Origin: Anaerolineae bacterium
GTDB lineage: Bacteria > Chloroflexota > Anaerolineae > UBA1429
Length of the DNA stretch: 64,000 nucleotides
Assembly: GCA_963675785.1 (NCBI GenBank)
Contig: OY776562.1
Coordinates: 1,952,001 to 2,016,000, forward strand
Reading direction: 5' to 3'
A model generated the notes under the pieces. The model was not told the origin of the DNA and ran no database searches. It saw only the letters and a program-made list of their open reading frames with translations. Positions 1 to 64,000 of this stretch are shown one piece after another (the first letter of the stretch is position 1; each line of letters opens with the position of its first letter). The position numbers were made by a program, and so were the translations under genes.

Positions 1-1304
1 ATCGGCACTGGATGGTGTTTGTTGGCAGACTGCTGCGCGGGTTGTTCTGGCTGGCTATCTATGCTGGTGTCGCTTTTGGTACCTTGTTCTTGCTGCCCAC
101 CCTTACCTTGAGACAACTCTTGTTACCTGGCCTCATTATCTATGTTCTGACTCTGGTATTCAAGTACATCGATTGGCGAGATGACGTTCTCATAGCCACA
201 ACGAGGCGAATATCGCATCGAGAACGTATTGCTCTGCTCTACGAGACACTGCAAGAAGCACCTCTCGATCGCATCCAGAACATTAATGTAAACTACCATT
301 TCCCGGGTTCCCTCTTCGGTTATGGCGATGTTACTTTTGCCACAGCCGCTCAAGTAGGAACCCTCGTTTTTAGCGGCCTGCCCAAACCCGAACAAGTTCG
401 CGAGGTGATTTTTCAACAATTGGAGGACCTGCGTGCCTCACGCAAGGCTTCTCAGCAGGATGTCATCCGCCAGGAGCTGACCAACCGCCTGGTGAGTGAA
501 TCAGAAATCGACGAGAGTTCTGAAGAGATCCCTCTGCCAGAGACGCAGGTATCTGCCTTACCGATCGAACGGCCAGCCGATACTAGCCCCTTTGTCGAAA
601 GCACGAGCGACGAATCAGCTACACCACCAAGCGGATTATCTCGCACTGTAGGGTGGCTAACAAAGCAGGGGTTTATCCCGCGCTCGCGATTTGAGGAGAA
701 TGGCACTGTGACCTGGCGCAAACACTGGCTCTTTTTGCTAAGCAACATGCTACGTCCATTGGTGCTCACAGCTGCACTCATCTTTCTCACAGTACTGGCC
801 TATCGCGGCATTCCCGATATCATCATAGAGATGTTTCCCGGTTATGCCATCGTGTTGACCATTGTCGCTATACTAAGCCTTGGATGGTTCTGGTGGACCG
901 CCAACGATTGGGCTAACGATCTCTATATTATCACAGCAGATCGTATTATCGATGTCGAACGACGCCCTCTCTCTTTATCGCTAGAGCGACGCGAAGCCAG
1001 CCTGGGTATGATTCAAAATGTATCATTGAACGTGGGGAATGTTTTTGCGGCCGTTTTTAATTTTGGCGATGTAATCATCCAAACTGCCGGGGCTGGTGAT
1101 TTCACTTTTCGCCGTGTAGCCGACCCTCGCAGGGTACAGCGTGAGGTCTTTGATTATCTGGAAGCATTCCGCGAAAAGCAACGGCAACAAGATGCCGCCC
1201 AACGTCGCAGTGAACTCTCCGAGTGGCTTACCGTCTATGATCAGATGCGCCGTCCTGAGCAGAACAACGACGCATCCGAGAATGAGTCTAAACCAGGGAT
1301 CTGA
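1..1304 (+). CDS. Membrane protein with two bacterial PH (bPH_2/YdbS-like) domains; probably 5'-truncated by the window
   Basis: Two repeats of TM pair + 'D.Y/V.IT..RII...L..IQNV......FG.GDV...TA' motif; frame is open upstream of ATG12 (RHWM, cf. RKHW in the second repeat). Confidence 0.75.
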   Translation, partial: RHWMVFVGRLLRGLFWLAIYAGVAFGTLFLLPTLTLRQLLLPGLIIYVLTLVFKYIDWRDDVLIATTRRISHRERIALLYETLQEAPLDRIQNINVNYHFPGSLFGYGDVTFATAAQVGTLVFSGLPKPEQVREVIFQQLEDLRASRKASQQDVIRQELTNRLVSESEIDESSEEIPLPETQVSALPIERPADTSPFVESTSDESATPPSGLSRTVGWLTKQGFIPRSRFEENGTVTWRKHWLFLLSNMLRPLVLTAALIFLTVLAYRGIPDIIIEMFPGYAIVLTIVAILSLGWFWWTANDWANDLYIITADRIIDVERRPLSLSLERREASLGMIQNVSLNVGNVFAAVFNFGDVIIQTAGAGDFTFRRVADPRRVQREVFDYLEAFREKQRQQDAAQRRSELSEWLTVYDQMRRPEQNNDASENESKPGI

Positions 1305-2241
1305 CCACTGGCAATCCAGTCAAAATGCCCTGCCGCCAGCTGCTAAGCGTGTTCCGCTGCCAGGTGTTCATCTTGTCTCCCCATTCCTGTGTGAAAACCG
1401 TATACAGCAGCATCCGGCGGTAATCCAAGAACAAGGGCAACTGCTCAAGCCATCCATCGGTTAGTTGGTGCTCTTTTGAATAACCCCCATAAAAACTGCC
1501 GAAACAGCGGCGCAGCATCGCTGTGCGCGTTTCACCGTAACGGGGTTTGCCCAGCCAGGCCCACATAAAAGCTGCCACACCGATATCGGTGCAAAACCAG
1601 TGATAGCAACAAACGCTGAAATCGATAGCGACAAGACCCTCTGGTGATAGAATCAGGTTGTTTTGGTGCAGGTCGTTATGTACCACACCATAGGCGCTGG
1701 GTTCCTGCGAAAGCATGCTGAGGCGAGTTTTCATCTGCTCCCACTTGTCGCGAATTGCATCTTCCTTGCACCACAAAGCGAAAACGCTACATTCATCCTC
1801 CCAGCTAGGCAGCGCTTCAGATTCAAAACCAGGTGCAAGAGCATGCATTCGGCCTAAAAGCTGCCCCCACTGCTGAAGCAACTCTCCATCACCGCTCAAC
1901 ATGGTATCCAGATCGGGTGGCTGTCCGGTTATTCGAGCATGGAGCGTTAGAGCATATTGCATGTCTTCTGCATCAAGAATAGGAACATCCTCGCCACCGG
2001 TAGCAGCAACGAGCGCGGCAGTAGCTACCCCTTGCTGGGCTACAAAGCTGCGAAAAGCCTCGCGGGCGCGAATGCGAGGCAGATCGTCCGCAGCCATAGG
2101 GATGATTTTCAGAATGCATGGGCCACCAGGTCCCACGACCTCATAGACAGCTCCATCCGAGCCGCCAAGTGAACGGATTATTCGTAGGCCCGGGGGATAA
2201 AGCCCAATAGCGCGTTCCAGCAATTCTTTTGGAACGTTCAT
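1288..2241 (-). CDS. APH/homoserine kinase type II-like phosphotransferase
   Basis: HNDLHQNN Brenner motif and IDFS motif. Confidence 0.85.
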   Translation of the reverse strand: MNVPKELLERAIGLYPPGLRIIRSLGGSDGAVYEVVGPGGPCILKIIPMAADDLPRIRAREAFRSFVAQQGVATAALVAATGGEDVPILDAEDMQYALTLHARITGQPPDLDTMLSGDGELLQQWGQLLGRMHALAPGFESEALPSWEDECSVFALWCKEDAIRDKWEQMKTRLSMLSQEPSAYGVVHNDLHQNNLILSPEGLVAIDFSVCCYHWFCTDIGVAAFMWAWLGKPRYGETRTAMLRRCFGSFYGGYSKEHQLTDGWLEQLPLFLDYRRMLLYTVFTQEWGDKMNTWQRNTLSSWRQGILTGLPVVRSLV

Positions 2242-2335
2242 TTTTTCTCCTGAGCATAAAGTAGCCTATGGAATCAGTTGAACCAGTCCATCCAACATGA
2301 TAGAGTACGCCTAATCAGAGTCAAGGAGATACGCC

Positions 2336-3091
2336 ATGTATATTGATGCAGATACTCACGTCTCTAGCAGAAATGTGCCCGGGGAAATTAGCATCGATGA
2401 GCTAATCCGCCGCATGGATGAGATAGGGGTTGATAGAGCAGTCGCCTGGCCCATGCTTTCGTATCAGCGCGAAATCAACAGTGACAATGCCACTATCCAT
2501 GCCGGTTACATGGCTCATCCCGACCGCATCATCCCCTTTGGAGGCGTGAATCCACGTCTGGGGATAGAACAAGCACGTGATGAGCTTGAACGGTGCATCA
2601 AAGTGTACGGTATGCGCGGCGTCAAGCTCAATGGTGCACGCGACGTCTTTTATATCGACGACCCCGAGCTAAGCCTGCCATTGGTGGACATGATTGCCGA
2701 GGCCGGGTTGATTTTGGCCTTTCATTGCGGCGTCAACGATTTTGAGCGTACCCACCCATTTCGCATCGCCAAAATCAGCAAGCGCCACCCCAACCTCAAG
2801 ATCATGCTGGTGCACATGGGCGGTGCGGGCAGCCCTGCCCTGCATAATGCCGTCATCGAGCTAGCTGCCGAAAACCCTAGCTGGTACCTCATCGATTCAG
2901 AAGCCGACTATCGCGCAGTGCTCAAGGCGCTACAGGTGCTGGGCTCTGAGAGGATCTGTTATGGGAGTGATACGCCTTTTTGCCCGATGCGCTATGAATG
3001 GGGGATACGGCAGGTTATCTATCAGGATTTGAGTGAGAATGAGCGCGCTAATGTGCTGGGCGGCAACATGGCCCGACTGTTGGGCCTGTAA
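2336..3091 (+). CDS. Amidohydrolase_2 family metal-dependent hydrolase
   Basis: DADTH, AFHCG, VHMGG and YGSDTP motifs; RBS AAGGAG. Confidence 0.85.
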   Translation: MYIDADTHVSSRNVPGEISIDELIRRMDEIGVDRAVAWPMLSYQREINSDNATIHAGYMAHPDRIIPFGGVNPRLGIEQARDELERCIKVYGMRGVKLNGARDVFYIDDPELSLPLVDMIAEAGLILAFHCGVNDFERTHPFRIAKISKRHPNLKIMLVHMGGAGSPALHNAVIELAAENPSWYLIDSEADYRAVLKALQVLGSERICYGSDTPFCPMRYEWGIRQVIYQDLSENERANVLGGNMARLLGL

Positions 3092-3180
3092 CATGACACG
3101 TGGCTTGTTGCGGTAATCACAATGAGCCGATTATTGGCATCCTCGCAAAGCAATGTGCGGAAGCGCTAGAATGGTTGTGC

Positions 3181-3690
3181 ATGAGATTACGAAATATAGC
3201 TTGTATCTATATCCTTGATGACACGCGCATACTGATGTTGAACAAGGTTGGCTCCAAGATATTCAAAGAGCCTTTGTGGGTTGGCGCGGGTGGACATTTT
3301 GAAGAGGATGAACTGAACGACCCAGATAAATGTGTTCTGAGAGAGCTTGATGAAGAAACCGGAATAGGTTTCGAAGATATTGAGGGGCTGACGCTAAAGT
3401 ACATCACCCTGAGACAGACAAGCCAGGAAATACGGCAGCAGTACATCTACTTTGCAAGCCTGTACAACAAGGATGTCGTCCTCCGCCCCTGTGATGAAGG
3501 CCCTTTGGCCTGGATAGACACTCAAGAGATATTCAATTTAAGAATGTCTCTTACAAACGCGACCTGCCTGCATCACTATTTTGAAACGGGTCGAAACAAC
3601 CGTAATTGCTACACCGCAACAATAAACATGCTAAACGGCGAACCAACCGTCCACATTAGCCGCTTATGGCCTATTGAAAGAGACTACTAG
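3181..3690 (+). CDS. NUDIX hydrolase
   Basis: GGHFEEDE...CVLRELDEETG Nudix box; start placed at ATG3181. Confidence 0.85.
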   Translation: MRLRNIACIYILDDTRILMLNKVGSKIFKEPLWVGAGGHFEEDELNDPDKCVLRELDEETGIGFEDIEGLTLKYITLRQTSQEIRQQYIYFASLYNKDVVLRPCDEGPLAWIDTQEIFNLRMSLTNATCLHHYFETGRNNRNCYTATINMLNGEPTVHISRLWPIERDY

Positions 3691-3768
3691 TCTCGCATCC
3701 CAGACTTGTACAAAACAAAGAGGCAGTGCAATCATGCACTGCCTCTTGTACATCAAGCAACCCCACAT

Positions 3769-4809
3769 CTAAAAGAATAGCTTGGCAAAACCCAGAATAC
3801 CCTGCTTCCAGGGCACTCGATGTGAGACGCCCGAACTGTGTTCGAACTGCTGGATGTTATCCAGATACCAGCGATAGTTGCGCACCAACGCATCCTTGTT
3901 CGAGTAAATAGGCTGAAAACCAAGTATTTGCTTGGCCTTGTCGATGGACACAAAAGAGTCCTTGGAAGCCGTCTCATAGACCCACTTGTAAAGGGGTGAG
4001 AGGTGCAGCAACTCTAGGAATCTGAGCGTCCAGATCATGGGGGTTGCAGGAAAGCCCTTGATCTTTTTGCCAAACCCAGCGACGTTCAAGACTTGCTGAT
4101 AATCTTCTTTCATGGTGGTGTACTCTTCGGCACCAATATTGAATGTGTCGTTGACGACATCCTTGTCCAACGTCGCGCAGAGATAGATAGCCGCACACAG
4201 ATCATAGACGTCCAAAAGTTGATAGCGATTGTTCCCACTGCCGATCATCGGGAACCCACGGCCGTCCTTTGCCCAGTCGTAAAACAATGCGAAAACACCC
4301 AATCGTTCCGGACCGATAAAGGACTTGGGGCGAATGACGGGCACACACATGCCCTTGGTACGATATTCAAAGCAAATCTCTTCAGCAGCAATTTTGGCCT
4401 CGCCATAAGGGCCCACCCCATCGAGGAGGTCATCCTCCTTTAGGGGATGATGATCAGGGATGCCGTACACCGCTGTAGAAGAAATCTGGATGACGCGCTC
4501 AACATCCAGCTCGTAAGCTGATTGCAGCACGTTCCGTGTACCGTTGATATCGGTCGAAAAAATGTCTTCCTTTTTGTAGAGCGGAAGGGCCGCGGCAGTA
4601 TGCACAACGATATCGCTGCCCTTCATGGCCTCTTTGAGAGCAGCATAATCTCGAATGTCGCCTTTGACAGCGGTAATCTCATCCTTGCAATCGGCATAGT
4701 CAAAATCGGCCATATCATAGGATGTAACCTTGTGTCCTTTTTCAAGCAAAAAGCGCACAAGGTTAATGCCCAGGAATCCGGCGCCACCGGTAATAAAGTA
4801 ATTCGACAC
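3769..4809 (-). CDS. NAD-dependent epimerase/dehydratase (extended SDR)
   Basis: TGGAGFLG, SSTAVYG and YGEAK motifs. Confidence 0.9.
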   Translation of the reverse strand: MSNYFITGGAGFLGINLVRFLLEKGHKVTSYDMADFDYADCKDEITAVKGDIRDYAALKEAMKGSDIVVHTAAALPLYKKEDIFSTDINGTRNVLQSAYELDVERVIQISSTAVYGIPDHHPLKEDDLLDGVGPYGEAKIAAEEICFEYRTKGMCVPVIRPKSFIGPERLGVFALFYDWAKDGRGFPMIGSGNNRYQLLDVYDLCAAIYLCATLDKDVVNDTFNIGAEEYTTMKEDYQQVLNVAGFGKKIKGFPATPMIWTLRFLELLHLSPLYKWVYETASKDSFVSIDKAKQILGFQPIYSNKDALVRNYRWYLDNIQQFEHSSGVSHRVPWKQGILGFAKLFF

Positions 4810-4969
4810 GTTATTGCCTCCCTTGGTTTACGGGATAAGGTACAAACAAGACAGCTTGACTATCAGCTACAATATAGCCCGTTTGTACGCGTGCTAAAAA
4901 TGGCCGGCTTAATGCACTCCAGTGATGCTCATCTGTAAGAAACACGAATGAATTACGCCACATAAGCAA

Positions 4970-4996
4970 AACGGCCCGTTCGATTAACGGGCCGTT
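4970..4996. terminator. Intrinsic terminator hairpin
   Basis: AACGGCCCGTT-N5-AACGGGCCGTT after the UroD-like gene. Confidence 0.6.
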
Positions 4997-5010
4997 GTTT
5001 AGTTCGTGCA

Positions 5011-6126
5011 TCACTTGTCGTAGCGGGCAAAATTCTGCGTGAGCCACATAAGATAGCGCATACGACCCACTCCAGTTCCAGCGGCTAACGAGCCGGCTGT
5101 GGCGATGTTCAAGCCACCGCTGGCCCCTGCCTTGTCAAAGTCCGAGATAAAGCGCTCGCGAATCTCTTCCGGCGTACCGTTGCGCAAGAGAATAGGCGGC
5201 ATGTGTCCATTGATATACGCTTCGGGCATCTTTTCGCGGATAAGTGCTACATTCACATCCGGACCATAGTTCACATCCCGAATGCCCAATTCGTACTGCA
5301 TATCCAGCAAATGACCCATAGAGCTATCCGAATGCTGATAACGGCGAGCATTACCAGGAGCCATGGCGTTCAACACCCGCTCCAAAACAGGGTAGCAATA
5401 CTTTTTGTACATGCGCGGGCTAAAGAGCGCACAGTTGTCATCGGTAATCCACCAGCCTGGGTACTCATTTCCGCTGAACTCGCGCAAAATGGTGTTGAAC
5501 TCGACCATCTTTTCGGCCAGGATATCGCTAAAGCGCTTGATAAGCTTGGGACGATCGACAACCCAATAGAACAAAGGCTCTGCCTCTAACACCGAGGTCA
5601 TGATCGTGGCAGGGCCGCGGCTGCCAGTGCCCAGCAGAGGCAATCGCTTGCCAGCAGCCTTACGCTCTTCCCACTCTTGCAGAAACTCGGGAGGAAAGCT
5701 CCAAGTTCGTAGGTCGGTGGCCTCGGCCTCATCCAAAATACGAGCAAACTCGTCCGGATCGCGTGTTACCGACGTTAGCCAGGGCGTGCCATGTTCGGCA
5801 TAGGTGAAATAGCAGCCAAAGAGGTTCTCAATGCGCTTGGGATCATGCTCCCAGGTATCCTCAGGGAAAAAGGCCCTGCCCGTATATTCAAGGGTGATCC
5901 TGTTGGATTCCTTGTGCAAAGCATCGCGATAGGCCTTGTCATGGTAATAACGCAATGTGGATTCCACATTGAGAAACTCGAAAAGCCAGTGATCATCTGG
6001 CGAAAAAGCCAAAGAGGCGCGGGGCTTGTCTGTGGTAAATTCAGTGCAAAGCGCATTCTCTTCCCAAAACGCCTGAGGATCCAGATCTGCTGTCAGTTCC
6101 ATGAAATCGCGCTCTATAATAGCCAA
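5011..6126 (-). CDS. Uroporphyrinogen decarboxylase (URO-D/MtaA-like) family protein
   Basis: RGPATI, DDNCALFSPRMYKKYCYP, HSD and GTPEEIRE motifs; TTG start with GGAGG RBS. Confidence 0.75.
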   Translation of the reverse strand: MAIIERDFMELTADLDPQAFWEENALCTEFTTDKPRASLAFSPDDHWLFEFLNVESTLRYYHDKAYRDALHKESNRITLEYTGRAFFPEDTWEHDPKRIENLFGCYFTYAEHGTPWLTSVTRDPDEFARILDEAEATDLRTWSFPPEFLQEWEERKAAGKRLPLLGTGSRGPATIMTSVLEAEPLFYWVVDRPKLIKRFSDILAEKMVEFNTILREFSGNEYPGWWITDDNCALFSPRMYKKYCYPVLERVLNAMAPGNARRYQHSDSSMGHLLDMQYELGIRDVNYGPDVNVALIREKMPEAYINGHMPPILLRNGTPEEIRERFISDFDKAGASGGLNIATAGSLAAGTGVGRMRYLMWLTQNFARYDK

Positions 6127-6255
6127 AGTATCAACCTCCATTCTGATTCTGCAACAAGCATCATAGCCTGCTGCCCATGCCGTGTCCCGACTTTTTCGGC
6201 CCCCCACGACATCAAGCGTAATATAACCGCACAGGCTTGATTTGTCGACTGAACT

Positions 6256-6283
6256 AAAAAGGCCGTCCTCGAAAGGACGGCCT
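6256..6283 (-). terminator. Terminator of the pst/phoU operon
   Basis: AGGCCGTCCT/AGGACGGCCT stem with T-tract on the minus strand. Confidence 0.75.
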
Positions 6284-6295
6284 GCAAGCGATTCT

Positions 6296-6955
6296 CTAGT
6301 GAGAATCGAGCTCTTTCATCTCGCCAGTAACACTAAAGACGATGCGTTCACAAATGTTGGTAACCCGGTCGGCTGCGCGCTCCAGATTGTGTGCCGCCCA
6401 CATGAGCAGCGTCGCCTGGTCTAGCGTCGTCGGATCATCCATAATGCTTCGAATCAGGTCCTGGTACACGCGATTATAGAGGGCATCCACTTGATCATCC
6501 TCAGCCGGCAGAGCCCTAGCAACTTCGGTATTCTCATCCACAAAGGCCTGAAGGGCCCGGCGCAGCATATCAAGCGCCTTGTCCAGCATGAGGGGAATAT
6601 CAACCAACGGTTTGATCAGTTCGCGATCGCCAATCAACAAATTGATTTTGCTGATACCCTTGGCGTAATCACCGGTGCGCTCGAGCTCAGTGGCAATCTC
6701 TAGAACGGCTGCCAGAACGCGTAAATCGCGCGCCATGGGCGATTGAGTTGCAATCACCGCCAGCGCATCCGCTTCGATCGCAAAGCGCTTGGCATTGATA
6801 CGCTCATCCTCGGCGATGAGCCGTCGAGAGCCATCGAGGTCACGCGCTTTCAAGTAATTCACCGAGCGCAGCAAAGCCTCTTCTACCATACTGCCCAGAG
6901 CGAGGATATCAGCCTTGAGCCGGTCAATTTCTCTGTCCAGGGTTTGTCTCGTCAT
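6296..6955 (-). CDS. phoU: Phosphate signalling protein PhoU
   Basis: ELERTGDYA and LERAADRVTNICE motifs; operon context. Confidence 0.95.
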   Translation of the reverse strand: MTRQTLDREIDRLKADILALGSMVEEALLRSVNYLKARDLDGSRRLIAEDERINAKRFAIEADALAVIATQSPMARDLRVLAAVLEIATELERTGDYAKGISKINLLIGDRELIKPLVDIPLMLDKALDMLRRALQAFVDENTEVARALPAEDDQVDALYNRVYQDLIRSIMDDPTTLDQATLLMWAAHNLERAADRVTNICERIVFSVTGEMKELDSH

Positions 6956-6993
6956 GTTGTCTCCTCGTCAGCTATGGCCACAGGCCAGAGGCA

Positions 6994-7758
6994 TCACCCA
7001 AAGCGCCCGGTAATGTACTGCTCAGTTAGATTTTCTTTTGGATGCGTAAACACACCGCGCGTCTCACCGAATTCGACGAGATACCCTGCACGATCCTCAC
7101 CCATGTTGAAAAAGGCAGTGTAATCCGAGGCGCGTGCGGCCTGCTGCATGTTATGCGTCACAATGACAATAGTATAGTCTTTTTTGAGCTCCTGGATAAG
7201 CTCTTCGATGCGCAAAGTGGCGACAGGATCCAGAGCAGAGGCCGGTTCATCCATGAGAATGACCTCCGGCTCGACAGCCAACGCGCGTGCGATGCACAAA
7301 CGCTGCTGTTGACCGCCCGAAAGCGCCAGTGCCGACTTGCCTAGATTATCCTTGACTTCACCCCACAGGGCCGCCGCCTTGAGGCTGCGCTCGCAAATCT
7401 CTTCGAGCAGGCTATGATCGCGCAAACCGTGGGCCCGGCAACCGTAGATGACATTCTCAAAAATCGATTTGGGAAAGGGGTTGGGGCGCTGAAAGACCAT
7501 ACCCACCCGCTTGCGCAAATCGACAATGTCCAGGCTATAGAGATCATCCTCATCGAGCGAGATGCTGCCCTCTATGCGCGTATTGGGAATGAGCTCATTC
7601 ATACGATTGAAACTCCGCAAAAAAGTGCTTTTGCCACACCCCGAAGGGCCAATGATAGACGTGATACGGCGTTCAGGAATATCGAGATTCACATCTCGAA
7701 GCGCCCGAAAGCTGCCATAGAACACATTCACATCTCGAACGTGTAGTTTTGTTGCCAT
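6994..7758 (-). CDS. pstB: Phosphate ABC transporter ATPase
   Basis: [34 protein letters not shown]. Confidence 0.97.
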
Positions 7759-7766
7759 ACGATCCT

Positions 7767-8705
7767 CTATTTCCCAGAGAGCCTGGCCGTCAAGCGGCTC
7801 GACGTATAGTTGATTAACAAGTTGATGATAATGATAACGATAATAAGCACGGCCGCCGTACCCATGGCCTTGTCAAAAGCAGTCGTTTCGGAGGCCAGCA
7901 CGTACACATGCAAAGCCATGGTGCGCCCAGAGGACATAACGCCCTCAGGCAGGCGATAGCTTCCACCCAGCGTAACCCAAAAGATGGCTGTCTCGGCAAT
8001 GATGCGACCTACACTCAGTACCACGCCAGTGATGACGCCCGGCATTGCTGCGGGTAGAATCACATTGGCCGTCGTTTGCCATTTCGTAGCACCCAGAGCC
8101 AAACTGCCCTCGCGAAAAGAACGCGGCACGGCCAATAGAGCTTCTTCCGAAGTGCGGATGATAGTCGGCAAAACCAGGCAGGCCCCGCTCAAGCTGGCCG
8201 AAAGCAGTGAAAATCCAAAATTGAGTGCTGAAACGAACAGGGCAAAGCCAAACAGGCCAAAGATGATCGAGGGAACGCCGGCCAGAATCTCGATGCAGGT
8301 TCTTACCACCGTTACGAACGCATGGATGACCTTGCTCTTGCGCTCTTGATCAGCGGCATATTCGGTCAAATAGATAGCCGCACCCACCCCGATCGGAGCC
8401 GCCATGGCAATGGTCAAAACCACAAGGTAAATCGTCGTCACAATAGTGGTCGACATACCTCCCTCGCCAGAGACCCCACCTGCTGGGCGTGTGGTAAGGA
8501 ATTCTAAGTTGAGATAAGCGCCACCCTTGACTAAAACATACCCAATGATGATGAGCAAAGCCGCTATCACAATCGCTGCAAAAAGCCACAAGACGCCAAA
8601 TGCTATCTTTTGCGTCCAATGACGCTGCCGCTGATTGCGAGTCCAATCGATTCTGCGGGTTTCGGAAACATTCAATGATTTATCTGCATAGTCAATGCCC
8701 GCCAT
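7767..8705 (-). CDS. pstA: Phosphate ABC transporter permease PstA
   Basis: [26 protein letters not shown]. Confidence 0.95.
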
Positions 8706-10057
8706 TAGTGCTTCTCCTTCATCATATAGCGTGCCAAGGAATTCACGAGAAGGATCATCACAAACAGCAGCACACCCGTAAAGAACAACGCACTGCGATG
8801 CACACCGGCTGCATAGTTAATCTCGACAGCAATGTTACCGGTCAAAGTGCGTGCAGCGCTCAAAAAAATAGTAAACGGGTTGTTGTTCAGCGGTTCTGGT
8901 ACAGCAATAGCGTTGCCAATGACCATAATCAAGGCCATGGTCTCGCCCAGCGCACGACCAATACCCAAAATAGTTGCGGCAAGAACACCAGAGCGCCCAG
9001 CAGGAACCATGACGCGCATAATCGTCTGCCAGTGTGTAGCCCCCAGAGCAAGCGATCCTTCTTTATACGCCTGGGGAACAGCCCGGATAGCGTCCTCGGC
9101 CACATTTGTTATGGTGGGCATAATCATCAAGGCGAGCACAACAGAGGCCGTGAGCAGGCCAAAACCGCTGTTACCGCTGACATCGATCTGGCGTACAAGC
9201 GGCGCAATAACCACCATACCAAAAAGGCCAAACACCACAGATGGAATACCTGCCAATAGTTCAATAGCCGGGCGGATGATCTTACGCACACCCTGTGGTG
9301 CTACCTCGGCTAGCAAAATGGCTGTACCGATAGAAAGGGGCACCCCGATAAGTGCGGCTCCAAGCGTGCTCAAAACTGTGCCCAACATCATAGGGACAAG
9401 CCCGTACAACTCCTGGTTAGGACGCCAGACGGTGCCTGTAAGCATGTCGCCAAGCCCGATTTCTTCAATAGCTGGCCAGGCCTGGGTAACTGTGAAAATG
9501 ATAATAAGCAGAACAATGATGACAGCACTAACACCTGTCGCAAGCAGCAAATAGCGGATGGCACTATCGACAAATTCGCGCTGGGCCACCGAGTCGATGA
9601 AATCATCTGCCGCATATCGCAAAAACAGATAGAGCAACACCGGCCCAGCAGCACGGATCAAACCCCAGCGTAAGCCTATCCAAATTGTCTGAAGGATCTC
9701 GATACCACCCATAACCTGTTCGCCAGCAAATATCTGCGTAGACATGGCAAAAACAAGAGTAATTGTTAAAAAGGCTAAATAACCCAATATGGCAAAGGTC
9801 AGTATAGTTCTGGCCCAGTTTCGTTTACGCCACAAGCCCTGAGCCGTAAACAGGAGAATAGCGGATATAGCACCCGCTGCGGCCCAATAAAGCCAGCCGG
9901 CCATCCAGCCTTCGATAAACTGATCTCTAATTACAAACGCGCCCACTAGCACACCCACGCCAGCAAGCCCAACAACGACAGCAAGAATTGCTATGACTAC
10001 CAGACGAAATCTGGTACCCTTCTTTGAGCTCTTGACTGTCGAAATGGCACTTGACAT
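8705..10057 (-). CDS. pstC: Phosphate ABC transporter permease PstC with extra N-terminal membrane region
   Basis: ELLAGIPSVVFG, GRALGETMA. Confidence 0.93.
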   Translation of the reverse strand: MSSAISTVKSSKKGTRFRLVVIAILAVVVGLAGVGVLVGAFVIRDQFIEGWMAGWLYWAAAGAISAILLFTAQGLWRKRNWARTILTFAILGYLAFLTITLVFAMSTQIFAGEQVMGGIEILQTIWIGLRWGLIRAAGPVLLYLFLRYAADDFIDSVAQREFVDSAIRYLLLATGVSAVIIVLLIIIFTVTQAWPAIEEIGLGDMLTGTVWRPNQELYGLVPMMLGTVLSTLGAALIGVPLSIGTAILLAEVAPQGVRKIIRPAIELLAGIPSVVFGLFGMVVIAPLVRQIDVSGNSGFGLLTASVVLALMIMPTITNVAEDAIRAVPQAYKEGSLALGATHWQTIMRVMVPAGRSGVLAATILGIGRALGETMALIMVIGNAIAVPEPLNNNPFTIFLSAARTLTGNIAVEINYAAGVHRSALFFTGVLLFVMILLVNSLARYMMKEKH

Positions 10058-10082
10058 ACGACTCCTCTCAGATACGTGTCGA

Positions 10083-10110
10083 CGAGGAGGGACCCTCAGG
10101 CCCCTCCTCG
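10083..10110. other. Intergenic hairpin between pstS and pstC (probable mRNA stabiliser or attenuator)
   Basis: CGAGGAGGG...CCCTCCTCG stem without a T-tract. Confidence 0.5.
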
Positions 10111-10134
10111 CCCCGCCGATTGAGAAATGGCTTG

Positions 10135-11832
10135 TTATTGTACCGTGATGTAATCTTCGGCAACGATGGCCTGACCCGCATCACCCAGAATGTAATCCAT
10201 GAACGCTGCTGCCAACTCGCTGGGCTCACCCATAGTCAGCATGTTCAGCGGACGATAGATCGGGTAGCTGCCGTTCTTGACGTTCGCCACTGTCGGCTCT
10301 ACATCGTTCACGGCCACACCTGTGATACTGTCATCCAAGAACCCGAAGGAGAGAAAGGCGATACTGTTCGGCGTCGTCGATACGGCTGTACGTACTTGCC
10401 CGTTCGACTGCTGCAACAGCGCGTCTTCAGTGATCAACGCTTCCTGGCTCTCTCCTGCTGCATCCTTGTAGCTCATCACCAGCTCGGTAAAGGCGTCACG
10501 CGTGCCAGAACCCTCTTCACGGCTGATCACTGTGATCTCGGCATCCGGTCCACCTACTTCGGAAAAGTTGGTGATCTCACCAGAGAAAATCCCGCGAATC
10601 TGCTCAAGGCTCAGTGAGGGCAGTTCGACATCCGGGTTCACCACGATAGCGATGCCGTCGTAAGCGATGGTCGTGGTCTCAAGATCAGGGTACTGTTCCT
10701 GCTCAGAGCTCTTGACTGCACGAGAGGCGTTACCGATGTCTACGGTGCCCTCAGCTACCGAGGTCACACCCACACCAGAACCGCCACCCTGAATCTCGAT
10801 CACCACATCAGGGTTGATTGCCATAAAGGCTTCGGCCAATACTTCAGCCAAAGGCTGTACTGTCGTCGAACCTGCCAGCGTCAGCGTGCCGCTCAAAGCA
10901 GCAACTGGCTCCTCTTCATCAGTTACCGTGATGTAATCTTCGGCAACGATAGCCTGACCCGCATCACCCAGAATGTAGTCCAAAAACGCTGCTGCCAATT
11001 CGCTGGGCTCGCCCATGGTCAGCATGTTCAACGGACGATAGATCGGGTAGCTGCCGTTCTTGACGTTCGCCACTGTCGGCTCTACATCGTTCACAGCCAC
11101 ACCTGTGATACTGTCATCCAAGAACCCGAAGGAGAGAAAGGCGATACTGTTCGGCGTCGTCGATACGGCTGTACGTACTTGCCCGTTCGACTGCTGCAAC
11201 AGCGCGTCTTCAGTGATCAACGCTTCCTGGCTCTCTCCTGCTGCATCCTTGTAGCTCATCACCAGCTCGGTAAAGGCGTCACGCGTGCCAGAACCCTCTT
11301 CACGGCTGATCACTGTGATCTCGGCATCCGGTCCACCTACTTCGGAAAAGTTGGTGATCTCACCAGAGAAAATCCCGCGAATCTGCTCAAGGCTCAGTGA
11401 GGGCAGTTCGACATCCGGGTTCACCACGATAGCGATGCCGTCGTAAGCGATGGTCGTGGTCTCAAGATCAGGGTACTGTTCTTGCTCAGAGCTCTTGACT
11501 GCACGAGAAGCATTGCCAATGTCTACTGTACCCTCGGCTACCGAGGTCACGCCAACACCAGAACCGCCACCCTGAATCTCGATCACCACATCAGGGTTGA
11601 TTGCCATAAAGGCTTCGGCCAATACTTCGGCCAAAGGCTGTACTGTCGTCGAACCTGCCAGCGTCAGCGTACCGCTTAGGCCATCAGTTACCGCATCGGT
11701 TGGCTCTGCTGTCGCTTCTGCTGCTGTCGTTGCAGTAGGTGCAGCAGTGGGCTCTGTTGTAGCATAGGGGTCCGAACATCCACCCAAGACTATGGCCACA
11801 ACGAGCAGGCTAATCAACAAATATTTGCGCAT
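10135..11832 (-). CDS. pstS: Phosphate-binding lipoprotein with two tandem PstS units
   Basis: Lipobox LGGC; AGSTTVQPL...REEGSGTR...YPIYRPL occurs twice. Confidence 0.95.
   Translation of the reverse strand: MRKYLLISLLVVAIVLGGCSDPYATTEPTAAPTATTAAEATAEPTDAVTDGLSGTLTLAGSTTVQPLAEVLAEAFMAINPDVVIEIQGGGSGVGVTSVAEGTVDIGNASRAVKSSEQEQYPDLETTTIAYDGIAIVVNPDVELPSLSLEQIRGIFSGEITNFSEVGGPDAEITVISREEGSGTRDAFTELVMSYKDAAGESQEALITEDALLQQSNGQVRTAVSTTPNSIAFLSFGFLDDSITGVAVNDVEPTVANVKNGSYPIYRPLNMLTMGEPSELAAAFLDYILGDAGQAIVAEDYITVTDEEEPVAALSGTLTLAGSTTVQPLAEVLAEAFMAINPDVVIEIQGGGSGVGVTSVAEGTVDIGNASRAVKSSEQEQYPDLETTTIAYDGIAIVVNPDVELPSLSLEQIRGIFSGEITNFSEVGGPDAEITVISREEGSGTRDAFTELVMSYKDAAGESQEALITEDALLQQSNGQVRTAVSTTPNSIAFLSFGFLDDSITGVAVNDVEPTVANVKNGSYPIYRPLNMLTMGEPSELAAAFMDYILGDAGQAIVAEDYITVQ
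10141..11676. repeat. Internal direct repeat of pstS (10141-10893 and 10924-11676, offset 783 bp)
   Basis: Direct nucleotide comparison; near-identical copies. Confidence 0.97.
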
Positions 11833-11871
11833 ATTTGATCCTCCAGACGAATCGTCGCATCAACAACTCAA

Positions 11872-11925
11872 AGGATAACATGCGCAGTTTAACGAGGGGC
11901 GAAGGGATGATTAACAGATTGTAAA
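11872..11925 (-). promoter_or_regulatory. pstS promoter with four 11-bp-periodic Pho-box-like hexamers and an extended -10
   Basis: Minus strand TTTACA-N5-TTAATC-N5-TTCGCC-N5-TTAAAC-N6-TGTTATCCT; resembles the Bacillus PhoP TT(A/T/C)ACA repeat. Confidence 0.65.
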
Positions 11926-11939
11926 CGCATGCCCCAGAT

Positions 11940-13721
11940 TCAGGCCATTGCAGTCGCTTGGTTGGGATCATGCCGCAAAGGAACGGCAAAAGAAAAGGTG
12001 CTGCCGATCCCCATGATGCTTTCAACCCATATATGCCCACCATGCTGTTGCACAATGTGCTTACAGATGGCCAACCCCAGGCCAGTGCCGCCGCCCGTCC
12101 GCGAGCGATCCGCCTTGTAAAAGCGCTCAAAGATACGCGGCAAATCCTCTTCAGCTATGCCCACACCCGTATCTTGTACAGAGATGACAAGCTCGGAGGC
12201 CACAACTTGGGCAGAAACGGTGATGTGCCCACCGGGCTCAGTGAATTTGATGGCATTGTGGACGAGATTGGTAATAACCTGATGCAGACGCTGCGAATCC
12301 ACCTCTGCTTCAGGAAGATCGTCGGAAAGAACAATGCGCAGCGAAATGCCAGCACGTTCAGCTTGAGGCATGAGCCGCTCGACTGGAGGAACGATGATGT
12401 CTGCTGCTGTAGTCTTGGCAGGATCAAGCGGTACCTGGCTGGACTCGATACGAGAAAGTTCGAGCAATTCGCGGACCATCTGCGTAAGAGAATCGACCTG
12501 GTCTTCGATCATATCTAAAAAATGCTGGGCAGCAGGCGGATCCTCCAAAGCGCCATCCCGCAGGGTTTCTACAAGCGCCTTTAGAGAAGCTAACGGGGTA
12601 CGCAACTCGTGAGAAGCATTGCTTACAAAATCTCGCCGTACCTGTTCGGCACTGCGCACCATGGTCAAATCCTGAAGAATCACAAAGCCGCTCTCAATGT
12701 CATCATCACCCAGCGGTGTATAGATAGCACGCAAGTAAAAACCATGCAGTGCTGATGAGACGATGGCTTCTTGCTCGGCCTCTGTCTCCATACCGCGCTG
12801 CACAAGCTCAATAAGTTCATGATGGCGCAGTACGCGGGCAAAGGAACGGCCCATGGCCTCTTTTTCAGTGATCGCCAGAATGCGCTCACCAGCAGCGTTC
12901 AGACGCCGCACCCGACCTTCATTACTGATACTGATAACGCCATCAGCCATATGATTGAGAATCGCCGAAAGCCGCCCCTGTTCGGTAGATAATCGGGCGA
13001 CTTCAATCTGAAGGCGCGAAGCCATGAGGTTAAAGGTCTCCCCCAAACGCCCCACCTCATCACGGCTGGAACCATAATAACGCGAGCTTAGATCACCTTC
13101 TGCCATCCGATGCGCCGCACGATCGAGTTTGCTCACCGGAACAGTGACGCGATCGGCCACCAGTACGGCTACTAACAATGCTGCCGCCATGGCTACAAGC
13201 GTAGCGAGGAAAATCGTACTGCGAAGTCGTGTTACCTCCAGTTCGACCTGTTCCAAGCTGACAGCCACTCTGGCTATTGCCAAAGTGACACCCTGATGTA
13301 CCACCGGTGCTGCCAGATAGAGCATGTTCTCCTGCAAGGTAGGGCTAAATCGCGAGCTAGAGCCTTCGCCGAGTTCAATCGCATCAATAACCTCGGGTCT
13401 GGAAAGGTGATTCTCCATTTCCGAAGGTTCATAGTCTGACTCGGCCAGCACGGCACCATCCATTCCAATGACGGTGACACGCACAGAAAACAGCTCAGCC
13501 CATTCATCCACAGAAACAGAGAGAGCCTGCATATCTCCATCGGCAATCTCGTTGTCAATCAACGTGGCAAAAGCATGCACTTCTTCGGCATAGCCCTGTT
13601 CCATGTCCTCGACGCGCGTATTGCGCACCGTATTGGATACATAGACCGTAAGGCCGGCGAGAATGATCAGAATGAGAACGACATAAGGTAAAGCAATGCG
13701 CCAACGCAAGTGATGCTTCAT
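11940..13721 (-). CDS. phoR: PhoR-like sensor histidine kinase (TM-HAMP-PAS-HisKA-HATPase)
   Basis: SHELRTPL, NAIKFT, FERFYKADRSR, GTGLGLAI; adjacent to pst genes. Confidence 0.9.
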   Translation of the reverse strand: MKHHLRWRIALPYVVLILIILAGLTVYVSNTVRNTRVEDMEQGYAEEVHAFATLIDNEIADGDMQALSVSVDEWAELFSVRVTVIGMDGAVLAESDYEPSEMENHLSRPEVIDAIELGEGSSSRFSPTLQENMLYLAAPVVHQGVTLAIARVAVSLEQVELEVTRLRSTIFLATLVAMAAALLVAVLVADRVTVPVSKLDRAAHRMAEGDLSSRYYGSSRDEVGRLGETFNLMASRLQIEVARLSTEQGRLSAILNHMADGVISISNEGRVRRLNAAGERILAITEKEAMGRSFARVLRHHELIELVQRGMETEAEQEAIVSSALHGFYLRAIYTPLGDDDIESGFVILQDLTMVRSAEQVRRDFVSNASHELRTPLASLKALVETLRDGALEDPPAAQHFLDMIEDQVDSLTQMVRELLELSRIESSQVPLDPAKTTAADIIVPPVERLMPQAERAGISLRIVLSDDLPEAEVDSQRLHQVITNLVHNAIKFTEPGGHITVSAQVVASELVISVQDTGVGIAEEDLPRIFERFYKADRSRTGGGTGLGLAICKHIVQQHGGHIWVESIMGIGSTFSFAVPLRHDPNQATAMA

Positions 13722-13726
13722 TCAGG

Positions 13727-14425
13727 CTAGCCCTCGAATCGATAACCTACTCCGCGCACAGTCACGATGCGTTTCGGATCGGATGGGTCGTCTTCAATCT
13801 TGGCGCGCAGCCAGCGCATATGTACGTCCACTGTGCGCGTCTCCACAGCTACATCCCAGCCCCACACCCCCTCAAGAATTTGGTCTCTTGTGAGGGCAAA
13901 GCCTTTGTTGGTTATCAGATAGCAAAGCAAGTCGTACTCTCTGGGTTTTAGGTCCAGCACCTCGCCAGCCAAAGAGGCTTCGCAACGCTCCAGATCGACC
14001 ACAAGATTCCCACTCTTCAGTGCTCTATGGGGCGCTTCCACTGCCGTCGTTTCAAATGCTGTAAGCCTGGCGCGGCGAAGCTGAGCCTTGATGCGTGCCA
14101 GTACCTCACGCATACTAAAAGGCTTGGTCACGTAATCGTCAGCGCCGATCTCTAAACCGACAATCTTGTCTACCTCTTCATCGCGCGCGGTCAGCATGAT
14201 AATGGGCACATTGGATTCCTGTCGTACCGCGCGGCACACCTCGACGCCATCGATCTTGGGCAGCATCACATCGAGTAGGATGAGATCGGGTTTATTGGCT
14301 CTGGCCAGTTCAATGGCTGCCTCTCCGTCCATCGCCCGTATCACCTCATGCCCCTGACGTTCCAGGTTATAGGCCAGCGTTTCTGAAAGCGCAGCCTCAT
14401 CTTCAACCACAAGAATCAGCGCCAT
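13727..14425 (-). CDS. phoB: OmpR/PhoB-family response regulator
   Basis: LVVEDE, LLDVMLP, TRTVDVHMRWLR, TVRGVGY; start ATG14425 with RBS. Confidence 0.85.
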   Translation of the reverse strand: MALILVVEDEAALSETLAYNLERQGHEVIRAMDGEAAIELARANKPDLILLDVMLPKIDGVEVCRAVRQESNVPIIMLTARDEEVDKIVGLEIGADDYVTKPFSMREVLARIKAQLRRARLTAFETTAVEAPHRALKSGNLVVDLERCEASLAGEVLDLKPREYDLLCYLITNKGFALTRDQILEGVWGWDVAVETRTVDVHMRWLRAKIEDDPSDPKRIVTVRGVGYRFEG

Positions 14426-14492
14426 TGGCTCCCCTTCCAATACTAGTGCATTCATCATACCAAACACCGGGCAACAACCCAAGAGGCAAAGT

Positions 14493-14554
14493 TTGACAGA
14501 AGGTGGCAAATGCCTATTATGTGACCAGTTGGTCATATGACCAACTGGTCACAT
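14493..14554 (+). promoter_or_regulatory. sigma70 promoter plus perfect 36-bp palindromic TetR operator
   Basis: TTGACA(14493)-16-TATTAT(14515); ATGTGACCAGTTGGTCATATGACCAACTGGTCACAT at 14519-14554. Confidence 0.8.
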
Positions 14555-14568
14555 CTTGAGAATAAATC

Positions 14569-15249
14569 ATGCCAAGTGATACTTTTTACAATCTTCCAGA
14601 CGAAAAAAGGGAAAAGCTGCTGCGCACCGCCATTGACGCCTTTGCCATAGCTCCCTACGAACACGTATCCATGTCTCAATTGGCACAACGCGCTGGCATC
14701 GCCAAGGGCAGCCTCTATCAGTATTTCACGGACAAACGCGAGTTGTATCTCTACCTAGTGCAGCTTGCCGCCGATGAAAAACTAGCCTATTTGCAGCGTG
14801 TCGAGCCCCCCTCACCTGATATCGGGATGTTCGCCTATTTGCGCTGGCTAACCGAGCAGACACTGGATTTCCAGTTCGCTAATCCCAATCTGTATCAGGT
14901 GGCCTACCGGGCGCTCTATGGCGATCGTCCCTTCCCAGATGCGAGCCTGCAAGGCGCCCAAGAAGCGGGTATTCACTACTTTGAGGGGCTCATCACGCAG
15001 GGTATTGCTCGCGGTGATCTACGTTCAGATCTGGATATCGAGCTTACAGCGCTCTTGATCTCTAACTTTTTTAGCCAGGTAGGTAATTACATAGTCGATA
15101 CATTGGGAAAAGAAACCTTTGACAGGAGCCGAGGGCCACTGGGCAAAGAAGCGCAGAGCCAAATACGCCAAGCTATCGGCACCCTGCTGGATTTACTAGA
15201 ACGCGGCATCGGTGCACAACAACATGATGACACAGGAGAAAACAAGTGA
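14569..15249 (+). CDS. TetR/AcrR family regulator
   Basis: LAQRAGIAKGSLYQYFTDKRELY helix-turn-helix. Confidence 0.92.
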   Translation: MPSDTFYNLPDEKREKLLRTAIDAFAIAPYEHVSMSQLAQRAGIAKGSLYQYFTDKRELYLYLVQLAADEKLAYLQRVEPPSPDIGMFAYLRWLTEQTLDFQFANPNLYQVAYRALYGDRPFPDASLQGAQEAGIHYFEGLITQGIARGDLRSDLDIELTALLISNFFSQVGNYIVDTLGKETFDRSRGPLGKEAQSQIRQAIGTLLDLLERGIGAQQHDDTGENK

Positions 15250-16100
15250 TACACGTTCGTGAACTGTACCACTCTTATGGCCATAACGATACATATCAGG
15301 TCAAAAACGTCAGCTTTGATATCACCAGGGGTGAAATCTTTGGCTTTCTTGGCCCCAATGGTGCCGGCAAGAGCACCACACAAAAAATTATGACAGGCTT
15401 GCTGCCCCTACAGCGCGGTTATGTCGAGTTGGCCGGCCAAGATATGGGGCACATTGACCGTCAGATATTCAACAAGATCGGCGTTGCTTTTGAACAAGCC
15501 AATCTCTACGGCAAGCTGACCGGTCTGGAGAACCTGCAATTCCATGCCGGCCTGTACGGTGTACCCACCATTGACCCCATGGCCCTGCTCATCCGCCTCG
15601 ATCTGGAAGAGGCAGCCAACAAACGCGTCAGCACCTATTCCAAGGGAATGCAGCAGCGCCTGGCCCTAGCCCGATCCTTGTTGAACAATCCCGAAATCCT
15701 TTTTCTCGATGAGCCCACTTCTGGCCTGGATCCCAGTTCGGCCCGTTCGGTCAAAGAACTCATTCGTGAAAAGCAGACAGAAGGCGTTACTATTTTCCTC
15801 ACGACCCACGATATGCACGTAGCCGAAGAGCTCTGCAACCGTGTGGCCTTTATCAATGCCGGCGAAATCGTCGCTCTGGACTCGCCGCGAGAGCTCAAGC
15901 TGCGCTATGGCGAACGTACGCTGTTGATAGAAAATCGGGTCAATGGCCACATCGAATCGTTGATTCTCGACCAAAACAAGGATGATGACCGCCGGCACTT
16001 GCTTGCGCTAATGCAAGCCGGCAGCGTCGAAACAGTCCATTCTCAAGAAGCCACACTGGAGGCGGTCTTCATCGCCCTCACAGGCAGAGGGCTGGACTAA
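15246..16100 (+). CDS. ABC-2 exporter ATP-binding protein
   Basis: GPNGAGKS, YSKGMQQR, LDEPTSGLDP. Confidence 0.93.
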   Translation: MIHVRELYHSYGHNDTYQVKNVSFDITRGEIFGFLGPNGAGKSTTQKIMTGLLPLQRGYVELAGQDMGHIDRQIFNKIGVAFEQANLYGKLTGLENLQFHAGLYGVPTIDPMALLIRLDLEEAANKRVSTYSKGMQQRLALARSLLNNPEILFLDEPTSGLDPSSARSVKELIREKQTEGVTIFLTTHDMHVAEELCNRVAFINAGEIVALDSPRELKLRYGERTLLIENRVNGHIESLILDQNKDDDRRHLLALMQAGSVETVHSQEATLEAVFIALTGRGLD

Positions 16101-17146
16101 TGTTGAAGCGACTATGGGTCTCGCTCAAGCGAGATTTCAAGATGAACCTCACCAATGGCTATTTGCTCATTACTGTGGCCGTAGCGTTACTCTACATGTT
16201 AGTCGTACGCTTTGCCGTGCCGGAGCAGCTCAGCACCAGTGCAAGGCTCTATCTCTATGATGCCACAACAGAACAGACCATGGCCAATTACGCACAATCC
16301 TTTGGCGAAGAACAGGCTGTCCTGGTCTACGGCGAAACTGAGCTGACCGAGCTGATGGCCGAAAACGAAAACAGCGTTGGCTTGATCCTCACCGAGGGTG
16401 ACCCGCTGCCGCAGGTTCGGCTGGTGTTTCAGGCAGCACAAGGAGAACAAATACAGCAGCTCATGCTAGCCAGCCTGGAAAGCGAACTGCGCGCCCTCTA
16501 TGGCGTCGAGGCTTCCGACATCGAGGTAAGCACCCGTCTACTCAACGAAACCTACAGTGAGCCAATCCCCTTTAACAAGGGGTTAGTCACCGTGCTGCTC
16601 TACTCGGACCCAGTGATGATTGGTCTGTTGTTCGTGGCAGCGCTGTATTTTGTTGAAAGGCAGCAGGGCACCGTCAAGGCCTACCTGGTAACACCGGGCC
16701 GTGTGTGGGAATACGTTCTGGCCAAAGCCGTTTCATTAGGGCTGCTAGCTCTTTTATTCACCCTCATCCTGGTGCCCTTCACAGTGGGTAGCGGCGTCAA
16801 CTATGCCGCCTTGTTAACGTTGGTCTTCATGGGCAGCATCCTAAGCTCGCTGGTAGGCACCTTGTTGGCATCCTTTTACACCGACCTGGGGCAGTTCTTT
16901 GCGCCGGGCGTGCTGGTCATCTTGTTCTTGTCACTGCCGGGCATATCGTACTATGTACCTTCTTTCTCGCCCTGGTGGCTGAGGCTGCATCCCACCTACT
17001 CGATGCTGTTTGGCATGAAAGAAGCTCTGTTCCCTTCGGGCAACCCGCAGATCATTGTATCTGGCGTTCTCGTACTGTTGGCGCTCGATATCGTCATGCT
17101 CGCTGTCAGCAGCCTGGCCCTTGATCGCCAGTTTGTGCGGCGTTAG
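16100..17146 (+). CDS. ABC-2 type permease (fluoroquinolone-exporter-like)
   Basis: N-terminal TM, soluble loop, five C-terminal TMs with ERQQGT...VTP motif. Confidence 0.8.
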   Translation: MLKRLWVSLKRDFKMNLTNGYLLITVAVALLYMLVVRFAVPEQLSTSARLYLYDATTEQTMANYAQSFGEEQAVLVYGETELTELMAENENSVGLILTEGDPLPQVRLVFQAAQGEQIQQLMLASLESELRALYGVEASDIEVSTRLLNETYSEPIPFNKGLVTVLLYSDPVMIGLLFVAALYFVERQQGTVKAYLVTPGRVWEYVLAKAVSLGLLALLFTLILVPFTVGSGVNYAALLTLVFMGSILSSLVGTLLASFYTDLGQFFAPGVLVILFLSLPGISYYVPSFSPWWLRLHPTYSMLFGMKEALFPSGNPQIIVSGVLVLLALDIVMLAVSSLALDRQFVRR

Positions 17147-17155
17147 GAGACTCTT

Positions 17156-18154
17156 GTGAAAAAGATTATTGCGCTGCTCAAGCGCGATTTCATCAGCACC
17201 ACTCGAGATGCTATGCTACTGTATGTCGTCATGGCACCTATCATCATCGGGCTGGGCGTGCGTCTCTTTTTGTCCGCCATCGGCTCATCTTCCACCAATC
17301 TGATCATCACCCAGGCCGACGCCCCGGTTCTGCAAGAGGCTTTGGCCCCCTATGCCCGTCTGCAAATCGTCGCCGATGAAACCGCGCTAGAACAGCGTGT
17401 ATTAGCTATCGATAACGCTGCAGGCATCATCAATGATGGACAAGGTGGCTATGCGGTCGTGCTACAAGGCAACGAGCCCGCCGAGACAGCCCTATTGCCT
17501 GAAATGGTGCTACGCTATGCCCTGGGTGAACACCTCGTCAATGCCGAAATAACCCAGCTCGCAGGAACCACTGTGCCCTATCGCGATTGGGTCGGCGCCT
17601 TTATTGCGCTTACCGTGCCTTTTATCGCCAGCATCGCCATGGCCCTGTTCATTATCGAGGATAAAGAAACCGGCATGTTGTACACCCTGAGCGTCTCTCC
17701 CCTGGGCAAAGGAACTTATATTCTGACACGGGGGCTCTTTGTCATGGGTTATTCACTGGTGATGGTCTATGTCGCGCTGCTGGTTCTAGGCATCACAGGG
17801 GCACCGGTGCTGCCCGTTCTGGCCATGACCGCGGCCTGTTCACTGGCAGCCATTCTGTTTGGTTTCGTCATCGGTTCGCTCAGTGCCTCTCAGGTAGCCG
17901 GCCTGGCCAACATGAAATTCGGCTTTCTAGTGATCTTGGCGCCTGCCATCCTCTCGTTGGTATTGCCCTCGGCATACCACGCAGCCCTGTATTGGGTTCC
18001 CTTCTTCTGGGCTTTTGAGGGCTTTCGAGAGATACTCGTTCAAGGGGGAAGCTGGGCCACATTCTGGCCTTCGCTGCTTTGGACCATCGTCAGCAGTATG
18101 GCGTTCATCGCTATCTTGGCGCCCTGGCTCAAAAAGAGACTGGTCGTTTCCTAG
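17156..18154 (+). CDS. ABC-2 type permease
   Basis: IEDKETG...VSPL motif; multiple TMs; operon context. Confidence 0.8.
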   Translation: MKKIIALLKRDFISTTRDAMLLYVVMAPIIIGLGVRLFLSAIGSSSTNLIITQADAPVLQEALAPYARLQIVADETALEQRVLAIDNAAGIINDGQGGYAVVLQGNEPAETALLPEMVLRYALGEHLVNAEITQLAGTTVPYRDWVGAFIALTVPFIASIAMALFIIEDKETGMLYTLSVSPLGKGTYILTRGLFVMGYSLVMVYVALLVLGITGAPVLPVLAMTAACSLAAILFGFVIGSLSASQVAGLANMKFGFLVILAPAILSLVLPSAYHAALYWVPFFWAFEGFREILVQGGSWATFWPSLLWTIVSSMAFIAILAPWLKKRLVVS

Positions 18155-18159
18155 ATAAC

Positions 18160-18195
18160 AAAAAGCCTCCCAACTACATGGTTGGGAGGCTTTTT
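18160..18195. terminator. Bidirectional terminator
   Basis: AAAAAGCCTCCCAAC...GTTGGGAGGCTTTTT between convergent genes. Confidence 0.85.
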
Positions 18196-18225
18196 CATCA
18201 TCTGAACTAAATGACGAACTGTTAC

Positions 18226-19320
18226 CTACATTGAAATCAAGCACACATCATTATTCCCCGCAGCGTCACGTCGGCAAAAGACGATACGACTGCCATCTGG
18301 GCTAAAAGCCGGATGAGGATGGTACAGCGTATTGGCGATAGTCAATTCCTGATGGTGTGCCGCCAGTGGCGTCAACTCGTTGGTAGCCAAGTTCAGCAAC
18401 GTAACGTACTGGGGATCATCGCCCACGATCCAGCGCCCTTCCCGATCATTGATAAAATGACAAAAAGGATGCTCGGTGATGATCGTCTCGCGGCCAGTCG
18501 CCACATCCACCATCCGCACTGAAGTTGGCTCATCCAACGCGGGGCACGTATAGGCATAAGCCACACTGCGGCCGTCATCCAGCCAATATTCGTGGCCGAT
18601 GCGGATATCGGGATGCTCCTGATAGCGCAAGGGCCTGATATTGGAGCCATCCCATTTCATCAGCCACAAGCGTTGCTCCACGCGATCCCAGGGGCCCTCA
18701 TAGCAAAAGAGCAGCGTCGTGGGATCAGTGGGACAAAATAGCAAGTGTTGCAGGTTACGCTTTTCCTCGTGAGCCTTCCAGACTTTGGCCCCATCGGAGG
18801 TCATGACCCAAAAACTGCACAACGGGCGCACCTCGTAACGGCGAACGAAATCGGCCGGCCCATCCTCGGCGTGTTCATAAGCGCCCATCTCCATAAAGCC
18901 TAGATATTGGCCATCACGTGAGATATCCAACAAGACAAACTGACCAGTCTCGGGCGTTTCATGGGTGTGGATCAGCTTCTCTTCTAGCGTCTCGATGTTG
19001 AGCTGATAGACTAGATCTCCCTGGGTATAGTAGATGAGTGGCCTATACGGATCCACGCTGGGCCGACCGGGATCCAGGGTACAGTCTGTAAGACGGCGGA
19101 TCCGCTCTTTTTGCAGATCGTAAGCGTAAATCTGCCAACTGCCGGTACGGTCAGAGTTGATGAGCAGATAACGGCCATTGTCCACAAAGTTGAGGCGATT
19201 GAAATAGACGTGCTTGTTGTTGCCCTCGCCTTTGGTAATCTGGGCGTAACTACGACCAGTCACCTCATCCTCGATGGTCAACGGCGGATAGTCGTACCAC
19301 ACTCCTCGATCCCACATCAT
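18226..19320 (-). CDS. Oligogalacturonate lyase (PL22/Ogl)-like beta-propeller
   Basis: HVYFN, FCYEGPWDRVEQRLW, GHEYW, HPHPAFSPDG motifs. Confidence 0.75.
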   Translation of the reverse strand: MMWDRGVWYDYPPLTIEDEVTGRSYAQITKGEGNNKHVYFNRLNFVDNGRYLLINSDRTGSWQIYAYDLQKERIRRLTDCTLDPGRPSVDPYRPLIYYTQGDLVYQLNIETLEEKLIHTHETPETGQFVLLDISRDGQYLGFMEMGAYEHAEDGPADFVRRYEVRPLCSFWVMTSDGAKVWKAHEEKRNLQHLLFCPTDPTTLLFCYEGPWDRVEQRLWLMKWDGSNIRPLRYQEHPDIRIGHEYWLDDGRSVAYAYTCPALDEPTSVRMVDVATGRETIITEHPFCHFINDREGRWIVGDDPQYVTLLNLATNELTPLAAHHQELTIANTLYHPHPAFSPDGSRIVFCRRDAAGNNDVCLISM

Positions 19321-19561
19321 GCTCTGTTCTCCTCAAAAGACTCGGCGGCAGCTTGCAGGTGAGGTATCCATTACCCTCTCGAAATCCGTGGCTAGCAGAA
19401 TATGGTCATCGGCGTAAACACGTGAGGCATCACCCTGGGCGCGAGCACGATCCCAACAAGGGTTATAGTCAGCTAATCCGGGCATACGGCAGCTTTCTTT
19501 CGCTAACAATCCGCCCTTGTATACATGCCGTTGGTGCCCGCGTCAACCATTAGCGGCAAAC

Positions 19562-19593
19562 AAAAAGGCACAACTCTTTCGAGTTGTGCCTTT
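19562..19593 (-). terminator. Terminator of the REase-STAND gene
   Basis: AAAGGCACAACTC-TTTC-GAGTTGTGCCTTT. Confidence 0.8.
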
Positions 19594-19622
19594 CCAACAT
19601 GATGCATTCGATAGTTAGTTTC

Positions 19623-21995
19623 TCAACACGGAAGTTCCTTGTCAAGTATACGATCAACCTGGTTCCAATCTGAATTTCCATCAAAATATCTATCAATATC
19701 AAAATCTTCTCGGTCAGGCTGCAAGTAGCTGTTTACTGCATTTTCTATTTCATCGTAAGGAACAGAAACATTATCTATCCAATCGCTTATGTAATTGCTG
19801 TAGATATCATTGATATTCTCTAAAGCTGCCCCGATTTCCTCTTTAGCTCGTTCTTCGACCATGTCATGGATCCGGTCAATTGCAGATCCAGCAATTTCAT
19901 CTAACTCGCATGGCCTCTTTGTATTTTTTGTTATCTCATCAATTATTGAATCTATATCCGTATCTTGAACAAAATCGCTGATGAAATACGCGTAAGCATA
20001 TTGCTTAATTGCTATGAAGATTGAATCACAGACGACCTCTAAAAGCTCTTGGAATTGCTTTTGAGTTATCTGGAAAGAACGTCTTTTCTCACAAAAACGC
20101 TCATGAAGCTGATTCACTACTTCCACCAGAGATTCCATTTCTAGATCCCCTAGCATTCTCTCAATAATACTTTTATTGCTCAATATTTGCTGGTCAATTT
20201 TGTAGAACGAAAATAAGGGATCGCATAAAAGAGAAAATAGTATCTTGTCTTTTTCATACCAATCCTTGCTAACAAATACCCCAGACGATATTTCTAGCAG
20301 GATCGGAATAATTAGTTCCGTATATCGCTGATCTAGAATTTTGAACTTACATACTCCATATAAAACGATTTCATCTATATGCCGTATTCTATCTTTTATA
20401 TTTAGTATGCTTCCATTTATTATTTTTTCTAATATCACTTCGTCAATTTTATCTCCATACAAACGTTCTAATTGTTCAAAATATACTGCCGAGCGTTTTA
20501 CATATTCCCAAAACGGTTCATTCTTGTTAAACACAATTCGCAGGTAATCATTAATTGACGGGTTTAGTACTTGTATTAGTTGTTCATTAGTTGAAGGTTG
20601 CACTACCTTAACGAGAGAGCCATTAAGCCGTGCAAGAGCCGCTTCGAAATGATTAATGGTAAAATCAATATCCGGAACTTGCAATAAGCAAGCAGTAAAA
20701 CATTCCTTAAGAATCTCTAGTTCAATAGAATCATCCGTTAATGAATAAAGAACTGCCATGAGTATTCTATCAACAGAACCTAAACGTCTCTCAAATTCCT
20801 CTCTCCAAACATCCTCAGGATTATCCAGACGATCAACTATGTAATCGTAGTATTTATTTGGACAAACAGAGTTATACCGATCCATTGAAGAAACATACTC
20901 GATAATTCGAGGATTATAATTGCGATGAGCAATAATCCTTCGGTAATTCTTGTGCGTCCTCACGCTAGAGTAATACTCATTTGGTACATGGTTAAGAATC
21001 AGATGATTATAGAAAATACGGGCCTTGTAAACATTGCCCATATCGTTCAGATCAATAATATAGAGTTTTATTTTTTCCGATTCAATATATCGAAGAAATT
21101 CTTGAGAACGTTCTTTGGCTGCATTAAGAACCGTTACACGCGAGTTGAGGAGAATGATCTTATTCGGAGTCATTTTCACATATTTCAACAAAGAAAGTAT
21201 TTCGTTTTCTTGCGTTTCTGAAATATGCAGATAGCACTGACCAAGACAGTCATCTATGAATATCATTTCTTTGATATCAGAATCTATTAAAAGAGAGTTT
21301 TTAACATCCCTAACGTTCCCTGCTGTTGTATATCGAACACGATATCCTTGTTTAGCAAAAAAGAGGACCAACATTTTCGATGTGATCGTTTTCCCTACTC
21401 CCGGATCCCCAATGAGCATCAAAGATCGAGTTTTTTCCAATACTTCAACACTTTTATCGAACAAAGGCGTTTGAACAAAGCGCCTGTTATCTTCTTCTGC
21501 ATCTGCCAACAATGACGCACAATCGATAAAGATATCTTGATTATTAATCTCAGATAAAATACCTGTAGCCGAAAACCAAAGTTTACAGTGTTTTCTTGCG
21601 ATCTCTATATTTTGGGGATCAGTAAGGAATCGATCTATTTCAAGCTGTGTGACAATGTTTTTAGCCGAATCCATATAGCTAGCAAACATATTATAAATGT
21701 CAGTGACATTTCCCCGAGTCAATTCCTTCAAACAGCAAATATAGTATTGTTCTGGAGCAAGTTGCTCTATCCTTTCAACTTCTTTCGATAGAGATCGTTT
21801 CAGATTTGAAAACGAGCTACGCATGTAATATTTGACTTGAACGATAATCCTGGGCTTTAAAACATCATCACACAGATCAATTCCCCCATCCTTACCTCGT
21901 CCGAAGCTCCTCAAACTCACGCCCAGCTTCTTCTCCATGATATCCTGGCACAATAATTCGAACTCATAGTCATCTATATTCAGATAATTGAGCAT
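19623..21995 (-). CDS. Mrr-like restriction endonuclease fused to an nSTAND3-type NTPase; putative anti-phage protein
   Basis: N-terminal EFE..C.D...DGGIDL...IVQVK (PD-D/ExK); Walker A GDPGVGKT; Walker B IFIDDCLG; NSR; YNPRII; strongly AT-rich. Confidence 0.8.
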   Translation of the reverse strand: MLNYLNIDDYEFELLCQDIMEKKLGVSLRSFGRGKDGGIDLCDDVLKPRIIVQVKYYMRSSFSNLKRSLSKEVERIEQLAPEQYYICCLKELTRGNVTDIYNMFASYMDSAKNIVTQLEIDRFLTDPQNIEIARKHCKLWFSATGILSEINNQDIFIDCASLLADAEEDNRRFVQTPLFDKSVEVLEKTRSLMLIGDPGVGKTITSKMLVLFFAKQGYRVRYTTAGNVRDVKNSLLIDSDIKEMIFIDDCLGQCYLHISETQENEILSLLKYVKMTPNKIILLNSRVTVLNAAKERSQEFLRYIESEKIKLYIIDLNDMGNVYKARIFYNHLILNHVPNEYYSSVRTHKNYRRIIAHRNYNPRIIEYVSSMDRYNSVCPNKYYDYIVDRLDNPEDVWREEFERRLGSVDRILMAVLYSLTDDSIELEILKECFTACLLQVPDIDFTINHFEAALARLNGSLVKVVQPSTNEQLIQVLNPSINDYLRIVFNKNEPFWEYVKRSAVYFEQLERLYGDKIDEVILEKIINGSILNIKDRIRHIDEIVLYGVCKFKILDQRYTELIIPILLEISSGVFVSKDWYEKDKILFSLLCDPLFSFYKIDQQILSNKSIIERMLGDLEMESLVEVVNQLHERFCEKRRSFQITQKQFQELLEVVCDSIFIAIKQYAYAYFISDFVQDTDIDSIIDEITKNTKRPCELDEIAGSAIDRIHDMVEERAKEEIGAALENINDIYSNYISDWIDNVSVPYDEIENAVNSYLQPDREDFDIDRYFDGNSDWNQVDRILDKELPC

Positions 21996-22246
21996 CTAGT
22001 TTGTCCTTCTCACCATTTTGAACGCCACCGAAGACAGTTATGCCAAAACTAAGCATAACAATCTCGCTACTTCTAACTTATTCATCCAGACGTATGAGCT
22101 TCCAGTTCTCTTCTGAAGAACATTAACTATAACTAGTCATTGATAACAAAATCAAAGTGAACTTACCTTCGCTCCAGTATATTATAGCAATCACAAGAGA
22201 AATTAGTAGCGTTCTCAAACGAGGAAAGGACCTAGAAGGACGAACA

Positions 22247-22278
22247 CAAAAAGGGTCAGCTCTCACGAGCTGACCCTT
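22247..22278 (-). terminator. Terminator downstream of tRNA-Asp
   Basis: AAGGGTCAGCTC-TCAC-GAGCTGACCCTT plus T-tract on the minus strand. Confidence 0.8.
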
Positions 22279-22279
22279 A

Positions 22280-22356
22280 TGGCGGAAGCGACGGGAGTTG
22301 AACCCGCGATCTTCGGCTTGACAGGCCGACATGTTAGACCACTACACCACGCCTCC
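22280..22356 (-). tRNA. tRNA-Asp(GTC), 77 nt, encoded CCA
   Basis: GGAGGCG...TCGGC-CTGTCAA-GCCGA...GGTTCAACTCCC...CGCTTCCGCCA cloverleaf. Confidence 0.97.
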
Positions 22357-22556
22357 AATGTCCACGATAATAGCATAGATGCCCTGCGCCGCCAAAAACA
22401 GGTGTCGTCTCGACGCTATAGCCGAGCAGTGCTAGAATGCCCGTAGCAATTTCTGAGGTCCAGCCCCTGTGCGGCAAACTGACGATGACTGTCAAAGGTG
22501 AACCTTCATTCAAACGCGCACCGTAAAAAGCCATATCACCTTAGGAGTTTGACCCT

Positions 22557-23504
22557 ATGCCCTATCAAGTGTTGACGAACCAGGAACCCGTTGAAACTGT
22601 CCTCGACCTCGTAGGCGACGAGGTCGAATTTCATGTTTGGGATCCAAACGACCAAGACTTGGCTGCCAAGCTGCCCGAGATCGAGGGTGTTTATCTCTAT
22701 GGCCTTTTGCGTGTAACTCGCGAATTGATGGACAAGATGCCAGCGCTCAAAGTTGTGTGCACCACGAGTGTGGGCTATGACCATATCGATGTCGAGGCGG
22801 CCCGCGAACGGGGTATTGCTGTAGGCCACACGCCGCACGTGCTCAGTGGCGCTGTCGCCGATATGGCCTTTGCACTGATGCTCTCTTTGACGCGTAATGT
22901 ACTCCCCGCCAACGAATATGCCCACGGTTCCAAATTCACAGCTTTTCTCCCCGAAATATTCATGGGGCACGAAGTACACGATAGCACGATCGGCATTGTC
23001 GGCCTGGGCAACATTGGCAAAGAAATCGCCAAGCGAGCCCATGGCTTTGATATGAACATCCTCTATTACGATATCCGCCAGAATCCAGCGATTGAAGAGG
23101 CCTATGGCGCCCAATTCTGCGCCCTGAACGAGCTCTTCCAACATGCAGATTACGTGGTGCTCATGGTTCCCCTAACCAAATCCACCTATCATTTGATCGG
23201 CGAGGAACAATTGCGCCTGATGAAGCCCACCGCTGAACTCATCAATATCTCGCGCGGAGGCGTGCTCGACCACAAAGCGCTATACAAGGCACTCACAGAG
23301 GGCTGGATTCGTGGGGCGGCTCTAGACGTCACCGAACCCGAACCCCTGCCGCGCGACCATCCGTTGCTTGAGCTAGATAACCTCATCATCACGCCGCATC
23401 TGGGTACCTCCACCTGGGAGACGCGCGATGCCATGCTCGACCTGGCCATCCGCAATCTGCTGGCTGGTCTGCGCGGCGAGCCCATGCCCGCTCGTGCAGT
23501 CTAA
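22557..23504 (+). CDS. D-2-hydroxyacid dehydrogenase (glyoxylate/hydroxypyruvate reductase-like), paralog 1
   Basis: GLGNIG, NISRG, LDVTEPEP, PHLG. Confidence 0.92.
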   Translation: MPYQVLTNQEPVETVLDLVGDEVEFHVWDPNDQDLAAKLPEIEGVYLYGLLRVTRELMDKMPALKVVCTTSVGYDHIDVEAARERGIAVGHTPHVLSGAVADMAFALMLSLTRNVLPANEYAHGSKFTAFLPEIFMGHEVHDSTIGIVGLGNIGKEIAKRAHGFDMNILYYDIRQNPAIEEAYGAQFCALNELFQHADYVVLMVPLTKSTYHLIGEEQLRLMKPTAELINISRGGVLDHKALYKALTEGWIRGAALDVTEPEPLPRDHPLLELDNLIITPHLGTSTWETRDAMLDLAIRNLLAGLRGEPMPARAV

Positions 23505-23515
23505 AAGATAGAATC

Positions 23516-23554
23516 AAAAAGCTCTTTATCTCAATTGAGGTGAAGAGCTTTTTT
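23516..23554 (+). terminator. Intrinsic terminator
   Basis: AAAAAGCTCTT...AAGAGCTTTTTT. Confidence 0.75.
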
Positions 23555-23680
23555 GTTAATAGAGCATCTACGGCACAGAGCTCGACCCCACATTTCTACA
23601 GTGTTACACTACAGACATCACAATCTATCAATTATGGCTACCCCTTATTACGCCGATTACCTCGAATCAGGAGTGTCGAT

Positions 23681-24628
23681 ATGGCTCATCAGGTTTTGAC
23701 AAACGAACCCCCTACAGCCGATTTACTCTCACTCACCGGCGATCAAATCGACTTTTACGTGTGGGATCCAGAAAACGCGCAAATCCAAGCGCTGCTTCCT
23801 CAGATTGAAGGCATCTTTTTGCGTAGCCATTTGCACATCGATGGCGCTTTTATGGACCGTCTGCCAGCACTCAAAGTCATTAGCAACACAGGCGTCGGTG
23901 TCGATCACATCAATCTGGATGATGCTCGCGCACGCGGTATTCCCGTAGGCAACACTCCCAGCGTGCTCAATGGCGCAGTGGCCGATATGGCCTTTGCCCT
24001 CATGCTCGCTTTCTCGCGCAATCTGGTGCCCGCAGCCAATTATGCCTGTTCGCCCAAATTCACGACCTATGAAGTGAATGCTTTTCTCGGCCACGAGGTA
24101 CACAGCACAACCCTCGGCATCATCGGCCTGGGAAAAATCGGCCAAGAAATAGCCAAGCGTGCCCAAGGATTCGGCATGTCAATCTTGTACTATAACCGCC
24201 ACCGTGATCCTTATGCAGAACAAACTTTGGAAGCGGTGTACTGTCCACTATCCGAACTCTTGAGTCGCTCCGACTATGTGGTGCTCATGGTCCCCCTCAC
24301 CAGCGAAACCCGCCACATGATTGGGCAAACCGAACTGCGGCAGATGAAATCCTCTGCCGTCCTGGTCAACATGGCCCGTGGTGGCGTGGTTGACCATGAT
24401 GCTTTGGTCATCGCCCTACAGAAAAATTGGATTCGCGGAGCCGCGCTTGACGTTACGGAGCCCGAGCCCTTACCGCGTGATCATCCCTTGCTCACCATCG
24501 ATAACGTGCTCATCTTGCCCCATCTGGGCAGTGCCACAGTGGAAACACGCCAAGCCATGTTGGAATTATCCGTCGCCAATCTTTTTGCCGGATTGCGCGG
24601 CGAAGCCCTCCCCGCTCGCATTGCCTGA
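23681..24628 (+). CDS. D-2-hydroxyacid dehydrogenase, paralog 2
   Basis: Same motifs; start ATG23681 with AGGAG RBS gives the same 948-bp length as the other paralogs. Confidence 0.92.
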   Translation: MAHQVLTNEPPTADLLSLTGDQIDFYVWDPENAQIQALLPQIEGIFLRSHLHIDGAFMDRLPALKVISNTGVGVDHINLDDARARGIPVGNTPSVLNGAVADMAFALMLAFSRNLVPAANYACSPKFTTYEVNAFLGHEVHSTTLGIIGLGKIGQEIAKRAQGFGMSILYYNRHRDPYAEQTLEAVYCPLSELLSRSDYVVLMVPLTSETRHMIGQTELRQMKSSAVLVNMARGGVVDHDALVIALQKNWIRGAALDVTEPEPLPRDHPLLTIDNVLILPHLGSATVETRQAMLELSVANLFAGLRGEALPARIA

Positions 24629-24641
24629 TCGACGAAAAATC

Positions 24642-24673
24642 AAGGCTCCTCTTTGTTAAAGAGGAGCCTTTTT
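24642..24673 (+). terminator. Intrinsic terminator
   Basis: AAGGCTCCTCTTT-GTT-AAAGAGGAGCCTTTTT. Confidence 0.8.
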
Positions 24674-24808
24674 CTCCCTACAGAGTCAAACGTTGTAGTA
24701 CTTGCACAATAGCCAAGCTCGACGCCTCAGCCAGGTGATGCTAAACTGGTCAATGATTGAATCTCAATATACAGCTTTTTCCCACACACATGATCAGGAG
24801 TTTACGAA

Positions 24809-25756
24809 ATGGCCTACCAGGTTTTAACGAACATCCCCCCTTTACCCAAGGTACGTGAGGCAGCTGGCGACCTGATCGATTTTCATGTGTGGGATCCCGA
24901 TGATGCCGAAATAGTAGCCAAGCTGTCCGAGATCGAGGGCATATTTATCTACGGCTTGCTGCCCATCGATGGCGCTTTTATGGACCGCATGCCCAAGCTC
25001 AAGGTCATTTGCACCACCAGCGTCGGCGTCGATCACATTAACCTGAATGACGCCCGTGCCCGCGGCATTCCTGTGGGCAATGTGCCCGGCATCCTCGATG
25101 GCGCCGTGGCCGACTTGGCTTTTGCTATTTTGCTGGCCTATGCCCGCAACATCGTGACTGCCGTCAACTACGCCCATAGTCCCGAGTTTACTGTCTATGA
25201 CCCTACGGGGTTTATGGGACACGAAGTACACAGCACCACTCTGGGCATCATGGGCTTGGGCAATATCGGCAAGGCTATCGCCAAGCGTGCCCTCGCCTTT
25301 GATATGAACATCCTCTATCACAATCGTCACCGCGACCTGGAAGCCGAAAAGACCTACCATGCCGAATACTGTTCCATGCCCGATTTATTCGGTCGTGCCG
25401 ATTACGTGCTGCTGATGGTTCCCCTAACTCAAGAGACCTATCACATGATCGGCGCCGAGCAGCTGCATTGGCTGAAACCGACGGGCGTGCTAATCAATAT
25501 GGCCCGCGGCGGTGTGGTCGATCACGATGCCCTGGTTACCGCCCTGCAGGAAAAGTGGTTCCGTGGTGCGGTGTTGGATGTCACCGAGCCTGAGCCCCTG
25601 CCACGCGATCATCCCTTGCTCAGCATGGATAACGTACTCATCTCGCCACACCTCGGTAGTTCGACCATCGAGACGCGTGAGGCCATGATGGTTGCCTCTG
25701 TGGAAAACCTGCTGGCGGGATTGCGTGGCCAACCATTACCCATGCGCAAAGCTTGA
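24809..25756 (+). CDS. D-2-hydroxyacid dehydrogenase, paralog 3
   Basis: Same motifs as paralogs 1 and 2. Confidence 0.92.
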   Translation: MAYQVLTNIPPLPKVREAAGDLIDFHVWDPDDAEIVAKLSEIEGIFIYGLLPIDGAFMDRMPKLKVICTTSVGVDHINLNDARARGIPVGNVPGILDGAVADLAFAILLAYARNIVTAVNYAHSPEFTVYDPTGFMGHEVHSTTLGIMGLGNIGKAIAKRALAFDMNILYHNRHRDLEAEKTYHAEYCSMPDLFGRADYVLLMVPLTQETYHMIGAEQLHWLKPTGVLINMARGGVVDHDALVTALQEKWFRGAVLDVTEPEPLPRDHPLLSMDNVLISPHLGSSTIETREAMMVASVENLLAGLRGQPLPMRKA

Positions 25757-25894
25757 TCAGAATTGGCGCTTTGGGGACCCTGTAATGCGAAGGGACGGAA
25801 TCTTTAAGATTCCGTCCCGTTGTTTTCTCTGTTTGGTCGCGATGGAACATCTTGTAACAAACCTGCTCTAGCTCGCTGCAGGCTTAAGCCGTCC

Positions 25895-26674
25895 TTACAC
25901 CAGTGTAAAGCCACCGTCTACCAAAATGAACTGTCCTTGCACATAACTCGAGGCATCGCTGGAGAGATAAAGCACGGTGCCATTCAACTCGCCATGTCGC
26001 CCAGGTCGACTTGATGGATTAAGGTACGAATAGCCCTTGAGGAACGCATCAGACTTGAACAACGTATCGCTGGTCATTTCGGTCTCAAACAGTGCCGGTC
26101 CAATGGCATTGACGGTAATACCATACTGAGCATAGCTTGCCGCCATGGCCATCGTTAGGCCCAGAACTGCGGCTTTGGAAGCATTATAGGAGTGACGAAT
26201 AAACGTATCTTCCTTGTTAGCCACAACTGCGTTGACCGAGGCGATGTTAACGATCTTGCCGTAACCCCGCTCTTTCATGTGCGGAACAATGTACTTGCTG
26301 GCCAAAAAGATGCCCTTGACGTTGGTATCAAAGGACCGATTCCATTCCTCTACCGTCAACGTGTCGACGCCACCCTTTACAGCCACGCCCGCGTTATTCA
26401 GCAGAATATCCACCTTGCCAAACTCGGCGATTACCGCTTCCATAGCTGCCTTGACGCTGTCTTCAGAGGTTACATCGCACTGCACTGCCAAAACACGATG
26501 GCCGTACTTTTCGAGGTCGGCCTTGACCGCTTCTAGCTTTTCCACACGGCGTGCCAGAATAGCAACATCTGCCCCTGCTTCGGCATAAGCCTGCGCGGCT
26601 TCTTTGCCTAACCCTGCAGATGCGCCAGTAACCACTGCTACCTTACCAGTCAAATCAAAGTAATTCACCATCAT
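25895..26674 (-). CDS. Classical SDR oxidoreductase
   Basis: TGASAGLG, NNAG, YNASK. Confidence 0.92.
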   Translation of the reverse strand: MMVNYFDLTGKVAVVTGASAGLGKEAAQAYAEAGADVAILARRVEKLEAVKADLEKYGHRVLAVQCDVTSEDSVKAAMEAVIAEFGKVDILLNNAGVAVKGGVDTLTVEEWNRSFDTNVKGIFLASKYIVPHMKERGYGKIVNIASVNAVVANKEDTFIRHSYNASKAAVLGLTMAMAASYAQYGITVNAIGPALFETEMTSDTLFKSDAFLKGYSYLNPSSRPGRHGELNGTVLYLSSDASSYVQGQFILVDGGFTLV

Positions 26675-26775
26675 ACACTCCTTCGTGCTAAATTGCACAA
26701 AGTGCATATTACGAGTCTGACTGGCTTTTGTCAAACTAAGAAAACCGCCGCCTGTAAAGTGTGTTTGGGTACGAA

Positions 26776-28512
26776 CTAGATCCCGCCATTGGGTTCAAAG
26801 CGCTTCCGCGCCAACTTGCCTGTGCCCCACAGCAACAGCGTTATACCTGGCAACACGCAGCCCCAGGCAATCAAGGACAACTCTATCGAGGTCGTGTTCA
26901 CCAGGAAGGGTTCACCAGACAAACGCGACAACACCCTGGCCAAGAGTATGAGCGCAGCCAACCCCAAACCTTGCGCCAAAGGCCAGGCGCTTGCTACCAC
27001 AACACCTGCCAAGCGTCCACCGGCTTTGGAGGAAGCAAGATAGAGAACAGCCCCACACCAGCCTAATAAAGCCGAGGCCAAGGGTCCAATGAACGAAAAG
27101 ACCAGAGGTTTGCTGGTGATCGTCACCTCACCCAAGCGCAGTAGGATATAGAGCGCATGTCCCCCTCCCAATATCAGGCCCACTAGCAAAGCTGCTAACA
27201 ATTGTTGGCGAGTCAATGAGGAACGCCGCCACCTCAACAACCCAATGAGCAACGCAACAATGGAGAAGACGATGCTGGACAGCGGCGTGCCTGTGTCGTT
27301 GAGATAAACCAGCGTATGATCCAACCCATCGCCCAAAGTGCTAAACACGGTTTGTACTAGGGGAGCTTGTTGTGACAGATGTAAAGTGAGGTCGCCCCCA
27401 TCTTGCACCAGCAGCACCAGCCGATCCGTGCCTACTACCGCCGTCTGCAAGTCCGCGTTGTAATAGCGCTGGCCCTCACGCACCGCCGTATAGTCCTCGA
27501 CTGAGACATATTCATACTCGGCCGCATCCTCCAGACGAATGAGCGCCACCCCGCTGGGTACACCACTGAGGCGCACCAAACGTGTGCCATCCTCGAGGGT
27601 CGCATCCTCTTGCACCACATAGGGTGCCGTGTTATTCAACGCCAGGCGCGGATCGCCCAACATGATGACTAATCCAGTCGTTGCATAGCCTTGTTCCGCA
27701 GCCTCATTTTGCAGCGCCACCACCTGCCCCACCGTGAACCCTGTCCAGGTTTGGGCAAAAGGAGCTGCCTCGAACACGCCGGGCACATAGCCAGAATTCG
27801 GGCTGGTGGCTAAACCAACATACGCCACTGCACCACGCTCTATCATGGTTAACGCCATATTCTCAGGCCCGCTCCAAAGGTTTGTCGTCTCACAGGCAGC
27901 CGTCCCTACCAGACAGGCACCGAGTTCAGGAATATCGACAGAATCAAAGCCAACATAGGTGCTGGCATCCAAGCCCCAATAACTGGGTCCACCATGCCCC
28001 ACATAGGAGAGATAAGAGGTACTACTCAAAGCCAAAGTGAGAGAGGTCGAATTCAACGCAGTGGTTGCGCCATCCTCCGCAATGATTATCCCCTCCTCGA
28101 CATGTGATTCGGGATCGGCCCCATGCACGCAATACATCAGCCCATCTCCCAAAGCCAAACGCCGCTGCCATAGAGTCTGCGCATCCTCCAACGTATTACC
28201 CGTAATGAGACCCAAAGCCACAACCTGTTCGGCCTCGCGAACAGTCTGCCGCACCTCGATGAGATCCTCTTCCGTGATCGTCTCGGGATCGACCACCCAG
28301 ATGATGTATTCGGGCTGGTAGGCCAGCGCTTGGTCGAGCGAATCGACCAGGGGGATCCCTTCTTCCTCCGCAATCTGCTGCGCCAGAGCAGCATAAGCAT
28401 CGCCGCCACGGCACCAAACAACTGTGGTGGACTCGCTACTCTCTGCCGCACAAAGGGGAGAAATCAAAGTCAGGGCTAGGACAAACAAGACAACGAACCT
28501 GCGAATACGCAT
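26776..28512 (-). CDS. Secreted, C-terminally membrane-anchored protein with a possible clan CD (C25/gingipain-like) peptidase domain
   Basis: Signal peptide; YVGHGG...TAACET...GAVAYVG; several C-terminal TMs. Confidence 0.5.
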   Translation of the reverse strand: MRIRRFVVLFVLALTLISPLCAAESSESTTVVWCRGGDAYAALAQQIAEEEGIPLVDSLDQALAYQPEYIIWVVDPETITEEDLIEVRQTVREAEQVVALGLITGNTLEDAQTLWQRRLALGDGLMYCVHGADPESHVEEGIIIAEDGATTALNSTSLTLALSSTSYLSYVGHGGPSYWGLDASTYVGFDSVDIPELGACLVGTAACETTNLWSGPENMALTMIERGAVAYVGLATSPNSGYVPGVFEAAPFAQTWTGFTVGQVVALQNEAAEQGYATTGLVIMLGDPRLALNNTAPYVVQEDATLEDGTRLVRLSGVPSGVALIRLEDAAEYEYVSVEDYTAVREGQRYYNADLQTAVVGTDRLVLLVQDGGDLTLHLSQQAPLVQTVFSTLGDGLDHTLVYLNDTGTPLSSIVFSIVALLIGLLRWRRSSLTRQQLLAALLVGLILGGGHALYILLRLGEVTITSKPLVFSFIGPLASALLGWCGAVLYLASSKAGGRLAGVVVASAWPLAQGLGLAALILLARVLSRLSGEPFLVNTTSIELSLIAWGCVLPGITLLLWGTGKLARKRFEPNGGI

Positions 28513-28701
28513 AGAATCCTCCTGTTACGCCGAGACAAGATGCTCAGAGCATAACAACGTTGCGCTCTCAGGTGTACGCAAAACCTCTCACAAACTACCG
28601 AAAAAGCGCCTTTATCTTGAGAGAAAAGCAAAATCATGGGGCATTCCTGAATCTATATCAGAAATGCCCCTCTTTTCCGCAATGCAAAGGCCCTATTCTT
28701 T

Positions 28702-31700
28702 TCAGTCGCCCAGGCTCAAACGCACTGTCTTGACCTCGAAAGGCCTAAAGGTCAGCGCAACGCTGTGCCCATCAGTGGGTAAAAAAGCTTCCGCCTCTTC
28801 CAACATGTTGGTCTGGTTAGCCTGTTGCACCGCCAGTGGCGTATGCAGCACGCACTTGGCCGCCGTGTTCTGGGATTCGTACAACCTTACGATCAAATCG
28901 CCCGAGCCATCATCGGCTCGTTTCACCGTCTCCAGAATCACATTGGCATATGCGAAATTCCAGGGATTCTTGTTGGCCAGCGTCTCGCTCATCTCCACAG
29001 TAAACAGGCTGGCTGTGCCAGAATCCCCCTCGCGCACCAGGATGGGTGTGTTGAGTTCATAGCCGTTCTGCACCACACCGCTGTCGGCAAAGGAACCGTT
29101 GTAGGCATAGCACGAATAGGTAAAGGCCTGTCGTCCCTTGTCAGCATACATATCGGGGATAACCGGCGCCTTGAGTAGGGTCAGGTTGATGCAACCGCCG
29201 TCCACGCTCACGCCGTACTTGCAATCGTTGAGCACCGCAAAGCCATGCCCGGCCTCAGCCAGGGCCGTATAGCGATGCTGGCTGACCTCGTAACGATCGG
29301 CGTCATAGCGACGCGACTTGTGCGTGGGCCGCCGAATATAGCCGAACTGAATCTCGTGCAGGGCCTCATCGGCGTGCACCCGCACGGGGAAGGCCACTTT
29401 AAGCAGCTTGTGCTGCTCCTGCCAGTCGATCTCAGTCTCGAAATCCACCCGACGGCTGTCCTGTTCCAGCGTAATTGTTTGTACCATGGGCGAATCGTGC
29501 AGTCGCCGACGCACGCGAATGCCCGCTTTCAGGAACCCTTCACTCGCCGGTGGCGCAGCCTCGCCCAGCACGATGTCGATCTCGGCCTCTTGAGCCAGCG
29601 CCACCGGCAGCGCTTCGTACATAGAGCCGATCTCCCAGGCGTCGTACTCGATGTTGACGTCCTTGTACATTTTGAAAGCATTGCAGGGGCCCTCGGCATA
29701 CTGCAAACCCGTCTCTTTATCCAGAATCTCCACGAGTTGCCCACTGGCATCCACCTGCAGACGCAGAGAGTCGTTCTCTAGCACATACTGCTCACCCAGG
29801 CGATAAGCGCGGCTGCCATAGCCTGCCCCTGGCGCAACTTCCAAGGAATCAACGAGACTGATTGTGGTATAGCCGCAAGCGGGTACGGTCGCTCGCACCA
29901 GCGTGCCCTCGTCTGTAGTCTGCGCTGGCAGCAGGTTCCCCTGCATGTCTCGTGCGCCGTTCATGCCCTGGGGCAAGCGCACCAGCACTTGGCGCTCCCA
30001 AGAAAGCGAATTGAACAGAGTCAATGCCTTACCTTCGCTCGGCGCTTGAATAGTGAACATCCCCAAAGCCGCATCGGTCAGGCTGCTGGCGTCTGCTATG
30101 ACCTCCTCAAAATCGCGGGCAGCCTCCTCATTGACGCGAGTGATCGAAGTGCCGGCCAGCACGTCGTGGAACTGGTTAAAGAGCACCTTTTTCCACAAGA
30201 CCGTCAGTTCCTCCGCCGGGTAAACCATTGGCGCCAAGGTCGACCAGAATTCGGCCTCGTGCAGCGCCGTTTCTGCCCGACGATTGCCTTTTTTCAGCTT
30301 GGCCAGAGAGGTATAGGCCCCGCGATGCCATTGCAAATACAACTCGCCCACATAGCGGTTCTTGGGCTCTCCCTTACGCTCGATGGCCTCGAAAAAAGCG
30401 ATGGGGCTATCCAGCCTGGTTCTCGGGGCCCCCTCCAGATCACTTACTCGCCGTGCCAGCTCATAGATGTCTCGGGTGGGCCCGCCGCCACCGTCGCCAT
30501 AGCCAAAGGGAAACATGAACGTGTCGATATCCTCCTGCTGATTGCGATCCTGCGTCCAACGTTGCACCAGCAGTTGGGGATCGATGCCCGAATTATTCTT
30601 CATCAGCATGTGAGACAGAATCCGGGTGCCGTCCAAGCCCTCCCACATGAAAATGTTATAGGGAAAAGGATCGGTTTCCGGGTGGCTGCGCAACAGCTTT
30701 TGGGTAGCAAAGTAACGCACACCGCAGCCGGCCATGATCTGCGGCAAAGCGGCGGAAAAGCCAAAGGAATCGGGCAGCCAGGCCATCTTGGCGGTGCAGC
30801 CGGCCTCTTCGCGGAACCACTTGGCACCCAGGGTAAACTGACGGATCAAGCTCTCGCCATTGGGAATATTGGTGTCGCATTCTACGTAAAAGGCGCCCTC
30901 GGGAATCATCTGCCCATTGGAGATTTTGGCTTGAACGCGGCTGTACAGCTCGGGATAATAGGTCTGCACCACCTCTAAAATCGGTGGCTCGCAGAGCATG
31001 AACCGATACTCGGGGTATTCGTCCATCAGCGCCAGTTGCGAAGAGAGGGTGCGGGCGCACTTGCGCTTGGTCTCTTCAAAGGGCCATTTCCAGGCCAAGT
31101 CCAGATGCGATTGGCCAAAGATGGTGAACTCGGGTGCCGTGGAACCATTGACGCATTGCATCAGCGGCGCCAAGGCCTCACGCGCTGCGATATAGCCTTC
31201 GATACGCTTTTCTGGTGGCTGCTCAAAATCCACCAAATAGGTGAACTGCTTGAGGCCATCCGCCACCCGCTGGGCTCGTAGCGACTTGTCGTCCAGCATT
31301 GAGAGCAGCTTGGTGAGGGTATAAACGTCCAGCCCCAGCTGATAGGCGGCTTCGTTCCAGATGGCATACACCGCCGGTCCCACTTTGACCTGGAACTCGG
31401 GAGGTTCGGGCACGGGCACTCGCCCTGGCGGATAGGGACCGCCGTTTTCCAAACGGGGACCATGGCCAGCATAGCTCTCGATCAAGATATCAAAGTGCTC
31501 GCCCGCTTGGGCCGAACGCGTCAGCGTGATATAGGCATGTTCCAGGTCCTTGGATCCGGCCACACGCCCGTTGACCCAAATGAGCATCTCCCCGCCCACA
31601 TCGGGGCTAAAGATGATGCGCTGCCCTTGGGCCGCCGCTGGCAAGATAATCTCGGTGCGAAACCAGCCGTATTCCCATTTCCTGCCCCAAGGAGTGCCCA

Positions 31701-31863
31701 CCGGCATGGACACAAACTCGTGCGCTAGCGCCTCTTCTGGGGTAAGCATGTCCAACGTGGTAAAGCCACTGCAAGGCACAGCTCCTAACGGGAAAAAGAA
31801 ATCCTTTTGCAGCTCTTCCAGCCAGATGGTAATGCGCTTGTCCCACTCTTTACCCAATTTCAC
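28702..31863 (-). CDS. Alpha-mannosidase, GH38
   Basis: SHLDLAWKWP, WLPDSFG, GYGDGGGGP, NQFHDVLAG. Confidence 0.93.
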   Translation of the reverse strand: MKLGKEWDKRITIWLEELQKDFFFPLGAVPCSGFTTLDMLTPEEALAHEFVSMPVGTPWGRKWEYGWFRTEIILPAAAQGQRIIFSPDVGGEMLIWVNGRVAGSKDLEHAYITLTRSAQAGEHFDILIESYAGHGPRLENGGPYPPGRVPVPEPPEFQVKVGPAVYAIWNEAAYQLGLDVYTLTKLLSMLDDKSLRAQRVADGLKQFTYLVDFEQPPEKRIEGYIAAREALAPLMQCVNGSTAPEFTIFGQSHLDLAWKWPFEETKRKCARTLSSQLALMDEYPEYRFMLCEPPILEVVQTYYPELYSRVQAKISNGQMIPEGAFYVECDTNIPNGESLIRQFTLGAKWFREEAGCTAKMAWLPDSFGFSAALPQIMAGCGVRYFATQKLLRSHPETDPFPYNIFMWEGLDGTRILSHMLMKNNSGIDPQLLVQRWTQDRNQQEDIDTFMFPFGYGDGGGGPTRDIYELARRVSDLEGAPRTRLDSPIAFFEAIERKGEPKNRYVGELYLQWHRGAYTSLAKLKKGNRRAETALHEAEFWSTLAPMVYPAEELTVLWKKVLFNQFHDVLAGTSITRVNEEAARDFEEVIADASSLTDAALGMFTIQAPSEGKALTLFNSLSWERQVLVRLPQGMNGARDMQGNLLPAQTTDEGTLVRATVPACGYTTISLVDSLEVAPGAGYGSRAYRLGEQYVLENDSLRLQVDASGQLVEILDKETGLQYAEGPCNAFKMYKDVNIEYDAWEIGSMYEALPVALAQEAEIDIVLGEAAPPASEGFLKAGIRVRRRLHDSPMVQTITLEQDSRRVDFETEIDWQEQHKLLKVAFPVRVHADEALHEIQFGYIRRPTHKSRRYDADRYEVSQHRYTALAEAGHGFAVLNDCKYGVSVDGGCINLTLLKAPVIPDMYADKGRQAFTYSCYAYNGSFADSGVVQNGYELNTPILVREGDSGTASLFTVEMSETLANKNPWNFAYANVILETVKRADDGSGDLIVRLYESQNTAAKCVLHTPLAVQQANQTNMLEEAEAFLPTDGHSVALTFRPFEVKTVRLSLGD

Positions 31864-31988
31864 GATAATTCGTTCTCCTAAAACGCTGTTGGCCCAGCAT
31901 CTCGAACTTTTTCACTCCCATAGAATAGTCGAAATCAACAAGCTGCCAGGAACACAACCGAATGCTCACCCGCGGCAATCGGTTGTAT

Positions 31989-32450
31989 CTAGACACTTTT
32001 ATGCCGAATGGGAATATAGATAGCTGGTGAAACGTCAGCCACGCCCTCTGGCGGGTAGAACTCAAAATCCGAGGTACCTTGGGGCATCTCATAGGGCGAA
32101 GCGGGCATCCAGGTGTTATAGGCGTAAGCATAGGTGGCACCAATAGCTTCCATGGTACAGTCGAAGACGGCATAGTGCTCTGCCAGTAGGCGTCGAATCA
32201 AAAGTCCCTTGGGCACCGCCGCATCGTCGGGCACAGCCATCCCCGCCAGATAGAAAGGAATATCGTCGCCCTCATCGGCGAACCAGACACCGTAATAGCA
32301 GCCATCCAGGCTCAAAGCACGCAGCACTTTGTGATGGGGCATGAACTCTTTTTCCCAAAAGGCGCCAAAATCCACCTTGTCTGGGGCACTGTGAATCATC
32401 ACCCCCATCACTGTAAAAGCCTCCCGATCCACAAAGCGTGGTTCCATCAT
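31989..32450 (-). CDS. GyrI-like small-molecule-binding protein
   Basis: YAVFDC...TYAYAYNTWMP...DFEFYP...IYIPI pattern. Confidence 0.85.
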   Translation of the reverse strand: MMEPRFVDREAFTVMGVMIHSAPDKVDFGAFWEKEFMPHHKVLRALSLDGCYYGVWFADEGDDIPFYLAGMAVPDDAAVPKGLLIRRLLAEHYAVFDCTMEAIGATYAYAYNTWMPASPYEMPQGTSDFEFYPPEGVADVSPAIYIPIRHKSV

Positions 32451-32486
32451 TCCCTCCCTTTTAAAGCAGCGAGTGAATCCAAACGT

Positions 32487-33629
32487 CTATCTCAAGGCGC
32501 ATTCGAGATGAGCAAGAGCCCTGGCGTCCTGTTCGCGAGCCTGTTTGATAATTTCAACCATCGCTCGCCGCTTTTCACCATCGGCCATTGCCTTGTATCC
32601 CTCGGGATTACCAATGCCCCCGGCCAATTCCCAGACAGCCCACATCAGGTCGTGTTCAGCGGCGTAACAGGCGGCGGCATGTAAAACCTCAGCTTGTGTG
32701 CCTGGCTTGCCCGGCCCGGCCACAAATCCATCCGTATCCTGAGCCAGGAATATCGCGCCATACCAACGCGCTTCGGCCAGGCTGCCCACCGTCCAATCAT
32801 GTATCATATGATGGGCTTTGAGTGTATCCTCATCCTCAGCAGGCCAGTTCTCGTCACACAGCAAATGGGCGATCCAGGCATCATAGGCGGCCAGACCGTT
32901 GTGTCGCTGTTGATAGGCTTCGGGCGCATCGGCCTCGGGACGCACCATAGGCGTGCTGCCCACTTTGATCATCCATCGTAAAGTAGTGCGGCAGGTCTCA
33001 GCCAACAAAGGTTTAGCCTTTTTATCGCCGATGATCAGCACGCGCTCCGTATTGGTAAACCAGTCTCGCACGCGGAAATAGCCCGAGGGCTCACACTCGG
33101 TGGTTTCATCCTGGAAAAAGCTCCAGCCGATGAGCACCTCCCCACCATCGTCATAACCGGTAATCAGCGAGGGCTCGGGCGGGCCAACGATACCGTAAGC
33201 CAGTGCCGGCATACCCCGCTGAATGCTTTCCATGATGCGTTCACGGAACAACGCCTCGTTATCACATCCAGCCTCTACATCCAAGAACTCGCCTTCATAG
33301 CCCACAGCATCCAAAATGTGGCGTTCCGCTGCCCAGGGCACGGCCGAGAGGTAGGTCAAAGCGGCGTTGTCCTCGTGCCAACCGTCCTTCCAAGAGAGGA
33401 ACGAGGCCGCCCCCGATACACTGCACAAAAAAGCATAGGTGCAAAGCACTTTACAGTCGGGATTCTGCGCCAGACAATGCCGACAGCCGTACTCGCTATC
33501 ACCCAGATACTCGAGGATGGCCCGCATGATCGAGGGCAAGATAATATCCTCGGGGCAGCGCTTGCCGCCTTCGTAAAAATGCACGCGTGGCACGCCTTCT
33601 AACACACACCGTTCATCACAGTTGGCCAT
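32487..33629 (-). CDS. Hypothetical protein (BtrH/C39-like fold suspected)
   Basis: SVSGAASFLSW, ESIQRGMPALAYGIVGPPEPSLITGYDD; upstream of the GyrI-like gene. Confidence 0.55.
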   Translation of the reverse strand: MANCDERCVLEGVPRVHFYEGGKRCPEDIILPSIMRAILEYLGDSEYGCRHCLAQNPDCKVLCTYAFLCSVSGAASFLSWKDGWHEDNAALTYLSAVPWAAERHILDAVGYEGEFLDVEAGCDNEALFRERIMESIQRGMPALAYGIVGPPEPSLITGYDDGGEVLIGWSFFQDETTECEPSGYFRVRDWFTNTERVLIIGDKKAKPLLAETCRTTLRWMIKVGSTPMVRPEADAPEAYQQRHNGLAAYDAWIAHLLCDENWPAEDEDTLKAHHMIHDWTVGSLAEARWYGAIFLAQDTDGFVAGPGKPGTQAEVLHAAACYAAEHDLMWAVWELAGGIGNPEGYKAMADGEKRRAMVEIIKQAREQDARALAHLECALR

Positions 33630-33691
33630 TATCTCATCCCTCATCAATCTCCTTTGTTCAAAAGGAATTAAAGTCAAATTTGTACATGCCT

Positions 33692-33721
33692 AATAGTTTA
33701 CTGATTTTCAGGAAAACTATT
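33692..33721. promoter_or_regulatory. Imperfect inverted repeat in a divergent promoter region
   Basis: AATAGTTTACTGA...TCAGGAAAACTATT. Confidence 0.35.
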
Positions 33722-33776
33722 GACTATTATTTCGTCAAACGATAAACTGGCCTTATTTCACCAAGGAGCCGCTCAT

Positions 33777-34217
33777 ATGGACGAAATTGACCGCAGCATT
33801 CTGGGCATCCTGAAAAAGAACAGCCGCGCCACCGCCTCTGAGATCAGCCGCACTGTGAATCTCTCGGTCCCCGCTGTGGGCGAGAGGATGAAAAAGATGG
33901 AGACTGCTCACATTATTGAACAATATACTATCAGAATCAACCGAAAAGAAATGGGGTTGGGGCTGGTAGCCTTTATCCTGGTCACCCTGGAGAGCACAAA
34001 AGATGTTCAGGTTTTTCGGGAAACCATCATCCAGTACGATGCCGTGCTGGAATGCCACCACATCGCCGGTGAATATGATTATCTGCTCAAGGTGCTCGTC
34101 GAGGATGCGCATGCCCTGGAACTATTTCTATCCAATTCCTTGAAAGGAATCAAGGGCGTATCCAGATCCAATACCATCATCTCTCTGGTGACGTTAAAAG
34201 AGGAAATCAATGTCTGA
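33777..34217 (+). CDS. Lrp/AsnC family regulator
   Basis: MDEIDRSIL..L..NSR; ECHHIAGEYDYLLKV. Confidence 0.93.
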   Translation: MDEIDRSILGILKKNSRATASEISRTVNLSVPAVGERMKKMETAHIIEQYTIRINRKEMGLGLVAFILVTLESTKDVQVFRETIIQYDAVLECHHIAGEYDYLLKVLVEDAHALELFLSNSLKGIKGVSRSNTIISLVTLKEEINV

Positions 34218-34226
34218 GGTAAATCC

Positions 34227-34862
34227 ATGATTATTCAGGGCCTGAGATTCGGCATGATGCTGCAATTCGCCATCGGTCCGGTGTGCATCTTTATCTTTCA
34301 GGCCGCCTCGGCTGCTGGGTTCTACCCCGCCGAGACCGGCGTGCTGGGCGTGGTTCTGGTCGATGGCCTCTACATCTTGGCCTCCATCGTGGGCCTGGGC
34401 GCCCTCATTGCCAGGTATCCCGGCATGAAAACAGCCCTCAAGATATTTGGTGCCATAGTACTCATCGTCTTTGGCGCGAGCACCCTGCTCAACACCCTTG
34501 GCATCAGCTTTTTGCCCAGCCTGCAGTTCTCCAGCAGCGCGGCGCCCGGCGGTATGTTTTGGCGCACCACCCTGCTAACCCTCTCCAATCCGCTGACCAT
34601 CATCTTTTGGGCCGGTGTGTTCTCTTCACGCATTGCCAAGGGCAGTATGAGCCGCAGTGATATGTACAGTTTTGGTGCCGGGGCCGTGCTCTCTACCCTG
34701 CTCTTTTTGACCCTGATTTCCCTGCTGGGGAGCCTCAGCGGCGCCTTTCTGTCCGAGGCTGCCATACGTGTACTCAACATCGTTGTAGGCCTGCTGCTCA
34801 TCGCCTTTGGCATCAAAACTGCTCTGAACAAGACCGAGACACTCTCGCCTACCGCAGGATAA
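34227..34862 (+). CDS. LysE family amino-acid exporter
   Basis: AIGPVC, LTLSNPLTIIFW; six TMs. Confidence 0.88.
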   Translation: MIIQGLRFGMMLQFAIGPVCIFIFQAASAAGFYPAETGVLGVVLVDGLYILASIVGLGALIARYPGMKTALKIFGAIVLIVFGASTLLNTLGISFLPSLQFSSSAAPGGMFWRTTLLTLSNPLTIIFWAGVFSSRIAKGSMSRSDMYSFGAGAVLSTLLFLTLISLLGSLSGAFLSEAAIRVLNIVVGLLLIAFGIKTALNKTETLSPTAG

Positions 34863-34897
34863 AAAAGGAGTGCACACGGATTCGTGTGCACTCCTTT
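34861..34897. terminator. Bidirectional terminator
   Basis: AAAGGAGTGCACACG-GATT-CGTGTGCACTCCTTT. Confidence 0.85.
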
Positions 34898-34920
34898 ACT
34901 TCCAGATAGAACTTGATGCC

Positions 34921-35724
34921 TTAGGGCCTGCCGCTTTCGATTCCGCTACCCACAATGGCCTCATAGTCTTCGACCGAGAGATAAACCGGTTCGTAAACCT
35001 CGCCCGTCTGCTTTTCCAGCGTGCTGGTAAAAGAGCGCAGGTGGTTCCGCGAGCCTTTGGTCAGGTTATCATAGACCAAACGAATGTCTGCGTTATCGGT
35101 TTGAGCAATGCGTTCCTGCAGATCGAGAATATCGATCTCTTCGATAGCCGCGCCCACCTTGAGGGCCTCGCCCAGGGAGACACTGCCCGTCGCCACTAGG
35201 TCATCGTAGAGTTGCTGCAAGTCGGCATTCACAAAGCTGCCCACTGGCTGATCCGCCGCCGGATCCTCCAGACCGTAACGCGCAATGAGCGTCAATACTG
35301 CATCCATGTGCGTGGCTTCGCTGTCAGCAATGTTGGAGAAAATAGCCAGTCCCCACTGGTCGTAGAGCGTCAGATAGACATCGCGAGCCAGTTTTTCCTC
35401 TTCGCGCATGAACAGCAAACCAGCGATCTCGTCCTCGGTCAGCTCACCAATGGCTGTAGCCATCAGAGCCTCATCCAACTGAGCAGCATCTACTTGCGTG
35501 TTGCCCTCGTCATCTACCACAGTCACGTCCACCTCGGGGGTGACCAACACCTCGGCCTCTGTAGTGACCGCAACTGTAGGCGCTTCAGTCACAACCTCAG
35601 TAGCCGTTGCCTCCACCACAGCCACAGGTGTCGCCGTTGCTTCTGGTGCAGCACAGGCGGCCATCGCCACCACGAGCACGAGTGATATCGCCGTCAACAG
35701 TCCCAAAACTGATTTCTTGTTCAT
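34921..35724 (-). CDS. DUF2202 ferritin-like lipoprotein
   Basis: Lipobox MAAC; MREEEKLARDVY...SEATH...SRNHLRSF. Confidence 0.85.
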   Translation of the reverse strand: MNKKSVLGLLTAISLVLVVAMAACAAPEATATPVAVVEATATEVVTEAPTVAVTTEAEVLVTPEVDVTVVDDEGNTQVDAAQLDEALMATAIGELTEDEIAGLLFMREEEKLARDVYLTLYDQWGLAIFSNIADSEATHMDAVLTLIARYGLEDPAADQPVGSFVNADLQQLYDDLVATGSVSLGEALKVGAAIEEIDILDLQERIAQTDNADIRLVYDNLTKGSRNHLRSFTSTLEKQTGEVYEPVYLSVEDYEAIVGSGIESGRP

Positions 35725-35938
35725 TGATCTTCCTGTCCCTGGGTTGAACGCTCAGTGGCGTTCAACGCTTTTCATATTCATGTACAAATTCAGCATAACA
35801 GGAAAATGCCAAGGAATTGTTAAGAAGAAGCGCAAAACCTGTTACCCCTATGGGGTATATATCTGCCATGTTCTGCATTGATCCAATACCGGCCCTCTGG
35901 GGAGACCCGAGATCAAAAGCTCATCCACGCCACTGCCT

Positions 35939-36871
35939 TCACACGCCTTCATCATCAAAGTCAGGGATAAAACTTTCCAAAGCCGTGTCCCCCTCCTGAA
36001 TGAACCCGTTCTCCACGCCCAAGTCTAGCGCATAAGTCACCAGTTCGTCATACTCCTCTGACGTAATCCTGCGATCAAGCTCGGGGTAACGGGCCACATG
36101 CGGCAGCGGCGTGTATTGGTTCATGATGCTGATGTATATCCGCTCGCCGTAGGTTTCATACAGATAACGTATAACGGCCTTGGAATCCTCCAGGCACCCC
36201 GGCAGCAGCAGATGTCGCACGATGACGCCTTTGCGCATAATGCCCTGGTCATCGAAGAAGGGTTCGCCCACCTGCTGCACCATCTCTGCCAACGCCGCTG
36301 TGGCCACCACGAAATAATCCGCCGCATGTGAGTACTTCATACTGATAGCAGAGTCCACGTACTTGAGGTCGGGCAAATAGACGTCCACCAACCCATCAAG
36401 CAGTCTCAGCGTCTCTACCTTTTCATACGCACTCGAATTGTAGACGACGGGCAAACTCAGGCCCCGCGCCTTGGCCATCTCAAGGGCCTGGATGATCTGC
36501 GGCACATAATGGCTGGGCGTAACCAGGTTGATGTTCAAAGCGCCCTTGGCCTGCAGTTCGCCAAAAACCTCGGCCAACCGCTCCACGGTGATCGCCTTAC
36601 CCAGCTCTGCATGGGCAATGTGATAGTTCTGGCAATACACACAGCGCAGATTACACCCCGAGAAGAACACCGTGCCAGATCCCGCCTCACCAGATAGGCA
36701 AGGTTCCTCCCACATGTGCAGCGCCGCCCGGGCCACGCGCAGCTCACTGGTCACGCCGCAATAACCAACCTGGCCGGCGTCCCTGTCCACATGACAGTCC
36801 CTCGGACATAAAACACAATCACTCAACACGTATTCGCTATTCACATCGCCTTCTTGGCAACACCATCTCAC
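35939..36871 (-). CDS. Radical SAM protein, PflX-like
   Basis: CVLCPRDC, FFSGCNLRCVYCQN, NLVTPSHY, RHLLLPG. Confidence 0.88.
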   Translation of the reverse strand: MRWCCQEGDVNSEYVLSDCVLCPRDCHVDRDAGQVGYCGVTSELRVARAALHMWEEPCLSGEAGSGTVFFSGCNLRCVYCQNYHIAHAELGKAITVERLAEVFGELQAKGALNINLVTPSHYVPQIIQALEMAKARGLSLPVVYNSSAYEKVETLRLLDGLVDVYLPDLKYVDSAISMKYSHAADYFVVATAALAEMVQQVGEPFFDDQGIMRKGVIVRHLLLPGCLEDSKAVIRYLYETYGERIYISIMNQYTPLPHVARYPELDRRITSEEYDELVTYALDLGVENGFIQEGDTALESFIPDFDDEGV

Positions 36872-37635
36872 TCGAACAAATACCCCGTCATAGACACCGA
36901 GCCCATCACGCAGGCTTCATTGAACACAGAAACATGGTCATCCTCCCAGGCCGCGCCAAGCACGTATAGCAAGGGATAAAAATGATCGGGCATGTAAAAG
37001 GCCAACTCTGCTGAACTCCCCGCTCGCTCATATTGCACCACGTCTTCATAGCGCCCGTCGAGAATGCTCTCCTTGATATAGCTATCGAACGCATCGGCCC
37101 AGGGATAGCCGCCAGCCATATCCCACCTAACCTTGGAGAGATTGTGGACGATATTCCCGCTGCCTAAAATCAGCACACCGCGATTGCGCAGGGGGCGTAA
37201 CTCCCGGCCAATCCGCAAGTGAACAGCAGGTGGTGCATAGCGGTCCACGCTGAGCTGATAAACGGGAATATCGGCCTCGGGATACATACGATGCAACACC
37301 GACCAGGTGCCGTGATCGAGCCCCCAGGTGTTGTCCACCTGAACTTCACATGAGATCAAGTCGCTGGTTCGATGGGCAAGTTGCGGCGCCCCCGGAGCCC
37401 CATAGACGATCTCGTATAGCTCCTTGGGAAAACCATACATATCATAAATGGTTTGAGGCTGGGGATCATCGTTGATGCGCGTTCCCTCGGTATACCAGTG
37501 AGCCGAGATAGAGAGGATGGCTTCTGGTCGAGGCAGTTCACAGCCCAACCTTGTCCAAGTCTGCGTAAAAACGTTGTCCTCGATGGCGTTCATGGGGGAA
37601 CCATGCCCCACAAACAACATGGGCATCTTGCTCAT
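36868..37635 (-). CDS. ygiD: 4,5-DOPA extradiol dioxygenase (LigB/YgiD family)
   Basis: FVGHGSPMNA, ISAHW, GLDHGTW, GSGNIVHNL. Confidence 0.9.
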   Translation of the reverse strand: MSKMPMLFVGHGSPMNAIEDNVFTQTWTRLGCELPRPEAILSISAHWYTEGTRINDDPQPQTIYDMYGFPKELYEIVYGAPGAPQLAHRTSDLISCEVQVDNTWGLDHGTWSVLHRMYPEADIPVYQLSVDRYAPPAVHLRIGRELRPLRNRGVLILGSGNIVHNLSKVRWDMAGGYPWADAFDSYIKESILDGRYEDVVQYERAGSSAELAFYMPDHFYPLLYVLGAAWEDDHVSVFNEACVMGSVSMTGYLFE

Positions 37636-37686
37636 CGCTCATCCACCTCCCTAGGTTTGACTGTTGGCTTGTTACCGACCCACTTG

Positions 37687-38259
37687 CTAGAGTATTTCAT
37701 AAACAAAGACGCAGGGTTCCCTACCTTCGCTGTTCAAAAGAGAAGACTTTATTTGCTTTAGCCTCAGTTTGAGGCCAAGGGCCTTTTGGTAATGAAAACG
37801 AAAATGTCCTGCACAACACTTGCAATAAGAGAGCGGCATGGGGCCGTCTACAGGTTGATTGCCATTAATTTGCCAACAAGGGCACTTCACACCCTGAACG
37901 CCTCGCCAAAACACGGCCACCGACTCGATATCGCCATCGGCGTTCAAAAAGGGGCGTCCCATATTCTTGACGTCGTGCAGCAAGGCTAGTTTTTCCTCTA
38001 GGGATTTATCTTGATGCTCTTTGGCAAAGGCCCGGGCGTTGGTCAATCGATATCCCGTCTTGCAGCAGGCTCGATCGAACATCACCTCACTGAGGGTGTC
38101 ATCATCCAACAGTTCTTCGCATCTGCGCAAAGCAGCTGCCATGAAATTGGCCTCATTCTGCTTGGCATTGGCCTCATCCCGGCAGTATTCGACACCCATG
38201 ATCTGCTCGATGATACCCTCATTAACGCCTGCGTTACGCAAATGTTCATCAAATGCCAT
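37687..38259 (-). CDS. Cys-rich hypothetical protein (DUF6144-like)
   Basis: RACC, CPC, YCKCCAGH, C.F motifs. Confidence 0.6.
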   Translation of the reverse strand: MAFDEHLRNAGVNEGIIEQIMGVEYCRDEANAKQNEANFMAAALRRCEELLDDDTLSEVMFDRACCKTGYRLTNARAFAKEHQDKSLEEKLALLHDVKNMGRPFLNADGDIESVAVFWRGVQGVKCPCWQINGNQPVDGPMPLSYCKCCAGHFRFHYQKALGLKLRLKQIKSSLLNSEGREPCVFVYEIL

Positions 38260-38312
38260 GCTTTATCTCCCGCTCCTTGATTCAGCCATAGTCTGACAGA
38301 GTTCATGCCGCA

Positions 38313-38705
38313 TCATTTGCACCTGGCGCTAAATCCCACGACGTTCCCATCCGGGTCCCAAAAGTGTACCGCCCGATTCCCCCAAGGATACGTCTTTGGC
38401 TGGGTAATAAAGGCAACGCCCAAAGCCTGCAATCGCGCGTACTCGGCATCCACATCGTCAACATTGAAATTCAGTGTCACACTGCCTGTGCCCCAGTGGG
38501 TACTGAAATCAAAAGCCATGTCCCTTTCGGCAGCACGCCTAGCATAAAAGGACAGACTGGCGCCTTGTGTCTTGAGCTCTACATGGATATCATCGCCCTC
38601 TGCTGTTGTCTGCAAGATATTCTGATAGAACAGCGAGAGTCTGGGCACGTCCTCCGTGATCAGCGTGTTTCCCAGCAATTTCATCATCTGCTCCGATTTA
38701 CCCAT
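38313..38705 (-). CDS. VOC/glyoxalase family protein
   Basis: VDDVDAEY..L, PWGNR..HFWDPDGN. Confidence 0.9.
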   Translation of the reverse strand: MGKSEQMMKLLGNTLITEDVPRLSLFYQNILQTTAEGDDIHVELKTQGASLSFYARRAAERDMAFDFSTHWGTGSVTLNFNVDDVDAEYARLQALGVAFITQPKTYPWGNRAVHFWDPDGNVVGFSARCK

Positions 38706-38717
38706 AACTGCATCTGT

Positions 38718-39053
38718 TCAGCCAGTTCGCAGCCCATCAAGCAGCTTGCGATTATCCGAATCGGCAGGGAAGAACTTTTCCATAATGTCGCAAGGATAGT
38801 CGTCACAGTCTGCACAAGTAACGATCCCTTTGGTCACAGCGCAGGCTCGAATCTCACAAGCGCCGCAAAACACATTGTCCACCGATGCAAGCGCATGACA
38901 CCCCTCGCAGTTGATGTTTGCTAGAGTCACCTCGGGGTGGTCGGCAAAATAGGTGGCGAGCAATTCCGCTCGCATGGCATCGTCGTTCTTAATCGTGGCC
39001 ACACGAATCGGGCAAGTATCGCACTGCAAACCGCAATAGGCAATTTCATCCAT
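38718..39053 (-). CDS. DUF3795 Cys-rich protein
   Basis: AYCGLQCDTC, CEGC, CEIRAC, CADCDDYPC. Confidence 0.85.
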   Translation of the reverse strand: MDEIAYCGLQCDTCPIRVATIKNDDAMRAELLATYFADHPEVTLANINCEGCHALASVDNVFCGACEIRACAVTKGIVTCADCDDYPCDIMEKFFPADSDNRKLLDGLRTG

Positions 39054-39086
39054 TCTGGCCCCTCATTCTTGCTGAACGAACCCTAG

Positions 39087-39137
39087 ACATAGTCATATCA
39101 TAGCAAAACAAGAGCCAGGCGTTAAGCCCGACTCTTG
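39087..39137 (-). repeat. 51-bp terminator + promoter module, copy A
   Basis: 45/51 identical to 40793-40843. Confidence 0.85.
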
Positions 39138-39166
39138 TTTTCATAGATAGGATGAAACACCAAGGC

Positions 39167-39739
39167 CTAGCGCACCAACTCGAAATTGGTGAACACCCAG
39201 GCCCCATCGACATTCTCATAAGCAAAGTCATGCGTTTCTGATCCCGTAACGGCAAACGTACTGGAATCGAGCACCTCTACGGTCACATGGCAGATGATCT
39301 TGGCATCACTTTCGTGAATGATTTCCAGCGTTTCCTCGCCTTTGGTGATGTCAGCACCTCTATCGGCTTCAAGAGCATACAGTGCACCATCAATATCGAC
39401 GTAATGCTGCGGACCGTTGGTATTATCCGCGAGTAACATCTGCACGACATCCTCGCCGAATAAACCCCTCAAGTAGGCTTCGAGATCCGCAAATGTCGTA
39501 ATGCCCTCGTAATCCACTTTGTTATACGTCATGCCGTTATACTCGGCTGTTTCCATGCTGCAGGGCATCGTGGTCATGTCGAACCAGCCGTAGGTCTCTA
39601 CGGCATTGTTATAAGCCTCTTCAACCTGTTCATCACTGGGCACGTCTGCTCCCTGATCCGAACAAGCCCCCAAAAGTACGCTTGCCGCCATCAGGACGGC
39701 CACACCGAACCAAGCACGGAATCGATTGTTACGCTTCAT
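39167..39739 (-). CDS. Lipoprotein, possibly IseA (DL-endopeptidase inhibitor) family
   Basis: Lipobox LGAC; T..DL..YL..LF...Y...DG.LY....DRG pattern. Confidence 0.55.
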   Translation of the reverse strand: MKRNNRFRAWFGVAVLMAASVLLGACSDQGADVPSDEQVEEAYNNAVETYGWFDMTTMPCSMETAEYNGMTYNKVDYEGITTFADLEAYLRGLFGEDVVQMLLADNTNGPQHYVDIDGALYALEADRGADITKGEETLEIIHESDAKIICHVTVEVLDSSTFAVTGSETHDFAYENVDGAWVFTNFELVR

Positions 39740-39857
39740 TTTGCGCCTCGTTACGCGCTCATCTCAAACGATGAGTAGCTATTGAAAAATGGAAATACAC
39801 AGCATGATATAGACGAAACAGAAAAGGAATTGTTCCACTTTGGCTTACAGGCAGAGT

Positions 39858-40274
39858 TTATTCTTCTTTTTGATAGCGCATAGCGATGCTCCGCGGGGTA
39901 AAACCCAAGCTCTGCCAGAATTGCGAGCCGGCCTCATTCCACGCATACACCTCGATGTCGATCGTTTCATCACCCAGTGCGTCCATCAGTTCGCCAAAGA
40001 AGGCTTTCCCATAGTCCCTTCTCCTGTGCTCACGGCAGATAAAGAACTGCCGCAAGTACTTGGGCGTCTCGGTAACCCGAACCAAAGCATAGCCAACGAT
40101 CTCTTGCTCAATCACATAAAAATAGGCGCGGTAATCCCCTACTAGAAAATCCCGCATCCTCTGTTCGAGCTGTGCCCAATTCATGGGATTGTCGCTGGCT
40201 TCATCCTCGATGAGCTGCCTGTTCAGTGTGGCCAGCAGCGCACAATCACCCAGTGTGCATTGAATTACTGGCAT
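39858..40274 (-). CDS. GNAT acetyltransferase
   Basis: LRQFFICREHRRRDYGK, WN..G..FW.SLGF. Confidence 0.85.
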   Translation of the reverse strand: MPVIQCTLGDCALLATLNRQLIEDEASDNPMNWAQLEQRMRDFLVGDYRAYFYVIEQEIVGYALVRVTETPKYLRQFFICREHRRRDYGKAFFGELMDALGDETIDIEVYAWNEAGSQFWQSLGFTPRSIAMRYQKEE

Positions 40275-40446
40275 TCGTTTGCGTCCTGTTGAGCTTTTTT
40301 ATATCCAGCACATCATCCGTGTAAACAAGCAGTTCGTTGTACAAGGAAAGGTTATAGCTGTTGGGGTTAATCCGCGCTTCATCAAAAGGCTCAATGATGA
40401 TCTCGCTGTTCATGTGCCTCTTGGTCTCTCTACCAGAAAGTATCAT
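40275..40446 (-). pseudogene. dcd: Truncated dCTP deaminase (5' part only)
   Basis: MILSGRETKRHMNSEIIIEPFDEARINPNSYNL...RTQT matches the N-terminus of 44111-44632, then breaks at the GNAT start. Confidence 0.9.
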
Positions 40447-40737
40447 GCGCCGTATCCTACCTTGTCGATCAATCTCTCGAATCGCTAGGTACAATCTCCT
40501 AACCTATGATCTTTTTGCCGCCACGAATCTGAAAGCGGGTAATACACGCCATCCTTGGCCTGGCTGCCCATATCCCACGTGCCATCTTCACACTGATTGT
40601 CTCTGAGCCAATCCCCCACAAAGGCCAACTTGCCCCTGCACCATTCGCAATCTACCAAGAGCTCGATTGCCCCCAGATAACAGCTGGCGGATTTGCAGCG
40701 CGATGATCTCCTGCGACCATTTCGAGTCTTTGAACAT
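40443..40737 (-). pseudogene. Internally deleted copy of hypothetical gene 44629-45480
   Basis: MFKDSKWSQEIIALQ start and the 3' ~240 bp align; the middle ~550 bp is missing. Confidence 0.88.
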
Positions 40738-40792
40738 ACGCTCTCCTCCAGAAACTGGCACAGTCACACTCAAGTTCGCTAACTCACTATGA

Positions 40793-40843
40793 ACATAGTC
40801 ATATTATAGAAAAATAAGAGCCGAGCGTTAAACCCGACTCTTG
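40793..40843 (-). repeat. 51-bp terminator + promoter module, copy B
   Basis: 45/51 identical to 39087-39137. Confidence 0.85.
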
Positions 40844-41131
40844 AAATACGCTTGAGGAACGTTGCCTAGTGGCCCCAACCGAGAGCTAAATGAGTAATCC
40901 ACTATCACTACAAAGCAAAACCTGCCCGCTGACTCGTTGTGCAATTCTCGAAAGCAAAAAGATTATAAAAATATAGCAAAATGGAAATATATGCTTTCTT
41001 ATATAAAAAATACTTGACGCATCAAAGAGCTCGATCTAGTGTGTTTATGTAAATTGACGGATCCTTTACGCATTGATTGTTGAGGAAAAGCAGCAGCCCA
41101 AACCAGAAGGTATCCATCTTTGAGGAGTTCT

Positions 41132-42010
41132 ATGAATACGAGTAGTTATTTTGCCTTGCCGAAAAAGAACTATGCAGGCCAGTATAGGCTCGGTGATGCA
41201 AATATCCCCTGCTACAGCAAAAAGCAGATGAATAGTCTTTATCCTCACCAAGATTATCTCGTCTTAGGCGAGATAGCCCCGAAGAGCGGGGAAAAAGCCG
41301 TCGGCACCCTAAAGAGCGATGATGGCGAATACGAGATATACCCCTACTTGTCGCATAATCGCCGCACGCATGCCGAAAAGGGCTTTGTGGCAGTAGATGG
41401 CGGCGAGGATCAATATGTGGCGCTGCTCAAAAATAATAGTGCGTCACGCTACTTGATCATGTTTCTGTCCTTTATAGTAATTGTCGGCCTTTCATTAGCG
41501 TTGCCTAGCCTCAACACGCCTTCGAATACAGAGTCCCCGACCACAGCACCAACGGCCGTCAAACAGCCAACCTCTGAGCCCATCATGACCGATCAACCAA
41601 CTGCTGAAGCTATTGTTGCACCCACGCCAACCCGAGCACTCGAGTTGGAAGAAGGCGCCGTAGCCTGGGAGGGCGTCCATACCGAGGATACGGGTGGTGT
41701 GACGCAAGGCATCGCCATTCCGGGGTACAAGAGCATCACCATTGATGCCAACACGACGGATGTCTCTGTGAACCTGCAAAACCCCGAAGGAAACCCCTGC
41801 TACTTTATCATCAGCTTGCTTTTGGACGATGGCACGAAACTGTACGAATCCAAGATGGTCTCACCAGGGATGGGGCTTTACGAAATCACCCTTACCCAAC
41901 CTCTGACCCCTGGCGAATACCCGGCAACCATCAAATACGAGACGTACAGCCTGGAAGGACTCAACCCGCTGAACGGCGCGGAAGTCAAAATTACCTTGAT
42001 CGCACAATAG
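41132..42010 (+). CDS. Single-TM protein with Pro/Thr linker and C-terminal Ig-like domain
   Basis: TM at YLIMFLSFIVIVGLSL; IAIPGY...NPEGNPCYF...LYESKMVSPG...GEYPA; GAGGAG RBS. Confidence 0.65.
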   Translation: MNTSSYFALPKKNYAGQYRLGDANIPCYSKKQMNSLYPHQDYLVLGEIAPKSGEKAVGTLKSDDGEYEIYPYLSHNRRTHAEKGFVAVDGGEDQYVALLKNNSASRYLIMFLSFIVIVGLSLALPSLNTPSNTESPTTAPTAVKQPTSEPIMTDQPTAEAIVAPTPTRALELEEGAVAWEGVHTEDTGGVTQGIAIPGYKSITIDANTTDVSVNLQNPEGNPCYFIISLLLDDGTKLYESKMVSPGMGLYEITLTQPLTPGEYPATIKYETYSLEGLNPLNGAEVKITLIAQ

Positions 42011-42135
42011 GGCTGGAAATGCCAGAGGAGTGCGTATGGTCGAGTTTGGTCAAGTGACTGGATCACAGCGATGAGGGAAAGGGGACCCGCTAGGCGAGTT
42101 CCTCAACAAACAAGCACGAACTTTAGGAGGAAGAC

Positions 42136-43221
42136 ATGAAAAAGTTGTTTACCGTGGTGTTGGCCTTGAGTCTGATGTTGGTTTGTGTGCCCATGATGGT
42201 CTCAGCAGATACATCCGTTTATGGAACCCTCAGCGGTAATATCGGTAATACAGGTGGAACTCTTACCTTTACCCCCACTGATACGGCGATCGCGCCGTAT
42301 GTTTTGACGTTCTCAATCACGTCCGCAGAAGAAGCTGACCAAATAACTTCATTTACGGCAGATATAACCAACGAAGTTAGTGGTGCTATTAACGGTACCG
42401 TTTCAGGCAAGATGAACATCAACGGTTGCGATTCTGTGTACGCCGCTTTCACTGACCTTACAATTGGTGGCCAACCCGTCTATCTCACCGGCAACTTTGC
42501 CGGGGCGAGTTCCGGAGATTTTGTAGGTAAGATCATGGTTGGCGATGCGCCAGCAGCAGTTGAGAGCATTGCTATCGGAACAGCAACGGGCGTGGCTGAA
42601 GCTCAGGTGGGTGGCACGTTGCAGATGACAGCTGTGCTTACCCCCGAAAGCACAGCCGAAGTGACCTGGGCCGTCTGGTCGAACGATAGAGACGTCTATG
42701 CCACCATTGACAGGGTTACCGGCGTACTAAGCATAGTAGCTATGCCCGCTGATGGAAATGTGCTCGTTATCGCCAATACCCTTGATCCCAATGTAACCAC
42801 CCAAAACTATACCGTTAACGTTACGCCCAGCACTGGCACTGAAGTAACAGCCTCGGTCGAGCCCACCTACACCATCGTCATCCCCAGCGCTGTCGATTTT
42901 GGCACCCTGCAGAAAATCGATGCCATAAAAGAAGCGACCTTTACGGTAGAGGCAACAGATGTATTCATCGAAGACGGTGCTAGCATCAACGTTGCGGTCA
43001 CCAGCGACTTTGTTTTAGCATCTGGGAGTGAGCAACTGCCCTACAAACTGTACAATGGCAACAATGATGAATTCAGCGGAACCGCAACCGGTTTAGCATA
43101 TACCTCATTCACCTCAACCGGTACGGATGATGGCAAAGTAACAGTCAATCAGAATGATATCACCGCTGCCGGCGATTATGCTGGCACCATGACCTTTGCA
43201 ATCTCTTACGTCCTGCCCTGA
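42136..43221 (+). CDS. Secreted surface protein (Big_2-like Ig domain + WxL/Csu-like C-terminal domain)
   Basis: Signal peptide; VGGTLQMTAVLTPE..VTW; PTYTIVIPSAVDFG...AGDYAGTMTFAIS. Confidence 0.65.
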   Translation: MKKLFTVVLALSLMLVCVPMMVSADTSVYGTLSGNIGNTGGTLTFTPTDTAIAPYVLTFSITSAEEADQITSFTADITNEVSGAINGTVSGKMNINGCDSVYAAFTDLTIGGQPVYLTGNFAGASSGDFVGKIMVGDAPAAVESIAIGTATGVAEAQVGGTLQMTAVLTPESTAEVTWAVWSNDRDVYATIDRVTGVLSIVAMPADGNVLVIANTLDPNVTTQNYTVNVTPSTGTEVTASVEPTYTIVIPSAVDFGTLQKIDAIKEATFTVEATDVFIEDGASINVAVTSDFVLASGSEQLPYKLYNGNNDEFSGTATGLAYTSFTSTGTDDGKVTVNQNDITAAGDYAGTMTFAISYVLP

Positions 43222-43296
43222 TCGATTCGGGTGAATCTAAAACCACCGAGTGCCCTGGCGGCAGTGCCGTCAGGGCCAAGGAAAGAGGACTATACG

Positions 43297-43926
43297 GTGC
43301 CAAAGCGAGCCTCTTACATACTCATTGTGCTGCTGTTACTGGCAGCGCTGTGCCCGCCTTTCATCGTCGCAGATAGCGGGCAAATAACAGAGGTCACTGC
43401 CAGAATACCGTGTTTCTATTGCTTTACGCTGCCGTCCTCTGCCACAATCCCCTTTATGGACTGCGTCTGTTCAATAGGCTATTTTGAAATAGACGATCTG
43501 CTTTTACAGGATAACGAGACGCTCCAGATCGAGGTAGAAACCGGACCGCTTCAGCAGGTTGGTGTTCCAACCAACGTGTTGCCTTATACCATCGATTTCC
43601 CGCATCCCGAGTACATCGATCAATCCAACATCGGAGACAGGTACGAGATCGATGTCCTGATCGAAGAATCGGATTTTCGTGCGGCTCATAGCGGCATCTA
43701 TCGTGGAACACTGACCTTTAGCGTAAGAACTAGCACCACGAACGAGGCTTTGATAGTTAGTACAACCGACATTGAGGTGAATGCCGAATTTGATGCCCCG
43801 CTCTTGCCCACCGTTGAGCCTACAATCCAACCAACTGTGCAGCCGACAGTGCAACCCACAATTGAACCACCCACCACAACGACGATTTTGTGCCCCTTGT
43901 CTGCAAGAGCAACAGCCCCCGGATAA
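43297..43926 (+). CDS. Secreted WxL/Csu-like domain protein with a PTxQ repeat tail
   Basis: Signal peptide; TEVTA...LPY....SGIYRGTLTFSV; PTVEPTIQPTVQPTVQPTIEP. Confidence 0.55.
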   Translation: MPKRASYILIVLLLLAALCPPFIVADSGQITEVTARIPCFYCFTLPSSATIPFMDCVCSIGYFEIDDLLLQDNETLQIEVETGPLQQVGVPTNVLPYTIDFPHPEYIDQSNIGDRYEIDVLIEESDFRAAHSGIYRGTLTFSVRTSTTNEALIVSTTDIEVNAEFDAPLLPTVEPTIQPTVQPTVQPTIEPPTTTTILCPLSARATAPG

Positions 43927-44001
43927 AAGACGTTGTTGTGCCCATGATGTATGCCAAATATCCACTTGCGTTGTTGAATCACTGATCTGGGGACATGAAC
44001 A

Positions 44002-44036
44002 AAGAGCTCTCTGCGCCGAAAAGGCAGAGAGCTCTT
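44002..44036. terminator. Terminator between convergent units
   Basis: AAGAGCTCTCTGC...GCAGAGAGCTCTT. Confidence 0.75.
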
Positions 44037-44110
44037 GTCTATGGTGGAAGCAAAACATCAAGTTTTTAGGTCAAGCATACCTATCGGCTAACCAACCGCG
44101 CACAATCTGG

Positions 44111-44632
44111 CTATTTCTCAAAATCTCGGTACATCAAGCTCGCCTGTATGCCCGTGTTGTTCTGATATTTATTGCTATGATAGAGGTCATAGTCCCCCTC
44201 AATCGTATGGTAATAGATCTGGCAAACCTCGACATTGGGATAGATGATCAACGGCTGAATGCAAAACATCTCTAGCGTCCAATAGCCGGCAAAACCCACA
44301 TCGCCAAAGCCAGCCGTCACATGGATGAACAGTCCCAAGCGCCCCGTCGAAGAACGCCCCTCCAACATGGGCACAAAAGTCTCAGTTCGGGTGTATTCGT
44401 TTGTCCGGCCCAGATACAGCTTGCCCGGTTCAAGCAAAAAACCCTCTTCAGGAATGGTTATCGTTTGCGTCCTGTTGGGCTTTTTCATATCCAGCACGTC
44501 ATCCTCATACACAAGCAGTTCATTGTGCAACGAGAGGTTATAGCTGTTGGGATTGATCCGCGCTTCGTCAAAAGGCTCGATGATGATCTCGCTGCCCATG
44601 TGCCTCTTGATCTCTCTACCCGATAGTATCAT
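44111..44632 (-). CDS. dcd: dCTP deaminase
   Basis: NPNSYNL, LEGRSSTGRLGL, TAGFGDVGFAGYWTLE; ATGA overlap with the upstream gene. Confidence 0.92.
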   Translation of the reverse strand: MILSGREIKRHMGSEIIIEPFDEARINPNSYNLSLHNELLVYEDDVLDMKKPNRTQTITIPEEGFLLEPGKLYLGRTNEYTRTETFVPMLEGRSSTGRLGLFIHVTAGFGDVGFAGYWTLEMFCIQPLIIYPNVEVCQIYYHTIEGDYDLYHSNKYQNNTGIQASLMYRDFEK

Positions 44633-45480
44633 GTGCCGCATCCTATCTTGCTCATCAATCGCCCGATTCGCCAGGTACAATCCCCCACGCGATCAGCCTT
44701 TCGCCGCCACGAATCTGAAAGCGGGTAATACACGCCATCCTTGGCCTGGCTGCCCATATCCCAAAGGCCATCCTCGCTACGATTTTGCTCAAGCCAGTCC
44801 GTCACAAAAGCCAGCTTACCCCTACAGCGTTCATAATCCGCCAAGAGCTCGACCGCCGCCAGATAGCGAATGGCAGCCTTGCTCATGAACTGATCGGGCA
44901 ACACGCATAGCGGGGCGTCATAAATGTAATAGATGCCCGTCTCGTGCCTCAAAACATGCTCTAGGAAGAGGGCTTCTTCTCGTGAAGCCAAACAGCCCAC
45001 CAGTAGCGAGACTGGGTAAAAGGAAACGAAATCGACGAGTCGCCCACCTCGCGCTTGCTTCTGAAAGCAGGCTTGATAGGAGCGCAGGTAATCTTTATCA
45101 TCATAGCAACCCGAATGAAACGCACCCGAGATGACCTCGGCCCACATCCGCGCCGCCGCATTGGCATTAGCATCGTCTGGTGTAAAACGCCGAATCCAGG
45201 TAGCCAGCATGAGACGCGTAAAGATATCCCAATCGTGCATCTTTTCGCGGCGGTCGGGCAGCGTCTTTTCCCCTATAAGGCAAGCGTGCATGTAATCGAC
45301 AGCCCTCCGAATGGGGGTATCCTCGATTGTGTAGCCCAGTACCGACAACCTCCGCAAGGCCTGCTCCGTCGTTATGGGCCGTTCTTTGGTGGGTTGGCTG
45401 AGTGTGTGAAAATACCCCCATGATCCCTCGGGGGTTTGCAGTGCCACGATCTCTTGCGCCCATTTCGAGCCCTTGAACAT
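44629..45480 (-). CDS. Hypothetical protein, alpha/alpha-toroid (prenyltransferase-like QW repeats)
   Basis: LQTPEGSWG, TTEQAL..L..LG, QNRSEDGLWD. Confidence 0.55.
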   Translation of the reverse strand: MFKGSKWAQEIVALQTPEGSWGYFHTLSQPTKERPITTEQALRRLSVLGYTIEDTPIRRAVDYMHACLIGEKTLPDRREKMHDWDIFTRLMLATWIRRFTPDDANANAAARMWAEVISGAFHSGCYDDKDYLRSYQACFQKQARGGRLVDFVSFYPVSLLVGCLASREEALFLEHVLRHETGIYYIYDAPLCVLPDQFMSKAAIRYLAAVELLADYERCRGKLAFVTDWLEQNRSEDGLWDMGSQAKDGVYYPLSDSWRRKADRVGDCTWRIGRLMSKIGCGT

Positions 45481-45534
45481 ACGCGTCTCCTCCAGAACCT
45501 CAGCCAGTCGACATAGTCACACAAGTCCGTTGAC

Positions 45535-46350
45535 TCACCGAGAACCAAGAACCCGCGTCTCTTCTACAAGATCATTTAGCATCTGCACCGAGTTTCCAAT
45601 GCCCTCAGCACAACCGCCAAGATGTACAACTTCCAAGAGTCGCATCGAACAATCCTCTGGCGCCGTGGCAAAACCAGATAGATATTGCATGTTTCGCTTG
45701 CGGCTGGGGAAATAGACCTTGTTTGCCGCAAATAAAGCCTGCAAAAGGTGATCGAGGGCATTTTCAAGTACTTGATGATAGAAGAGCGGATCTTTTCGTT
45801 CTACCGCACGAGACAGCCCTTCTCTATCGAGCACGCGGCCAAGGTGATATTCGTACATTTTGGTGGATAGATCGTCTGGGTACTTTGCCAATCTATCCTT
45901 CAAAGCGTCAAGAAAACCCGTCCTGTCATACAAGATTCCGATACTGGCAAAGGTAGCACAGCGTCCGATCGGGTAGAAATCCCCTTCCCTATCAAGGGCA
46001 TTCCCGGCAAGCACATTGCTGATGTACGCTTCCGTCTCTACAGCCGCAAAATACATTGGCATCGTATCGACACCACAAACATCGAAAACATCTCCCGTAC
46101 CCCAAATGCCCCCTTGGCAAACTTGCATCGCGCAACTGTTGGCAGTGCCGTCCTGCAAAAGGGGCGCGTACTTGTCTTCTCTAGCGCTATATAAAGGGAT
46201 AGAGTCGCAAATGACAAAGAGGTCGATATCGCCTTTACCCGCTTCAGGTATCTCCTCAGAATTCCCCGTTCTGCCGATGGCAATGACCTCCTCAAAACAG
46301 GCCAAGGTGTCAATCAAGCGATCAAGTTTGGCACGTATCGCCATTTCCAT
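45535..46350 (-). CDS. Nucleotidyltransferase-fold protein (DUF4037-like)
   Basis: AIGRTG...GDIDLFV; ILYDRTG; LFAANKVYFPSRK. Confidence 0.65.
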   Translation of the reverse strand: MEMAIRAKLDRLIDTLACFEEVIAIGRTGNSEEIPEAGKGDIDLFVICDSIPLYSAREDKYAPLLQDGTANSCAMQVCQGGIWGTGDVFDVCGVDTMPMYFAAVETEAYISNVLAGNALDREGDFYPIGRCATFASIGILYDRTGFLDALKDRLAKYPDDLSTKMYEYHLGRVLDREGLSRAVERKDPLFYHQVLENALDHLLQALFAANKVYFPSRKRNMQYLSGFATAPEDCSMRLLEVVHLGGCAEGIGNSVQMLNDLVEETRVLGSR

Positions 46351-46436
46351 GATTCTCCTCAGGTTCAAACCATCTTACGTATTTGCGACAAATTGGAGTT
46401 TGCACTGACGCGTCATGCCCTTTTCATCTGCTGAAC

Positions 46437-47399
46437 TTACCCCTGTTCCAAGCGATCAAAGATCCTCAGGCACAGATAGGTCAAATAAGGAGAAGGCTCT
46501 TTCTTTTGGCCGAAATCCCATGCCTTTAGCTTTCGGTACACCGATTCCGGCGTAAAAAAGCCATCCGCATCCTGTTTGTCCTTTATCAGGGTGACCATTT
46601 CCATAAAACGCGGATCATGGTGCACACATGGATACTTGCTCAGTACGCCAGTCACACTGACGATATCGTACCAATGGGACGGCGCCTTGAGCTTGCGAAA
46701 ATCCGTCCCCATGTAAAAAATGTACGGATGCTGTTCACGGCTATTTTCCCATAGGGATAGCAGGGCTTCCACCGCCGTAACTGCCGCAGGCGAGTCGCGG
46801 TATTCCAGTATATAAGATAGCAAATCGGCCATGATCAACGTCGCGTAAGGGCAGCAATCGTCTTTTCTCCCTGGCCCCCGGAACTTGCCCAACTCCGGGG
46901 AAGCAGCGCAGGGGAAACCGTTGTCTCGGCTCAATGAAACAAGGTAATCGACGCCAGGCTTGATGTACTCTGAGTAATCCACGCCCGCCTTTAAAAGCGC
47001 AAGCAATAACAGGGGCGCATCGCATAGGCACCAACTGAACGTATCCTCGCCCGTCCCTCCAAAATGCTTGGGGACATTGGTCATTGACTGATAAACGCCA
47101 TAGTCGTCTCGATGCTCGATAATCTCATCAATGGCTTTTTTGATCTCCGGGATATCTATGTCGAATCCGATATCCAGTAAGAACAACAGCTTGTGTATCG
47201 CCAGGTCAGGATTTTTGTGGTTTGTTACCGGCATGCCATAAAAATCTGCAACATCTGATATATAGTTCTGAATTCTTTCGTCCGCCAGCGCTGCTTCCCA
47301 GAGTTCAATGATCTCATCCTTGGGCTTGTGGCACAGATGAACATAGATCGCGTATTTCAGCCAATCTTCGCTGCGATCCAACAGGCTTTGATACGTCAT
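46437..47399 (-). CDS. Hypothetical protein, prenyltransferase/squalene-cyclase-like fold
   Basis: RDNGFPC, CCPYATL, KQDADGFF, WDFGQKKEPSPYLT. Confidence 0.55.
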   Translation of the reverse strand: MTYQSLLDRSEDWLKYAIYVHLCHKPKDEIIELWEAALADERIQNYISDVADFYGMPVTNHKNPDLAIHKLLFLLDIGFDIDIPEIKKAIDEIIEHRDDYGVYQSMTNVPKHFGGTGEDTFSWCLCDAPLLLLALLKAGVDYSEYIKPGVDYLVSLSRDNGFPCAASPELGKFRGPGRKDDCCPYATLIMADLLSYILEYRDSPAAVTAVEALLSLWENSREQHPYIFYMGTDFRKLKAPSHWYDIVSVTGVLSKYPCVHHDPRFMEMVTLIKDKQDADGFFTPESVYRKLKAWDFGQKKEPSPYLTYLCLRIFDRLEQG

Positions 47400-47585
47400 T
47401 TGCCCCTCCCCTTTTGAATGAGATGGCACGCTAGAGTTACGAATTCATGCAGCGCTCAACTCTGTTTGCCCATTCCATCCAATAGCTGCCTTTATCATAA
47501 CATGCCCTGTCATACTAAAAAAGCAGCTAGCCAAGCTAACTGCTCTACCCCTTTTACCAAAAAACACAAGCAAATCAAAGACCAT

Positions 47586-48359
47586 TTACTTGTCATAGTG
47601 CCTACTCATCTCTGAAAAGAAATCCCCACAGATAACGTTTGCCTTCTCTGAGAGTAGAGGAACATCGCAAACTTGACCCATCTCAATCCCATCAATCCCC
47701 TTGAACAATCTGTCACCATCACGATTGATAATTGTGCTTCGTCCCAAGAACACTGCTTCAATAGTAGAATTCTGCTGTTTGCCGATTCGATTACAAAGAA
47801 TCAGAGGAGTTAGATTTTCTATCGCCCTGATCCGGGAGATATCATAGGTCGTTTCCCCACCAAAGTTAGCAAGCACGCAAAGTAAATCAGCGCCTTGCCT
47901 AACTTGTTCTCGTGATATTTCAGGGAACCACAAATCAAAGCATATTTGAACGCCGATTTTGATGCCATTCGCCTCAAACACCGTATTGGCATCGCCACTA
48001 TCAAATAGTTTTTTCTCAAAATCAGATAGATGGATTTTTCTATACACGCCACGAATAATTCCGTTTTCAATAATAACGGATGAATTATAGATTTTTCCCC
48101 CATCACGTTCTGCAACGCCAGAAACAATCGTACATCCCTTTTGCGCGGATAAGAGCTTTAGGTTATCTACAAACGCGTTTTCATTGATTGGCTTGGAGAG
48201 ATTGTTGAGTTCATTTCTATCCTCAAACAGATAACCGCAATCGCACAGTTCTGGCAGAACAACTATCTCACAATCCATACTTGTGATATGCTTTTGCACA
48301 ATATCAAAATTTTCTCTTCCATCTCTCGTAACGTCATATTGGACAAAGCCTATTTTCAT
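47586..48359 (-). CDS. Carbon-nitrogen hydrolase (nitrilase family)
   Basis: VLPEL, YRKIHL, QICFDLWFPE catalytic E-K-C. Confidence 0.92.
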   Translation of the reverse strand: MKIGFVQYDVTRDGRENFDIVQKHITSMDCEIVVLPELCDCGYLFEDRNELNNLSKPINENAFVDNLKLLSAQKGCTIVSGVAERDGGKIYNSSVIIENGIIRGVYRKIHLSDFEKKLFDSGDANTVFEANGIKIGVQICFDLWFPEISREQVRQGADLLCVLANFGGETTYDISRIRAIENLTPLILCNRIGKQQNSTIEAVFLGRSTIINRDGDRLFKGIDGIEMGQVCDVPLLSEKANVICGDFFSEMSRHYDK

Positions 48360-48437
48360 GATTGCCCCTACATTCTGCCCCCAATAAGAGCGCCTGGCAC
48401 TAAAATCGCACATCCAAGCGCCCGGGTCAAATAAAAG

Positions 48438-48468
48438 ACCTCGCATGAATCATGAATTCATGCGAGGT
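48438..48468. terminator. Hairpin/terminator after the MerR gene
   Basis: ACCTCGCATGAAT-CATGA-ATTCATGCGAGGT. Confidence 0.65.
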
Positions 48469-48508
48469 TCTAGCATAGCAGGTACAACGACCTGACAAAA
48501 GAATCTTG

Positions 48509-49504
48509 CTACTTGGCTTTTTCCTTGACCGGGAGCAGCAAATCGAACTGTATCTCTTTGTCGTCGAACTCGGGGTTTTGAAGGTCACTCCAGAAATTTA
48601 GATGCTCTTCGAGACAGAAATCCATGTCCTTTTCAAAAGGAGAGCAGCGCAGCGTCCCACAATCGGATGCGTAAAGCGGATTTTCAATCACCCAATCGTG
48701 CAGAAACTTCCACTGCTCAAAGTCGCCCATTTTGATCATATGAGCGGCATAAAGCCCGCCGGTGAAGCTACGCTTTACCAGCGGTTCCGGCACGTCCATA
48801 TCAGGGGGGATGGAAACCCACACTTGATACTTGAGAGAACCCTCGCCGATACCCGTCTGTCCGCAAGAACAATCGAAACCAAAGTGTCGGATATCGGGCT
48901 TGATTTTCAGCAAATCCCTTTCCAGCACAAACCGATTGATCATGTCTGCGGCTTTACCCTCACAGTTTTCTCCCGTTGCGCTGGCAGAGGCCACCGTCAT
49001 CGGCGGCAAATAGATGATTCTCACGTCGGTTAGCTTGTCCAACTTGGCCTTGGCACGGTTCAAATCTTCCATTGACTTTTTCTCCTTGAAATTGATCTTT
49101 GAGACCGTCAGGGAGTCCACAACTTCCAACAGCTGCTCATCATCAAGTAACGCAACTCTTGTGCCATTGAGATTTAGCTTTTCGATAAAGGATTGAAGAA
49201 TGCTCCGAATCGTGGATAACGCGGTTATTTCATCCTCTATCTCGTCAAGATTGCGCTCAAACGTCTCAATGACTTTCTCCATGTCGCTGTCTTCCAATAT
49301 CTCTGCAATCTGTCCAAGAGGTATACGGAGTTTTCGCAGGATAAGGATTTGTCTAAGCCGCAAAAGGGTATCTGCCTCATATGTGCGGTAGGCAAAATCC
49401 TCTTTCTTCACCGACGCAATCAGCCCAATTTGCTCATAATAGCGGAGTGTTCGGGTTGATATATTGAACAGCTTGGACACCTGACTGATGGTCTGTAATT
49501 CCAC
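48509..49504 (-). CDS. MerR family regulator with C-terminal GyrI-like effector domain
   Basis: TISQVSKLFNISTRTLRYYEQIGL; VRIIYLPPMTVAS...GGLYAAH. Confidence 0.92.
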   Translation of the reverse strand: MELQTISQVSKLFNISTRTLRYYEQIGLIASVKKEDFAYRTYEADTLLRLRQILILRKLRIPLGQIAEILEDSDMEKVIETFERNLDEIEDEITALSTIRSILQSFIEKLNLNGTRVALLDDEQLLEVVDSLTVSKINFKEKKSMEDLNRAKAKLDKLTDVRIIYLPPMTVASASATGENCEGKAADMINRFVLERDLLKIKPDIRHFGFDCSCGQTGIGEGSLKYQVWVSIPPDMDVPEPLVKRSFTGGLYAAHMIKMGDFEQWKFLHDWVIENPLYASDCGTLRCSPFEKDMDFCLEEHLNFWSDLQNPEFDDKEIQFDLLLPVKEKAK

Positions 49505-49525
49505 AACAACCCTCCTTTCAACTCA

Positions 49526-49556
49526 ACTATACAGGTTGACGCGACGTTCAAGTCAA
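49526..49556 (-). promoter_or_regulatory. MerR-type promoter (19-bp spacer containing a dyad)
   Basis: Minus strand TTGACT-TGAACGTCGCGTCAACCTG-TATAGT. Confidence 0.8.
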
Positions 49557-49715
49557 TAGAAAAATTCAGGAATAATTAAAACTGGTGTGTTCTCGCCTCA
49601 TCGGTAAACCAAAATTCTGCTTCCGATTTGTGCCTTTTCAAATACATGGGCAACAAAGATTTGGTTGTCATTACGCAACATAGCTGCATATATGTAAGGT
49701 ACCATATCTTGGAAT

Positions 49716-49750
49716 AAAAAAGAGCCCCTTCATACGAAAGGGCTCTTTTT
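49716..49750. terminator. Bidirectional terminator
   Basis: AAAAAAGAGCCCCTTC-ATAC-GAAAGGGCTCTTTTT. Confidence 0.75.
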
Positions 49751-50136
49751 CTAGGGAAATGGCGCAAACAAATTTCCCAGTCAGGCAAATTGTCGGCTAG
49801 TTGAGCAGCAAATTTTATTCCTTATCTTCATGTCATAGCTATACTATTCATTTTGCGATGTACCGGCTTCATGTTTCAGCAAGTAACCGTGTTCTTTCTT
49901 GATGAGCTTTTTTTATTTCCTCAATCACCACCAAATCCTCGTTTGGTATCACCAGTGCTTTTGAGCCGCAGCAAGACTGAGTTTCGCCATCGAGAAACTC
50001 AACTTTATAATACTGGGAAAATCATCCTTTCATAGATAAAGCCACCGTCACCCACACCTAGAAAAGTCCATTTTCAAATATTCCACGTGAGCAGATTCAA
50101 TCAATCGGAGGTACCGCCAAAGGAGGCAAATCCTAC

Positions 50137-50175
50137 AAAAAGGGGGCAAAAAAGACTATCTCTTTTGCCCCTTTT
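50137..50175. terminator. Bidirectional terminator
   Basis: AAAAAGGGGGCAAAA...TTTTGCCCCTTTT. Confidence 0.7.
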
Positions 50176-50205
50176 ATAAAGTTATGCTTCAAATAGAATT
50201 TTGCG

Positions 50206-50290
50206 CGCGAACGGTAGTGAGTCGCCAAGTGCGGGATCCAAGCGCTTGGCTACGGTCAAAATCTTGCCGTAGACGAGACTCACTCCCGCG
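50206..50290 (+). other. Three-way-junction structured element of unknown class
   Basis: Three complementary helices visible in the sequence (see findings). Confidence 0.5.
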
Positions 50291-50382
50291 AGGGATGCCA
50301 AATCAAGCCAGAGGGGGTTACTCTCTATCTAAACGATCAATTGGAATTGGTTAGCTTCATATAATGTCTGTCTTGAACAGTA

Positions 50383-50973
50383 CTACTTTAACTGTTTCCT
50401 TACGACAAGCCCTTTTTCAGTCTCTACAGATACATAAAAACCACTTTTTCTGTACATCTCAAAATGGCCACCAAAATCTGATGACTGATAACTGGATTCT
50501 TTGTAAGGGTATGCCTCTAAAAAGTCAAAGTCATCTTGGATCGCATCCTTACATACACGATCCAATAGCAGTGTGGCAATGCCTTTTCTTCTCATCTCCG
50601 GCGCAATCACAAAACAGAATATTGATTTCACCTTTATACTCGTGCCAGGTTCCTCTAAAGGCACATAATCCATAAATCTTTGCCAACTAGCGCACTCTAG
50701 GCAATCTGATTTCGTATTGGCGTTGCACCATCCCACAATCGTATCGTCATAATAAGCAAGATACCCTTGAATGTTATTGCCTCTGACATATTGTAGGGCG
50801 CACTCTCTTCTTTTTTCTGCTGTTGAAAAGTCTTTGCCCTCATAATCATCGTTACACCAACACACACAATAACATTTATGTTCATCCACATTGTTATCGT
50901 GTGGTGTAGTGTCAAAAAAATGCACGTAATCTTCTGCAAGGTCAGGCGTCAATTTACGTATTTCTATATCCAT
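50383..50973 (-). CDS. GNAT acetyltransferase
   Basis: CYCVCW, IVGWCNA, CFVIAPEMRRKGIA, LEAYP; start at MDIEIRKL. Confidence 0.9.
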   Translation of the reverse strand: MDIEIRKLTPDLAEDYVHFFDTTPHDNNVDEHKCYCVCWCNDDYEGKDFSTAEKRRECALQYVRGNNIQGYLAYYDDTIVGWCNANTKSDCLECASWQRFMDYVPLEEPGTSIKVKSIFCFVIAPEMRRKGIATLLLDRVCKDAIQDDFDFLEAYPYKESSYQSSDFGGHFEMYRKSGFYVSVETEKGLVVRKQLK

Positions 50974-51050
50974 TAGCTGCTTCCAACATATAGATTCTCT
51001 TCGTACCACGTCCCATACAAAATTCATTGTAACATAGCTTGAGATACAAA

Positions 51051-51093
51051 AAAAGACATACCCCCCCGCCCTTGGCGGAAAAAGTATGTCTTT
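51051..51093 (-). terminator. Terminator downstream of the second tRNA-Asp
   Basis: AAAGACATAC...GTATGTCTTT stem with A-tract on the + strand. Confidence 0.65.
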
Positions 51094-51094
51094 C

Positions 51095-51171
51095 TGGCGG
51101 AAGCGACGGGAGTTGAACCCGCGATCTTCGGCTTGACAGGCCGACATGTTAGACCACTACACCACGCCTCC
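51095..51171 (-). tRNA. tRNA-Asp(GTC), second identical copy
   Basis: Identical 77 nt to 22280-22356. Confidence 0.97.
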
Positions 51172-51287
51172 AATGTCTGCAATAATAGCATAGTGCCCCC
51201 CTTCTGGCAAATGACATACACGGCTCGCTTTTGCCAAGGCTGGCATGCATGATAGAATCCACCCAGAAGGAATCAGCAGGAGGCCAC

Positions 51288-53216
51288 ATGCCCACAACCA
51301 AACACCCCTCGCGCCTTGAACGCGTGCTGCTAGTCATCATCATGTTGGCAGCCCTGGGGTTGCGTATGGGCTGGCCCGGCAACAACAGCTTTTCTTTTGA
51401 CGAGGCCCGCATCAGCCAACTGGCGCTAGTGATGGCCCGTAACAGTGTGTTTGCCTGGGTGGGCATGCCCTCCTCCGCCGGGCTGCCCAACTTTCCGGCC
51501 ACCGTATGGCTGTTCAGTATCCCCTTTGCCATCAGCAGCAATCCGCTCTTTGCTACTCTGTGCGTAGGCCTGTTGAACGCCCTGGGCGTGCTGGCCCTGT
51601 GGTGGCTGGTACGAAAAAGCCTCTCGCCCACTGCCGGTTTGGTGGCCTCGGCCCTCATGGCCGCCTCGCCCTATTTGGTGTTCTACTCGCGCGGCATCTG
51701 GGCACAGGACCTTCTGGCGCCGCTGGCCATCTTTTGGGCCTGTGGCGTTGTAGTAGGTATTGCCGAGGGCAAAAACTGGGGGCTGGTGCTAGCCGTTTTT
51801 CTCACCGGATTCATCCCCCAGGTGCATTACGCCGGCATCGCTTTGCTGATACCCGCCATCTGGCTGTTTTTCCGTTTCAAGCTGTGGAAGCGCTGGCTGC
51901 CCCTGCTCATCGGCTTTGCGCTGGCCTGTGCCGCAGCAACGCCCTTTCTCTACACCATCTGGACCACGCCCGACCTGCGCACCAGCTTTTTCTCTCTGGG
52001 CGGGCAGGCTGCCATTTTCGATCTGACCGGCCTGAATCAACTCTTCCAGATGACCATTGGCCGCGGTTGGGAGGGGTTCTTGCTCGGCCAGGCCTGGGAT
52101 TGGTCCTCCCTGGTGGATTCGGGCCTCTGGGCCTCGTATGTCCTCATCGTCGCCCTTGCCGTTACTGGCCTGATCGGTTCAGTCATCCGCGCCTGGCAAA
52201 CCCGCCACGAACATTCGGCCGTGGCGGTACTGGCCAGCCTTACGCCAGTCTGGCTGCTCTCTGCGCCGCTTGTCTTTGCCTACCACAGCACGCCGGTTTA
52301 CCACCAGTATCAACTGGCAGCCCTGCCTGTCGTATTCGTCGCCTGTGCTTTTGCCATCGAATTGGTACAAAAGAAATGGCTCCGCTACACCTTGTTGGGG
52401 CTAGTCACCCTTTGTTTCAGTCTGCAAGTGGGTCTCTCTGCCTACAGCTTGAACATGGTCTCTCAGGAACTCACGCCTGGCGGTGTTGGCACCCCCCTAC
52501 TCTTTCCGCAGGCCGCCGCTGAGGCTTTGAAAGACGGTAGCGAGGTGGTCGTCCATGCCGCCGGTGATGACTCGGAATACTCGGGGGATGTGGCCGGTTT
52601 TGAGGTGTTGCTCTGGGATTATCCTCACCGCTTTGCGGATGGCCAATCGGTGCTCATCCTGCCCGAATCCGAGGATGCCCACCTCTTTTTCACCTTTGAG
52701 AGCCTGGCTGCCTATCAGCAAGCCCTAAATCTGGGGCTGGATAGTGAAATCACCACTTATCCTCGGCGAGCAGGTGAACCACCTTACGTGGCTATCTCCT
52801 ACAACGCCCTTTCTACAGAGGCCTACACTGCTGTAGAACCCGTAGCGCTGGCCAATGGCGCTGTGCTCCAGGGCTATCGGCTGGATCGTGTTGGTGAGCA
52901 GATGCGTATCACCACCATCTGGCACATCGAGGGTACTATAGCCGATGGCGATTATCACCAATTCCACCACCTCAAACTGGATTCAGCCGATAGCGAAACA
53001 ACCGAGATTCACGATGTAATCGTCTCTTCTCAGGCTTGGCAGCAGGGCGATACCGTCATCGTTTGGGCCGATTTTGCCGTACCCGAGGCCGATACATTTT
53101 ATGTCGACTTGGGCATGTACCTCTGGCCCGAACTCACCCGCAGCGATCGCCTGGACATGTCCGAAAATCCCAGCGCCCCCATCACACTCGGCCCACTGTC
53201 GCTCCCTGAGGAATAG
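51288..53216 (+). CDS. GT39/PMT-like (ArnT-like) membrane glycosyltransferase
   Basis: LALRM.....F..DEA motif; many TMs; extracellular C-terminal domain. Confidence 0.7.
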   Translation: MPTTKHPSRLERVLLVIIMLAALGLRMGWPGNNSFSFDEARISQLALVMARNSVFAWVGMPSSAGLPNFPATVWLFSIPFAISSNPLFATLCVGLLNALGVLALWWLVRKSLSPTAGLVASALMAASPYLVFYSRGIWAQDLLAPLAIFWACGVVVGIAEGKNWGLVLAVFLTGFIPQVHYAGIALLIPAIWLFFRFKLWKRWLPLLIGFALACAAATPFLYTIWTTPDLRTSFFSLGGQAAIFDLTGLNQLFQMTIGRGWEGFLLGQAWDWSSLVDSGLWASYVLIVALAVTGLIGSVIRAWQTRHEHSAVAVLASLTPVWLLSAPLVFAYHSTPVYHQYQLAALPVVFVACAFAIELVQKKWLRYTLLGLVTLCFSLQVGLSAYSLNMVSQELTPGGVGTPLLFPQAAAEALKDGSEVVVHAAGDDSEYSGDVAGFEVLLWDYPHRFADGQSVLILPESEDAHLFFTFESLAAYQQALNLGLDSEITTYPRRAGEPPYVAISYNALSTEAYTAVEPVALANGAVLQGYRLDRVGEQMRITTIWHIEGTIADGDYHQFHHLKLDSADSETTEIHDVIVSSQAWQQGDTVIVWADFAVPEADTFYVDLGMYLWPELTRSDRLDMSENPSAPITLGPLSLPEE

Positions 53217-53252
53217 AAAAACGGGGCCAGAGATTACTCTGGCCCCGTTTTT
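53217..53252. terminator. Bidirectional terminator
   Basis: AAAAACGGGGCCAGAG-ATTA-CTCTGGCCCCGTTTTT. Confidence 0.88.
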
Positions 53253-53263
53253 ACATCCGTATC

Positions 53264-54307
53264 TCAGGCGATGCTGCACAAAGCCTTTTCGAGCTCGTCC
53301 GCAGCGCGAACCATATCCTCGCGCTCCACACCGTAATGCGTCACCGCGCGGAAAGTGCGCTCGTCGATGTCCATAATATGCACACCACGCTCATTCAAGC
53401 GAGCCACTACATCTGTAGCGCTGCATCCCTCGATTGTCAGCCCAAAACGCACCATATTGGTTTGCACCGTCGCCGGATCAATGGTCACGCCGGGCATGGC
53501 CAATACGCGCTCGGCCAAGTAGCAGGCATTGGCGTGATCGTCAGCCAGCCGCTCGACCATATTTTCGACAGCATATAGCGCCGCTGCCGCCAACACACCC
53601 GCCTGGCGCATACCGCCGCCCAACATCTTGCGGTTGCGAATGGCCTCATCGACAAAGGCCTGCGGGCCACAGACGATAGAGCCAACCGGTGCCGCCAGTC
53701 CTTTAGAGAAGCAAATCTGCACCGTATCCACCAGCGCGGTTAGCTCAGAGACCTGAACGCCCAGGGCAATAGCTGCATTGAAAATACGCGCACCATCGAG
53801 GTGAATCGGCAGGCCGTGCCGATCGGCCACCTCGCGAATGGCTGCCATCTGCTCAACCGAAAGCACCACACCGCCGCAACGGTTGTGGGTGTTCTCCAGG
53901 CAGATCAAAGAGGTACGCGGGAAATGCACATTCGGCACACGCACAGCGCGTTCTACTTCAACCGGGTCCATGGTGCCATCGGGCTGGTTCAACACGGTGT
54001 GTACATGCACACCGCCCAGCGCCGAAGAACCACCACCCTCATACCAGAACGTATGCGATTGACTGCCCATGATGGCCTCAGTACCGCGGCCGCAATGGGT
54101 CAGAATGGAGACCAGGTTGCCCATGGTGCCGCTGGGCACAAAAAGCGCCGCCTCTTTGCCGGTCAGTTCGGCCATACGCGCTTGTAGGCGGTTCATGGTG
54201 GGATCTTCGCCGTAAACGTCGTCGCCCACTTCGGCTTCATACATCGCGCGGCGCATCTCTGGAGAAGGTTTCGTTACCGTATCGCTGCGCAAATCAATAT
54301 CCAACAC
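53264..54307 (-). CDS. ltaE: Low-specificity L-threonine aldolase
   Basis: DLRSDTVT, ENTHN, HLDGARIFNA, CFSKGL, GGGMRQAG. Confidence 0.93.
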   Translation of the reverse strand: MLDIDLRSDTVTKPSPEMRRAMYEAEVGDDVYGEDPTMNRLQARMAELTGKEAALFVPSGTMGNLVSILTHCGRGTEAIMGSQSHTFWYEGGGSSALGGVHVHTVLNQPDGTMDPVEVERAVRVPNVHFPRTSLICLENTHNRCGGVVLSVEQMAAIREVADRHGLPIHLDGARIFNAAIALGVQVSELTALVDTVQICFSKGLAAPVGSIVCGPQAFVDEAIRNRKMLGGGMRQAGVLAAAALYAVENMVERLADDHANACYLAERVLAMPGVTIDPATVQTNMVRFGLTIEGCSATDVVARLNERGVHIMDIDERTFRAVTHYGVEREDMVRAADELEKALCSIA

Positions 54308-54435
54308 CGCGTCCTCCGATCTAAAACCAACGAAATGGCTGCCGCGCTGCAAGCCAAGCCAATAGTATCCCTGGTGTGATACGCCCGCAGCCAACATTCG
54401 TCAAATATCCGCCTGATGGGATGCGCTAACAGGAC

Positions 54436-55758
54436 CTATTCGCTGCGCGCATATCCAAGAAACAGCACATCATCAGCCTGTACGTTCACCACCAACCGTT
54501 CACCCATCTGATACCTGTCGGAGGTCCAAATACTCTTGAGAGCGTACCTTCGCCCCCCACCAAGGCCCAGCATCCGCCGAGAAAGCGCCAGCGTGAGCAG
54601 TTTGTCGCTACGGTTAAAGATACCAATCCAGCCGGCATCGTCCTGTACTTTATCGGGGGTCATCCACACTTCCCAACCGACCGAGCTGTAGGTTTGCCTC
54701 CCCATAATGCCATTTTGGTTGCAGGCCAACATATCCGCATTGGTAAGCAGGGCATAGTCCTCATCGGGCGTCTCGGGCAAATGGCCGCCCATCATCAATG
54801 GCGATGCCGCCAGTGCCCGTTGGGTCATCACCGTACGCTTTTGCGCTGGCGTTAATTCGGATTGTCGTGCTGAACCCAGGCCATAGAGCAGGCTGGCGTC
54901 TTCATGCTTGCCCTCTGGTTCAGTACGCCAAATGCTCAATTTACCCAAGGGGATGATATCCAGATCGGGCCAAAACCCCTCACATTGTATGCCCTGAAAG
55001 AGATACCAAGAATCGAACACCGGCCCGATGTACCTCGATTCATCCCACATATCATCGGTGATGCGCACCATTGTGCCGCGCTGGTAGGTCTCCAGATCGC
55101 GAAAACACATGCGCCCACCCGGCGAAAGGCTCAACACGATGGGCCGCTCGGCTTTATCGACAGCGTCGGCAATGGCGTTCAGCTCACGGGGGTGCGGCAC
55201 CAAGTCGTCCGCCTTGAGAAAATCGACGCCCCATTCGGCTAACAAAGCAATGACACTGTTGTAATAGGCCTGTGCGCCGGACCGATCCATGTCGACACCA
55301 TAGTTGTAACTGCACCAGCGGCAGGTGTTCTCCAGATCGGCGATATCGCGAGCGTGATAGGGTGTACCATAGATGGGCATATTCTCGGCCACCGCCCGAC
55401 GCGGAATGCCCCGCATGAGGTGAATGCCGAATTTGATGCCCAGCTCATGCGCACGAGCGATAATCGGCTCCAGGCCGTTGGGGAAGCTCACCCTGGCCGG
55501 TAAATAGCGGCCATAGCTATCGATGTGCGTTGGCACAACCTGGCCGTCAGCAGGAAATTCGTGGCCAGCCGTGACAGTATACTCACTATACCATCCAATA
55601 TCGAGGACAAAGTACTCATAGCCAAACGGTCTGAGCCTCTCGGCAAAGGCCTCCAAGTTCTCTAGCAATCTGCGCTCGTTGGCCACGGCCCCAAGGCAGT
55701 CATAACTGTTCCAGCCCAATGGCGGTGCACTTAGTACAGTCTTTAGCCCTTTTGGCAT
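54436..55758 (-). CDS. GH27 glycoside hydrolase (alpha-galactosidase-like)
   Basis: PPLGWNSYD, VLDIGWY, WGVDFLKADD, LSLSPG. Confidence 0.88.
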   Translation of the reverse strand: MPKGLKTVLSAPPLGWNSYDCLGAVANERRLLENLEAFAERLRPFGYEYFVLDIGWYSEYTVTAGHEFPADGQVVPTHIDSYGRYLPARVSFPNGLEPIIARAHELGIKFGIHLMRGIPRRAVAENMPIYGTPYHARDIADLENTCRWCSYNYGVDMDRSGAQAYYNSVIALLAEWGVDFLKADDLVPHPRELNAIADAVDKAERPIVLSLSPGGRMCFRDLETYQRGTMVRITDDMWDESRYIGPVFDSWYLFQGIQCEGFWPDLDIIPLGKLSIWRTEPEGKHEDASLLYGLGSARQSELTPAQKRTVMTQRALAASPLMMGGHLPETPDEDYALLTNADMLACNQNGIMGRQTYSSVGWEVWMTPDKVQDDAGWIGIFNRSDKLLTLALSRRMLGLGGGRRYALKSIWTSDRYQMGERLVVNVQADDVLFLGYARSE

Positions 55759-55952
55759 TGTTCGCTCCTGCATCTTGTTCAATGGCGCACCAAGATTCGT
55801 GGCGCATCTTTCGACAATAGGAATAGCCCGCCGCACGACACATGACAACCGCCAAAAATGTACCACACCAGAATTCGCCTATCTGTTTACATGGCTCTGC
55901 AGTGATTACTAAATCCTATTCCAGGCCATCAGCGGCAGTCAAGAAACTTGTT

Positions 55953-56864
55953 TTATTTCATGCGACGCAAGCGGAGAAGAACGCTTTCGAGGTCGGCAGG
56001 CAGCTCGCTTTTGAGGTCGATGCGCTCGCCTGTTATGGGATGTTCAAAAGCCAAGTGCCAGGCGTGCAAAAACTGTCGGCCAATGCCCAATCGATCCCGC
56101 TTGAAACCATACGTCGCATCGCCAGCCACGGGGAAATTGATCGAGGCAAAATGCACACGAATCTGGTGGGTTCGGCCCGTGAGCAAATCAGCCTCCACCA
56201 AACAGTATTCGCCGAGGTATTCGCGAACGCGGTATTCAGTGCGAGCCGGACGCCCCTCTGGAGAGACCTTCATTCGCTGGCGCTGCAACGGATCGCGCAT
56301 AATGGGGGCCTCGATGGCACCGCGCTCTGGTGAAATACCGCCGCAAAGCAACGCCAAATATTGTTTGACGACCCGCCTTGCCTTGAAAGCAGCGAGAAGC
56401 CCTTCCTGGGCCTCTCGCGTACAGGCCAACACCATCAAACCGGTGGTATCACGGTCGAGGCGGTGGACGATACCCGGCCGAGAGGGGTCTACGTCAGCAG
56501 CAATGGCCTCAGGGTGATAGGCCAGGAGCGCATCTACCACTGTAGGGCCGCGATAACCCGCCGCATCATGAACCACCAATCCGGCCTGCTTGTTGATGAC
56601 CAACAAGTGCTCATCTTCATAGCGAACATCGAGTGGTGGTGGCGGGGCGACAGATTCTTGTTCTTCTGGCGGGAAGGACACCTCAATCTCGTCATCGACG
56701 GACACTTCTGTCCGATTGGTAACTGCCTCGCCATTCAATGTCACAGCACCAGCCAAAATTAACCGCTGAACCTGAGAACGTGAATAGCCAGGGAGCACAT
56801 CCGCCAAATAACGATCCAAGCGCTGAGCCTTTTCAGTGGCGGTAATGCGCAGGGTTTCGGTCAT
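55953..56864 (-). CDS. rluD: RluA/RluD family pseudouridine synthase
   Basis: S4-like N-terminus; GIVHRLDRDTTG; TGRTHQIRVH; follows lspA. Confidence 0.88.
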   Translation of the reverse strand: MTETLRITATEKAQRLDRYLADVLPGYSRSQVQRLILAGAVTLNGEAVTNRTEVSVDDEIEVSFPPEEQESVAPPPPLDVRYEDEHLLVINKQAGLVVHDAAGYRGPTVVDALLAYHPEAIAADVDPSRPGIVHRLDRDTTGLMVLACTREAQEGLLAAFKARRVVKQYLALLCGGISPERGAIEAPIMRDPLQRQRMKVSPEGRPARTEYRVREYLGEYCLVEADLLTGRTHQIRVHFASINFPVAGDATYGFKRDRLGIGRQFLHAWHLAFEHPITGERIDLKSELPADLESVLLRLRRMK

Positions 56865-57412
56865 GCGTCCGATGATCCCAGATCATCGTGCGGCATAGTC
56901 TCATTCTCAGCTGCAACCTGTTTCGTTTCGTGCTCTTCCGGCGGCGCCAGAAAAAGGATATACACCGCCAAGAGTATGGTGCCAATGACAATGCTGCTAT
57001 CGGCCACGTTAAAGACGGGCCACCAGCGCAGATTGACAAAATCGGTCACAAAGCCGCGAGCGATGCGGTCGATAAGGTTGCCCGTAGAACCAGCCAGCAT
57101 AAGGCCCAATGAAATGACCATAATGGCGGGAATCTCTTTTTGCTGACGGAAAAAGACAACGATAAAGCCAACCACCACAACTGCCACAATTGCCAATACG
57201 ATGCTACCCCCCTGGAACAAGCCAAAAGCAGCGCCTGTATTCTGAACATAGGTCAGCGTAACAAAACGATCGAGCCAGGCGATGGGCATGTAATCAACGT
57301 ACGCTGTCAGATTGGCACGCACCAGAGATTTTGTGTATTGATCCAGTGTAATAATAACCAGGGCAATGACGACAAGCCAGATAGTGGCCTGAATTTTGCG
57401 TGACTTTGACAT
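56861..57412 (-). CDS. lspA: Lipoprotein signal peptidase II
   Basis: DQYTK, NTGAAFG, GNLIDR, VTDF, FNVADS. Confidence 0.96.
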   Translation of the reverse strand: MSKSRKIQATIWLVVIALVIITLDQYTKSLVRANLTAYVDYMPIAWLDRFVTLTYVQNTGAAFGLFQGGSIVLAIVAVVVVGFIVVFFRQQKEIPAIMVISLGLMLAGSTGNLIDRIARGFVTDFVNLRWWPVFNVADSSIVIGTILLAVYILFLAPPEEHETKQVAAENETMPHDDLGSSDA

Positions 57413-57608
57413 ATTCCTCCCCTAAGGTAGATACAACACGATCATTCTATGCCAAGCTTACAATGCGGGCAACCTATGCCACTCTTTGCCCCTGTGCAAA
57501 AGTGTGCTATTCTTCTGAGATAGTACAAAGGTGTAACTATGAGCGGGCGCACACGGCATATTCTGTCGAGCGCCCGTATTGTTCAGCTTCTTATGGACGG
57601 GGGAAGCG

Positions 57609-59375
57609 ATGTACAAAACACACACTTGCGGCCAGTTGCGCCTTTCGGACGCTGGCAGCACCGTAACACTGGCTGGTTGGGTACACAGGCGCCGGGACCA
57701 TGGCAATCTCATTTTCATAGACCTTCGCGATCGTTGGGGTCTGACACAGATCGTTTTCAACCCTGATACCAATCCTGATGCGCACAGTGTGGCTCAGTCT
57801 GTGCGCAACGAGTACGTCATCCAGGTGACCGGTATTGTCAACGCCCGTCCAGAGGGCCTATCCAATAATAATCTCGATACCGGCGACATCGAAGTTATCG
57901 TACAGACCATCCATATCTTGAACGAATCCAAGACGCCTGTCTTTTATATCAACGAAGAAAGCGACGTTGACGAATCGCTACGCCTCAAGTATCGCTATCT
58001 CGATCTGCGCCGCCCCCGGATGCAGCATAACCTTGTGCTGCGACATCAGGTATGCGCGGGCATTCGCAACTATTTGAACGACAATGATTTCGTCGAAATC
58101 GAGACACCTATCCTCATCAAGAGCACCCCTGAAGGCGCTCGTGACTATGTGGTGCCCAGCAGATTGCATGAAGGCAAATTCTACGCCTTGCCACAATCGC
58201 CACAGCAACTCAAGCAATTGCTCATGGTAGCTGGTTTCGAGCGTTATTATCAGATCGCCCGCTGCTTCCGCGATGAAGATCAGCGCGCTGATCGTCAGCC
58301 TGAGTTCACCCAGCTCGACTTGGAGATGTCCTTCATCGAGCAAGAGGACATTTTGCAGCTCATGGAACCCATGTTTGTCAAGCTGGTCGAGTTGATCCCG
58401 GAAAAGCATATCAGGCAAGTGCCTTTCCCGCGATTCACCTATGACGAAGCAATGGATCGTTATGGTTCGGACAAGCCGGATATTCGTTTTGAGATGTTCC
58501 TCATCGACCTCTCGGAGCTCGTTGCCGACTGTGGATTCCGCGTCTTTAGTGAAGCCGTCGCCACAGGCGGGCAGGTCAAAGCTATTTGTGTGCCCGGTTG
58601 CGCTGATTATACCCGGCGCCAATTGGACGAGTTGACCGAAATCACCAAGACCTACGGTGCCAAGGGTATGGCCTGGGCCGCAGTAAATGATGAGGGTGTA
58701 CGTTCTTCGATCACCAAGTTTTTCTCTGAAGAAGAGATGGCCACTATTCTAGAGCGCGTCGGCGCTTTAACAGGTGACCTAGTGCTCTTTGTAGCCGATA
58801 CCAAGATGGTGGTAGCCGCAGCCCTGGGCGGCTTGCGCAGTGAGATGGGCAAGCGGCTCCATTTAACAGAAAAAGATGAATTAGCCTTTGCCTGGGTGAC
58901 CGACTTTCCACTGCTGGAATGGAACGAGGAAGAGGGGCGCTATACGGCCATGCACCATCCCTTTACTTCACCAGCCGATACGGATGTCGAGTTATTGACC
59001 ACCGATCCTGGCAAGACCAAAGCCAAAGCTTATGACATTGTGGCGAACGGCTATGAAGTGGGCGGCGGGAGCATCCGTATCTACCGTCGCGAGGTACAAC
59101 GCGCCATGTTTCGGGCTATCGGCATTGATGATGTTCAGGCTCAAGAGCAGTTTGGGCACATGCTGGAAGCCTTTGAGTACGGCGCACCGCCCCACGGCGG
59201 CATTGCTCTCGGCCTGGATCGTTTGGTTATGCTCCTCGCCGGTGAGCCCAATATCCGCGAGGTTTTGGCCTTTCCCAAAACACAAAGTGCTGTTGACTTG
59301 ATGACTCAGGCGCCATCGAGCATCTCGGAACGCCAGCTAAAGGATCTGCACATCAAGCTCGACCTCGACGACTAA
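57609..59375 (+). CDS. aspS: Aspartate-tRNA ligase, probably non-discriminating
   Basis: [32 protein letters not shown]; RRDHG and RPEG. Confidence 0.97.
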
Positions 59376-59386
59376 GTAAAACGACA

Positions 59387-59415
59387 GAGGGGCATCCTTA
59401 CGGATGCCCCTTTTT
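59387..59415 (+). terminator. aspS terminator
   Basis: AGGGGCATCC-TTAC-GGATGCCCCTTTTT. Confidence 0.85.
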
Positions 59416-59485
59416 GTTGCTCACACATAGGCTGCAAAATGGAACGAATGTTTTGTGTCCATGGCGGCTTGTGGTATCCTTACGG

Positions 59486-59652
59486 CGTAATCCCTACCAT
59501 GTACGTGATCTTCTGTTGTTTTGAGCTGCTTTTTTGGTCTAGGGAGCCGGGGATTGCGGCCGCTTTTCGGGCTATCGCCCTGAGCGACCCACAGGCACCC
59601 ACCTGCATTCGCAGGTTCAAGACCCTGGAGACACGGCAAGGTGGGGATTACG
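59486..59652 (+). ncRNA. ssrS: 6S RNA
   Basis: Closing stem CGTAATCCCTACC/GGTGGGGATTACG; AGGGAG and CACCCACCTG..CAGGTTCAA motifs; extended -10 TGGTATCCT upstream; located downstream of aspS like B. subtilis bsrA. Confidence 0.8.
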
Positions 59653-59656
59653 TATG

Positions 59657-60490
59657 CTAGGGTGTTGTGTTGCCTAGAATTTCCTCTCGGATTTCCCTCA
59701 GAGCTTCTTGACTTGCCTCTGTTCCAGTCGTACATCTTTGCAGACAAGTAACAAAGGCCCCCATCATTGCCGTTAACACGCTATCAGCCGTTGCAGGATC
59801 TGGATCGACAAGTGTACATGCCAAAGCAAGCTCGGCATAACGCGCACAGGGAGCCAATGGTGAAAGCGCCAGACAAAGCGTACGCGCACCTCTCGCATTA
59901 GCTGCTTTTATCACCTTTGCGACCATGCTACAATCCGTTGTAGATGAAAGACAAAGAACGAGCAGCCCTTCGTTGGCCCGTGCGATTCTGGCATAGAGCG
60001 TCGGAGAATCGATGGGCGGCGAGAATACAGGCTTGCCCAACATGCTAAGATGATTAGCAAGCAGTCTGGCATGGCCAAAAGAGGCCCCCTGAGAAACGAC
60101 CAAAACCTGCTCGGCCGATTGCACCATATTGCAGGCTTTTTCGATTGCCTCTGCGGGAATCTGGCTGGCAACACGGCGCAACAGCACCGATTGCTGCAGC
60201 AAAGCCTCACTGAACAGACTCGCTTTGGTCTGACAGCCTGTGGTTGATGCTGAGGCATCAAGATCTTGCAGGACAATGGTACGCACATCTTCGACCAGGT
60301 CTGGGTAGCCAGGATAGCCTAGTCTCTGTGCAAAACGAATAACTGTCGCTTCATTCACATCGACATTTTGCGCAAGTTCTGAAGCTGTCATGAATGCCAC
60401 ATCGTGATATGATGAGACAATATAGTCAGCCAGCCGCATCTGACTCTTGGTGAGTTCTGGATACAGCTGCCTGATGCGTTCAAGAATCAT
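59657..60490 (-). CDS. MurR/RpiR family regulator
   Basis: LTKSQMRLADYI, ATVIRFAQRLGYPGY; SIS domain. Confidence 0.9.
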   Translation of the reverse strand: MILERIRQLYPELTKSQMRLADYIVSSYHDVAFMTASELAQNVDVNEATVIRFAQRLGYPGYPDLVEDVRTIVLQDLDASASTTGCQTKASLFSEALLQQSVLLRRVASQIPAEAIEKACNMVQSAEQVLVVSQGASFGHARLLANHLSMLGKPVFSPPIDSPTLYARIARANEGLLVLCLSSTTDCSMVAKVIKAANARGARTLCLALSPLAPCARYAELALACTLVDPDPATADSVLTAMMGAFVTCLQRCTTGTEASQEALREIREEILGNTTP

Positions 60491-60608
60491 CGAGTTCCCC
60501 CCTATTTCTAAGCATCGATGATGAACCATCCATTCGGCATAATGCTTGACATTGATAATGTGGTATGTTATTCTCTCGTCTCTCAAAGGTTCCGAGAGTG
60601 AGGTGAAG

Positions 60609-61439
60609 GTGCGCGTCGACCGAGTTGAAGAGAATGTCTATGTTTTTGTGAGTGAGCTATATGCCCAAGTCACGGCTACCGGCGTATTGACCTCTGAAGG
60701 CGCATTTCTGATTGACACCATGCCCTTTCCTTCAGAAACCCGGCAGATCATGGATTTTTTTCAAGAGCGACTAGGGCCTGACAGCATTCGCTATGTGGTA
60801 AATACCCATCACCACGCAGACCATGTCTACGGCAACTGCTTTATCGAGAGCGCAGAAATCGTTGCCCACCAGCGCTGCCGCGAGATCATGGCGCGTGTGG
60901 GCCAGACAAGTCTGAAACGCGCAAAACAAAGTACCCCGGCCCTGGCGGATGTAGAACTCCGCCTTGCCGATATCACCTTTCAGCGAGACCTAAGCCTTAC
61001 TCTAGGTGAAAGCACTGTGGATCTCATGCATATGCCAGGGCATACGCCAGACACGATAGCTGCCTATGTTCGCGAGATCAAGGCGTTGGTGGCCAGTGAC
61101 ACCATCATGCCTATCCCCGTCATCACCTCAGGCTCGCTACCTCAACTTTGCCAAACACTCAAGGCTATATCGCTGTTCGAGCCCGACTTTGTCATCCAGG
61201 GGCACGGTGGTATTCTACTCAAGGGTGAAGTTGAAGAAACGGTCGATTCCAGCATAGCGTATCTTGACACCATTGATGAGCGCGTGCGCGATATCGTCAA
61301 CAACTCGATCTCGCCGAACCACTTGCGTGATATTGACATTGAAGATTGCGGCATTTCCCGCATCCCCCTCGACGGCCTGGTCAACAAGCTGCATCTGCAA
61401 AACCTGGTATCACTCTACGAACGCTACACCAGCACCTAA
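60609..61439 (+). CDS. MBL-fold metallo-hydrolase (cyclase-like)
   Basis: NTHHHADHVYGN, PGHTPD, QGHG; TTGACA-17-TATTCT promoter upstream. Confidence 0.88.
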   Translation: MRVDRVEENVYVFVSELYAQVTATGVLTSEGAFLIDTMPFPSETRQIMDFFQERLGPDSIRYVVNTHHHADHVYGNCFIESAEIVAHQRCREIMARVGQTSLKRAKQSTPALADVELRLADITFQRDLSLTLGESTVDLMHMPGHTPDTIAAYVREIKALVASDTIMPIPVITSGSLPQLCQTLKAISLFEPDFVIQGHGGILLKGEVEETVDSSIAYLDTIDERVRDIVNNSISPNHLRDIDIEDCGISRIPLDGLVNKLHLQNLVSLYERYTST

Positions 61440-61454
61440 GTGCGCTTGGTCCCT

Positions 61455-61814
61455 CTATACGCCAAACAGACCTCGTTGCTCGAGTGCATTCTGCAAGCGC
61501 TGCTGTGTGGATATGGGCGCGTTCTCAAGATCTATGCCAGCCTGCCGCAGAATGTCTAACGGATCGACGCCTTCAAACAACTCGGAATGAGAAAGCGTCT
61601 TTAAGGCCGCATCAAGTTCAGCACGCATCACAAAGAGCGCAAAAGTCATCGCCAAGGCATGTTCATAGGGATCAAAACTCCCCTGCGTAGTCTCCGCATA
61701 CGCCACGAGCCCATCTGCGAGCTGCAAGAGATCGTCGCAAAAGTTGATCCGGCCATTTTCCTCGAGCATCGCACCATCCCCTTGAGATTTACTGATCCGC
61801 TTTATCGCGATCAA
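61455..61814 (-). CDS. Hypothetical protein
   Basis: ORF downstream of map with plausible coding composition. Confidence 0.5.
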   Translation of the reverse strand: MIAIKRISKSQGDGAMLEENGRINFCDDLLQLADGLVAYAETTQGSFDPYEHALAMTFALFVMRAELDAALKTLSHSELFEGVDPLDILRQAGIDLENAPISTQQRLQNALEQRGLFGV

Positions 61815-61853
61815 GAATCATGCAATCAATTGCCGGATGTCTACATACAACGC

Positions 61854-62624
61854 TCAGGGCAGAGTTAGAATCTCTGGCTCGCCGTCGGTTATCGCAAGTG
61901 TATGCTCAAAATGGGCGCACAACCCGCCATCACTCGTCGCAACAGTCCAATAATCCGGCTTGACGTACAGATCTGGCGGGCCAATGGTAACCATCGGTTC
62001 CAGGGCAAAGGTCATGCCGCGGCGCAAACGCCGGCCGTGACACGGTGTACCCCAGTTGGGTATCTGCGGGTCTTCGTGCATCTCTCGCCCTACACCATGC
62101 CCGGTATATTCGCGCACCACCTCAAAGCCCTCACCCTCGATATAGGCCTGAATGGCAAACGATATATCCCCAAAGCGATTCCCTACCCGAGACGCCTCTA
62201 TACCGACCAACAAAGCGTGATAGGTTACCTCAAGCAAACGCTGTGCTTCTCGGCTGATTTTACCCACGGCAACGGTTAGGGCCGAATCGCCCACAAAGCC
62301 TTTCCAAACTGTGCCGCAATCAATACTAAAAATCTCGCCCGCACGCAGTTTGCGTTCTCCAGGTATGCCATGCACCAGTTCGTCATCCACACTGGCGTTA
62401 ATCGTGCCGGGATAAGGGTGCCCGGGGAAACTGCCATTCGGGTAATCGAGAAAAGCGGGCTCGGCATCGTGAGAACGAATATAGTCCTCAGCAATTGCAT
62501 CCAACTCGGCTGTCGTCACACCAGGGCGAACCGCCTTGACAACCGCATCAAGCGCTCCCGCATTAATGCGACCCGCTTCACGCATCATGGATACTTCGTT
62601 CGCACTCTTGATAATAATGGCCAT
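61854..62624 (-). CDS. map: Type I methionine aminopeptidase
   Basis: ELVHGIP, IDCG, GDSA, YTGHGVG, HEDP, ALEPMV, AHFEHT. Confidence 0.95.
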   Translation of the reverse strand: MAIIIKSANEVSMMREAGRINAGALDAVVKAVRPGVTTAELDAIAEDYIRSHDAEPAFLDYPNGSFPGHPYPGTINASVDDELVHGIPGERKLRAGEIFSIDCGTVWKGFVGDSALTVAVGKISREAQRLLEVTYHALLVGIEASRVGNRFGDISFAIQAYIEGEGFEVVREYTGHGVGREMHEDPQIPNWGTPCHGRRLRRGMTFALEPMVTIGPPDLYVKPDYWTVATSDGGLCAHFEHTLAITDGEPEILTLP

Positions 62625-62780
62625 CAAGCATCTCCCTAACAATAGTTGGGGAAAGTATACGCACCAAGCCGCTACTTCACAAGCCAGAGGGTTTTTACAG
62701 TATTCTAGCCTTGCATCATTTTGGCAGTCGCCTACAATGCAACCCATCTTTATCGAAATCGTGAAAGGATTGGCAGCAGA

Positions 62781-64000
62781 ATGGCACAGACTACTGAAAC
62801 CCAACACACGGCCTGCGGCGGAGCTATCATCAAGCCGTGGAAAGTTGTCGACATTGACAGAGAGTACGGTGGATGCTGGCTGGTAGCGGGAGATTTGACC
62901 GGAGACGGCGTCCCCGAACTGGTATCGGCGCAAAACTATAACGAAAACGACGTTCACTATACGAGCGCTGTGGCAGCACAGCGGCTGGATGGCAGTGTGC
63001 TGTGGCGCTGGGGGGACCCCACGGTTGGCCGCCGCAAGTTACATCACGATGTGGCCTGCCAGATTCACGATTGGGACGGCAACGGTTGTAACGACGTCAT
63101 TGTAGCTGCTGATGAGTACCTGATCGAGCTGGACGGCGCCACAGGCCAGGAAAAGCGCCGCATTCCCATTCCGGCACAGGCCAGCGATTGCGTTGTCTTT
63201 GCCGATTTCTCCGGCGTTGGCCGCAAGACGGATGTACTGGTCAAGACGCGTTACGGGCAGATCTGGGCCTATAACCAGGCAGGCAACCTTCTCTGGACCG
63301 TCGAAATGCCCGGCGGCTATAAGACGGCTCATCAGCCAGAACCCATTGACATCAACGGCGATGGCCGGGATGAGCTGATGGCGGGTTATGCCATGCTCAA
63401 TCCGAACGGTTCGGTACGCTGGGTATTCGAATCGCAGGTTACCGATCTCTCCCGAGGCCATCTCGATACTATGCGCGTGCTGCGCGCCGGCGAGAACCCT
63501 GAGGACTATCGTTTGGTGATTACCTGCTGCGGTGCCGAGAATATTGCCATGCTGGATGGCTGCGGGAAAGCCGTTTGGGAGTTGCCCGGCAAGCATTTTG
63601 AATCGCTGGATATCGGCCATTTCATTCCCGGTATGCCTGGCCTGCAAATCGCCGTCGATATCGATCATGTTCCCTGGGGCGAAAGCTATATCTGGCTCCT
63701 CGATGAGGGTGGCAAGCAGGTTGGCGAGTTCAAGACCGTCTACAGCCGTACCCATCGCGCGATCAAGTGGGATAAGAGCGGCCTGGATAGATTGGCAGTC
63801 GGGCAACCTCACGCATTCTACGATGCTCAGGGTAACGTCACCGCCACCTTTGAGATGGATGGCCAGGATTATTCTGTACAGGGAAGTCAGGGCATCAAGG
63901 CCATCGTTGGCGACATGACGGGCAACGGTCGGCCAGACTTGATTATAGCCACCGATGATACAGCTTTTATTTACCAGAATACCGAAGGACCGGTGGTCGG
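62781..64000 (+). CDS. FG-GAP/rhamnogalacturonan lyase 11-like beta-propeller protein, runs off the window end (absent from the ORF track)
   Basis: Manual translation from ATG62781: GDLTGDGVPEL, HDWDGNG, DINGDGRDEL, GDMTGNGRPDL repeats. Confidence 0.75.
   Translation, partial: MAQTTETQHTACGGAIIKPWKVVDIDREYGGCWLVAGDLTGDGVPELVSAQNYNENDVHYTSAVAAQRLDGSVLWRWGDPTVGRRKLHHDVACQIHDWDGNGCNDVIVAADEYLIELDGATGQEKRRIPIPAQASDCVVFADFSGVGRKTDVLVKTRYGQIWAYNQAGNLLWTVEMPGGYKTAHQPEPIDINGDGRDELMAGYAMLNPNGSVRWVFESQVTDLSRGHLDTMRVLRAGENPEDYRLVITCCGAENIAMLDGCGKAVWELPGKHFESLDIGHFIPGMPGLQIAVDIDHVPWGESYIWLLDEGGKQVGEFKTVYSRTHRAIKWDKSGLDRLAVGQPHAFYDAQGNVTATFEMDGQDYSVQGSQGIKAIVGDMTGNGRPDLIIATDDTAFIYQNTEGPVV

Follow-up and report, generated by a model that had tools for sequence, protein, structure and literature searches.

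Introduction

The closest described systems to the protein analysed here are the Avs proteins, in which an effector, a STAND NTPase and a sensor are joined in one chain. Thirteen further Avs families were reported to sense phage proteins, bNACHT25 to sense a host chaperone, and Avs22-24 to be families for which no trigger was found (PMC13581612). According to the source data of that study, killing by several Avs families is lost when the Q-x-K nuclease is mutated (PMC13581612). The conserved terminal helix of SeAvs7 is described as clashing with the NBD on activation (PMC13581612). Removal of the last six residues of EfAvs5 is reported to abolish defence rather than unleash it, and C-terminal residues of this protein to mediate filament bundling (PMC11897194); C-terminal deletions in PaAvs5-1 are likewise described as abolishing defence (10.1101/2025.07.08.663546, PMC11897194).

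A second source of comparison is the PDC set, 145 predicted candidates whose genes were found lying inside BREX, DISARM or type I R-M loci (Payne et al., 10.1101/2024.01.29.577857). These candidates were put into PADLOC for later functional study, and the main text of the paper does not name S73 (10.1101/2024.01.29.577857). In the literature that we searched, with subscription journals and supplements outside its scope, we found no paper under the name PDC-S73 and no bench test of this family. A search for nSTAND3 or PF20720 returned only papers on Avs5 and fungal NLRs and one unrelated paper.

Here we analyse a 790-aa gene in a window of 64,000 nt, i.e., the whole stretch of DNA studied, from an Anaerolineae bacterium. 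A sequence-only reading had proposed that the gene encodes a horizontally acquired abortive infection protein with an unfamiliar sensor, and had implied that the system is new.

The gene and its surroundings

The open reading frame is real and uninterrupted as claimed, with an ATG start and 0 internal stops in the ORF reading (Table 1). Its GC content is 0.362 compared with 0.536 for the genome, and 0/1355 non-overlapping genome tiles of 2373 nt have a GC content as low, which bears out the AT-richness that had been read from the letters. The ATG lies 285 bp past the 3' end of tRNA-Asp, the distance originally given. The hairpin behind the gene, 13 bp and followed by a T-run on the minus strand, fits the terminator that had been attributed to the gene and is absent from the list of the consensus terminator scan. 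Extended -10 elements are not above chance in the whole window (1 found, 1.43 expected), and the promoter and terminator consensus counts in the window show no excess over shuffles. Promoter-like, ribosome-binding-like and terminator elements are nevertheless all in place around the gene.

Of the 57 other ORFs of the window, only two ABC ATPases had a PADLOC match at E≤1e-10, in both cases to generic models; no methyltransferase or other defence model was matched, in agreement with the claim that no methyltransferase is nearby. No integrase was found among the scanned window ORFs, and the gene stands alone.

Table 1. Features of the locus, in positions of the window.
Feature	Position	Strand	Evidence
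Strain-variable segment, ~2.95 kb	19333..22277	.	Deeper flank contigs (runs X4, X7) diverge from the window at 19332 and 22277/22278
Intrinsic-terminator-like hairpin behind the 790-aa gene	19560..19593	-	Perfect 13-bp hairpin at 19564-19593, then T-run
Mrr-nuclease / nSTAND3 NTPase / helical C-domain gene, 790 aa, PDC-S73 family	19623..21995	-	ORF, Pfam, PADLOC, AF2
Low-confidence acidic linker (~761-775) and conserved terminal helix (776-786, V-D-R-I-L)	19626..19715	-	AF2, composition, conservation, docking
Divergent, almost all-helical, acidic C-domain, residues ~496-760, presumed sensor	19716..20510	-	AF2 model, fold searches, column identity
Winged-helix domain, residues ~401-495, ending in near-invariant N478-P479-S480	20511..20792	-	AF2, structural alignment, conservation
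Helical domain 1, residues ~317-400, YxPR motif, groove 320-355 predicted to take the terminal helix	20793..21047	-	AF2, docking, conservation
nSTAND3 nucleotide-binding domain, residues ~153-316	21048..21539	-	Pfam, AF2 model, conservation
N-terminal Mrr-like PD-(D/E/Q)xK nuclease domain, residues ~1-140, D36, D40, Q53, K55	21576..21995	-	Pfam Mrr_cat, conservation
Perfect extended -10 element TGCTATAAT, candidate own promoter, ~185 nt before the ATG	22181..22189	-	Consensus scan
tRNA-Asp terminator, between the tRNA transcript and the 790-aa gene	22246..22278	-	Terminator scan
tRNA-Asp(GTC), right-hand boundary of the variable segment	22280-22356	-	tRNA search, strain contigs

Domain architecture

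Pfam matches Mrr_cat at residues 6-59 (E 1.3e-5) and nSTAND3 at residues 173-332 (E 1.4e-33), which confirms the Mrr-like nuclease and P-loop NTPase that had been recognised by eye. The motifs DGGID..QVK, GDPGVGKT, IFIDDCLG, NSR and YNPRII are all present in the translation. However, the nuclease lysine that had been numbered K56 is K55, and the motif reads D40...Q53-x-K55. In the nSTAND3 domain we find Walker A at G196-T203, Walker B at D248/D249 and the sensor N-S-R286; R286 is the counterpart of the TT/SR arginine of EfAvs5 (PMC11897194).

Pfam gave no NACHT family at E≤0.1, only a weak NPHP3_N match below its cut-off, and nSTAND3 was the best match; a SIR2 domain was not matched, the N-terminus being Mrr_cat. 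The remark that the C-terminus has no recognisable TPR or WD40 repeats also stands, as Pfam gave no such family at E≤0.1. NCBIfam returned weak P-loop matches only, and phmmer and profile searches for a solved relative returned matches at the level of the P-loop only.

The full-length AF2 model has a mean pLDDT of 88.8 and a pTM of 0.73 (114-sequence alignment), and shows a winged-helix domain at residues ~401-495, where a winged-helix-like region had been suspected. The top Foldseek matches of the full model are SAMD9, Avs5, Avs4 and Avs3, with E from 1e-8 to 6e-8 and TM of only 0.18-0.27. With a structural aligner, the core (residues 139-516) was placed on CED-4 with Z 18.2 and rmsd 5.3 over 316 aligned residues, and plant NLRs also fit; the fit to Avs5 (Z 14.2, rmsd 15.5) is poor beyond the core. 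Given the CED-4 and plant NLR fits, the core is an NBD-HD1-WHD STAND switch, and it has the Walker A and B motifs, the sensor arginine, the helical domain and the winged helix in STAND order. We take N478-P479-S480 to sit where NB-ARC proteins have their MHD motif. Together with the Pfam domains, the predicted structure thus agrees with the Avs-like effector-STAND-sensor architecture that had been proposed.

Conservation was assessed in 302 distinct relatives of 730-830 aa (Neff 237). D36, D40, Q53, K202 and R286 are found in 302/302, D249 in 301/302, and K55 and D248 in 300/302. The conservation of Walker B, NPS and KLW is partly by construction, because locus-derived rows were found with patterns around them; the nuclease residues lie outside these patterns.

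A member of the PDC-S73 family

The protein matches the PADLOC model of PDC-S73 (PDLC05079) over residues 4-735 and profile positions 6-709 of 752, with E 1.7e-110 and 369 bits. The next model reaches 77 bits, and the next matches span only the nuclease domain of Argonaute-associated proteins. PDC-S73 is also the best PADLOC match for 5/5 checked relatives. Judged by E-value, bits and profile coverage, the protein is therefore a member of a catalogued defence-candidate family, and reading it as an uncatalogued system is wrong. Clustered at 50% identity, the family comprises 4687 clusters at E≤0.001, of which 2455 pass E≤1e-30, and this size further counts against the implied novelty. In the ESM Atlas, Mrr+nSTAND3 clusters of ~760-790 aa occur in Bacillota, Actinomycetota and Pseudomonadota. 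The arrangement is that of a single gene, with the tRNA terminator on one side and its own hairpin on the other, and the neighbours vary across the 40 loci of relatives that were scanned.

The gene itself is nothing unusual in the field, as it adds one member to a family of candidates that is already catalogued. Since the family is large, compact, spread over several phyla and seemingly untested in the literature searched, it is a good target for a trigger screen.

Loci of the relatives

From 233 confirmed matches we kept 80 loci, of which 78 are titled as Bacillota and 2 carry no phylum. Neighbours were scanned at the 40 loci that are 15 kb or longer and carry an intact gene, with at most 3 ORFs per side within 5 kb (236 ORFs). 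A defence neighbour (PADLOC E≤1e-30) was found by hand tally at 22/40 loci and none at 18/40, after generic ABC, IstB and DinG matches had been discarded; 3 of the 22 defence-positive loci share one neighbourhood. The neighbours include Gabija, Thoeris, Wadjet, R-M, DUF4297-HerA, GmrSD-like, PARIS AriA and Ppl. The same rule gave 0/57 for the other ORFs of the window, which is a rough contrast and not a taxon-matched background.

Integrase, recombinase, transposase, relaxase or Rep neighbours were seen at 9/21 loci in a Pfam scan, and the gene is more AT-rich than its flanks at 74/78 loci with a called ORF. A tRNA lies within 1 kb at only 3/80 loci, and we therefore reject tRNA adjacency as a family trait. 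Broken copies of the gene are present at several other relatives' loci. Relatives also occur on about 45 plasmid records and 3 phage records, among them the temperate Clostridium phage HM T, in which a homologue with 44.8% identity lies between the replication and terminase modules. Collectively, the evidence for a defence role is indirect yet consistent, comprising the conserved catalytic residues, the neighbours and the relative in a temperate phage.

One relative carries an extra trypsin-like domain in front, and its D40 position is changed. Exchange of effectors is known for Avs proteins, and by analogy this relative appears to be an exchange of that kind.

A probably strain-variable slot at the tRNA end

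Among the best 120 matches of the aspartyl-tRNA synthetase of the window, 10/10 that name an organism are Chloroflexota or Anaerolineae, while the 790-aa gene was found in 0/60 kin genomes searched. Horizontal transfer is therefore likely, and the GC content and the strain-variable segment support the acquisition that had been proposed. The closest named relatives of the protein are Bacillota. A tree of 61 rows (9 left out), restricted to the Bacillota-dominated loci, places the protein at the end of a long branch (0.85) without a supported sister group and indicates no donor.

In run X4, one contig of 3030 nt covers 19277-22306 with 0 differences at a depth of about 10. The flank contigs of X4 and X7 are deeper, at 48-155, where depth does not equal the share of cells; their left flank carries many substitutions, and they diverge from the window at 19332 and at the tRNA 3' end. 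Another study supplied a contig bridging 19525-20038, in which 6 differences are seen. Since the X4 contig spans the gene and the contig from the other study bridges part of it, the gene is not an assembly artefact. The content of the 2.95-kb segment likely differs between co-occurring strains. In the contigs searched, none joined an empty or alternative site across 19333..22277, and the surroundings of the gene showed no second copy of the tRNA 3' end that could mark an att site. We regard the locus as a tRNA-end slot of an Anaerolineae-like organism, with content that varies among co-occurring strains and an occupant whose closest named relatives are Bacillota.

The C-domain and the terminal helix

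The acidic C-terminus had been described correctly: residues 641-790 hold 23% D+E and 8% K+R, with a net charge of -23 (family median -26.5). Folded alone, the C-domain (496-790) reaches a pLDDT of 89.7 in AF2. Its mean column identity is 27% compared with 45% for the whole protein. Foldseek found nothing at E≤0.001 for the C-domain alone, whose best VIA match is a designed helical protein (Z 8.1, rmsd 6.2, 198 aligned). Since the predicted C-domain has no clear solved match, calling it an unfamiliar sensor domain was fair, even though the fold searches establish neither a new fold nor a known one. An unnamed ESM Atlas lead for the C-domain (score 0.80) was at chance level and was discarded. 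When the C-domain was sought in longer proteins, all 8 matches were nSTAND3 proteins, a weak indication that no sensor is shared with other systems.

The terminal helix follows the family consensus I-D-x-I-F-x-R. The strict pattern is present in 205/302 C-termini, while shuffled sequences give 0.73 matches on average and at most 4, and the hydrophobic triad of the helix is kept in 288/302 relatives. An ending of the form hydrophobic-x-x-hydrophobic-F also occurs in 7/7 further homologues from plasmids and phage of four phyla, i.e., phage HM T and 6 of the about 45 plasmid records (Chlorobiota, Pseudomonadota, Actinomycetota). In the six plasmid homologues this pattern is kept although the C-domain fails to align to the profile. 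The helix has a pLDDT of 88 when the full protein is modelled, compared with about 57-62 for the isolated C-domain, for which the alignment differs.

For docking, the helix was folded as a chain of its own together with residues 1-760 and ADP, and 3 controls were run alongside. It was placed on helical domain 1, residues 320-355, with a score of 0.68 compared with 0.25 for the best control; the mark used is reached by 116/157 solved complexes and 2/215 mismatched pairs, counts which apply here only roughly. The docking runs share at least 75% of contacts, with a partner pLDDT of at least 54. V780, I783 and L784 contact A325, Y329, Y351 and I355, and nuclease residues 8-10 and 30 are contacted too. 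Of the 302 relatives, 255-289 retain the groove residues A325, Y329, I345 and Y351. In a mutual-information scan of the 302 sequences, where phylogenetic noise dominates, A325-V780 has a z of 3.3 and ranks tenth among the tail pairs, and the tail contacts are not singled out.

The docking supports binding of the terminal helix to helical domain 1. The docked helix could, however, be plain structure or a contact between subunits instead of a latch in cis. The precedents cut both ways, since SeAvs7 favours a latch by analogy and EfAvs5 and PaAvs5-1 point in the opposite direction. Nevertheless, the predicted docking of the tail on HD1 offers a cheap and sharp test of how a PDC-S73 protein is held off.

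Proposed function and alternative explanations

We consider it likely that the 790-aa gene is an intact, horizontally acquired PDC-S73 member that works as an antiviral STAND receptor. Phage sensing and abortive infection by the protein are what we infer from the Avs analogy. More specifically, it is probably an Avs-like receptor of one protein that is closed in the resting state, oligomerises when it senses a phage product and kills through its Mrr nuclease. At rest the protein would be a closed ADP-bound monomer, as in Avs4, Avs5 and Avs7, and its terminal helix would clamp the sensor end to the switch; in the prediction this helix packs on helical domain 1 beside the first helix of the nuclease. 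A phage protein, probably basic because the C-domain surface is acidic, would bind the C-domain or the linker and loosen the clamp. ADP would then be swapped for ATP and the NTPase would oligomerise. Once switched on by the phage signal, the protein would cut DNA non-specifically, so that the clustered Mrr domains would degrade host and phage DNA and the infected cell would die.

The same architecture might serve a stand-alone modification-dependent (type IV) restriction enzyme, in which Mrr cuts modified foreign DNA, the NTPase regulates and the cell survives. The Mrr_cat domain, the name 'restriction endonuclease' that NCBI gives to many relatives, the lack of a methyltransferase beside the gene and the winged helix, a fold that can bind DNA, are all in keeping with this. 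However, the fold of the NTPase is that of an NB-ARC-type switch, with CED-4, NLRs, Avs and SAMD9 as its nearest matches, the strongly acidic last 150 residues are a poor fit for reading DNA, and no type IV REase model in PADLOC was matched, so we find type IV restriction quite unlikely. Also unlikely is STAND defence without direct binding of a phage protein, where the protein guards a host process or senses the entry of a plasmid or mobile element, with the terminal helix linking one subunit to another once the active oligomer has formed. No solved sensor was matched by the C-domain, which is short, and there are precedents in the chaperone sensing of bNACHT25, the missing triggers of Avs22-24 (PMC13581612) and the bundling of EfAvs5 filaments (PMC11897194). 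On the other hand, the C-domain diverges fast while the core is conserved, as would fit an arms race in which the foreign ligands vary, and phage proteins are what the 13 further Avs families sense (PMC13581612).

Finally, the gene might be a passenger of a tRNA-end cassette, silent or without use in this host, given its foreign composition, its variation among strains and its position on the shallower strain in X4 and X7. Its frame and all motifs are intact, however, with the promoter-like, ribosome-binding-like and terminator elements in place, and it is undamaged in spite of a long end branch (0.85) and no close donor. As several other loci hold broken copies of the gene family, decay is visible when it happens, and we consider a passenger very unlikely.

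Within the preferred reading of a phage-sensing STAND receptor, a more specific version is conceivable but doubtful. PDC-S73 would then be a cross-phylum STAND family with a tethered latch, in which an amphipathic end-helix on an exposed acidic linker clamps HD1, and infection is sensed by attack on the tether instead of by a TPR surface wrapping a phage fold. The tether could be cleaved by a phage protease, or the linker could be captured as a mimic of DNA or of an SSB tail by a phage DNA-binding or replication protein. If true, such tether sensing would be a bait-and-release mode of activation for a bacterial NLR-like receptor.

Comparison with known systems

The comparison with Avs families refers to the PADLOC models, none of which matched the protein at E≤0.1; Avs8, Avs10-24 and the 90 sensor clusters of Lee et al. 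2026 lie outside it (PMC13581612, PMC12803255). Like Avs proteins in general, the window protein has an N-terminal effector, and at the level of sequence its active-site residues D36, D40, Q53 and K55 are kept. The Avs sensor consists of TPR-like superstructure repeats; the C-domain found here is helical, has no Pfam TPR match and may or may not be of that type.

Avs5 shares the nSTAND3 domain, being reported to carry PF20720 (10.1101/2025.07.08.663546), and EfAvs5 and PaAvs5 are also described with a short C-terminal region and an important extreme C-terminus (10.1101/2025.07.08.663546, PMC11897194). The Foldseek E-value between Avs5 and our model is 2e-8. However, the effector of Avs5 is a SIR2 NADase while ours is an Mrr nuclease, and the Avs5 sensor surface is described as positive (PMC11897194), while the C-domain here is acidic and does not match the Avs5 sensor. 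With no SIR2 and no PADLOC Avs5 match, membership in Avs5 was rejected.

Avs4, Avs2 and Avs7 resemble the protein in carrying an N-terminal Q-x-K nuclease on a STAND switch, with a Foldseek E of 3e-8 for Avs4. The autoinhibition described for SeAvs7, including the terminal helix that clashes with the NBD (PMC13581612), may have its counterpart in the predicted docking. In contrast to these three, the window protein lacks a long TPR solenoid and does not match their models by sequence, and with 790 residues it is about half the size of Avs4 (1534 resolved residues). Mrr type IV restriction enzymes share the Mrr_cat catalytic domain, but the protein differs from them by its fusion to a STAND NTPase, and no Mrr N-terminal domain was matched.

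Within its own family, the protein is a divergent member of the PDC-S73 profile, with at most ~45% identity to full-length relatives, and its host is Anaerolineae-like. While the founding genes of the PDC set are embedded in defence loci, this gene is not inside an R-M or BREX locus. What is new here is the conserved end-helix, which is predicted to fold back onto the NTPase switch and is possibly a safety latch.

Possibly variable DNA downstream of the tRNA-Asp genes

The two tRNA-Asp genes in the window are identical, lie on the same strand and are separated by 28.8 kb, and they have approximately 108 nt in common at 95%, including the flank on the promoter side. Each is followed by AT-rich DNA. 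In sequencing runs X4 and X7, which contain contigs matching the window, two different 3' flanks of tRNA-Asp were found, neither of which resembles either flank in the window. Both 3' ends may be slots for variable cargo.

Set side by side in register, the terminators of the study gene and of tRNA-Asp match at 76% across a 33-nt stretch; the stem differences between them are fully paired, and the loops are GNRA. Since the same pattern fits four other sites in the genome, this likeness may stem from an old duplication or simply be the terminator style of the host.

Between the tRNA-Asp copies, two dCTP-deaminase-like ORFs, one short and the other full, sit in an accessory-looking region with GNAT, GyrI-like and MerR genes. 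Their near-identical N-termini suggest a local duplication. Separately, the window carries three paralogous D-2-hydroxyacid dehydrogenase genes in tandem.

Positions of the features discussed
Feature	Sequence	Position	Remark
tRNA-Asp	window	22280-22356
tRNA-Asp	window	51095-51171
Study-gene terminator	window	19560-19592
tRNA-Asp terminator	window	22246-22278
dCTP-deaminase-like ORF, short	window	40249-40494
dCTP-deaminase-like ORF, full	window	44114-44680
D-2-hydroxyacid dehydrogenase genes	window	22557-25756
HMT_19, full-length family member	L092, temperate Clostridium phage HM T	6001-8364	annotated only as 'restriction endonuclease'

Relatives of the study gene

Among the loci of PDC-S73 relatives, a Lachnospiraceae cassette recurs at L038, L049 and L053, in which a Fic-like gene is followed by the study-family gene and a PDC-S02 gene; L042-L045, L050, L069 and L076 resemble it in gene sizes. 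At L024 and L029 the family gene adjoins a tRNA(U5)-methyltransferase/rumA-family gene, an integration hotspot. The family gene is split into shorter ORFs or lacks a long ORF at L016, L019, L022, L025, L036, L037 and L055; broken copies are therefore fairly common in the family.

One relative, P0057, carries a trypsin-like domain N-terminal to its nuclease domain, where the position of the catalytic D40 is altered, and its C-terminus is shorter. It could represent an effector swap. HMT_19 is possibly a prophage-encoded defence gene.
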